Source: Candidatus Methylomirabilis limnetica (GTDB lineage Bacteria > Methylomirabilota > Methylomirabilia > Methylomirabilales > Methylomirabilaceae). From it: DNA of 32,000 nucleotides. The position numbers and the translations under genes were made by a program. Positions 1 through 32,000 of the stretch are shown in pieces. Location: the NCBI RefSeq assembly GCF_003044035.1, contig NZ_NVQC01000026.1, positions 30,001 to 62,000 of the forward strand, read 5' to 3'. The notes beneath the pieces were generated by a model, which saw only the letters and a list, made by a program, of their open reading frames with translations, ran no database searches and had not been told where the DNA came from. Positions within the stretch are counted from its first letter, which is position 1; each line of letters starts with the position of its first letter.

Positions 1-1
1 G

Positions 2-475
2 TGGGGACGATCAAATCTGCATCGTCTTCGCGCCGTTGGTGAGGTCGCCTGTTCGGGGCTACATGGTGCCAATCGCCTGGCCAGCACGTCCTTGTTGGAA
101 TGCCTGGTGTGGGGAACCCGGGCAGGCGAACAGACCGCAGCGTTCATCGCACGGGGTGAGGAGTATTATTTTCCCCAGATTGCGCCCTGGCGGTATGAGC
201 GTGAACCGGTTGATCCGGCGCTGATCGCACAGGACTGGCTCAGCATCCAACAGACCATGTGGAATTACGTGGGCCTCGTTCGCAGCGAAAAACGGCTGAA
301 CCGAGCCCACGAGATCCTGCGAGAGCTCCACCTTGAAATCTTGAGGTTCTACGAAAAGGCCGAGGTGACGGACGCAATGGTTGGCCTTCGTAACGGCATT
401 CAGACCGCGCTGGCCATCCTGCTGGCTGCCATGGAATGCCGCCAAAGCCTGGGCTGCCACTATCGCATCGATTGA
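2..475 (+). CDS. nadB: L-aspartate oxidase, C-terminal part (5' end lies outside the window)
   Basis: Frame +2 is open from the window edge to the TGA at 473-475. The translation ...VGEVACSGLHGANRLASTSLLECLVWG...MWNYVGLVRSEKRL...CRQSLGCHY matches the conserved C-terminal region of NadB flavoproteins. Confidence 0.85.
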   Translation, partial: WGRSNLHRLRAVGEVACSGLHGANRLASTSLLECLVWGTRAGEQTAAFIARGEEYYFPQIAPWRYEREPVDPALIAQDWLSIQQTMWNYVGLVRSEKRLNRAHEILRELHLEILRFYEKAEVTDAMVGLRNGIQTALAILLAAMECRQSLGCHYRID

Positions 476-499
476 GAAGAGTCTGAAGGAGCGCGCTGA

Positions 500-1531
500 A
501 TGAAAGCGGTTCGATTCCACGAGCACGGAGGGCCGGAGGTCCTGAGGTACGAAGATGCCCCCGATCCCACCATTGCCCCGCATGAGGTGCTGGTGAAGGT
601 GAAGGCCTGCGCCTTAAATCACCTGGATCTCTGGTGCCGAAAAGGGATGCTCGGGATCACGATCCCCCTGCCCCACATCTGCGGTTCCGACATCGCCGGT
701 GAGGTGGCGGCGGTGGGGAGCATCGTGACCCGTATTACGCCAGGTCAACGGGTAGTAGTATCACCAGGGGTAAGCTGTGGCCAGTGCGTTCACTGCCTGT
801 CCGGCCACGATAATCTCTGCCACTCCTACCAAATTATCGGCGGCTACCGGATAGACGGTGGATACGCGGAGTACGTGAAGGTCCCGGAGGTCAACATCCT
901 GCTCATGCCGGAAGGTATGTCCTTCGAAGCTGCGGCGGCGTTCCCGCTCACGTTTCTCACCGCCTGGAACATGCTGGTGAATCTCGCGCATGTGAAAAGG
1001 GGTGATGAGGTGCTGGTGATGGGGGCTGGGAGTGGGGTTGGAAGCGCCGCTATCCAGATTGCCAAGCTGCTCGGCGCTCACGTTATCGCTGCTGCCGGCG
1101 GCGACGAGAAGCTTGATAAGGCCAGGGCGCTTGGCGCGGATGACGGGATCAACTATGCCGGCCAGGATCTGGTCGCCGAGGTGCGGCGCCTCACGGCAAA
1201 GCGAGGAGCGGACGTGATCTTCGAGCATGTGGGGGGCGCTGTGTTCGAGAAGCTGATTCCAGTCCTGGCCACCGGGGGCCGCCTGGTGACCTGCGGCGCG
1301 ACAGCCGGCCACCTGGCTCAGACCGATATCCGGTACCTCTTCATGCGGCAGGCGTCGATCATGGGCGGCTTCATGGGACCGAAGGCCGACCTGCTGCAGA
1401 TCGTGCGGGAGATAGAGCGCGGAACGCTTAAGCCGGTAGTGGATCGCGTATTCCCGCTCAAAGACGCCTCAGAGGCGCAACGCGCGATGGAGGATCGCAA
1501 GCTGTTCGGTAAGCTGGTCCTGGTAGTGTAG
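500..1531 (+). CDS. Zinc-containing medium-chain dehydrogenase/reductase (alcohol dehydrogenase / quinone oxidoreductase family)
   Basis: 343-aa ORF with aaggag 8 nt upstream of the ATG. Structural-zinc motif CGQCVHCLSGHDNLC, GSDIAGEV, and Rossmann motif VMGAGSGVGSAAIQ. Confidence 0.8.
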   Translation: MKAVRFHEHGGPEVLRYEDAPDPTIAPHEVLVKVKACALNHLDLWCRKGMLGITIPLPHICGSDIAGEVAAVGSIVTRITPGQRVVVSPGVSCGQCVHCLSGHDNLCHSYQIIGGYRIDGGYAEYVKVPEVNILLMPEGMSFEAAAAFPLTFLTAWNMLVNLAHVKRGDEVLVMGAGSGVGSAAIQIAKLLGAHVIAAAGGDEKLDKARALGADDGINYAGQDLVAEVRRLTAKRGADVIFEHVGGAVFEKLIPVLATGGRLVTCGATAGHLAQTDIRYLFMRQASIMGGFMGPKADLLQIVREIERGTLKPVVDRVFPLKDASEAQRAMEDRKLFGKLVLVV

Positions 1532-1581
1532 TCAAGAGACAGACCGGTAGATGGGTGGAGCGTGAGGTCAGGAGGAGTACC

Positions 1582-2334
1582 ATGACGCTGAACATCGCGC
1601 ATCGGGGGGCTGCGGCGCTTGCGCCCGAGAATACGATGGCGGCCTTTGCAATGGCGGTCGAGTTGGGGGCCGATGCCATCGAGTTGGACCTTCACGTAAG
1701 CCGCGATGGCGAGCTGGTCGTCATTCACGATAACACGCTCGATCGGACCACCGATGGTGAGGGACCGGTTCATGCGCGTAGCCTGCAGGAGCTCAAGCAA
1801 CTGGATGCCGGTCGATGGTTTGGCGAGAGCTTTGCCGGTCAGCGTATCCCGACCCTCGATGAGGTCCTGGATCGTTTCTCCGGAAAGGTCCCGCTCGCGC
1901 TTGAGATCAAGGCAGGGTCAGCCTTTTTTCGCGGCATTGAGGAGCGGGTGGTAGCGGTCCTGCGTGAGCATCGGGTCGTCTCACGGGTCGCTGTCGCGTC
2001 CTTCGATCATCATGCACTACTGCGGCTGAAGGAACTGGAGCCCTGCCTTCGGACCGGCGCTTTGCTCGTGGGGCGGCCGGTATCAATGTCCGCAGTAGCC
2101 GGCCCCAGCAAGGCAGATGCCATGGCCCTCGAGTTCAGCCTTGTCACGAAAACAGAGATCGATGCCTGCCGCGCCGCCGGGCTTCAGCTTGTTGTCTGGG
2201 TAGTAAATGAGCCTGCTCAGATGCGCCACTTTATCGATCTCGGGATAGACGGAATCATCACCGACAGCCCAGACCTGTTGCGTCAGGTCCTGAGCGAACA
2301 GCGCGAGTCCCCGCAGGATTTAAAGAGTGAGTAA
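1582..2334 (+). CDS. Glycerophosphodiester phosphodiesterase (GDPD family)
   Basis: ATG at 1582 is preceded by ggaggag (1571-1577). NIAHRGAAALAPENT and ELDLHVSRDGELVVIHDNTLDRTT are GDPD catalytic motifs. The ORF-track start at 1555 is an upstream in-frame alternative. Confidence 0.8.
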   Translation: MTLNIAHRGAAALAPENTMAAFAMAVELGADAIELDLHVSRDGELVVIHDNTLDRTTDGEGPVHARSLQELKQLDAGRWFGESFAGQRIPTLDEVLDRFSGKVPLALEIKAGSAFFRGIEERVVAVLREHRVVSRVAVASFDHHALLRLKELEPCLRTGALLVGRPVSMSAVAGPSKADAMALEFSLVTKTEIDACRAAGLQLVVWVVNEPAQMRHFIDLGIDGIITDSPDLLRQVLSEQRESPQDLKSE

Positions 2335-2463
2335 CTACTCAACTCGCCTTGATCCCGCAGCGTAGTATTTTAAGACCGCACCTGCCATTCAGGGGCGTCG
2401 TGGCGTAGGCGCGACCATCTCGTCAGCAGGAGAAGAGGTCGCTGGAAGTTGAAGGAGCGCGGA

Positions 2464-4197
2464 ATGGCGGGTACAGGTACTGCCACAAACCAAGGCCTTG
2501 ACCGACCCTGGTTCGCCCACTATGACCAATGGGTTCCAACGCGCCTCGAGTATCCGGATATCCCGCTCCACTGCTTCCTCTTCGCCTCCGCCCAGAAGTA
2601 CCCGGATCGGGACGCGATCATCTTCTATGGCAAGAGGATCACCTATCGTGCCCTGGACGAGGCCGTCACACGGTTTGCCGCCGCCCTCGCAGACCGCGGG
2701 CTGGCGAAGGGCGATAGAGTCTCGCTCTTTCTCCCGAACTGTCCTCAGATGGTTATCGCCTACTACGGCACACTGCGCGCCGGATGTCTCGCGGTCTCGA
2801 CCAGCCCGCTCTACTCCACGCGGGAGCTTGAGCACCAACTGAATGACTCCGGCGCCGAGACCATCGTCGTGTTGTCGAAGCTCTACCCGCTCGTCAAAGA
2901 GGTCGCCCCAAAGACCGGCCTCAAGCGGATCATCGTCACGAATATCAAAGAGTACTTCCCGCCCTTGCTCCGGTTGCTCTTCACCCTCCTGAAGGAGAAG
3001 CGGCAGGGGCACCGGCCTGCAGTGGAGCGAAGACCGGGGACAGAGTGGTTCTCAGAGATGCTGACCTCCGCTCCCGCGAAGCCCCCCGCCACCACAGTCG
3101 GCCCGGATGACCCAGCGCTGCTGCAGTACACCGGCGGCACGACAGGGTTGTCCAAGGGGGCCGTGCTCACGCACAGGAATCTGGTGGCCAACACGATGCA
3201 AACGGGCGCTTGGCTGATGAAGCCTGTCCTGAGCCCAGTCGAAGGGAAGAACGACGGGATCGAGATCTTCCTTGGGGCGATCCCCTTCTTCCACGTCTAT
3301 GGGATGACGGTGGTGATGAATCTCTGCATCTCGCTGGGCCACACGATGGTACTCTTGCCGCAGTTCAAGGCGCAGGAAGTCCTGGAGACGATCTCCAAAT
3401 ATCGTCCCACCATCTTCCCCGGTGTTCCAACGATGTACGTCGCCATCAATAATTACCCGGAGGTGGGCAGGTACGACCTCCGTTCGATCAAGGCCTGCTT
3501 GAGTGGGGCTGCGCCACTACCGATCGAGGTGCAAACCAGGTTCGAGACGTTGACCGGCGCTCGTCTTGTGGAAGGGTACGGCCTGACCGAGACCTCTCCG
3601 GTCACACACGCGAACCCGCTCTTTGGCGCCAGGAGGGTCGGGACGATCGGGCTGCCGCTCCCAGATACCGACGCCAGGATCGTCGATCTGGAGAGCGGCG
3701 AGCGCACGCTGCCGCCAAAGGAGATCGGTGAGGTGGTGGTCAAGGGCCCCCAGGTGATGGCAGGGTATTGGAATCAGTCGAGCGAGACCGCCATGGTATT
3801 ACGGGATGGATGGTTGTACACGGGCGACATCGGCTATATGGATGAGCAGGGCTACTTCACCATTGTGGACCGCAAAAAAGAGCTGATCATCGCGGGTGGC
3901 TTTAATATCTATCCCCGGGAGGTTGAAGAACCCCTGTATGAGCATCCAAAGGTCAAAGAGGTAGTGGCGGTGGGCCTGCCTGACCCATACCGTGGGGAGA
4001 CGGTGAAGGTCTACATCGTTCTGAAAGAGGGTGAGCGCGCCACCGAGCAGGAAATTACCGACTTTTGCAAGCAGAGGATGGCAAAGCACAAGGTTCCTAC
4101 CCTGGTGGAGTTCAGGCAGGAGCTACCAAAAACACTCGTGGGTAAGGTGCTCCGGCGCGTCTTGCGCGAAGAAGAGATGGCCAAGCGGATATCGTGA
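2464..4197 (+). CDS. fadD: Long-chain fatty acid--CoA ligase (adenylate-forming AMP-binding enzyme)
   Basis: ATG at 2464 with gaaggag 6 nt upstream. AMP-binding signature LLQYTGGTTGLSKGAVLTH, GYGLTE, TGDIGYMDEQGYFTIVDRKKELI, and C-terminal KVPTLVEFRQELPKTLVGKVLRR. Confidence 0.8.
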   Translation: MAGTGTATNQGLDRPWFAHYDQWVPTRLEYPDIPLHCFLFASAQKYPDRDAIIFYGKRITYRALDEAVTRFAAALADRGLAKGDRVSLFLPNCPQMVIAYYGTLRAGCLAVSTSPLYSTRELEHQLNDSGAETIVVLSKLYPLVKEVAPKTGLKRIIVTNIKEYFPPLLRLLFTLLKEKRQGHRPAVERRPGTEWFSEMLTSAPAKPPATTVGPDDPALLQYTGGTTGLSKGAVLTHRNLVANTMQTGAWLMKPVLSPVEGKNDGIEIFLGAIPFFHVYGMTVVMNLCISLGHTMVLLPQFKAQEVLETISKYRPTIFPGVPTMYVAINNYPEVGRYDLRSIKACLSGAAPLPIEVQTRFETLTGARLVEGYGLTETSPVTHANPLFGARRVGTIGLPLPDTDARIVDLESGERTLPPKEIGEVVVKGPQVMAGYWNQSSETAMVLRDGWLYTGDIGYMDEQGYFTIVDRKKELIIAGGFNIYPREVEEPLYEHPKVKEVVAVGLPDPYRGETVKVYIVLKEGERATEQEITDFCKQRMAKHKVPTLVEFRQELPKTLVGKVLRRVLREEEMAKRIS

Positions 4198-4336
4198 GTC
4201 AGGTAGATAGACTGAAGGCTGTTAGGGGTAATCATGCGTGATTATACAAAACTCCGAAAAGATCTTGGATGGCTCTATTCGTGCCTTGCGAGATAATTTA
4301 GAACCTTCAGCCTGCAGTCTAAACACCTTGTAGCTA
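4195..4336 (+). mobile_element. Family-1 miniature cassette, copy a: (ctgaagg)-type inverted arms around a remnant four-helix-bundle gene
   Basis: Aligns by eye with 18599-18759 and, in reverse complement, with 30465-30593. Arms agactgaaggctg / cagccttcag..cagtct pair 12/13. The interior keeps ATG-CGT-GAT-TAT-ACA-AAA-CTC (MRDYTKL) and ..LDGSIRALRDN. The left end overlaps the fadD stop codon and is more diverged than in copy b. Confidence 0.6.
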
Positions 4337-4375
4337 TAAGAAGCGAATGGTTGAACTCTATTTAAGGTCTTATCG

Positions 4376-7144
4376 ATGACGATCCGAAAACTGCTCTCTG
4401 CCACGGTTCTCAGCTATCCGCGGACTGCACTGGTCCTGGCGGCGATCTTGTCCATCCTGTCAGTCCTGATAGCGATTCAGCGTCTGAGATTCACATCCAC
4501 GCATGATGCGCTGTCCTCTCTCAACGGGAGGATGGGTCAGGTTCAAGAACGATATAACCGGGCATTTGGCGATCCGGACAGAGCGGTCATCGTCATCGAG
4601 GCCAAGAATCGGGAACAGGCCAAGCGCTTCGCCACCGCACTCGCCAAGCGGCTGAAGGCTATGACTACGGATATCGAGGAGGTCACTTACCGCTTCGACC
4701 TCAGGTCATTGGAGGACCGTTTCCTCATGTACCTTTCCCCTGAAGCGCTGATTGATCTGAAGGGTAAGCTCCATGCGCATCGCGCAATGCTGGAGGAACT
4801 GTCTACCGATCCGGGCTTAAACCGCCTGTTCCAGATCATCCGTCGAGAGATCAGCGCCGCTCTGGTGGGTCACCTGTTTACCGGCTTTCTGGAAGAGCAA
4901 GAGGGTGAGGTAAAGCGTCCAGTTGAACTGGGCCCGCTCCTGAAGCTGCTCACGCAACTGAACGCCTGGGCCGCTGCTCCACGGACCTATACGTCACCAT
5001 GGAGTCAGTTCTTCGTAGAGGCCGACGAGAATGGCGATCGGGAAGGGTACCTGTGGTCCAGCAACAAGCAGTTCCTGTTCGTCCTGGCCAACGTGAAGGC
5101 GGACACCACGAACTTGCTCAAGTTCGAGCGACCGATCAAAGGGATCCGCAAAGAGATCCGGTTGCTGCAGTCACAGTATCCCGAGGTCAAGGCCGGCGTA
5201 ACCGGGAGTCCGGCCCTCGAGTATGATGAGGTCGCCGCCGCTCAGCGCGATTCCGGCCTGATGACCGCCATCTCACTCCTCGGCGTGGCCCTGCTGGTGG
5301 TGGTGGCCTTTCGCAGTGTGGCAAGACCCCTGATGGGGATCCTCGCCCTCGTCATGGGTGTCTGCTGGGCGTTCGGGTTTGCCGCCGTCACGGTTGGCCA
5401 TCTGAACATGCTGTCGATGGTCTTGGCGCCACTGCTGATCGGGATCGGAATGGACTACGGGATCCATCTCCTGGCCCGGTACGAAGAGGAGCGAGGCGCG
5501 GGCCATTCCATCCAGCAGGCGTTGGAGCAGGCCTTCGAGGGCGCTGGTCCCGGCATCCTCCATGCTGCGTTGACAACCTCTGTGGCTCTTTTTACTCTTA
5601 TCCTCACGGGGATTGGCGTTTTACAGGAGTTGGGCGTGATCACAGGGTGCGGCCTGCTACTTACGCTGATCTCGACCTTCGTGGTCCTCCCACCATTGCT
5701 CATGTTATGGGATAAGCGGCCTGCCATGAGCTCTGTTGAAGGGATGGTCTACGAAGCGCACGCGCCGCGCAGGCTGCTACCTAGACCTCCAGATTTTCTG
5801 GAGTTCTGCTATCGGTGGCCTCGTGCCGTCCTTGCGCTGTCCACGATCGGCACGCTGGCCGCCCTGTATGCGGTGAACAGTCTGGAATTCGACGGTAACG
5901 TCCTCCGCCTTCAGGCGGAAGGAACCGAGTCGGTGACCTGGGAGCTGAAGATCATCCGGCAATCCGAGCGCTCGATCTCCTACGGGGTGATCCTGGCCAA
6001 GAGCCTCGAAGAGGTAAGAGAGAAGAGTTTGGCCCTCGAGGCCCTTCCTTCTGTGAGCGAAGTGGAGAGCATCGCGATGGTCATCCCAAAGGATCAGGAA
6101 CGAAAGCTGCAGTTGGCTCGCGAGATCAGTCCCATCCTGGTTGGGGTGAATCTCGCGCAACTTCCCGCACCGGCCCCGGTTGATCTGGATGAGCTGCTTC
6201 TCACGCTGCAGCGGATCAAGGCAAAGATGCTGACGGCTGATGACGCCAAGAACTGGACCGGAGCGGACAAGCCGCCCCTGGAGCCGATGACGCGGGTGCG
6301 AAGCCTGATCGATCAGTTCGAGCGGCTGCTCCAGCGGCACGAGCATGAAGAGATCCGTCAGAGACTTTCCACCTTTCAGGCCAAACTGTTTCAGGATTTC
6401 CATGGCAAGGTGTCGCTCCTCGCCAGGGCAATAGCTTCTGGTCCGGTCGAGCTCGATGATCTGCCAAGTGATCTGAAAAAACAGTTCGTTGGGCGGGATG
6501 GTTCGTATCTGCTCCGAGTATACCCACGAGGCGATCCGTGGGAACTCGCCTCTCAGGCCGTGTTCGTGAGTGACCTGAGAAGGGTTGATCCTGACGCCAT
6601 CGGCGACCCGGTAAAGGGGTACGAGATCATCACCGCGATGAAGCGAGGGTATCAGCAGGTGGGGATCTATACCTTGATCGGAGTTGCCGTGCTGTTCTTA
6701 CTGAACCTGCGCGACCTGCGCTACTTCCTGCTGGCCAAGGTCCCGTTTCTGGTTGGAGCTGTCTGGACCGCCGGCCTGATGTACGTGTTTGAGTTGAAGT
6801 TCAACCTGGCCAACTTGATCATCATCCCACTGCTCGTAGCGCCCGGAGTGGAAAACGGTCTGTTGATCATCCATCGCTTCCGGGAGGAGGCGGAGGCCTC
6901 CGTGCTGCCAAGGAGCACCGGGAAGGGCGTGGTGCTCTCGTCCCTGACGACCATGATCGGCTTCGGTAGCCTGCTGATTGCTCATCACCGCGGCGCATAC
7001 AGCATCGGTCTCCTGGTGACGCTGGGCGTCGGGGCCGTCCTGGTCGTCTCTGTGATCGTGTTGCCAGCCCTCCTGACCGTTGTTGCAAGACGGCCATCAA
7101 AAAGCACGATCATCCCGAGCCCTGACTTCCAGGTCCCGAGTTGA
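4376..7144 (+). CDS. MMPL/RND-superfamily membrane exporter (HpnN-like architecture)
   Basis: 922 aa with two blocks of clustered hydrophobic helices separated by large soluble regions. The motif GMDYGIHLLARYEEE is typical of MMPL/HpnN-type transporters. The second block ends ...LTTMIGFGSLLIAHHRG. Confidence 0.7.
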   Translation: MTIRKLLSATVLSYPRTALVLAAILSILSVLIAIQRLRFTSTHDALSSLNGRMGQVQERYNRAFGDPDRAVIVIEAKNREQAKRFATALAKRLKAMTTDIEEVTYRFDLRSLEDRFLMYLSPEALIDLKGKLHAHRAMLEELSTDPGLNRLFQIIRREISAALVGHLFTGFLEEQEGEVKRPVELGPLLKLLTQLNAWAAAPRTYTSPWSQFFVEADENGDREGYLWSSNKQFLFVLANVKADTTNLLKFERPIKGIRKEIRLLQSQYPEVKAGVTGSPALEYDEVAAAQRDSGLMTAISLLGVALLVVVAFRSVARPLMGILALVMGVCWAFGFAAVTVGHLNMLSMVLAPLLIGIGMDYGIHLLARYEEERGAGHSIQQALEQAFEGAGPGILHAALTTSVALFTLILTGIGVLQELGVITGCGLLLTLISTFVVLPPLLMLWDKRPAMSSVEGMVYEAHAPRRLLPRPPDFLEFCYRWPRAVLALSTIGTLAALYAVNSLEFDGNVLRLQAEGTESVTWELKIIRQSERSISYGVILAKSLEEVREKSLALEALPSVSEVESIAMVIPKDQERKLQLAREISPILVGVNLAQLPAPAPVDLDELLLTLQRIKAKMLTADDAKNWTGADKPPLEPMTRVRSLIDQFERLLQRHEHEEIRQRLSTFQAKLFQDFHGKVSLLARAIASGPVELDDLPSDLKKQFVGRDGSYLLRVYPRGDPWELASQAVFVSDLRRVDPDAIGDPVKGYEIITAMKRGYQQVGIYTLIGVAVLFLLNLRDLRYFLLAKVPFLVGAVWTAGLMYVFELKFNLANLIIIPLLVAPGVENGLLIIHRFREEAEASVLPRSTGKGVVLSSLTTMIGFGSLLIAHHRGAYSIGLLVTLGVGAVLVVSVIVLPALLTVVARRPSKSTIIPSPDFQVPS

Positions 7145-7198
7145 AAGCGCCCATGTACGCGTTGAACCAGGAACTTGAAACATCGAACGAAAAACAGT

Positions 7199-7380
7199 AA
7201 TGAACTACCCCGCAGCAAGCCGCGGGGTATCGTCTTCTGTTCTAGCCCGTCATTCCGTGCTTGACACGGAATCCAGTCGGACCCTCTGGATACCGGCGCC
7301 TGCCCCGGACCCCGATCCTGGGTCCGCCGGTATGACGAACTCGCGGCGAGCCGCAGGGAATGAACCCCCAGTGGTTTCAA
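7199..7380 (+). repeat. Family-2 structured repeat (182 bp), copy A
   Basis: Matches the reverse complement of 29024-29205 with about ten substitutions and no indels, counted by eye. Contains nested hairpins: ccccgcag/ccgcgggg, attccgtg-cttga-cacggaat, and ataccggcg...cgccggtat enclosing ggaccc/gggtcc. The octamer aatgaac(t/c) occurs at both ends. The repeat ends 15 nt before the ATG at 7396. Confidence 0.85.
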
Positions 7381-7395
7381 CAAAGGAGAGGTGAC

Positions 7396-8052
7396 ATGTC
7401 AGGTGCGATGAGGTTGACTGTGCGAACAGGAGTGCTAAGCGGAGCCATAGCCGTGGTGTGGCTGGTTTTTGCGGCTTTCGCCTTAGCGAGCGAAACAACT
7501 GATCAGGTGAAGACCGAGCTGGATCACCTTACGGGCATCGTGAAGGACCCGGCCTTACAGGAGAAGGCAAAGGAAGAGGCGCGGAAGTCGATGGTCAAGG
7601 GGCGGATCGTACGCTGGTTCGACCTGCAGGAGATGGCGCGCCGCTCTCTGGCCAGCCACTGGGCAAAGAGATCAGTTGAGCAGCGAAAGGATTTCGTTGA
7701 GCTGTTCGGGGACCTGTTCGTAGAGTCTTATACCACGTTAGTGGTCGATCATCTCGGCGATCAGCAGGTAACCTACCTCTCGGAGAAGATCGATGGGCGG
7801 GACACCATCGTCAGCACAAAGTTCCTCTCAAAACGGAATGAGCCGACCTTTGTTGACTTCGCCCTCCTTCGTCGAGGCAGCGCCTGGGTTCCCTACGATG
7901 TGGTAATCGACGAGGTGAGCATCGTGGGAAATTACCGAACCCAGTTCGATAAGGTCATACGGGACAAGTCGTACGAAGACCTCGTCAAGAAGATGCGCCT
8001 CAAGCGGGAGGCGGAGGAGCTAGGATCAACAGCAAAGAAGGGGTCGATGTAA
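7396..8052 (+). CDS. MlaC/Ttg2D-family phospholipid-binding protein (signal peptide present)
   Basis: ATG at 7396 with aaggagag upstream. Hydrophobic N-terminus VLSGAIAVVWLVFAAFALA. WVPYDVVIDEVSIVGNYRTQFDKVI matches the MlaC/toluene-tolerance Ttg2D signature. Confidence 0.7.
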   Translation: MSGAMRLTVRTGVLSGAIAVVWLVFAAFALASETTDQVKTELDHLTGIVKDPALQEKAKEEARKSMVKGRIVRWFDLQEMARRSLASHWAKRSVEQRKDFVELFGDLFVESYTTLVVDHLGDQQVTYLSEKIDGRDTIVSTKFLSKRNEPTFVDFALLRRGSAWVPYDVVIDEVSIVGNYRTQFDKVIRDKSYEDLVKKMRLKREAEELGSTAKKGSM

Positions 8053-8178
8053 GCCCCCCGCGCTGCCCTTTATTGCGTCTATTGCGTGCGACGTCTATAG
8101 CGTCTGTTGCGTGCACTATTTACTGCGTCGTTGCGTCTATTGGCCTATCTCGAAACTCGAAACTATAAGCGTCTGACC
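8053..8178. repeat. Array of degenerate 8-9-mers (tattgcgtc / tatagcgtc type) in a convergent intergenic spacer
   Basis: The sequence ttattgcgtc tattgcgtg cgacgtc tatagcgtc tgttgcgtg ... tactgcgtc gttgcgtc tattggcc is directly visible. The same unit types (cattgcgt, and ctatagacg in reverse complement) recur at 23700-23796. Confidence 0.7.
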
Positions 8179-8181
8179 GGC

Positions 8182-8647
8182 TCAGGCCCCGCCCATGCCG
8201 GCTCGATAGGCATCTCCGGATTCGTAGTAATCAAGCCCGGAGTGGTCAAGCACCTCTTCCCCGACCAGGATGCGCAAGGTATTTGTCAGCTTCAGATGTT
8301 GGATGAACAGGTCATGCTCTGGCTTCAGGTCCGCTCGGGCCATCGGAGACTTGAAGTAGAACGAGAGCCACTCCTGAATGCCCGATAATCCGGCCCGTTG
8401 GGCCAGGTCCAGAAACAGTGCCAGATCAAGGGCTACCGGCGCTGCCAGGATGGAGTCCCGACAGAGGAAGTTGATCTTGATCTGCATCGGCTGACCGAGC
8501 CAACCGAAGATGTCGATGTTATCCCACCCCTCTTTGGCATCGCCCCGCGGCGGATAATACTCAATGCGGACCTTGTGGAACACCTTGCCATACAGATCCG
8601 GATAGAGCTCCGGCTGCAGGATCGCGCCCAGAACCGAGCTCTTGCTC
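8182..8647 (-). pseudogene. ino1: Displaced 3' fragment (last ~155 codons plus stop) of the myo-inositol-1-phosphate synthase gene
   Basis: 8179-8647 is collinear with 15986-16454 (469 bp, about ten substitutions, no indels, counted by eye). The reading frame and stop are preserved, but there is no 5' part: homology stops abruptly at 8647/8648. Confidence 0.85.
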
Positions 8648-8906
8648 TTAGCACCAGCGCAAGGCGGGAGAGCGTTCGCATACCGCGTACTCTAGCGCAG
8701 CTTGCGAATAGCGCGTTCGCGAATTACCGTTCATGGCCAGGTTCAGCCGACCACCAACGTGAATTTTAATCAGTTGGATTCGCCCGCCTGCCGCCCTGAT
8801 TGCAGCAATGCGCACCCGGCTGAACGTGAAGTACGGTGACGTCTGCGGACGCGGACGACGCTTGAGATTGGGCCCTGCCATTGGCGTCAAGCCACCTGCT
8901 GCCCGG

Positions 8907-11486
8907 CTATACCGGAATCGCGTAGCCCTTTTCTCGGAATAACTTCAGACAGGCATCGGCAACGATTGGATCGTACGCGCTGCCGCGCCCGCGCTCGATC
9001 TCGCCGAGCGCATTGTCGATGCCCAGCCCGGGCCGATACGGCCGGTGCGAGGACATCGCCTCGATTACGTCGGCCACCGCCATGATGCGCGCCTCGAGCA
9101 GGATCGCCTCGCCCTTCAGCCCCTGCGGGTAGCCGCCGCCGTCGATGCGCTCGTGGTGCTGCAGCGCGACCTCGGCCACCGGCCAGGGAAACTTCACGCT
9201 CTTTAGCACGTCATAGCCCGATTGCGCATGTCCCTGGATCAACTGAAACTCGATCGCGCTCAGTTTGCCGGGCTTGGACAGGATCTCCGCCGGAATGGTG
9301 ATCTTGCCGACGTCGTGCAGATGACCGGCCACGCGCAGGCCCTCCTGCCGGCGCGCGTCGAATCCAAGCTCGGCGCCGATGGCGACGGCGATTTCCGCCA
9401 CGCGCTGCTCGTGCCCGGCCGTGTAGGGATCGCGCAACGCGATCATGCTCATGGTCACATCCACCGTGCCCATGAGCGCGGCTTCGAGTTCGGCGACGTA
9501 GCGTTTGATCTCGGCTGCCGCGCGCTTTTTCTCGGTGATGTCCTGCGCCATGCCGATGGTGGCCGGCCTGTCCTCGAATGTGGCGAGGCGCCCCTGCACG
9601 CCCAACTCGATGACGGCGCCGTCCTTGCGCCGCACGCGCGCCTCGTAGGAGATCGAAGTCGCGCCGACACACAGCTTCTCCCGCTCCGTCTGCAGGATCG
9701 GCAGGTCTTCCGCAAGGGCGAGGTCATCGATGCGCAGGCCGACCAGTTCTCCCGCGCCGTAGCCGAGCATCTGCTCCAGCCGCGGATTGGCATACAGGAA
9801 CACGCCGTCCTGGGTAATGTAGATGCCGGTCAGCGACTGCTCGATCAAGCCGCGAAAGCGCTTCTCACTCTCCTCAAGGGACTGCTCCTGCCGCCTGCGC
9901 TCGCTGATGTCCCCGATGATGCCGGTGACGAACCAGCCCCCGGCGCTCTCCCATCGGGCGAGCGTGAGTTCCAGCGGAAACTCGCTTCCGTCCTGGCGCA
10001 GTCCATGCAATTCGACCGTCTTCCCGGCGAGGCGCGGCTCCGCGCCGGAACGGATGCGATGCATCCCCGCGAGATGCCCTTCGCGGTAGCGCTCCGGTAT
10101 CAGCAGGGTCATGGGCTGCCCCATCGCCTGCGCTTCGGTATAGCCGAAGATGATCTCGGCGCCGCGGTTCCAGCCCGCGATATTGCCCGCGCTGTCCGAA
10201 GTGATGATGGCTTCATAGGCGGACTGAGTGATCGCCAGGCTGCGTGCCTCGCTTTCGCGCAGCGCCGCCTCGCCACGCTTGCGCTCGGTGATGTCGCACA
10301 GGAAACACACGAACATCCCGTCCTCTCCGGAACGGAACTGCACGCTGACTTCGACGTCGAACACGCTCCCGTCCTTGCGGCGATGCTTCGTTTCGAAACG
10401 GTCCTCACCCTGCCCCACGATCTTCTGCAGGTGTTCGGCGGTGTCCCTAGCCGTTTCGACGGCCTCCAGGTCGGAAATCCGCAGGCTCAGCAGCTCCTCG
10501 ATGCTGTAGCCGCTCATCCGGATATAAGCCTCGTTGACTTCCAGCAGGCGCCCCTGCGTGTCCACCATCCAGAAGCCGTCCATGGCTGTCATGAGAACGG
10601 CCTGGTGCCGCGCCGCGCTCGCCCGCAGCGCCTCCTCCGCCTGCTTGCGCTCGGTGACGTCAATAACGATGGAATGCAGCAACAGGCGGCCGCCCGCTCC
10701 CTGCGCCGGAATCGGGCTGCTGTATACCTCGACGTCGCGCACTTCGCCATTGGCCAGGCGGTGGCGGAAGTCGAAGTGCGTTTTGCGCAGCGTGCGTGCC
10801 CGCTCCATTTCCGCCTGCACCTCGTCCACGGAGAGCACATTGATGTCCTTGATGTTCATCGCCTGCAGCCGCGCCGGATCGAAGCCGTAGTAATCGCAGG
10901 CGGCGCTATTGGCTTTCACGATGCGCCCGTCGGCCGGATCGATCAGCAACTTGACGACGCAGCTCTCGGCGAAAACGCTGCGGTAACGCGCTTCGCTCTC
11001 GCGCAGGGATCGGCTTGCCGTCTCCAGTTCCGCGGTGCGCTCGGCGACGCGGTGCTCCAGCGTCTCGTTTGCCGTGCGCAACTGGATTTCCAGGCGTTTG
11101 CGCTCGATCGCGTAACGCAGCGTGCGCTCGATGAGCGCGCCGCCTGATTCGCCTTTGACGAGGTAATCCTGCGCGCCAAGCTTGATCGCCCTCGAGCCGG
11201 CATGCGGTTCGTGCGACCCCGTCATCACCACCAGCGGCAGCGCCGGGGCGCGGTCCATGATCGCCTGCGCCGTGGCCAGCCCATCGCTGTCGGGCAGGCA
11301 AAGGTCGCACAGTACGGCGTCGAATGGCTCCGCGGCGATGCGTGCCAGCGCATCGGCCAGCCGCTCGACGCTGGTAATGGCGAACGCGCCCGGCGCCTGT
11401 TCGTCGAGCGCGGTGCGCAGCAGCAGCGCATCGCCCGGGTTGTCCTCGATCAGCAGCACGCGCAAGGCAGGCAGGGGCGTATCCAT
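8907..11486 (-). CDS. Response-regulator receiver / multiple PAS / HD-GYP phosphodiesterase hybrid protein
   Basis: N-terminus LRVLLIEDNPGDALLLR...AVLCDLCLPDSDG is a REC domain. Repeated PAS-like blocks follow (e.g. DITERKRGEAALRESE linkers). C-terminus HLHDVGK...HHERIDGGGYPQGL...ADVIEAMSSHRPYR is an HD-GYP domain. Confidence 0.85.
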   Translation of the reverse strand: MDTPLPALRVLLIEDNPGDALLLRTALDEQAPGAFAITSVERLADALARIAAEPFDAVLCDLCLPDSDGLATAQAIMDRAPALPLVVMTGSHEPHAGSRAIKLGAQDYLVKGESGGALIERTLRYAIERKRLEIQLRTANETLEHRVAERTAELETASRSLRESEARYRSVFAESCVVKLLIDPADGRIVKANSAACDYYGFDPARLQAMNIKDINVLSVDEVQAEMERARTLRKTHFDFRHRLANGEVRDVEVYSSPIPAQGAGGRLLLHSIVIDVTERKQAEEALRASAARHQAVLMTAMDGFWMVDTQGRLLEVNEAYIRMSGYSIEELLSLRISDLEAVETARDTAEHLQKIVGQGEDRFETKHRRKDGSVFDVEVSVQFRSGEDGMFVCFLCDITERKRGEAALRESEARSLAITQSAYEAIITSDSAGNIAGWNRGAEIIFGYTEAQAMGQPMTLLIPERYREGHLAGMHRIRSGAEPRLAGKTVELHGLRQDGSEFPLELTLARWESAGGWFVTGIIGDISERRRQEQSLEESEKRFRGLIEQSLTGIYITQDGVFLYANPRLEQMLGYGAGELVGLRIDDLALAEDLPILQTEREKLCVGATSISYEARVRRKDGAVIELGVQGRLATFEDRPATIGMAQDITEKKRAAAEIKRYVAELEAALMGTVDVTMSMIALRDPYTAGHEQRVAEIAVAIGAELGFDARRQEGLRVAGHLHDVGKITIPAEILSKPGKLSAIEFQLIQGHAQSGYDVLKSVKFPWPVAEVALQHHERIDGGGYPQGLKGEAILLEARIMAVADVIEAMSSHRPYRPGLGIDNALGEIERGRGSAYDPIVADACLKLFREKGYAIPV

Positions 11487-11490
11487 GGTT

Positions 11491-11940
11491 CTATCCTTTG
11501 GGCAAGACCACGACCTTGATCCAGAACTCTTCGATCTGGGCGACGATCTTCATGAACTGCGCCAGATCCACCGGCTTGGTCACGTAGCAGTTCGCATGCA
11601 GGTCGTAGGCGCGCAGCACGTCTTCCTCGGCGCGCGAAGTGGTCAGGACCACCACCGGGATGCGCTTGAGCGCGGGATCGGCTTTCACTTCGGCCAGCAC
11701 CGCGCGCCCGTCCTTCTTCGGCAGGTTCAGGTCGAGCAGGATCAGATCCGGCCGCGGCGCATCGCCGAAGCGGCCTTCGCGGCGCAGGAACTGCATCGCC
11801 TCGACGCCGTCCTCGACGACGTGGATGCGGTTGCTCATCTTGGCTTCGCGCATCGCCTCGATGGTGAGGCGGGCGTCGCCAGGGTTGTCTTCCACCAGCA
11901 GGATTTCGATCGAACGGGCGTTGACTTCATTGGAACTCAT
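11491..11940 (-). CDS. Single-domain CheY-like response regulator
   Basis: [14 protein letters not shown]...[15 protein letters not shown]...PVVVLTTS...ANCYVTKP are all receiver-domain landmarks. The stop lies 4 nt before the next start at 11486. Confidence 0.85.
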
Positions 11941-11945
11941 GGGAG

Positions 11946-11957
11946 TTTCTCCTCAGG
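11946..11957. repeat. Left copy of the 12-bp direct repeat tttctcctcagg (putative target-site duplication)
   Basis: Identical 12-mer at 12681-12692. The bases immediately outside both copies differ. Confidence 0.75.
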
Positions 11958-12650
11958 TTGCGGATTCAGAATTCAGAATTCAGAATTCAGAATCCAGAAT
12001 CCTACTACTGACTCCTGCCTCCTGCCTCCTGACTACTGCCTCCTGACTCCTGCCTCCTGACTCCTGCCTCCTGCCTCCTGACTACTGCCTCCTGCCTCCT
12101 GCCTCCTGACTACTGCCTCCTGACTCCTGCCTCCTGACTCCTGCCTCCTGCCTCCTGAATTTTGAATTCAGGAGTCAGAATTCCGGATGGTGCGCGAATA
12201 GGCTTCAAGCAGTTTGCTGACTTCTTCAAGCAACGGTATCAATTTGGAAACATCGCCGTAATCAAGGTCCATGGTGAGAATCAAATAGTATCGGGATTCT
12301 TCGAGGGAACCTTGTGCGATGTTGTAAAAGCGGAGTTTGTCTTCTGTTCCGCGTTTCTTGAATCCTTCCGCAATGTTTGCCGCAACGGAGACGGCCGCGC
12401 GTCGAAATTGAGACGACAGACCATAGGCCTCAGTTCGCGGGAATGTCCAGGACAAACGATAGGCCGCAAGTACAAACTGGTGGGCCTTTTGCCACACCAC
12501 CAAGTCCTCAAAGCGCGTCGCCGGCGACCTCATGCTGACTCCTCAATTTTGAATCCAGAATTCAGAATTCAGAATTCAGCCTCCTGACTCCTGACTCCTG
12601 CCTCCTGACTCCTGACTCCTGACTCCTGCCTCCTGACTCCTGACTCCTGA

Positions 12651-12680
<30 letters not shown>
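11958..12680 (-). mobile_element. Four-helix-bundle gene cassette flanked by compound heptamer arrays
   Basis: Same-sense arrays (gaattca)4-5 + (cctcctg/actcctg/actactg)n lie at 11958-12167 and 12534-12680 on either side of ORF 12168-12533. The block is bracketed by the 12-bp direct repeat. In-silico removal restores an ATGA kinase/regulator overlap. Confidence 0.7.
12168..12533 (-). CDS. Four-helix-bundle protein (23S rRNA intervening-sequence protein / Avd-like family)
   Basis: 121 aa. FEDLVVWQKAHQFVLAAYRLS, GLSSQFRRAAVSVAANIAEGF and AQGSLEESRYYLIL are the hallmark helices of this family. gaggag lies 6 nt upstream of the ATG. Confidence 0.85.
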   Translation of the reverse strand: MRSPATRFEDLVVWQKAHQFVLAAYRLSWTFPRTEAYGLSSQFRRAAVSVAANIAEGFKKRGTEDKLRFYNIAQGSLEESRYYLILTMDLDYGDVSKLIPLLEEVSKLLEAYSRTIRNSDS

Positions 12681-15263
<2,583 letters not shown>

Positions 15264-15623
15264 TTCTATTTTGACCCTGCACTTTTTCGGAGACCTGATA
15301 TTGACCTATATCAATGGTTGTCTCTTTTTCACGGGCTCATGCGGTTGCATAGCGGCGGCGTGCCGAAGGTTTCGCAAAACAAATTGATAAGAAATCGCTT
15401 TTCGGGCGGTACGGGCACGCGCCCGTGGAGGCCGCAGGAAGAAGCGCACTCATGGGGGAAAGTGTGTGGGAATCATGTTGGAGAGTCAAGCTTAAAGTGG
15501 GATCACGCGTGTTGCGGCGCCGAGGCCGATCTGAATACCGACGCGGACCCGGCGTGCTGCGAGCAGGGCCGCACGTCGGCAGACCGCTCCTGTCGCGATG
15601 GTCTAATCCGTTCGCGTCCATCA

Positions 15624-15863
15624 TCACCGGTTCAGTGTCGTCATCCGGACAGGGTCATCGAGCCAGGGTTCGATGACCCTGTCCGCCATCTCAGGCGATG
15701 CTCTTGCTGAAGAGACGCGCACACCCTGTTGCCACACTCCGAGATGGCGAAGGATGCGCTCGATGACCTGCCGGTCCTCACTGAGCGAGACGAGCCGCCT
15801 GTCCCGCTGACACGTCGGACAGAGCAAGAGGATCCGCGTCTCAGACTGTCTTGATGAGTTCAC
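15624..15863 (-). pseudogene. C-terminal remnant of an IS91-family (Y2/rolling-circle) transposase
   Basis: ..LLCPTCQRDRRLVSLSEDRQVIERILRHLGVWQQGVRV...VIEPWLDDP resembles, from memory, the zinc-ribbon plus ILRHLGLW... tail of IS91-type transposases. There is no room for the ~300-aa catalytic part before the ino1 repeat. Confidence 0.5.
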
Positions 15864-15985
15864 GCCATGTCTCCCGAGGGGATCCGGCGGGGTTGGTGTT
15901 CCGATACATCGATCACCTCCACGGTCGTGCCGGCGGCAAAGAAGGGATCGAGGTAGTGCGGCCCCCTTCGACGAAGCTCAGGACA

Positions 15986-16454
15986 GGCTCAAGCCCCGCC
16001 CATGCCTGCTCGATAGGCATCTCCGGATTCGTAGTAATCAAGCCCGGAGTGGTCAAGTACCTCTTCCCCGACCAGGATGCGCAAGGTATTTGTCAGCTTT
16101 AGATGTTGGATGAACAGGTCATGCTCCGGCTGCAGGTCCACTCGGGCCATCGGAGACTTGAAGTAGAACGAGAGCCACTCCTGAATGCCCGATAATCCGG
16201 CCCGTTGGGCCAGGTCCAGAAACAGTGCCAGATCAAGGGCTACCGGCGCTGCCAGGATGGAGTCCCGACAGAGGAAGTTGATCTTGATCTGCATCGGCTG
16301 ACCGAGCCAACCGAAGATGTCGATGTTATCCCACCCCTCTTTAGCATCGCCCCGCGGCGGATAATATTCAATGCGGACCTTGTGGAACACCTTGCCATAC
16401 AGATCCGGATAGAGCTCCGGCTGCAGGATCGCGCCCAGCACCGAGCTCTTGCTC
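15986..16454. repeat. Right copy of the 469-bp direct repeat (3' end of intact ino1)
   Basis: Collinear with 8179-8647. Homology starts 3 nt beyond the stop codon and ends inside the gene. Confidence 0.9.
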
Positions 16455-17362
16455 ACCTCCTTGGTTCTGAACGATCCCTGATCATCCAGCACCTCGCCGT
16501 CCCGGTTCCCCAGGATGTTGGTGGAAAACCAGCCGGTCAGCCCCAGCATCTTGGCCTTCAGCCCTGGCGCGACCACGGTTTTCAGAAAGGTCTGGCCCGT
16601 CTTGAAGTCCTTCCCGGCGATCGGGACGTGCCTTTTGTGAGCGTACTCTACCAGCGCCGGGATATCCACAGCCAGGTTGGGTGAGCCATTCGCAAAGGGC
16701 ACGCCAGCCGAGATAGCGGCATAGGTATAGATCATGCACGGGGAGATTTCCGGGGCGTTCGCCTTGAGGCCAGCTTCAAAGGCCTCGATCGTCTCGTGCA
16801 CGGGGGACGGCTGCATGAAGACCTCTGTTGATCCACACCAGACCATCACGACACGCTGGACCCCCTCTCTCCGACGGAAGGCCTCGATATCTTCGATCAG
16901 CATATCCGCCAGGTGTTTCTTGGTCGGGCCGGCTTTAAGGTGCGGCCCCGACAACCTCCGCACATAGGCCTGCTCGAAGACCGCTGGCCACGGCCTGACG
17001 GATTCCAGTTGGTCTTTGACCTGGTCCAGCAACTCCCTGGACAGAACCCCGGCATGGCATGCGATCTGATAGGCGTTCTCAGGAAAGATGTCCCAGCCAC
17101 CGAAGACCAGATCGTTAAGATTAGTGAGGGGGACCACCTCCTTGATCAGGGCAAACCGAGGGTTGGTCCGCTTGCCCAGGCGCATCCGCTGCATCTGCGT
17201 GAGGGAACCGTGCGGTTGGGCAAGACCTTTGTTGATCAGGTGGACCCCTGCGATAAGGGTAGTGGCCACCGCACCCAACCCCGGGAGCAGCACCCCAAGC
17301 GTACCTGTGGCCGGCTTGATCGCCCTGATCAGTTCCGGATAGAGAGAACTCTTTTCGCTCAT
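15989..17362 (-). CDS. ino1: myo-Inositol-1-phosphate synthase (archaeal/bacterial type)
   Basis: The start at 17362 (MSEKSSLYPE..) overlaps the upstream stop by 4 nt. NAD-binding LLPGLGAVATTLIAG, LVFGGWDI, AGKDFKTGQT, WFSTNILGNRDGEVL, NFLCRDSILAAPVALDLALFLDL. The ORF-track extension to 17689 overlaps the upstream gene and is rejected. Confidence 0.85.
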   Translation of the reverse strand: MSEKSSLYPELIRAIKPATGTLGVLLPGLGAVATTLIAGVHLINKGLAQPHGSLTQMQRMRLGKRTNPRFALIKEVVPLTNLNDLVFGGWDIFPENAYQIACHAGVLSRELLDQVKDQLESVRPWPAVFEQAYVRRLSGPHLKAGPTKKHLADMLIEDIEAFRRREGVQRVVMVWCGSTEVFMQPSPVHETIEAFEAGLKANAPEISPCMIYTYAAISAGVPFANGSPNLAVDIPALVEYAHKRHVPIAGKDFKTGQTFLKTVVAPGLKAKMLGLTGWFSTNILGNRDGEVLDDQGSFRTKEVSKSSVLGAILQPELYPDLYGKVFHKVRIEYYPPRGDAKEGWDNIDIFGWLGQPMQIKINFLCRDSILAAPVALDLALFLDLAQRAGLSGIQEWLSFYFKSPMARVDLQPEHDLFIQHLKLTNTLRILVGEEVLDHSGLDYYESGDAYRAGMGGA

Positions 17363-18585
17363 GCCTTTACCCTTTCCCTGCGTGAGGTCCACAGCAATAT
17401 GAAGAAAAAGAGCGGCGCACCGAAGGCGGCCAGAACCAAAAACCAATGAGCCTTTCCTAGTGCCGATAGGATGACGACAAGGTAGATGAAATCCCGCTTT
17501 GCGAGGGCATCGGCAAGAGTGATAAGGCGGGATGGGGCCTCGGAGTTGGTGACGGAGGTAAAGAGCGGCCCCTCTGAGACCTTGTTCCGCATGGTCTGTC
17601 GGTAGACGAGACCGGCTGACAGGAGGGTGCCGATCACCGCGGAAACCGCTAAGACCAAGGGGGCAGGAGCCTTGATGGCCATCTGCCATCCCAAGCCGAT
17701 GCAGACAAAGACTACCGAGTGTACAACATTATCTCCCCAGAAGTCCAGGATGCCGCCCAGGCGAGACTCCAGATACTTGAGCCTGGCGATCTCCCCATCG
17801 CAGCCGTCCAGGATCGAATGCAAGAGGAACAGGAGCGCGCCGGTCAGTTGATACGCTGGTATGGACGAGAGAAAGAACAGGGCCCCCAATAGACCTATCG
17901 CCACGCTTACGGCTGTCATCTGGTTCGGGGTGATGTCCGTGCGTACGAGGCATCGGGTGACTGCCAGTGAAATCTTTCGCTCGAAATGCCTCGACATGAA
18001 GCCTTCCGTATCTTTGACCAGACCGCGCAGGAGCCACCGCTCGGCACTACGAAGATCCGCCCGGTTCGAGACCCGGACCCAGCCGGCACCGTCTATGAGA
18101 GCGCCCACTCTTTGGTAGGTCCGCTCCAGTCCGGAGAACACAGACAGATCATCGTCAGCACGCCCAATCATTGACAGAAGGACCTTGGGGTCAGCCGTCT
18201 CAACGGCAGCGATTCCGCTGGCTGGGACATGCATCGTCTCAGCGCGTAACGGCATCTCGGTGAGATGCGTGAGCAGCGATGGGCGCAGGAGAAGGTCAGA
18301 GGCGAGTACCAGGATACGGCTGGAGTGCGGGTGGCCCGTCTGAGTGCAACGCACAGGCAGGTCGGTGAGCTTCTCTGGAGGAAGCAGTACTGCCCGCGTT
18401 CCTGTCAAGAGCCTCGTGAGTCCTGGCCAACCGGTATCCACCACTAGAATCTCATGGCAGCCCGCTCGGGAGGCGACCATCACCATACGCCGAAGCAACG
18501 GGATCCCGGCTACAACGGTATCCGGGGAGATCTCTCCCGAGCCCTTCGTCATCATGATCAGGACCGTGGCTCCCTTCATGACCAT
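17359..18585 (-). CDS. IPCT/DIPPS-like fusion: nucleotidyltransferase-like N-domain plus CDP-alcohol phosphatidyltransferase membrane domain
   Basis: C-terminal half has the CDP-alcohol transferase motif DGCDGEIARLKYLESRLGGILDFWGDNVVH and about 6 hydrophobic helices. The N-half has an NTP-transferase-like fold signature with the G-x-G-T/S-R and PK motifs altered (MMTKGSGEISPDTVV). An alternative ATG lies at 18579. Confidence 0.75.
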   Translation of the reverse strand: MVMKGATVLIMMTKGSGEISPDTVVAGIPLLRRMVMVASRAGCHEILVVDTGWPGLTRLLTGTRAVLLPPEKLTDLPVRCTQTGHPHSSRILVLASDLLLRPSLLTHLTEMPLRAETMHVPASGIAAVETADPKVLLSMIGRADDDLSVFSGLERTYQRVGALIDGAGWVRVSNRADLRSAERWLLRGLVKDTEGFMSRHFERKISLAVTRCLVRTDITPNQMTAVSVAIGLLGALFFLSSIPAYQLTGALLFLLHSILDGCDGEIARLKYLESRLGGILDFWGDNVVHSVVFVCIGLGWQMAIKAPAPLVLAVSAVIGTLLSAGLVYRQTMRNKVSEGPLFTSVTNSEAPSRLITLADALAKRDFIYLVVILSALGKAHWFLVLAAFGAPLFFFILLWTSRRERVKA

Positions 18586-18598
18586 ACGTTCACACTGC

Positions 18599-18759
18599 GT
18601 AACTACTCAGGTAGATAGGCTGAAGGCTGAAGGCTTTTAGGGGAAAGTCATGCGTGATCATACAAAACTCCGAAAAGGTCTTGAATGGCTCGATTCGTGC
18701 CTTGCGAGATAATTTAGAACCTTCAGCCTTCAGCCTTCAGCCTAAACACCTTGTAGTTA
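18599..18759 (+). mobile_element. Family-1 miniature cassette, copy b, with 9-bp flanking direct repeat
   Basis: tcacactgc at 18590-18598 and 18760-18768 flanks the element. Termini gtaactactcagg ... ccttgtagtta are inverted. A 17-bp perfect stem forms between aggctgaaggctgaagg and ccttcagccttcagcct. The interior holds MRDHTKL.. and ..EKVLNGSIRALRDN remnants in different frames. Confidence 0.7.
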
Positions 18760-18774
18760 TCACACTGCAATGTA

Positions 18775-18818
18775 AGGGCGCCGCTTGCTGCGCCCTCTGG
18801 GCAGGGCAAGCCCTGCCC
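18775..18818 (-). terminator. Tandem GC-rich hairpins immediately 3' of the oxidoreductase stop codon (no U-tract)
   Basis: agggcgc-cgcttgct-gcgccct and gggcaggg-caag-ccctgccc. The stop codon is at 18819-18821. A similar gggcaggc/gcctgccc motif occurs at 31878-31968. Confidence 0.35.
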
Positions 18819-19901
18819 CTACACGGACAAATGCTGGCCCCCTCTGGCGTGCGATTCCTTGGCACGGTGCAGAAGTTGTACGCAGTGCGACGCCATGGCG
18901 AGGTTCTCTCCGCTCCGCTCAGTGTCCGAAATCTCCTGTAGAAACTCGTCCCTCACCTGGCAGAACCACTCCGGATGGTGGGAGCCCTGCGAGAGCGGCT
19001 GTTCGAATGTCCAGTCCTGCTCGTCCCCGTCGCTTTTTAGAATCAGGGTGCCATCCTCTATCCGGATGGCCCCACGGGTCCCCTCGATCACAGCGCTATT
19101 GCCACGTGAAGACGCGGCCCACGTCAGAAAGATATCGGCCACTGCCTCAGGAAAGTTCACCTGAACGGTCGCCGTATCCTCAACGGGCCATTCTGGATGC
19201 ACTCGCTTCTCGAGCGTGGCGGATATCGTCCTCGGGTCTTGACAAAGCCAGCGTAGGATGATGTACAGGGCGTGCCAACCGTGGTCAAGCAGGATTCCGC
19301 CACCCGCCATAGCCGGATCGAGCCGCCAGTTGCCGTGCGCTGCTCCACCTTGACTGGGCTCAGGACAGCCCTCGACGGAGCCTATGGTGAGCTCAGTCGA
19401 ACCGCTCAGGACAGGCCCAACCGAGATTGATGGTTCACGACGGAGTACCTGCCAGCTTATGTGCCGCACTGTCCCGATCTGCCCCTCCAGGATTAAGTCC
19501 GTTGCCTTTTTGATGATCGGCGCGTACAGCCAGTTATGGACGGTATGCAGGACTCGCCCGCTTTCTACTTGCGCACGCCTCACGAGTCGCAGCTCATCGG
19601 GAGAGAGCACGAGAGGCTTTTCACATAAGACATGGAGTCCCCGCTGGAGGGCCAGATGGGTGATAGATGCGTGGGTTCCGGGGGGCGTGCAGATATCGAT
19701 AAAATCGAGGGGCTCGGAGGCAAGCAGCGCCTCGACCTCAGTGTAGAGCCTCGCCTTTGGAAGACGCCCTCTGGCCTCGACGAGCCGCGGCTCGATGGCA
19801 TCAGCGGCGGCAACGATCTGGGCCTGCTCGCACCCCTCCCATCCGGGCAGATGCCCATTTACCGCTACATTTCCCAGGCCGATGATGGCGCCTCTCAACA
19901 T
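18819..19901 (-). CDS. Gfo/Idh/MocA-family NAD(P)-dependent oxidoreductase
   Basis: N-terminal Rossmann IIGLGNVAVNGHLPGW, EKPL motif (LCEKPLV), and C-terminal GGGILLDHGWHALY typical of the family. Confidence 0.75.
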   Translation of the reverse strand: MLRGAIIGLGNVAVNGHLPGWEGCEQAQIVAAADAIEPRLVEARGRLPKARLYTEVEALLASEPLDFIDICTPPGTHASITHLALQRGLHVLCEKPLVLSPDELRLVRRAQVESGRVLHTVHNWLYAPIIKKATDLILEGQIGTVRHISWQVLRREPSISVGPVLSGSTELTIGSVEGCPEPSQGGAAHGNWRLDPAMAGGGILLDHGWHALYIILRWLCQDPRTISATLEKRVHPEWPVEDTATVQVNFPEAVADIFLTWAASSRGNSAVIEGTRGAIRIEDGTLILKSDGDEQDWTFEQPLSQGSHHPEWFCQVRDEFLQEISDTERSGENLAMASHCVQLLHRAKESHARGGQHLSV

Positions 19902-19910
19902 CTCTTAAAG

Positions 19911-20048
19911 CAGGGTTTAGGGTACAGGGTTTAGGGTTTAGGGAAAAAGTCGATGATTTGCCTCATCCCTATACCCTTATACGCACACCCTATACCCTGT
20001 CCCCTTTACCCTCCACCCTATACCCTGTCTTCATCCCCTATACCCTGT
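19911..20048. repeat. cagggt...accctg array element E1 (gggttta arm / ccctata arm)
   Basis: (gggttta)n at 19913-19953 and (ccctata/ccctgtc)n at 19968-20048 are near-complementary. The interior gggaaaaagtcgatgatt resembles gggaaagtcatgcgtgat of family 1. The right end accctgtcttttc is identical to 22291-22303. It overlaps the last 6 codons of the aminotransferase ORF. Confidence 0.65.
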
Positions 20049-21356
20049 CTTTTCTAATTCGGCAAAGGCCTCATCGAGAATAGCCAGGCCTTCCAATGCC
20101 TGCGCCTCGGTGACGAGAAGCGGCGGATTGATCCGGATATTGTAGGAATAGCACATCGCGAGTAGTCCCCTTCGGAGGCAGGCCTGAAACAACCTTTGCG
20201 TCATTGGCTTCGGAAGCGGCTCCTTGGTCTGCCTATCCTTGACCAGTTCGATGCCCAGCAAGAGCCCTCTGCCCCGCACGTCGCCCACAAACGGGTATTT
20301 CTCCTTCATCACTTCCAGCCGTTTCAGCATGACCGCGCCGACACGCTTGGCATTCGCCACAAGCCGATCCTTAACGATTACCTCGAGGGTAGCCAGCCCC
20401 GCTGTTGCGGCTAGCGGATTGCCTCCATAGCTTGAGGAGCTTCCGCTCGGATTACCAAAGGGCTTGCTCGCCATCAGCTCTTGTGTCGAAATCACCCCGC
20501 TGACAGGGAACCCGCCTCCCATCCCCTTGCCGACCGTCATCACGTCCGGTACAATCGGCTCGTGATCGCACCCCCACATCGATCCGGTGCGGCCGAAGCC
20601 TGTGAGCATCTCGTCGGCGATCAGCAGGGCATCATTCTCCTTGGCAATCGTCTGTACCGCGCTCAAAAACCCCTGGGGCGGAATTACATTTCCGGCAGTC
20701 CCCTGGATCGGTTCCACGATGATCGCAGCGATCTCGCCCTGGGTCTGATACTGGATCACTTGGCGCAGGAAATCAGCGCAGGCAATACCGCAGTCGGGAT
20801 AACGGAGCTTCAAGGGACAGCGATAGCAGTTGGCGTACGGGGCGCTGTAGAGGCCAGGCATGAAGGGTCCCATCTGCTTCTTGAAGTCATCCCCCAACAG
20901 CCCAAGGACCCCGCCGGTCTTGCCGTGGAACCCGCCCCAGAACCCGACAAACTCAAACTTCTTAGTCGCCGACTTGGCGAGTCGGAAGGCAGCCTCGACC
21001 GCCTCCGCCCCGCTGGAATACATCTGGATCCGCTTGAGCCCTTTCGGCGTGACCGATGCTAGCAGCGCAAGAAACCGGGCCCGGTTCTCAGTGGTGAAGC
21101 TACCGAACGTCAGCCGCTCGATCTGGGCCTTCATCGCCTCGACGTAGTGCGGGTGCGTATACCCGATGCTCCCCACACCGATCCCAGCCATGAAATCGAG
21201 ATATCGATTGCCGTCCTCATCGATGAGGGTACACCCTTCCCCTCTCGCCATCGCCAGCCCGGAATACAGCGCAATCGACTGTAGACCCGGTGCCATATGG
21301 CGCGCCTCACGGGTGAAGATCGCCCTGGACCGCTTTCCAGGAATATTTCGCTTCAT
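20031..21356 (-). CDS. Class-III pyridoxal-phosphate-dependent aminotransferase
   Basis: The start ATG at 21356 overlaps the upstream TGA (ATGA). GGFHGKTGG; ADEMLTGFGRTGSMWGCDHEPIVPDVMTVGKGMGGGFP contains the PLP-lysine motif. The last residues (..EKTGYRG) are repeat-encoded. Confidence 0.8.
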   Translation of the reverse strand: MKRNIPGKRSRAIFTREARHMAPGLQSIALYSGLAMARGEGCTLIDEDGNRYLDFMAGIGVGSIGYTHPHYVEAMKAQIERLTFGSFTTENRARFLALLASVTPKGLKRIQMYSSGAEAVEAAFRLAKSATKKFEFVGFWGGFHGKTGGVLGLLGDDFKKQMGPFMPGLYSAPYANCYRCPLKLRYPDCGIACADFLRQVIQYQTQGEIAAIIVEPIQGTAGNVIPPQGFLSAVQTIAKENDALLIADEMLTGFGRTGSMWGCDHEPIVPDVMTVGKGMGGGFPVSGVISTQELMASKPFGNPSGSSSSYGGNPLAATAGLATLEVIVKDRLVANAKRVGAVMLKRLEVMKEKYPFVGDVRGRGLLLGIELVKDRQTKEPLPKPMTQRLFQACLRRGLLAMCYSYNIRINPPLLVTEAQALEGLAILDEAFAELEKTGYRG

Positions 21357-22237
21357 AGGAGCGCTCCTTGTCTGAGGCGACGTAGCAACCACGTAGCGAT
21401 CTGGGGAGCAGCTTCCTCGCGAAACAACGCAAACGAAGGCCACGCATTAATGTCGATGAGGAAGAACTCCCCGGTAGGCGTGATGATGGCATCACCTCCG
21501 TACACCTCAAGCCCGATGGTGGAAGCCGCCTGCTGGGTAACGGTCTGTAATGCCTCCTCCGAAAAGGGATACCGAGCCAGATCCTGATCCCGGTGATAGA
21601 ACCACTTAAACCATGTGTCCTTCCGATGGCCTGTAAGAGACTTTCCGATCCCGTAGAACTTGATCAAATCTCCCGGAATGTGCTGCTGCAGCACCACGTG
21701 GGAGATTCCCCTGCCGTAGAGCGCTGCCAGAACCCTCCGGAGATCCTCCAAAGATGATACGAGTTCAACATCCCCGGATTGGGTATTGTGGACATCGGCT
21801 CGCTTGACCCAGATCGGGAAAGAGCCTGTCGGAAGCTGTGGCGAAGGATGATCAGGGTTGAACGAGTTGCTCGATATGACCTGGCTCCTCGGGATCGGAA
21901 TCGCTGAGGCGGCGAGAAGTGGAATCATTCGGTCCCGATAGGTGTTCAGCACGGCCTGAAGAGGATTGACATGTGGGATAGCTTGCATCTCAATCGGCTC
22001 AAGAGAACGTAGGGTTTCGACCCGCTCGCACATTAAAAATACAAGCGACGGCAAAGGGTCTGGCCGAAGCCCAGTCGAAGGATCGGCTACTCCGAGCTCC
22101 TCCGGCGTCTTGAGGTGTACCTGGTAGCCGGCCGCTTCGACATGTTTGGCCACGAGCCTCAGGATCTCAGCATCATCGAATTCCCGACCCGGCGAGTGCT
22201 GCTGTTCACGATAAATCCCCCAAAGGTACGGCATCAT
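21353..22237 (-). CDS. ATP-grasp fold protein (ITPK1/RimK-like terminal motif)
   Basis: FPIWVKRADVHNTQSGDVELV, VVLQQHIPGDLIKFYGIG and YGGDAIITPTGEFFLIDINAWPSF follow the ATP-grasp pattern. The last motif resembles, from memory, the ..DIINNQTGQHAVIDINAFPGY end of inositol-trisphosphate 5/6-kinases. ggagg RBS upstream. Confidence 0.6.
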   Translation of the reverse strand: MMPYLWGIYREQQHSPGREFDDAEILRLVAKHVEAAGYQVHLKTPEELGVADPSTGLRPDPLPSLVFLMCERVETLRSLEPIEMQAIPHVNPLQAVLNTYRDRMIPLLAASAIPIPRSQVISSNSFNPDHPSPQLPTGSFPIWVKRADVHNTQSGDVELVSSLEDLRRVLAALYGRGISHVVLQQHIPGDLIKFYGIGKSLTGHRKDTWFKWFYHRDQDLARYPFSEEALQTVTQQAASTIGLEVYGGDAIITPTGEFFLIDINAWPSFALFREEAAPQIATWLLRRLRQGALL

Positions 22238-22255
22238 GAGGTACTGCCTCCGCTT

Positions 22256-23005
22256 TTAAAACAGGGTAGAGGGTAGAGGGTGTAGGGTAGACCCTGTCTT
22301 TTCATGTTCTTGTACAAGAGTTTCGGCCAGGTGAAGATCCTCGGCGCGATCGACGTCGATGACCTGGTCAATGACCACCCCATAGACCGGGATCCCGCGA
22401 TCAACCATCCAGATCAGGAAGTCACGAAGCCGATCCAGTGTAGACGGGTGAGGGGCTTCGGCAAAGATTGAGCCGGGCACAAGGTAGAGTCCGGCGGTTA
22501 CGACGTCACCCGAGTCACCCCCTATTCCCGTTACGCGCCCGGAAGGATCGAGGGTCACCCAGAGAGGCTTCTCGTCGGCCACGAATGGCGTCACGGCCAA
22601 AACGACGGAAGCCTGACTGCAGCGCCGGGCCTGATCGACGAATCGGCGGAAGGCCGGTTCCGGACAGATCCAGTCCACGGTAGACATGAGGATGGGGCCT
22701 GGACCGGATCGCCCACCAACCTCCCAGAAGCTTTCGTACGATGAGCGTGTAGTTTTCACGATGCATTGGACGTCGAGATTCGGGAAACGCTCCTGAATGA
22801 ATGTGGCGCACTCCCGGTCGTCCTCATTGAAGATGATCCGTAGCTGCGTGATACCGACCTTCACAAAATTGCTCATCACCCGCTCGATCAACGGGATACC
22901 TGCGACCGGCACCATCGGCTTCGGCATCCTCAAGCCGTCCCGTTTCAACCGGGAACCTTCCCCGGCCGCAATGATGCCCCCTATCAGGGTTGTGGGCGCG
23001 TTCAC
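22256..23005 (-). CDS. Sugar/alcohol-phosphate nucleotidyltransferase (NTP_transferase family)
   Basis: Intact signature IIAAGEGSRLKRDGLRMPKPMVPVAGIPLIERV. The start overlaps the HAD gene stop by 4 nt. The C-terminal TGSTLHPLPSTL tail is encoded by the (agggtag) array. Confidence 0.75.
   Translation of the reverse strand: MNAPTTLIGGIIAAGEGSRLKRDGLRMPKPMVPVAGIPLIERVMSNFVKVGITQLRIIFNEDDRECATFIQERFPNLDVQCIVKTTRSSYESFWEVGGRSGPGPILMSTVDWICPEPAFRRFVDQARRCSQASVVLAVTPFVADEKPLWVTLDPSGRVTGIGGDSGDVVTAGLYLVPGSIFAEAPHPSTLDRLRDFLIWMVDRGIPVYGVVIDQVIDVDRAEDLHLAETLVQEHEKTGSTLHPLPSTLF
22262..22297. repeat. cagggt...accctg array element E2 (36 bp, in frame inside the 3' end of the nucleotidyltransferase ORF)
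   Basis: The sequence is cagggta gagggta gagggtg tagggta gaccctgt. Its flanks ttttaaaa / cttttc are near-identical to those of E1. Confidence 0.6.
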
Positions 23006-23712
23006 AGGAGTATCTCCCGAAGATCTGCTAGCGACCTGATCATAGGGTCACCCGGGCAACAGGGTACGGCAGCACCGGAGTGGTCTGATACCAGCCAGAT
23101 ATGGGGCATCCCGAGACCTTTCGCCCCTTCCATGTCTCGAGGCAATGAGTCGCCGACAAATACCGCCTCTCGTGGATCGAGTTGTAACTGCATCAGCGCG
23201 GCCTGAAAGATCCTAGGGTCCGGCTTGGTGAACCCGACGCGCGCCGAATCAACCATTACACTCATGAGCGGGGTCAGCCCACTCTCAAGACAGACGCGTT
23301 CGAGATTGCCATAGAAGTTCGAGATGATGCCGAGTCGAAATCGTACTGACAGCTCCCGCAGGATCGTCAGGTTAGAACGGATCTTATCCAGTGAGTCCTG
23401 AAGAAACCTGTCGCACAGACGCGACGCTACCCTCGCATCGGCCATATTCAACGCCTCCAGTACGCCCGTGACCTGGAACAGGAGGCTCTCTCGAAACGAG
23501 TAGTCCGAGAATCCCCGCGCCACCAGAGCATCATCGCCAACATAGTAGGCTTGATCGTATCGATCCCGCTCTATCTCCATATGCTCGGCGAGATAGAACG
23601 GATAGAATCTATCTTTCCAGGCGACTCCGTCGGCATCAAGGGTTCCCCCGAAATCGAAGAGAATAGCTTTTGGCAACTCTTTTACCATCCGGCTTCGCGT
23701 CATCGCGTTCAT
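23002..23712 (-). CDS. HAD-superfamily hydrolase (probable phosphatase)
   Basis: Motif I AILFDFGGTLD, motif II LGIISNF, motif IV FVGDSLPRDMEGA. The start is uncertain (ATGs at 23712, 23703, 23688) because the first codons lie in the 8-mer array. Confidence 0.7.
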   Translation of the reverse strand: MNAMTRSRMVKELPKAILFDFGGTLDADGVAWKDRFYPFYLAEHMEIERDRYDQAYYVGDDALVARGFSDYSFRESLLFQVTGVLEALNMADARVASRLCDRFLQDSLDKIRSNLTILRELSVRFRLGIISNFYGNLERVCLESGLTPLMSVMVDSARVGFTKPDPRIFQAALMQLQLDPREAVFVGDSLPRDMEGAKGLGMPHIWLVSDHSGAAVPCCPGDPMIRSLADLREILL

Positions 23713-23796
23713 TGCGTCATTGCGTTCATTGCGTCATTGCGTCGTACGCTATAGACGCTATAGACGCTATAGACGCAATAGCCGCTATAGACGTAC
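23700..23796. repeat. Paired arrays (cattgcgt)4-5 and (ctatagacg)4-5
   Basis: The tandem units are directly visible. The two arrays are partly reverse-complementary (gcgtc / gacgc cores). They fill the spacer between the PmbA-like stop and the HAD start. Confidence 0.75.
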
Positions 23797-25350
23797 TCAG
23801 AGCTGCTCCATGAAGGAGGCGATCTCGTCGAGCTTGACGCCTCGAACGGCGATCTCGGGCGTATAGATGACCTCGTCTGCCGCCCAGACCAAGGTTTCCC
23901 TTACATCCTTACCGATCGCGATGATATTAGAGAGAATCGTGTGGATATTATCGTTGATCCGTACCGTATTGGGTTTCAGCGGCGTCGTGATCCGTCCGTC
24001 CTTAATGATGTACGAGTCACCAACCACTGTGCAGGTGAAGTCGCCGGCCCGTAACCCGTTGATAGGATACGTATACCAGATCCGCCCGATGAGTAGGCCG
24101 TTCTTTACGGTGGCGATGAGCTCATCGAGGCTTTGGTCTCCACCCTGTACGACAGCATTGGTTGAGGCGACTGCGGTTTGGACACCGAACTGTCGACCGC
24201 CACCAGCCCAGGATCGGAAACCGTTCCGCGGCACGATTGCGCTGCCGTGCTGGTTCGGGTCCACCCCCAGCTTCTCTGTACCCCTGGGATCTCTTACTAT
24301 ACGCTGCTGTTCGTAATAGTTGGTGAGCAGCCCTACCAATCTGCCCCGCTGGATCAGGCGTGTTTTCCCGGTCGGTAGTCCTTCGCAGGTGATCCCCTTG
24401 CTGCCCATCAACCCACGCTTATTGCCATGGTCGTAGAGGGTGAGATGCTTCGATGCGACTCGCTTCCCGAGCCGTCCCATGAACGGAGAGCTATCGCTGT
24501 AGAAGGTGCTGAGGCTGAGAGAAGGCAGGATCAGATTGTTCAGGAGGTCGGCCACAGGCTGACGCCCGAAGATTACCGTATACTCCCCACCCTTGATCCG
24601 CTCTCCGCCAATCGCCGCGAGAGCGTTGTGTGCGGCTTCTACACCGGCGCCGTCAGTAAACTGGTCCAGGCGGGTGCCGGCGGAGCAGCCGCTGCCCTTG
24701 GAGGCCTTGGCCTCGACCATTGCGGTGATGAAGGCCATGATCAGGGTCGATTCGTCGGTCTGGACCTCGGGCATGGCGGTCGAGGCGATGGCGATCCGCT
24801 CCTGCTGGATGGTCACATCGCCACCTACAATGAGGCCTAATGCACTGATCTGGCCCTTACCGCCCGCCAGTTCGGCAAGTTGAGGAGAAGCCGCAAAGGT
24901 CTTTAGTCCCCCCTGCAAAACCTTCCAGCCGACCTCAACCAGATCCTCGTCCCGAATCTTCATCAGTTTAGGGTCGTGGTAGCGGCGGAGCCTTCGCCGC
25001 TCACCCGTGGCTCTCGGCAGCGACGAGAATTCGGGATCGACGACGGCGCCGCGCCTGGCCTTCCCGAGGGCTCTTTTTACCCCATCGAGGCTTAGATCGC
25101 TCGGTTCGCTGCCAAACCCGATCGTAACACCGGCCTCTGTCTTGAAAACCGCCGCAATTCCAAGGCCGTACGATTCACTTGATTTCGGCTCTTCGACGCC
25201 ATTGCATGGGATGTGCGAGGTATAGTTCAGCCGGGCTAAGAGGTTACCGTTACTTGACGCAAAGACCTCGGCCTCGGCCACCTGCTCGGCTGACCCTAGA
25301 TACTCCAAGGCTTGCGTCACAGCCTTAGCAAGTTCAGCGGTTGAGATCAT
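23797..25350 (-). CDS. PmbA/TldE-family protein (non-catalytic partner of TldD-type metalloprotease)
   Basis: 517 aa with no HExxxH motif. The C-terminal ...TNAVVQGGDQSLDELIATVKNGLLIG...GDFTCTVVGDSYIIKDGRITTPLKPNTVRINDN pattern is typical of the PmbA_TldD family. Confidence 0.7.
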   Translation of the reverse strand: MISTAELAKAVTQALEYLGSAEQVAEAEVFASSNGNLLARLNYTSHIPCNGVEEPKSSESYGLGIAAVFKTEAGVTIGFGSEPSDLSLDGVKRALGKARRGAVVDPEFSSLPRATGERRRLRRYHDPKLMKIRDEDLVEVGWKVLQGGLKTFAASPQLAELAGGKGQISALGLIVGGDVTIQQERIAIASTAMPEVQTDESTLIMAFITAMVEAKASKGSGCSAGTRLDQFTDGAGVEAAHNALAAIGGERIKGGEYTVIFGRQPVADLLNNLILPSLSLSTFYSDSSPFMGRLGKRVASKHLTLYDHGNKRGLMGSKGITCEGLPTGKTRLIQRGRLVGLLTNYYEQQRIVRDPRGTEKLGVDPNQHGSAIVPRNGFRSWAGGGRQFGVQTAVASTNAVVQGGDQSLDELIATVKNGLLIGRIWYTYPINGLRAGDFTCTVVGDSYIIKDGRITTPLKPNTVRINDNIHTILSNIIAIGKDVRETLVWAADEVIYTPEIAVRGVKLDEIASFMEQL

Positions 25351-25373
25351 CGGTAAGTCTCCTGGAACACAAC

Positions 25374-25443
25374 AAGGGTTTAGCGGTTTAGCGGTTAGAA
25401 CCCACCGGCCATGCTTTTCCTCTACCCTATACCCTCTACCCTT
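25374..25443. repeat. aagggt...accctt array element E3 (ggtttagc arm / ctaccct arm)
   Basis: (ggtttagc)2 and (ctaccct/ataccct)3 flank ..ccatgcttttcc.. (reverse complement ggaaaagcatgg, like the family-1 interior). It abuts the TldD-like stop codon at 25444. Confidence 0.6.
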
Positions 25444-27039
25444 TCAAGCTCCGGTGAGGATGGCGCGGCTGCGCATGGTGGGGCCCCCATTACCGAGCCG
25501 CTTGGTCTGCATCGGCTGGCCCTTGCCGCAATTGGGGATCGGGTAGAGACGGAAGTCGTTCCCTACCGCATCCACCTTCATCAAGTAGTCCTTCGTATCG
25601 GCCATGATCCCGCCGTTACAGAACAACTCTCCGATCTGCCCATGCTTGATCTCATAGACCTTCATCGCGGAGATTCGGAAGTTTTCGCGCGATTCAGCGA
25701 TCGAGGGAGTCCGGTGCCCTACGAGGTAGTAGCCATGGGGGATCTCCCTGATAATCTCATGGGGGTCCCGTTCGCCAGGACTGAACACCGTATTTGACAT
25801 CCTGATCAAAGGAACCATCGAGGCGTCAGTAGCCGTGTACGACCCGTTCGGCGGGATACCCAGGATGGCAGCGGTCTGGCGGCTGTTCATGAAGCCGGTG
25901 AAGATCCCGTGGTCGATGTGCATAACCTTTCTCCCTGATGTACCTTCGTGATCATACTTATAATGGCCGTACCCGGGAAGAGAGGGGTCGGAGAAGGCTG
26001 AGACGAGGGGAGAAGCGATCGGTTTGCCCATCTGATGTTCCTGGAGGTCCCGGAAAAGCCAGCTTCGGCCGGCGTAAGAAGCCTCCATCTTCAACGCGCG
26101 ATCCAGCTCGGCCGGGTGGCCGACAATCTCGTGGACCGTCAGGGTGTTGTAGTGGGGGTCGGTGACAACCACCATCTCGCGGTCAGTGGCCTTGAGCGGC
26201 CTGGCATTGCACAGGCTCACCGCGTCACCCGTGAGGTTCATACAAAAGGTCCGGAAATCCGGAAATTGGATGAACTCCTCTTGCACGCCTTTGGTTAACA
26301 CCTCCCACCCGCGCTGGTGGCCCATGTAATCGTACAGCTCCTGCGTGCCGGATTTGCCGTCGGTCACGATGAAACACGTGCCCTGAGTCAGAGCAAAGCA
26401 CTGGTCGATGTTGGCACCCTCAGAGCTACACAGCAACTCCCGGCTCAACAGGGTAAAGGCCGAGATGAACGTATACTTGACATGAGGGTCGAGCGCAAGC
26501 GTGCTTTTGGAGATCTCGGTCGTCATGGCGACGATCTCGTCTAAGGGGACGGAGAGGGGATCGACCTCAAAGCGCGCCGGAACGATATCCTGATGAATCT
26601 CGATGGGCGCGAGGGTAGTGCTGATCAGGGTATCCCCCAGAGGACTGAACGCCTCCCGTGTTGCGCTCTTGCGCTCGGCGTTGGCCAGTGCCCGATGATG
26701 CGCATGACGGAGCCCGCCCTTCACGACCTGCGCTAGTCGATCTATGTCGGCTATTCCGAGCGATTGCCCGAAATAGCCCGGCGCGACCATCCCGTTACCG
26801 GACAGAGCGCGGATACCGACCGCAAAGCCATAGTCCCTGGTGCTATGTTTACTCCCACCATTCTCTGCTGCGGCCGATTGTCCTTCATCGACCTGTACGC
26901 GAATGTCCACATAGCGGCAGCCGCGAAGGGTCTTCCTGTAGCGGGTGGCGAGATCGAAGATCATCGGCTTGATCTGATCGATGATCTGTACTGTCATTGG
27001 TTGTGTTGACATCGTCTTTGCTTCCCCTATCCCCAGCAT
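25444..27039 (-). CDS. tldD: TldD-family zinc metalloprotease
   Basis: HEIVGHPAELDR is the HExxGH zinc motif. The C-terminal ...GYYLVGHRTPSIAESRENFRISAMKVYEIKHGQIGEL... follows the TldD pattern. An alternative start at 27012 (MSTQP..) has aggggaag upstream. Confidence 0.75.
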   Translation of the reverse strand: MLGIGEAKTMSTQPMTVQIIDQIKPMIFDLATRYRKTLRGCRYVDIRVQVDEGQSAAAENGGSKHSTRDYGFAVGIRALSGNGMVAPGYFGQSLGIADIDRLAQVVKGGLRHAHHRALANAERKSATREAFSPLGDTLISTTLAPIEIHQDIVPARFEVDPLSVPLDEIVAMTTEISKSTLALDPHVKYTFISAFTLLSRELLCSSEGANIDQCFALTQGTCFIVTDGKSGTQELYDYMGHQRGWEVLTKGVQEEFIQFPDFRTFCMNLTGDAVSLCNARPLKATDREMVVVTDPHYNTLTVHEIVGHPAELDRALKMEASYAGRSWLFRDLQEHQMGKPIASPLVSAFSDPSLPGYGHYKYDHEGTSGRKVMHIDHGIFTGFMNSRQTAAILGIPPNGSYTATDASMVPLIRMSNTVFSPGERDPHEIIREIPHGYYLVGHRTPSIAESRENFRISAMKVYEIKHGQIGELFCNGGIMADTKDYLMKVDAVGNDFRLYPIPNCGKGQPMQTKRLGNGGPTMRSRAILTGA

Positions 27040-27152
27040 TGGTTACGTTCTTTTCAAGGACGGTAAAGCGCTAGATTGTACCCCATCAGGGTGAGAACTG
27101 GGAAGCACCTTTTATACGGGACGTGTACGGGACTGCGCTGTTGGAAGAGATC

Positions 27153-27746
27153 TCAGCCGAGCGAAAAGCTTTGCAGGATAGAGTAGCGTGCGCCCGCCAC
27201 GTGCAGGTCGCTCTTCATCAGCTCGATCCGGTCGAGCGCCATCTCGCCCAGCGTCTCGGTTGGCGCCCCAGTGAGCGCGCTAGCCAACTGCTCTCGGTGC
27301 GCGGGGCTCCGTACACGACCCAGCGTAAGATGCGCGGTGAACGGTCGCTCCTCCCGTGCAAATCCGAGCGACTCGAGCCCCGTCTCAATCCTCGTCTGAA
27401 GCTTTGCCAGCGCCTCCGCGCCGTGGGAGAGCCCGATCCAGACGACCCGGGCCGCACGCGGATGGGGAAAGGCGCCGAGACCCTCAAAGACCAGGCGAAT
27501 CGGACCACACCCGGTAGCCGCTACAGCGATCGCCTCCCCGATGACACCGAGACGACCCTCCTCGACCTGCCCCAGAAATTTGAGCGTAAGGTGGAGGTTC
27601 TCCGGCCGCACCCATCCGACGTCGGCTCGTGTGGCCTTGAGCCGATCCTGCACCCTGGCCAGGGCTGCTTTGAGGCCGGAATCCAGATTAGCGGCGACAA
27701 AAGCGCGAATCTCCGAGACGGGCTGGGAGTCAGGTCTGTCCGGCAT
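27153..27746 (-). CDS. thpR: RNA 2',3'-cyclic phosphodiesterase (2H phosphoesterase, ThpR/LigT)
   Basis: Two H-x-T motifs, HLTLKFLG and HLTLGRV. The start at 27746 gives 197 aa and overlaps the cinA 3' end by 17 nt. The ORF-track start at 27869 is rejected as an extension. Confidence 0.8.
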   Translation of the reverse strand: MPDRPDSQPVSEIRAFVAANLDSGLKAALARVQDRLKATRADVGWVRPENLHLTLKFLGQVEEGRLGVIGEAIAVAATGCGPIRLVFEGLGAFPHPRAARVVWIGLSHGAEALAKLQTRIETGLESLGFAREERPFTAHLTLGRVRSPAHREQLASALTGAPTETLGEMALDRIELMKSDLHVAGARYSILQSFSLG

Positions 27747-29004
27747 GTCGGTGCAGCAGCAGGTGTCGGCGAAGGATGTCGAGAGCCTCCTGGGAGGCGC
27801 GTAGCCTATTGGTCTCACGGTCCCCCAGGAACCGGTACTCACGGCAGGTGACGCCGTCGTGTGAGGCAATCGCGATGTAGGTCAGGCCGATCGGTTTAGT
27901 AGCGGTGCCCCCGCCCGGCCCGGCGATGCCGGTGATACCCAGCGCCAGATCCGTTCCGGCAACCTGCCGCATCCCCGCAGCCATTGCAAGGGCGACTGGT
28001 TGACTGACGGCGCCATACTCTGCAATCAGCTCACGCGGCACCCCAAGCAGACCTTCTTTGGCGTCGTTACTGTAGACCACCTCGCCACGAACGAAATAGG
28101 CGGAACTCCCCGGGAGATTGGTCAGCCGGTGGCACACCAACCCTCCGGTGCACGACTCGGCGACGGCAATGGTCTGTTTCGCCTCGAGTAGCAACCGCCC
28201 CACTACATCCTCGAGCCGCTCCTCATCCCGCCCAAAGAGTAGCTTACCTAGCCGCTCGCGAATCCTGGATTCAAGATCATTGAGCAGTCGGTCGCCATCC
28301 GCCTCCGACTCGGTGTGCACGGTCAACCGGATATGGATCTCGCCGGGGTAGGCGAGCAACCCGATCATTGGGTTTCGCGAATGGCGCATGAGGTCGCCGA
28401 TAATCTCATCGAGCGCCGATTCCGCGATCCCGCAGGCTTTGAGCGTACGCGACCGAATGCTGCCGCTGGCACCGAAGGCCTCGCCAAGGCGCGGGATGAC
28501 TTGCTCTGTGAGCATCGGCTGCATCTCCCCAGGAACCCCGGGCATCGCCACCACAATCTTTCCATTCTCCATGCGGATGAAGAGGCCGGGCGCAGTCCCG
28601 TGGGGATTCGGCAACACGGTGGCGCCTTCCGGGATCATGGCTTGCCGTTCGTTGTTCCTGGGCATGACGAGCCCACGATCGGCAAATCGGAGGCGGATCG
28701 ATTCTAAGACCGTCTCGTCGAGGTGAAGCGTTCGACCCAGTTCCGCCGCGATGGCTCGGCAGGTCAGATCGTCCTCCGTGGGACCGAGGCCCCCCGTCGC
28801 AATCACAATCTCGGATCGTGTGAGCGCCACACGAAGCACCTCCCTGATCCGGGCCTCGTTGTCGCCAACGGTACTCTTCCAATAGACCTCGATTCCAGCC
28901 GCTGCAAGCGCTTCGCCGATGTAGGCCGAATTGGTATCGAGTGTCTGGCCCAGGAGCAACTCTGTCCCAATCGTGAGGATCTCAACCCGTACCTCCTTCT
29001 CCAC
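27730..29004 (-). CDS. cinA: CinA-family competence/damage-inducible protein (MoCF-like domain plus nicotinamide-nucleotide amidase domain)
   Basis: VEILTIGTELLLGQTLDTNSAYI at the N-terminus and AVAESCTGGLVCHRLT in the C-terminal PncC-like domain. GTG start with aggagg upstream. Confidence 0.85.
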   Translation of the reverse strand: MEKEVRVEILTIGTELLLGQTLDTNSAYIGEALAAAGIEVYWKSTVGDNEARIREVLRVALTRSEIVIATGGLGPTEDDLTCRAIAAELGRTLHLDETVLESIRLRFADRGLVMPRNNERQAMIPEGATVLPNPHGTAPGLFIRMENGKIVVAMPGVPGEMQPMLTEQVIPRLGEAFGASGSIRSRTLKACGIAESALDEIIGDLMRHSRNPMIGLLAYPGEIHIRLTVHTESEADGDRLLNDLESRIRERLGKLLFGRDEERLEDVVGRLLLEAKQTIAVAESCTGGLVCHRLTNLPGSSAYFVRGEVVYSNDAKEGLLGVPRELIAEYGAVSQPVALAMAAGMRQVAGTDLALGITGIAGPGGGTATKPIGLTYIAIASHDGVTCREYRFLGDRETNRLRASQEALDILRRHLLLHRHAGQT

Positions 29005-29023
29005 GGCAGGGTCCTCCTGACGA

Positions 29024-29205
29024 TTGAATCCACTGGGAGTTCATTCCCCGCAGCTTGCCGCGAGTTCGTCATACCGGCGGACCCCGGATCGGAGTCCGGG
29101 GCAGGCGCCGGTATCCAGAGGGCCCGACTGGATTCCGTGTCAAGCACGGAATGACGGGCCAGAACAGAAGACGATACCCCGCAGCTTGCTGCGGGGTAGT
29201 TCATT
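29024..29205 (-). repeat. Family-2 structured repeat (182 bp), copy B
   Basis: Reverse complement of 7199-7380 with about ten substitutions. It fills the whole spacer between the GGDEF gene stop (29205-29207) and the cinA start, ending 19 nt before the cinA GTG. Confidence 0.85.
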
Positions 29206-30422
29206 CAGGCAGCAGAGGTCTGGTTGCCACCCGCCGCTTTAGATCGATAGAGCGCCTGATCCGCCACCCGCACCAGGTCTTCGACCTGGTGCATGTCGGG
29301 TCCGAAGCAGGCAACGCCGAGGCTCGCAGTAAGCCTCTCGCCGCCAGACGCTCTTTGCACTTTCAAAGCGTCGCACTCCATCGCACAGCGGATCCGTTCT
29401 GCATGCACCAAGGCCTGCTGCAGATCGGTTTCCGGAAGGATGATGCCAAACTCGTCCCCTCCATATCGCGCGACAATATCAACACCCCTCGTGCTATTTA
29501 CCAACAGGGTAGCAATGCGGTGAAGGGCCTCATCGCCGCCCAGGTGACCGTTGAGGTCGTTATACTGCTTGAAGTGATCGATATCCAACATGATCAGCGA
29601 GAGCGGGTGACCGTAGCGCAGAGTTCGATTGAACTCCTGCTCAAGTTGGCTATAGAAGTGGCGATGGTTAAAGAGATCCGTTAACTCATCGGTCATTGCC
29701 AACCTGTTACTCTCTTGAAACAGACGCCCATGTTCGATCGCGATGGCCAACTGCTCGCTCAGAGGCACCATGAGCTCCAGTTCCTGATTGCCATAACGGT
29801 GAGGTGTAATGCTATCCATGCAGAGACAGCCGATCACCCCTCCCTTCACGATGAGGGGAAGGCGAAGGCAGGCCCGGATTCCGACCTTCAACAGCGACTC
29901 GTCCTCCGTGAATTGCTTCGATTCCGCCAGATCCTGCTCGATATGGGGGCGTTGCTGAGCCATGACCCACCCGACACCTGTTCCTTCCTCAATGGCGAAG
30001 ACACCTTCATGCCATCCGGTGGCAGGTTGGTCAGGCGCCAGCCGGAGCACCCTCCCCTCCAGATCTGCATCATTTTGTCGCAGGATGAGTCCCATCCGAT
30101 CGTAATGAACGAGCCGTCCCACCTCTGTGGCGAAAGCTTGATAGACCTCACTGAGATCAAATGAGGCGCCGATGACTCCGGTCAATCGATTGACCGCCGT
30201 AAGACGATAAGCTCGCTGTTGCAGAGTGACGTACGATCCGGCATCCAAGACCACCAGCTCAGCGTGGCCGGCAGCAAGGACATCCAGCGCCTCCTGCGTC
30301 GATGGGGCTTGCAGGACCAAGAATCCTTGACGCGTGAGCAGCTCACGGAGTCGGAGGATTGATCCGACACCGTCCCCGACAATCAGGGCCGTCTTACTCT
30401 CATCTTCACGATGTTCCGGCAT
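29205..30422 (-). CDS. Atypical receiver / GAF / GGDEF diguanylate cyclase
   Basis: The start at 30422 (MPEHRED..) lies just outside repeat copy c. The REC-like segment ALIVGDGVGS...ELVVLDAG has a degenerate acidic pocket. A GAF-like middle region follows. The GGDEF domain reads RYGGDEFGIILP with upstream DIDHFKQYND. Confidence 0.75.
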   Translation of the reverse strand: MPEHREDESKTALIVGDGVGSILRLRELLTRQGFLVLQAPSTQEALDVLAAGHAELVVLDAGSYVTLQQRAYRLTAVNRLTGVIGASFDLSEVYQAFATEVGRLVHYDRMGLILRQNDADLEGRVLRLAPDQPATGWHEGVFAIEEGTGVGWVMAQQRPHIEQDLAESKQFTEDESLLKVGIRACLRLPLIVKGGVIGCLCMDSITPHRYGNQELELMVPLSEQLAIAIEHGRLFQESNRLAMTDELTDLFNHRHFYSQLEQEFNRTLRYGHPLSLIMLDIDHFKQYNDLNGHLGGDEALHRIATLLVNSTRGVDIVARYGGDEFGIILPETDLQQALVHAERIRCAMECDALKVQRASGGERLTASLGVACFGPDMHQVEDLVRVADQALYRSKAAGGNQTSAA

Positions 30423-30464
30423 GCTATCACTCAAGGCTGACACAACCTCTTCACGTGATGACTG

Positions 30465-30593
30465 GTAACTACTCAAGGTGTTTAGGCTGAAGGCTGAAGG
30501 TTCTGAATTATCTCGCAAGGCACGAATCAAGACCGTTCTCGGTTTCTACCCCTAAAAGCCTTCAGCCTTCAGCCTACCCACCTGAGTACTTAC
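30465..30593 (-). mobile_element. Family-1 miniature cassette, copy c (further deleted interior)
   Basis: Termini are gtaactactcaagg ... cctgagtacttac. The ggctgaaggctgaagg / ccttcagccttcagcc arms are present. It retains the attcgtgccttgcgagataatt segment (IRALRDN) in reverse complement but lacks the MRD..TKL part. Confidence 0.65.
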
Positions 30594-30653
30594 GATGGAT
30601 GCTACACGATTTCGTTTGCCGGACAAGAAAAAACCAGGCAGCGAGCGGCCGCG

Positions 30654-31145
30654 TTACCGATAGTTGTCGAACTGCAGGTCGATGCCACAATCGTGCGCTC
30701 GAAGCGCTTGCATGACAGCTTGCAGATCGTCTTTACTCTTCGCCGAGACCCGTATCTGATCGCCTTGGATCTGCGCAGTAACCTTAAAACCAAGCCCCCT
30801 GATCACCTTGGCGACCTCTTTGGCCTTGTCTGCGGAGATACCTTGCTGCAGCGTTACCCGCTGCCGCAGGGTCCCTTTAGCCGCCGGCTCAGTGGCTTCG
30901 TAGACAAGGGCCTTCAGAGATACCTTTCGCCGCACCAGCTTCGATTCCAGCAGGTCCACCACAGCCTTCAGCTTGTAGGTATCGTCAGCGTGGAGCAGGA
31001 GACCTTGCTCGTCCCGCACGACGCGACAGGCTGTTCCCTTAAAATCGAACCGCTGCTGGATCTCTTTCATGACCTGCTGTACAGCGTTGTCTACCTCCTG
31101 CAAATCAACCGTTGAGCTGATATCGAAGGACGCCTCATTGGACAC
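30654..31145 (-). CDS. yajQ: YajQ-family (UPF0234) nucleotide / cyclic-di-GMP-binding protein
   Basis: 163 aa. SFDISSTVDLQEVDNAVQQVMKEIQQRFDFKG and the C-terminal ..LQFDNYR are characteristic of YajQ. Confidence 0.85.
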   Translation of the reverse strand: MSNEASFDISSTVDLQEVDNAVQQVMKEIQQRFDFKGTACRVVRDEQGLLLHADDTYKLKAVVDLLESKLVRRKVSLKALVYEATEPAAKGTLRQRVTLQQGISADKAKEVAKVIRGLGFKVTAQIQGDQIRVSAKSKDDLQAVMQALRAHDCGIDLQFDNYR

Positions 31146-31162
31146 GTGTGATCTCCTTTTGG

Positions 31163-31840
31163 CTATGGAACGGGAGGCTTGAGAGGGGCCACGACATCCG
31201 TCCCTGGCGGTGGCGAGAATTGAAACAACTCGCCTTTTAGACCGCTGTTGACCTTCTGCTTGGACAGCTCGACCTCAGTGGTGTTGCCATACAGGTCAAA
31301 AACCGTAAGTCGCTGGATGAAGAAACTTTCCCGATCCACCCCCAGGATCACCCGCTTGAAGGACATATCCTTCCCCTTGGGGGTCAACTCCATGAGGTAC
31401 TCCGGACTGTCCTTGGTCCCCGCGTGAACGATAGGCCGCACCTGAAAGTCTCGCCGGAGGCTGCTCATCCCGAACAGGATCCCGATAGGGCTCGTCGTAA
31501 GCACGCCGCTCACATCTTGCGACATGGCTTGTCGTTCGGATGGGCTGTAGCTCCAGAGGGTCTTACCATCGATCAAGAATAGCCTCGATTCAGGCTTCTC
31601 GTACTCCCAGCGCATCCTCCCTGGCCACTTGAGGAAGAGCCGGCCTGAGGCCTCTTGTGTCATCCCGCTCAGTTTATTCGTGGCACGCTGGAGGAAGGTC
31701 CCCTGGAGGTCCGAGAACCCCTGGTAGGTTGCCTGGACCTTGTCTGCCACCTCATCTGCTGTAAGCGCGGACACGCTCAGCGGAGACCCTACACCCGCTA
31801 GTAGCAGGAGTGTGAGACCGATCACCGACCTATGCCGCAT
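31163..31840 (-). CDS. lolA: Outer-membrane lipoprotein carrier protein LolA-like
   Basis: The start at 31840 (MRHRSVIGLTLLLLAGVG..) gives a signal peptide. GRLFLKWPGRMRWEYEKPESRLFLIDGKTLWSYSPSERQ matches the LolA core. The ORF-track N-terminal extension runs through a structured repeat and is rejected. Confidence 0.8.
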   Translation of the reverse strand: MRHRSVIGLTLLLLAGVGSPLSVSALTADEVADKVQATYQGFSDLQGTFLQRATNKLSGMTQEASGRLFLKWPGRMRWEYEKPESRLFLIDGKTLWSYSPSERQAMSQDVSGVLTTSPIGILFGMSSLRRDFQVRPIVHAGTKDSPEYLMELTPKGKDMSFKRVILGVDRESFFIQRLTVFDLYGNTTEVELSKQKVNSGLKGELFQFSPPPGTDVVAPLKPPVP

Positions 31841-31877
31841 TGACCCTCGCGCTCCGCCCCATTCTCTTCGCACGCCG

Positions 31878-31968
31878 CGCCCCCTCCCTTCTTGTAGGGG
31901 CAGGCCTTGTGCCTGCCCGGATCGGGAGACCGCCAGGGTCGCCCCTACGTCGGCGAGGGAGAGGGCAC
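31878..31968. repeat. GC-rich nested-hairpin element upstream of lolA
   Basis: gtagggg...cccctac encloses gggcaggc-cttgt-gcctgccc, with outer ccctccc / gggaggg complementarity. The hairpin type is related to that at 18799-18818. Confidence 0.5.
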
Positions 31969-32000
31969 CTCGCACATCATTCACGTATTCTGCGGTTCCA

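Follow-up and report, generated by a model that had tools for sequence, protein, structure and literature searches.

Seven minus-strand genes from a Candidatus Methylomirabilis (NC10) genome occupy the middle of the window, by which we mean the whole 32,000-nucleotide stretch of DNA analyzed here. All seven open reading frames claimed in the initial annotation were found at their coordinates, and profile and structure annotation upheld the domain identities assigned to the proteins. From upstream to downstream, the genes and spacers are as follows.

23002..23712, minus strand: HAD-IA family hydrolase, 236 aa (PF00702, E 1e-17; PF13419; PF13242)
22256..23005, minus strand: stand-alone, IPCT-like NTP-transferase with intact catalytic residues, 249 aa (PF12804, PF00483)
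21353..22237, minus strand: ATP-grasp enzyme of an undescribed family, 294 aa (AlphaFold and Foldseek fold)
20031..21356, minus strand: class-III (omega-type) PLP aminotransferase, 441 aa (PF00202, E 2e-103)
19902..20030, minus strand: spacer of 129 bp, a palindromic GGGTATA/CCCTAAA heptamer-array element
18819..19901, minus strand: Gfo/Idh/MocA NAD(P)-dependent oxidoreductase, 360 aa (PF01408, PF22725, PF02894)
18586..18818, minus strand: spacer of 233 bp, a palindromic element with inverted (GGCTGAA)n arms
17359..18585, minus strand: membrane CDP-alcohol phosphotransferase of the DIPPS/AF2299 type, 408 (or 406) aa (PF01066, E 3e-10)
15989..17362, minus strand: myo-inositol-1-phosphate (inositol-3-phosphate) synthase, MIPS, 457 aa (PF07994, E 1e-95; PF01658, E 7e-30)

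Overlaps of 4 nt had been described throughout two gene blocks. They are present between the HAD and NTP-transferase genes, the ATP-grasp and aminotransferase genes, and the phosphotransferase and MIPS genes, but the NTP-transferase and ATP-grasp genes are separated by an 18-nt gap. Mechanically called reading frames extend further upstream for the aminotransferase (to 21443) and MIPS (to 17689); the starts called on the identical public contig are the ATG codons at 21356 and 17362.

We surveyed 80 loci from Methylomirabilota/NC10, Rokubacteria, Nitrospirae, Acidobacteriota, Verrucomicrobiae and Elusimicrobia, and counted gene co-occurrence among the 56 that had enough flanking DNA. The HAD, NTP-transferase, ATP-grasp, class-III aminotransferase, Gfo/Idh/MocA and CDP-alcohol phosphotransferase genes occurred together in 55 of them, in the same order in nearly all loci and in at least six phyla. 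Such a combination is far from chance, and the idea that the genes are syntenic nowhere else decisively fails. The MIPS gene directly follows the phosphotransferase gene in 21 of the 56 loci and is not adjacent to the cluster in Rokubacteria. The seven genes are thus a tightly conserved operon, and this synteny bears out the earlier proposal of one functional unit centered on inositol phosphate. Gene fusions tie several members together more closely. The NTP-transferase and ATP-grasp enzyme form a single in-frame reading frame in two loci (L046 and L039), with different linkers, and are also fused in seven cluster representatives; one further representative carries a HAD-NTP-transferase-ATP-grasp fusion (P0150) and another an ATP-grasp-phosphotransferase fusion (P0129). 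A phosphotransferase-HAD fusion has been reported in Prevotella veroralis (Heaver et al., PMC9246714). Synteny and fusions together show a four-protein core, consisting of the HAD enzyme, the IPCT-like cytidylyltransferase, the ATP-grasp enzyme and the CDP-alcohol phosphotransferase.

It had been stated that this enzyme combination fits no nameable pathway. However, its core corresponds to the putative alternative inositol-lipid cluster of Bacteroidetes, for which an NTP-transferase, a CDP-alcohol phosphotransferase, a HAD enzyme, MIPS and an LPG-synthase-like neighbor have been described (Heaver et al., Nat Microbiol 2022, PMC9246714). The authors of that study labeled the pathway unconfirmed, and an ATP-grasp gene is nowhere mentioned in it. 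Phosphoinositol dihydroceramide was detected by HPLC-MS in two species with this cluster only, B. vulgatus and P. veroralis; the B. vulgatus lipid is reported as plain PI-DHC, and no acylated head group is described. Gut loci carrying a distant branch of the ATP-grasp family, including that of P. vulgatus (L094), have the order NTP-transferase, ATP-grasp, CDP-alcohol phosphotransferase, LPG_synthase_TM, HAD and then MIPS. The P. vulgatus ATP-grasp gene lies between BVU_RS13095 and BVU_RS13105. Pairwise homology to the P. vulgatus cluster was found for all four core proteins: over the full length for the NTP-transferase (31% identity, E 3e-36), the ATP-grasp enzyme (29%, E 8e-43) and the HAD enzyme (26%, E 2e-30), and in the catalytic transmembrane segment only, about 107 residues, for the phosphotransferase (27%). 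MIPS matches its gut-locus counterparts with 460-600 bits. The core in the window is therefore, protein by protein, homologous to the putative inositol-lipid module of gut Bacteroides. The two clusters also share the proposed Kennedy-type logic via CDP-inositol, as well as the LPG-synthase-TM neighbor, which is common among the relatives of the window cluster. At least 51 of the retrieved loci, and 21 of the 41 long gut loci, carry an adjacent gene for an MprF-flippase-like protein (PF03706) on the same strand; it is the commonest extra neighbor and accompanies the module in most lineages, whereas the window contains no such gene. The window cluster differs further in that the P. vulgatus-type phosphotransferase lacks the dead nucleotidyltransferase-fold N-domain, and in having the Gfo/Idh/MocA and aminotransferase genes, which occur in no gut locus. 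What is new here is this two-gene extension of the inositol-lipid core, which includes the overlooked ATP-grasp member.

The only full-length NCBIfam match of the NTP-transferase was to the IPCT half of NF041135 (residues 11-231, E 2.7e-7), and the segment GGIIAAGEGSRL...PKP is conserved across its orthologues. We predict that it is a CTP:(amino)inositol-phosphate cytidylyltransferase; against this, IPCT-like enzymes can use other phospho-substrates, as CpgD does with phosphoglycerate (PMC12275187). The phosphotransferase had been called an IPCT/DIPPS-like fusion. Its AlphaFold model (pLDDT 80) indeed has a nucleotidyltransferase fold, with the A. fulgidus IPCT-DIPPS structure 4mnd as the best Foldseek match (450 columns) and MurU, RmlA and IPCT 2xme among the matches of the N-domain. 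However, this domain reaches NTP_transf_3 only at E 0.003, and the catalytic GxGxR...PKP residues are missing in every orthologue. Compared with the IPCT/DIPPS route (A. fulgidus AF0263, PDB 4mnd; NF041135), the window protein thus retains the same nucleotidyltransferase fold and six-helix CDP-alcohol phosphotransferase, with the motif D-G-x2-D-G-x2-A-R...G...D...D intact, and MIPS is the substrate source in both; but the catalytic Arg and Lys are gone from its N-domain, and a separate gene has to provide the cytidylyltransferase activity. The window also has additional ATP-grasp, dehydrogenase and aminotransferase genes. Against NF041135 itself the phosphotransferase matches only the DIPPS half (E 1e-30; 107 bits, with a cut-off of 580), and its PDB sequence matches are AF2299 (E 5e-22) and 4mnd (E 3e-20). 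Another possible parallel is the CDP-DAG-dependent route of PIP synthase and PIP phosphatase (mycobacteria; B. thetaiotaomicron BT_1523/BT_1525), which uses the same transferase superfamily, likewise makes an inositol lipid from inositol 3-phosphate and includes a phosphatase step. PIPS structures form the second tier of fold matches, but the window enzyme reaches only E 1e-13 to 1e-15 with the PIPS and AIPS models of NCBIfam, far below its score with the DIPPS model (1e-30). In addition, a dedicated IPCT-like enzyme is present, which suggests a CDP-cyclitol donor rather than CDP-DAG.

Two kinds of product had been put forward, a lipid head group and a soluble compatible solute. In the latter case, CDP-inositol would be joined to a second (amino)cyclitol or alcohol phosphate, giving a phosphodiester phosphate that the HAD enzyme would trim. 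The closest characterized relatives of the phosphotransferase in sequence and fold, DIPPS and AF2299, use soluble substrates, which counts against a lipid; some orthologues are labeled IPCT/DIPPS in the JGI annotation, a separate IPCT-like enzyme, MIPS and a HAD enzyme make up the parts list of the DIP pathway, and the window lacks a flippase-like gene. Nevertheless, we consider a DIP-like solute unlikely, since in B. vulgatus and P. veroralis the homologous core is accompanied by an inositol lipid, the flippase-like membrane gene is so common a neighbor, and a DIP scheme leaves the ATP-grasp enzyme without a role. The IPCT/DIPPS route belongs to hyperthermophiles, and the carriers of the window-type cluster, bacterial phyla not known as thermophiles, are presumably mesophilic soil, groundwater and gut bacteria; this disfavors a hyperthermophile-type solute in particular. 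The HAD enzyme also fits poorly with such a scheme, in which it had been cast as a DIPP-type terminal phosphatase. Its motif I reads D-F-G-G-T-L-D, and D-[FYL]-G-G-T is found in 141 of 141 orthologues, so that the Asp+2 general acid/base of usual phosphatases is missing in all of them. A simple phosphatase role is therefore doubtful; the enzyme may act as a phosphatase (IMPase-like or terminal) or in another phosphoryl-transfer or hydrolase step. Thus, the homology to the Bacteroidetes cluster and the flippase-like neighbor in relatives favor the lipid head group.

For the ATP-grasp protein, a Pfam and NCBIfam profile search returned no family above threshold, and the fold was assigned from an AlphaFold model (pLDDT 86) backed by Foldseek. 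The top structural matches are ArgX/LysX, Ddl and RimK, with ITPK1 (7tn7) ranked 34th (TM 0.65/0.71); given that all of these score about 1e-14 to 1e-13, fold search cannot separate ligases from kinases. Its relatives comprise 940 clusters at 50% identity (E<=1e-3), and the signature motifs are R-E-x2-H-S-P-G-R-E-x-D-D, W-V-K-R-x-D-V-H, G-D-L-I-K-F-Y-G and D-I-N-A-W-P-S-F. ATP-grasp ligases include amide-forming and ester-forming enzymes (Ddl and VanA, respectively). Within the same pathway, the enzyme might be a ligase that adds a carboxylate such as an amino acid to the head group, giving an inosamine amide or an inositol ester. This would accord with the ligases that lead the Foldseek matches and with the whole-protein profile, in which RimK-type ligases score better than ITPK (E 7e-4); it would also resemble the aminoacylation of phosphatidylglycerol by MprF, a flippase-like domain gene (PF03706) being next door in relatives. 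On the other hand, the ATP-grasp gene is kept unchanged in loci that lack the aminotransferase (all 41 long gut loci, and the environmental variants L012 and L035), its recurrent fusion partner is the soluble cytidylyltransferase and not an enzyme of late steps, and plain PI-DHC is the lipid reported from B. vulgatus (PMC9246714). Moreover, the catalytic C-terminal segment has ITPK1 and ITPK4 as its only natural PDB matches, albeit weak (E 0.056), and Ins134_P3_kin as its best weak Pfam family. We therefore regard a ligase role as rather improbable, and the amide decoration of a new amine suggested in the initial annotation as unlikely. The repeated cytidylyltransferase fusions, the independence from the aminotransferase and the ITPK-like catalytic segment make it more likely that the enzyme is an ITPK-like kinase feeding the cytidylyltransferase. 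It shares with ITPK1-type inositol-phosphate kinases (PF05770) the ATP-grasp fold, a context of inositol metabolism and local identity near the Mg-binding segment (GLEVYGGDAIIT.PTGEFFLIDINAWPSF versus GVSLFGIDIIINNQTGQHAVIDINAFPGY). However, the ITPK similarity is sub-threshold (E 0.002-0.06), as is the protein for every family; a weak PF05770 signal appears in five of 24 members, and no ITPK counterpart could be demonstrated for the N-terminal motif HSPGRExDD. The few conserved basic residues make a polyphosphorylated substrate unlikely.

The Gfo/Idh/MocA protein contains the EKP and D-x3-H motifs and has sugar and inositol dehydrogenases as PDB relatives, although it scores only 61 bits against the IolG equivalog TIGR04380 (cut-off 355). 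It is predicted to oxidize a ring hydroxyl to a ketone, and the aminotransferase is predicted to aminate a keto intermediate. The latter falls under every NCBIfam equivalog cut-off; its best PDB match is 7vno (E 3e-83), which lacks the subfamily-specific four-Cys motif CYRCPLxLxYPxCGxAC that is conserved across phyla. The aminotransferase gene always adjoins the Gfo/Idh/MocA gene, and the pair was found neither in any of the 41 long gut loci nor in L012 and L035. The two genes are an optional module added to the core. The alcohol-to-ketone-to-amine logic resembles the cyclitol steps of streptomycin, rhizopine and hygromycin A type pathways, but the window enzyme belongs to class III, whereas the known inosose aminotransferases are, to our knowledge, DegT-type. 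The validamycin and acarbose gene sets include a cyclitol kinase, an NDP-transferase, an aminotransferase and a HAD enzyme, with coupled kinase and nucleotidyltransferase steps. We thus also considered an NDP-cyclitol pathway whose product would be either an aminocyclitol natural product for secretion or a glycoconjugate unit of the cell surface. In addition to these shared enzyme classes, the slot upstream of the cluster holds a GT4 glycosyltransferase in three Elusimicrobia loci. However, the membrane CDP-alcohol phosphotransferase, to which the product would be handed, is an invariant member, and the locus has no cyclase, pseudoglycosyltransferase, resistance, export or tailoring gene. In our judgement, the same locus form across at least six phyla also makes a housekeeping envelope trait likelier than a sporadic secondary-metabolite cluster, and so we think such a product very improbable.

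Taken together, there is about an even chance, in our estimation, that the operon builds a modified inositol-phosphate head group and, through a CDP-activated form, joins it to an acceptor that is most likely a membrane lipid. MIPS, the usual neighbor of the core, would supply inositol 3-phosphate, and the HAD enzyme or a housekeeping IMPase would dephosphorylate it. The Gfo/Idh/MocA enzyme would then oxidize a ring hydroxyl to give an inosose, from which the class-III aminotransferase would form an inosamine; these two enzymes could act on a free, phosphorylated or lipid-bound form. The ATP-grasp enzyme, as an ITPK-like kinase, would re-phosphorylate the cyclitol, the cytidylyltransferase would produce a CDP-(amino)cyclitol, and the membrane phosphotransferase would transfer the phospho-(amino)cyclitol to a lipid alcohol by Kennedy-type logic. 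Relatives that encode the flippase-like protein would use it for outward transport of the lipid. In gut Bacteroidetes, where the dehydrogenase and aminotransferase are absent, the product would be an ordinary inositol lipid. As judged from the chemistry expected of these enzymes, an aminated (inosamine) head group is the most likely product of the oxidation and transamination branch, and an aminated phosphodiester made in this way, as first suggested, is still the most economical reading. A search of the accessible literature turned up no report of an inosamine phospholipid.

The two spacers had been noted as repeat-filled, and the repeats are present. Both are palindromic heptamer-array elements whose RNA is predicted to fold into long hairpins, at -58.7 kcal/mol (z -6.2) for 19902..20030 and -103.8 kcal/mol (z -8.2) for 18586..18818, the latter with 27-nt arms of 89% complementarity. 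In several relatives, among them L005, L006, L019 and L020, little or no spacer separates the aminotransferase and Gfo/Idh/MocA genes, and in L008 and L005 the Gfo/Idh/MocA and phosphotransferase genes overlap. Within the window, a second copy of the 18586..18818 element type lies at about 30470-30590.

Profile searches upheld the domain calls that the initial annotation had made for seven minus-strand open reading frames (ORFs), which are laid out as follows:

23712-23002, minus: HAD-IA hydrolase (HAD), by profile search
23005-22256, minus: nucleotidyltransferase (NTP-transferase), by profile search
22237-21353, minus: ATP-grasp protein of 294 aa, without a Pfam family, recognised from the fold of its AlphaFold model
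21356-20031, minus: class-III aminotransferase (PF00202, E 2e-103)
19901-18819, minus: Gfo/Idh/MocA oxidoreductase, by profile search
18585-17359, minus: CDP-alcohol phosphotransferase with an N-terminal extension, by profile search
17362-15989, minus: myo-inositol-1-phosphate synthase (MIPS; NAD_binding_5, E 1e-95, and Inos-1-P_synth, E 7e-30)

The 4-nt overlaps that had been described inside two blocks of this arrangement are present between the HAD and NTP-transferase genes, the ATP-grasp and aminotransferase genes, and the phosphotransferase and MIPS genes, but the NTP-transferase and ATP-grasp genes lie 18 nt apart. A 70.5-kb ENA contig carries an identical ATP-grasp gene whose neighbours are arranged in the same way. 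Judged by its protein relatives, the organism belongs to Candidatus Methylomirabilis / NC10.

We scanned one genome per species with an alignment of ATP-grasp homologues and obtained 291 loci. The best 80 of the 291 were fetched, their ORFs were searched with the proteins of the window, and neighbouring genes were assessed by targeted phmmer searches using annotated neighbours. According to their record titles, these 80 loci belong to Methylomirabilota, Rokubacteria, Nitrospirae/Nitrospira, Acidobacteriota, Verrucomicrobiae, Elusimicrobia and a few others. The HAD, NTP-transferase, ATP-grasp, aminotransferase, Gfo/Idh/MocA and phosphotransferase genes follow a common order in nearly every fetched locus. 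The initial annotation had named a lack of synteny in relatives as evidence against its inositol-centred cluster; since all six genes are kept in 55 of the 56 loci with enough flanking DNA, the cluster is in fact syntenic. Given this synteny, we also reject the idea that the aminotransferase, ATP-grasp and NTP-transferase genes belong to an unrelated pathway and lie here by chance. MIPS lies directly downstream in 21 of the 55 six-gene loci. The one exception among the 56 is a Rokubacteria variant (L035), which has neither the dehydrogenase and aminotransferase nor MIPS. On one short contig (L012) the dehydrogenase and aminotransferase are cleanly absent, while the HAD, NTP-transferase, ATP-grasp, phosphotransferase and MIPS genes are retained. 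Two tandem PmbA/TldD-like genes (23797-27039) stand immediately upstream of the cassette; because such genes were found beside the cassette only in the loci closest to the window (L007, L008, L055 and others), we do not count them as part of it. A histidine kinase gene downstream was likewise rejected, as it is found there only on the window's own contig.

Gene fusions tie the core proteins (HAD, NTP-transferase, ATP-grasp and phosphotransferase) together. The NTP-transferase and ATP-grasp form a single ORF in one Rokubacteria locus (L046) and one Acidobacteriota locus (L039), with different linkers. An exhaustive HMMER search for ATP-grasp homologues gave 940 cluster representatives at E<=1e-3, and among the top 150 of these we counted seven NTP-transferase-ATP-grasp fusions, one HAD-NTP-transferase-ATP-grasp fusion (P0150) and one ATP-grasp-phosphotransferase fusion (P0129). 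A phosphotransferase-HAD fusion has been reported from Prevotella veroralis by Heaver et al. (PMC9246714).

We also scanned metagenomes with an alignment of distant ATP-grasp relatives (approximately 30% identity), which returned 80 loci, mostly from the human gut. These loci carry, in order, genes for the NTP-transferase, ATP-grasp, CDP-alcohol phosphotransferase, LPG_synthase_TM (PF03706) and HAD, with MIPS a few genes further on, and no dehydrogenase or aminotransferase gene was found in them. One of them, L094, is from Phocaeicola (Bacteroides) vulgatus. Heaver et al. described this gene set in 2022 as a putative alternative inositol-lipid cluster and named as its members BVU_RS13095 (NTP-transferase), BVU_RS13105 (phosphotransferase) and BVU_RS13115 (HAD) (PMC9246714). 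Their reason for proposing it was that phosphoinositol dihydroceramide is made by B. vulgatus and P. veroralis, both of which lack the B. thetaiotaomicron genes (PMC9246714). An ATP-grasp gene is mentioned nowhere in that report (PMC9246714); judging by how the locus tags are numbered and how the genes of L094 are arranged, it is the ATP-grasp homologue that lies between BVU_RS13095 and BVU_RS13105.

The core proteins of the window are homologous to their B. vulgatus representatives. Compared with L094, identity is 29% over the full length for the ATP-grasp (E 8e-43), 31% for the NTP-transferase (E 3e-36), 26% for the HAD (E 2e-30) and 27% for the phosphotransferase, where the alignment spans the first 107 membrane-domain residues (E 3e-11). 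The window also resembles the gut cluster in grouping MIPS, NTP-transferase, CDP-alcohol phosphotransferase and HAD within 15989-23712. On this protein-level comparison, the four-protein core plus MIPS is homologous to a cluster whose carriers make an inositol lipid; the core is a known module, itself experimentally unconfirmed. The window differs in lacking an LPG-synthase-TM gene (BT_1521-like, PF03706), which the gut loci have, and in adding the dehydrogenase/aminotransferase pair, which is modular and occurs in the environmental branch only. In P. vulgatus, an MFS transporter and a PfkB-family sugar kinase are encoded between HAD and MIPS (L094 11529-13677), and a PfkB-like region lies just upstream of HAD in the Rokubacteria variant (L035 7675-8500); these genes may represent a branch for inositol uptake and salvage.

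No PF03706 homologue was found anywhere in the 32-kb window, whereas a gene of this MprF-flippase-like family adjoins the cassette on the same strand in at least 51 fetched genome or contig loci, including the NC10 loci L008 and L055, and is homologous to its P. vulgatus counterpart. It lies upstream of HAD in NC10, Nitrospirae and Acidobacteriota, and after a CopD-like membrane protein in Rokubacteria. In the two NC10 relatives it is situated between the TldD-like gene and HAD (L008 7485-8540; L055 7464-8546), where the window has only 84 bp (23713-23796) filled with 9-mer (ACGCTATAG)n repeats. Other neighbours vary with lineage. In three Elusimicrobia loci (L019 7445-8560, L020 and L044) a GT4 glycosyltransferase gene, absent from this upstream slot in the window, stands directly upstream of HAD instead of the PF03706 gene. 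The CopD-like protein of Rokubacteria (approximately 525 aa; L005 14390-15964) is encoded directly after the phosphotransferase. In one Methylomirabilales genome (L006 1-7290) the cassette adjoins hopanoid and envelope genes, namely squalene-hopene cyclase, an MMPL transporter, MlaC and PagL.

The phosphotransferase keeps an intact Dx2DGx2AR...G...D...D motif, DGCDGEIARLKYLESRLGGILDFWGDN, which is invariant across orthologues. Its closest sequences are AF2299 and the A. fulgidus IPCT-DIPPS, and its best fold match is 4mnd (450 aligned columns). A structure search assigned a nucleotidyltransferase fold to the N-terminal domain, matching MurU, RmlA, GlmU and IPCT (2xme), and Pfam NTP_transf_3 reached only E 0.003. 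Neither the window protein nor any of the 18 aligned orthologues has the Arg/Lys cytidylyltransferase signature (GxGxR[LM]...PKP) in this domain, part of which is missing in Acidobacteriota. The corresponding catalytic residues of T. maritima IMPCT are R16, K26 and D112 (PMC12275187). Like bifunctional IPCT/DIPPS (NF041135), the window protein has the CDP-alcohol phosphotransferase motif and a six-helix membrane domain; it differs in its dead N-terminal domain and in its score of 107 bits, confined to the DIPPS half and below the equivalog cut-off of 580 bits. For these reasons the label "IPCT/DIPPS-like fusion" of the initial annotation is right as a statement of resemblance and wrong as one of membership. 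Given this resemblance, the cluster could possibly make a soluble solute like di-myo-inositol phosphate, the second-ranked of the rival explanations we considered; the homologous gut cluster, for its part, belongs to producers of an inositol lipid.

The stand-alone NTP-transferase has kept the Arg/Lys signature, and the IPCT/DIPPS model, through its IPCT half, is the only one in NCBIfam to match it over the full length. The precedent of CpgD indicates that IPCT-like enzymes can accept other phospho-substrates (PMC12275187). We consider a CDP-ceramide or CDP-lipid route, with the ATP-grasp protein as a lipid kinase, less likely in view of the similarity of the NTP-transferase to IPCT and of carriers that are not known to produce sphingolipids.

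The AlphaFold model of the ATP-grasp protein (pLDDT 86) shows the three domains of an ATP-grasp fold, including the central-strand Lys and the Mg site of the D/E-x-N type; K145, D249, D262 and N264 are invariant. It gave 596 PDB matches at E<=1e-3, and all of the 50 matches listed are ATP-grasp enzymes. Neither Pfam nor NCBIfam assigned the protein to a family. In the Foldseek search of this model against the PDB, ArgX, Ddl, RimK and ITPK1 fell within one order of magnitude, so that ligases and kinases were not separated. The whole-protein profile is nearer to RimK (E 7e-4), and a head-group ligase acting in the same pathway is a possible role, which we rank first among the rivals. For the catalytic C-terminal segment, ITPK1 and ITPK4 were the sole natural PDB proteins matched, at a weak E of 0.056. 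Ins134_P3_kin (PF05770) is the commonest weak Pfam match of the family (5 of 24 members, E 0.002-0.04); the window protein scores 14 bits and P0215, a cluster representative, 17.6 bits, and the window protein differs from the family PF05770 in staying under its gathering threshold of 23 bits. The fusions and the independence of the ATP-grasp gene from the aminotransferase favour a kinase rather than a ligase. A precedent is the Campylobacter phosphoramidate pathway, in which a cytidylyltransferase acts after a kinase of the ATP-grasp type.

The aminotransferase is of the omega type, with the PLP-Lys motif (DEMLTGFGRTG and TVGKG are present), and falls under every NCBIfam equivalog cut-off. A four-Cys motif, CYRCPLKLRYPDCGIAC (residues approximately 180-200), is conserved across phyla within the cluster, has no counterpart in 7vno, the best homologue in the PDB, and may bind Zn or an Fe-S cluster. 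No characterised cyclitol-acting template was among the matches returned for this enzyme. The Gfo/Idh/MocA protein has the catalytic motifs of its family, and differs from IolG (TIGR04380) in its score of 61 bits, confined to the Rossmann half and well under the equivalog cut-off of 355; it is therefore assigned to Gfo/Idh/MocA generally. It contains an insertion of approximately 30 residues at about 158-190 (…STELTIGSVEGCPEPSQGGAAHGN…), which is missing from several orthologues of other phyla, whose alignments break at 158 and 190. We infer that this dehydrogenase and the aminotransferase would together turn a ring hydroxyl into an amine. An aminocyclitol natural product, third among the rivals, is possible as the outcome.

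We propose that the ATP-grasp enzyme would provide the phospho-substrate for the cytidylyltransferase, a role that fits both the fusions and the independence from the aminotransferase, and that the phosphotransferase would hand a phospho-(amino)cyclitol to lipid. The cyclitol might be dephosphorylated, modified and rephosphorylated, which would explain the need for a kinase despite the phosphate delivered by MIPS. The HAD protein weakens the dephosphorylation step of this scheme. Its motif I (residues 19-25) reads D-F-G-G-T-L-D and, unlike the DxDx[TV] of HAD phosphatases, lacks Asp+2; in 141 of 141 orthologues, gut Bacteroidetes included, the motif is D-[FYL]-G-G-T, with this general acid/base replaced by Gly. 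Motifs II to IV are present in the window protein.

The full reading is one that we put forward tentatively and consider rather unlikely: an unrecognised, PE-like zwitterionic phospho-inosamine phospholipid might be made in six phyla (NC10, Rokubacteria, Nitrospirae, Acidobacteriota, Verrucomicrobiota and Elusimicrobia) by a Kennedy-type, ITPK-like route, the kinase of which would also catalyse an essential, so far unreported step in the inositol-lipid synthesis of abundant human gut Bacteroidetes. A bacterial ITPK-like ATP-grasp kinase would act on the free cyclitol, the cytidylyltransferase would yield a CDP-aminocyclitol, and the DIPPS-derived enzyme would move the aminocyclitol to lipid. 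Literature searches, including Methylomirabilis with inositol and CDP-inositol since 2021, returned no description of the extended cluster, of the ATP-grasp family or of an inosamine phospholipid, and none of the titles or abstracts returned concerned an inositol or inosamine lipid in Methylomirabilis. If the phospho-inosamine lipid exists, then several phyla that dominate in soil and groundwater but are poorly cultured have in common a dedicated pathway for an aminated inositol lipid, a target that no lipidomic survey was told to seek, and the nitrite-dependent methane oxidiser Methylomirabilis gains a new candidate biomarker and envelope trait. The extended cluster itself is widespread, makes a clear testable prediction and is of direct relevance to the pathway published for gut Bacteroidetes. 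In the model of the "alternative" pathway of Phocaeicola and Prevotella, a conserved fourth enzyme, the ATP-grasp, is omitted and unaccounted for; nor does that model account for a HAD member that lacks the residue on which phosphatases normally rely for catalysis. Each of these two points can be tested directly.

The spacers between the gene blocks do contain repeats, as had been noted initially, and these proved to be palindromic heptamer-array elements. The 129-bp spacer between the aminotransferase and Gfo/Idh/MocA genes (element at approximately 19902-20034) holds a palindromic GGGTATA/CCCTAAA array (hairpin -58.7 kcal/mol, z -6.2). The 233-bp spacer between the Gfo/Idh/MocA and phosphotransferase genes (element at approximately 18590-18815) holds a palindrome with inverted (GGCTGAA)n arms (hairpin -103.8 kcal/mol, z -8.2), of which a second copy lies at approximately 30470-30590. 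Heptamer arrays occupy other intergenic regions of the window too. Because the gene pairs flanking the two spacers abut or overlap in several relatives, we regard the elements as lineage-specific insertions within an operon of older date; their presence is no argument against co-transcription of the cassette. Scanning the window for Rfam families, tRNAs, promoters and terminators was uninformative. Many intergenic regions (11964-12157, 12551-12678, 23697-23793 and 25377-25442) are filled by long tandem arrays with units of 7 to 9 nt, among them up to 21 copies of CTGCCTC, and two of the arrays bracket a small ORF that is annotated on the identical contig as a 23S_rRNA_IVP four-helix-bundle protein.

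Follow-up and report, generated by a model that had tools for sequence, protein, structure and literature searches.

Mobile insertion cassettes (MICs) are defined by inverted repeats, a target duplication and a passenger gene, and by mobilisation in trans (PMC3913671). The known examples, MIC231 of Bacillus cereus and the qnrD/qnrS2 mic elements, have IS-type inverted repeats and no transposase, a passenger gene in the long form, a target-site duplication and a presumed mobilisation in trans. A second related design is that of the intervening sequences (IVSs) of 23S rRNA genes with an S23p ORF (Coxiella burnetii, Leptospira, Brucella, Xanthomonas-type XCC0516). The Coxiella IVS consists of an inverted-repeat stem, tandem heptamers that adjoin the SD and start codon and vary in copy number, and a PF05635 ORF, and it occurs in ORF-deleted variants; the notions that it is a 'remnant of transposition' or a 'mobile element whose ORF aids mobility' are described as ideas still untested (PMC4990558).

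Herein, we describe a family of short elements that occurs in three copies (a, b and c) in the window, that is, the whole 32,000-nt stretch of Candidatus Methylomirabilis limnetica DNA that was analysed. The family shares the MIC features listed above; its long form fits a MIC and its short forms fit MITEs. It differs from the known MICs in that the passenger is a four-helix-bundle (4HB) gene of the 23S rRNA IVS type, heptamer arrays prone to slippage lengthen the inverted repeats, the spread covers several phyla at 90% or higher protein identity, and the mobilising transposase is a candidate only. The architecture is the same as that of the 23S rRNA IVSs, whereas the location is not: the copies lie in spacers between protein-coding genes, and the E. 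coli rrn operon gave no blastn match in any of the ~165 sampled loci. Since none of the sampled copies is in rRNA, the elements are not IVSs by location. They further differ from IVSs in their 8-bp target duplications and IS66-like terminal sequence.

The best explanation, to which we assign a probability of about 0.8, is that the short copies are MITEs, formed by internal deletion of a MIC-like cassette of ~450 bp that has no transposase and is likely moved in trans. An earlier note on this DNA had already read the three copies as MITE-like derivatives of a 4HB gene cassette, non-autonomous and internally deleted. This central proposal is supported by full-length parents whose 5' and 3' ends equal those of the miniature elements base for base, by one deletion junction shared among 11 genomic sites, and by a family-wide 8-bp target duplication together with an empty site in a 91% relative.

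Copy b and its insertion site

Copy b is a complete miniature element, and its features and flanking genes are as follows.

17359-18585, minus strand: IPCT/DIPPS gene (CDP-alcohol phosphatidyltransferase), one flank of copy b, followed by ino1
18591..18598, no strand: left 8-bp target-site duplication of copy b, CACACTGC
18599..18760, plus strand: copy b, 162 nt
18599..18612, plus strand: left terminal inverted repeat (TIR), GTAACTACTCAGGT, identical to the family consensus from 170 ends
18617..18635, plus strand: left heptamer array, (AGGCTGA) x2.7 (Tandem Repeats Finder)
18639-18643, plus strand: SD-like aGGGG of parental origin
18650..18671, plus strand: 5' remnant of the parental 4HB ORF, MRDHTKL..., matching the parent 5' ends
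18650..18712, plus strand: 20-codon fusion ORF, MRDHTKLRKGLEWLDSCLAR, not a gene
18675..18716, plus strand: 3' remnant of the parental 4HB ORF, KVLNGSIRALRDNL, matching the parent C-termini
18720..18743, plus strand: right heptamer array, (CCTTCAG) x3.4, complementary to the left array (Tandem Repeats Finder)
18748..18760, plus strand: right TIR, ACCTTGTAGTTAT
18761..18768, no strand: right 8-bp target-site duplication of copy b, CACACTGC
18819-19901, minus strand: GFO/IDH/MocA oxidoreductase gene, the other flank

The 4HB-sense strand of copy b is the plus strand, antisense to the flanking operon, and the ATG of the IPCT/DIPPS gene at 18585 is 13 nt from the element. Compared with the consensus ACCTGAGTAGTTAC, the right TIR has lost 2 nt and ends in T instead of C. 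The 3' remnant is out of frame with the 5' remnant, and the parental stop codon is mutated. The heptamer stem, described as perfect in the earlier note, is perfect over 19-20 bp, and the predicted RNA fold of copy b reaches -66.8/-70.1 kcal/mol on the two strands (z-scores, -7 to -8.6).

A 9-bp direct repeat had been claimed on either side of copy b. The sequence tcacactgc is present at 18590-98 and 18760-68, but the duplication itself is 8 bp, the ninth matching T being the last base of the element, which is C in a 99% relative (L041). The comparison with strains devoid of the insertion upstream of 18585, suggested previously, revealed an empty site in L037-L039, whose IPCT/DIPPS is 91% identical to that of the window. 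In these the 62-nt spacer is uninterrupted and holds a single GCGTGTG(A), with a 1-nt difference, where the window reads GCAGTGTG-element-GCAGTGTG; the operon is otherwise the same. The element is likewise missing from the b site of a 94% relative (L040). In L041 the site is occupied, and the right array has one heptamer unit fewer. Copy b is a recent insertion into the 62-nt spacer before the IPCT/DIPPS gene. Assemblies of the same strain from short reads are interrupted within the heptamer arm.

Full-length cassettes, target duplications and deletion classes

Further copies were collected by two scans. The genome scan, with one genome per species and the invariant core TTCGTGCCTTGCGAGATAA as the query, yielded 33 loci, of which 30 are real copies, mostly in Nitrospirota and NC10 assemblies, with two from Planctomycetota. 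One matching assembly labelled 'Patescibacteria' has an acyl-CoA ligase with 87% identity to that of the window and is therefore evidently NC10 under a wrong label. The metagenome scan, with the left-end pattern, gave at least 120 loci. Over 170 ends, the 14-nt TIR consensus is 83-99% conserved per position, with an A/G polymorphism at position 7. The elements measure 61-551 bp, and the 4HB gene is the only ORF that they contain.

A search for full-length parents, also called for by the earlier note, yielded L012, L022, L028 and L032 (435-532 bp), and L067, L097 and L133 are further intact copies. The full-length members (435-551 bp) have one PF05635/TIGR02436 4HB gene each, and their layout, 5' to 3', is as follows.

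Up to the ORF: GTAACTACTCAGGT - AGAT (4-nt asymmetric spacer) - (AGGCTGA)n - GGCTTTTAGGGGtaaATC - ORF
After the ORF: (CCTTCAG)n - CCT(A/G)AAC - ACCTGAGTAGTTAC, the mirror-image arm

In L028, L012, L032 and L022 the ORF starts as AGGGGtaaATC ATG CGT GAT CAC ACA AAA CTT CGG (GCA ...), and the 119-aa product ends in VETEKVLNGLIRALRDN, then L or V and the stop. The parent protein matches TIGR02436 with 119 bits and Avd weakly, and among solved structures the XCC0516 pentamer (2GSC, E=1e-25) comes closest. Pairwise dN/dS among the seven intact ORFs is 0.08-0.5, mostly 0.08-0.3; because the values lie mostly near 0.1, the 4HB protein is maintained by selection, that is, the gene of the full-length elements is under purifying selection. 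The subfamily comprises more than 120 protein clusters at 90% or higher identity, mostly on short contigs, and has diverged little.

The full-length PF05635 domain (~105-120 aa) is present in the parents and absent from the window copies, of which a and b retain 8 + 13 codons, the two parts out of frame with each other, and c retains ~15 codons. What remains of the parent in copies a and b is the SD, followed by codons 1-8 (MRD[HY]TKLR) and the final ~13 codons (KVLNGSIRALRDN), with a short AAAC..CG microhomology where the two coding parts meet. The window also contains another 4HB gene.

12168..12533, minus strand: paralogous 4HB gene in a different type of heptamer-flanked cassette (PF05635, E=4e-33)

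The earlier note had aligned KVLNGSIRALRDN with the C-terminus of this product, and BLASTP of the parent protein reproduced the alignment (KVLNGLIRALRDN against KLLEAYSRTIRNS; 41% overall identity). The origin of the miniature elements from a 4HB cassette stands, but the cassette at 12168-12533 is not the parent: it was rejected on account of the 41% identity, its direct heptamer arrays and its different heptamers, and a 12-nt direct repeat forms its boundary. Such heptamer-flanked 4HB genes, which include a Pseudanabaena gene between cas6 and cas4, belong to the same protein family at 41-47% identity and also have arrays on both sides and positions between or inside operons (PMC3936711). They differ from the present family in that the arrays are mostly direct, the heptamers are others, and GTAACT... 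termini were not seen. As in the present family, PF05635 genes are flanked by heptamer arrays, each time with a heptamer of its own, in lineages unrelated to one another: on Pseudanabaena and Calothrix plasmids, in the Coxiella IVS and at 12168-12533. A plasmid search with the protein returned cyanobacterial paralogues only (~45% identity), blastn of the full element gave no match in plasmids, and neither element pattern occurred in viral contigs.

Duplication statistics were based on the 85 unique elements with both ends among the matches listed. The flanking 8-mers of these elements matched as follows.

8/8: 18 elements
7/8: 20 elements
6/8: 11 elements

Thus, among the matches listed, 38/85 elements reach at least 7/8 and 49/85 at least 6/8. 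When partners were permuted, 7/8 or better was reached in 0.12%, and the adjacent outer 8-mers never matched at 7/8. Given these statistics and controls, the duplication is 8 bp long. It is seen at full-length copies (L070, 8/8; L028 and L142, 7/8) and at a 63-nt copy made of arms only (L111, 8/8): the cassette and the miniature elements both insert with an 8-bp target duplication. About 40% of the elements among the matches listed have no recognisable duplication, which could reflect decay, flanking deletions as at copy a, or mis-called ends. The earlier note had named three observations that would speak against its reading, namely an interior unrelated to 4HB genes, no flanking repeats at other copies, and copies conserved at orthologous positions; the interior proved to be related to 4HB genes, other copies do have repeats, and such conservation was not found. 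The family shows the hallmarks of MITEs, which are TIRs, a duplication of fixed length, small size without a transposase, insertion at many unrelated sites and a precise empty site.

Copies a and c were examined in the same way, and their features are given below.

4190..4198, plus strand: junction filler tatcgtgag
4199..4337, plus strand: copy a, same deletion class as b
4234-4296, plus strand: fusion ORF of copy a, 20 codons
4325-4337, plus strand: right TIR of copy a
30465..30593, minus strand: copy c, 129 nt, second deletion class

All three copies lie in spacers between protein-coding genes, which gives 3 copies per 32 kb, and each forms one long hairpin in either strand. Their neighbouring genes are as the earlier note described, and the best protein hits of the window fall in NC10/Methylomirabilota. 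The three copies that the note called collinear are real, but c has the opposite orientation to a and b, so that they are not collinear. Copies a and b share the same orientation and 91% identity over 96 nt; copy c is 93-96% identical to a/b over 46-54 nt.

Copy a lies between the acyl-CoA ligase gene (fadD) and an MMPL transporter gene, 38 nt upstream of the start of the latter (4376). Its left TIR is without the outer 8 nt, so that only the right end is complete, and there is no duplication. Relatives with 95%, 91% and 89% identity have the gene order fadD, DUF309 (256 aa), MMPL, and their fadD is longer by 12 codons than that of the window. The window lacks these final 12 fadD codons, the entire DUF309 gene and the 8 outer nucleotides of the left end, and has nine bases in their place; this filler gives the acyl-CoA ligase gene a new stop codon (4195-4197) and the two new codons that precede it. 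The right end of copy a coincides with the start of the DUF309-MMPL spacer of the relatives. The left end of copy a was lost in an element-adjacent deletion that took the DUF309 gene and the last 12 fadD codons.

In copy c, which lies between a DUF520 gene and a GAF-GGDEF gene, 42 nt upstream of the ATG of the latter (30422, minus strand), both TIRs are present. The N-terminal remnant is absent, as previously stated; the SD runs directly into ..VETEK.., and another 9 nt are deleted. The flanking 8-mers, GATGACTG (30457-64) and GATGGATG (30594-601), match at 6/8 and represent a degenerate duplication. The fold of copy c is -60.9/-67.0 kcal/mol with z of about -10.

The deletion classes bear on whether the miniature elements have moved as such. 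The a/b junction, with its two halves in different frames, is identical at 11 independent sites with unrelated flanks: window a, window b (= the L041 site), L003, L004, L010, L013, L020, L023, L024 and two in L081. Since one junction recurs at 11 sites with unrelated flanks, the a/b deletion must have happened once, after which the miniature element multiplied, essentially within NC10. The junction of copy c is common to L031. Other deletion classes dominate in Nitrospira, the commonest being 167-181 nt long with the last 21-34 codons kept, and arms-only forms of 61-63 nt exist.

Alternatively, the miniature elements could be remnants of separately inserted full-length cassettes that decayed in place and were never mobile in their short form. 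There is an example of such decay: a 179-nt miniature (L011) and a full-length element of 446 nt (L032) have the same right flank, and because they occupy one orthologous site, decay in place, and not transposition, is the origin of some miniature elements. As a general account we consider this highly improbable. For a and b it is largely refuted by the single junction that they share with nine further sites in different flanks; moreover, the junction of copy c recurs in L031, and arms-only and miniature copies have perfect 8-bp duplications.

Element ends and the candidate transposase

The ends of the elements point to the ISBst12 group, the single-ORF branch of the IS66 family, as the candidate source of a transposase. 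Canonical IS66 ends start with GTAAGCG, with 8-bp repeats (PMC11946415). ISDge4 of Deinococcus geothermalis has the ends GTGACTACTCAGCA / GTAACTGCTCAGCA and an 8-bp repeat, and its transposition was observed experimentally (PMC12898284). ISGka4, on the Geobacillus kaustophilus plasmid pHTA426, has the ends GTATCTATTCAGCCC...GGGCTGAATAGTTAC and the 8-bp duplication GACGAGTT, and its transposase matches PF03050 DDE_Tnp_IS66 and zf-IS66. The first 12 nt of the family TIR show one mismatch to each ISDge4 end and one to the right end of ISGka4. The A/G polymorphism at position 7 of the family TIR parallels the difference between the two ISDge4 ends.

The family and the ISBst12 group thus have in common ends of the form GTAACT(A/G)(C/T)TCAG and an 8-bp duplication. 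They differ in size and content, the ISBst12 elements being ~1.4-1.6 kb long with DDE_Tnp_IS66, whereas the family members measure 61-551 bp, have no transposase and hold heptamer arrays and a 4HB gene between the ends. A DDE_Tnp_IS66 ORF is absent from all elements, so the family is at most a non-autonomous derivative or parasite of the IS66 family. No transposase is encoded in the 32-kb window, tblastn with the ISGka4 transposase gave no match in ~1 Mb of sampled loci plus the window, and no transposase-bearing element with family ends was found, a search for long TIR pairs giving L002 only. In L002, two miniature elements flank a higBA module. The autonomous partner in these lineages is hypothetical. 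Because the termini and the 8-bp duplication match those of single-ORF IS66-family elements, mobilisation in trans by a DDE transposase of the IS66 family (ISBst12 group) encoded elsewhere is nonetheless rather probable.

A different possibility is that the 4HB protein acts as the mobility factor, or binds the heptamer arms as an essential co-factor, which would make the family self-mobilising. Ralph and McClelland are said to have raised the old idea of a mobility role for the ORFs of rRNA IVSs. Full-length elements all have the 4HB gene as their sole ORF, and purifying selection acts on it; PF05635 genes are found together with heptamer arrays in lineages unrelated to one another (12168-12533, cyanobacterial plasmids, Coxiella IVS), and no transposase partner was found in the window or the ~1 Mb of loci. 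Against this, the fixed 8-bp duplication and the GTAACT.CTCAG ends are the signature of a DDE transposase of the IS66 family. The fold resembles the 2GSC pentamer, for which we know of no catalytic activity. Furthermore, NC10 has many miniature elements and no matching full-length copy among the sampled loci. We therefore regard self-mobilisation as quite unlikely.

The preferred reading remains that of MITEs moved in trans. A transposase-less cassette of ~450 bp, composed of a TIR, a heptamer arm, an SD, the 4HB ORF and the mirror-image arm, gave rise to the a/b type through one microhomology deletion joining codon 8 to the last 13 codons, and the cassette and its miniature elements would both be moved by an ISBst12-type DDE transposase from elsewhere.

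Possible effects on the host and relation to rRNA intervening sequences

The earlier note had proposed that the copies could affect termination, mRNA processing or translation. Because the arms are inverted, any transcript running through an element would contain a perfect stem of 20-30 bp, which at copy b would lie 13 nt before the IPCT/DIPPS start codon. By analogy with rRNA IVSs, whose stems are cut by RNase III (PMC4990558), such a stem is a plausible RNase III substrate. One could go further and regard the hairpins as primarily host elements for regulation or RNA processing, either REP-like or IVS-like RNase III sites, considering that the stems are very stable in either orientation, that the copies lie 13-42 nt upstream of start codons and that IVS stems are cut in this way (PMC4990558). 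We judge this very unlikely. The b site is empty in the 91% relative in an operon that is otherwise the same, and target duplications are present; these two observations do not fit host palindromes of the REP/BIME type. Rfam gave no match in the window and one tRNA only in eleven long loci, and neither a sigma-70-like promoter nor an intrinsic terminator was found around copy b. Of 109 neighbouring genes, 68 are co-oriented with the element, a modest bias without statistical significance (crude ORF calls). Start codons occur less than 60 nt from the right end in 20 cases and from the left end in ~10, which, again from crude ORF calls, is not significant. Covariation was assessed by inspection of the G/A variants of the outermost heptamer in 12 class-1 copies: the combinations G-C, A-T, A.C and G.T occur at about chance frequencies, and hence there is no evidence of selection on pairing.

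The 20-codon ORFs that the earlier note had seen at 4234-4296 and 18650-18712 are present. That they encode a functional 20-residue peptide has a next to negligible probability. Both a and b do have an SD-like AGGGG and an intact ORF, yet all 4 differences between them are non-synonymous, the ORF is broken at 6/11 independent sites (start lost, stop gained or stop lost), and the substitutions are 18 non-synonymous against 7 synonymous, spread evenly over codon positions. The ORF was accordingly rejected as a gene; it evolves neutrally and is a by-product of the fusion.

In the open-access literature we found no account of PF05635 cassettes as transposon-like elements and none of such MITEs in Nitrospira or NC10. 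A broader proposal, which we put forward only as a speculation with the odds clearly against it, is that PF05635 genes with heptamer arms are widespread transposase-less cassettes that borrow IS66/ISBst12 transposases, perhaps with help from the 4HB pentamer bound to the heptamers, and that the 23S rRNA IVSs, with or without an ORF, are their insertions or deletion derivatives. If true, the 30-year-old question of IVS origin would be settled. Independently of this proposal, the family is a cassette of IVS design with the hallmarks of transposition, namely defined ends, an 8-bp duplication, an empty site, a deletion series and a candidate transposase family, and it offers a testable route to the origin of rRNA intervening sequences. 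It also accounts for 4HB genes inside unrelated operons and for the breaks of NC10 and Nitrospira assemblies at element sites. In the genome studied here, the family has placed copy b 13 nt before the start codon of the IPCT/DIPPS gene, and copy a is associated with the loss of DUF309 and a shortened acyl-CoA ligase.

The fadD-MMPL spacer and the ino1 region

Compared with its relatives (89-95% identity), the window has lost a DUF309 gene (256 aa) and the last 12 codons of fadD, the acyl-CoA ligase gene. The ligase C-terminus now reads ...AKRIS*, and the stop codon falls at the junction (window 4190-4198) with copy a, the miniature element upstream of the MMPL gene. Farther along the window, the 3' end of ino1 is present twice, and its duplicate adjoins the MlaC gene:

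8175-8474 and 15982-16281: 300-nt direct repeat, 97% identity
8475-15981: block of roughly 7.5 kb with a PAS/HD response regulator, a four-helix-bundle cassette and a histidine kinase

In the relatives L037 and L040, ino1 is followed directly by the MlaC and MMPL genes. With the 300-nt repeat at its borders, the block looks like an insertion or a rearrangement.

The cassette at 11946-12692

The four-helix-bundle gene in this block is full-length, and both flanks of its cassette are long direct heptamer arrays, (ATTCAGA)5 plus (CTGCCTC/CTGACTC)21 on one flank and (GAATTCA)4 plus (CTCCTGA)14 on the opposite flank:

12168-12533, minus strand: four-helix-bundle gene, inside a cassette of about 735 nt (11946-12692)
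11946-11957 and 12681-12692: 12-nt direct repeat TTTCTCCTCAGG at the cassette borders

Through the insertion of this cassette, the histidine kinase ORF appears to have gained a longer C-terminus that runs on into the heptamer array. The cassette is of another type than the miniature-element family.

An end-like sequence, further copies and a second repeat family

L002 1979-3326 (fetched locus): two miniature elements, 138 and 63 nt, either side of a higB-higA toxin-antitoxin pair
2331-2341: GTAACTACTCA, standing alone just 5' of the acyl-CoA ligase gene and equal to nt 1-11 of the family terminal inverted repeat
7199-7380 and 29024-29205: two mutually inverted 182-nt copies, 95% identical, in intergenic spacers

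The L002 elements and the enclosed higB-higA pair look like a composite transposon, because their outer 8-mers, AAAAATAG and AGAAATAG, match at 7/8 positions. Close to the isolated sequence at 2331-2341 there were neither heptamers nor a partner end, and about 0.2 such near-matches per window are expected by chance. Each 182-nt copy carries AATGAAC(T) plus a CCCCGCAGCAAGCCGCGGGG palindrome close to each of its two ends, and the pair is possibly another MITE.

Heptamers and PF05635 genes

In unrelated phyla, PF05635 genes are flanked by tandem heptamer arrays, the heptamer differing from case to case; for the Coxiella IVS it is GACAGAT (PMC4990558).

L166, Pseudanabaena plasmid pPg_01: PF05635 gene between cas6 and cas4, heptamer AAAGCTA/AAAGCCA
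L167, Calothrix plasmid: PF05635 gene, heptamer AGCTGTT
Window 19912-20026, 22263-22291, 25419-25442 and 23697-23793: gene-less heptamer arrays (AGGGTTT, CCCTATA, AGGGTAG, CCTCTAC) and 8-9-nt arrays
L165 14107-15741 (Geobacillus plasmid pHTA426): ISGka4, terminal repeat GTAACTA-TTCAGCC-C

The gene-less arrays all lie in intergenic spacers of one operon region. The pairing of the PF05635 protein family with heptamer repeats is a general association. The inner portion of the ISGka4 repeat includes TTCAGCC, the reverse complement of the family heptamer unit GGCTGAA. This match may be a coincidence; alternatively, it may hint that the heptamers are a reiterated transposase-binding core.
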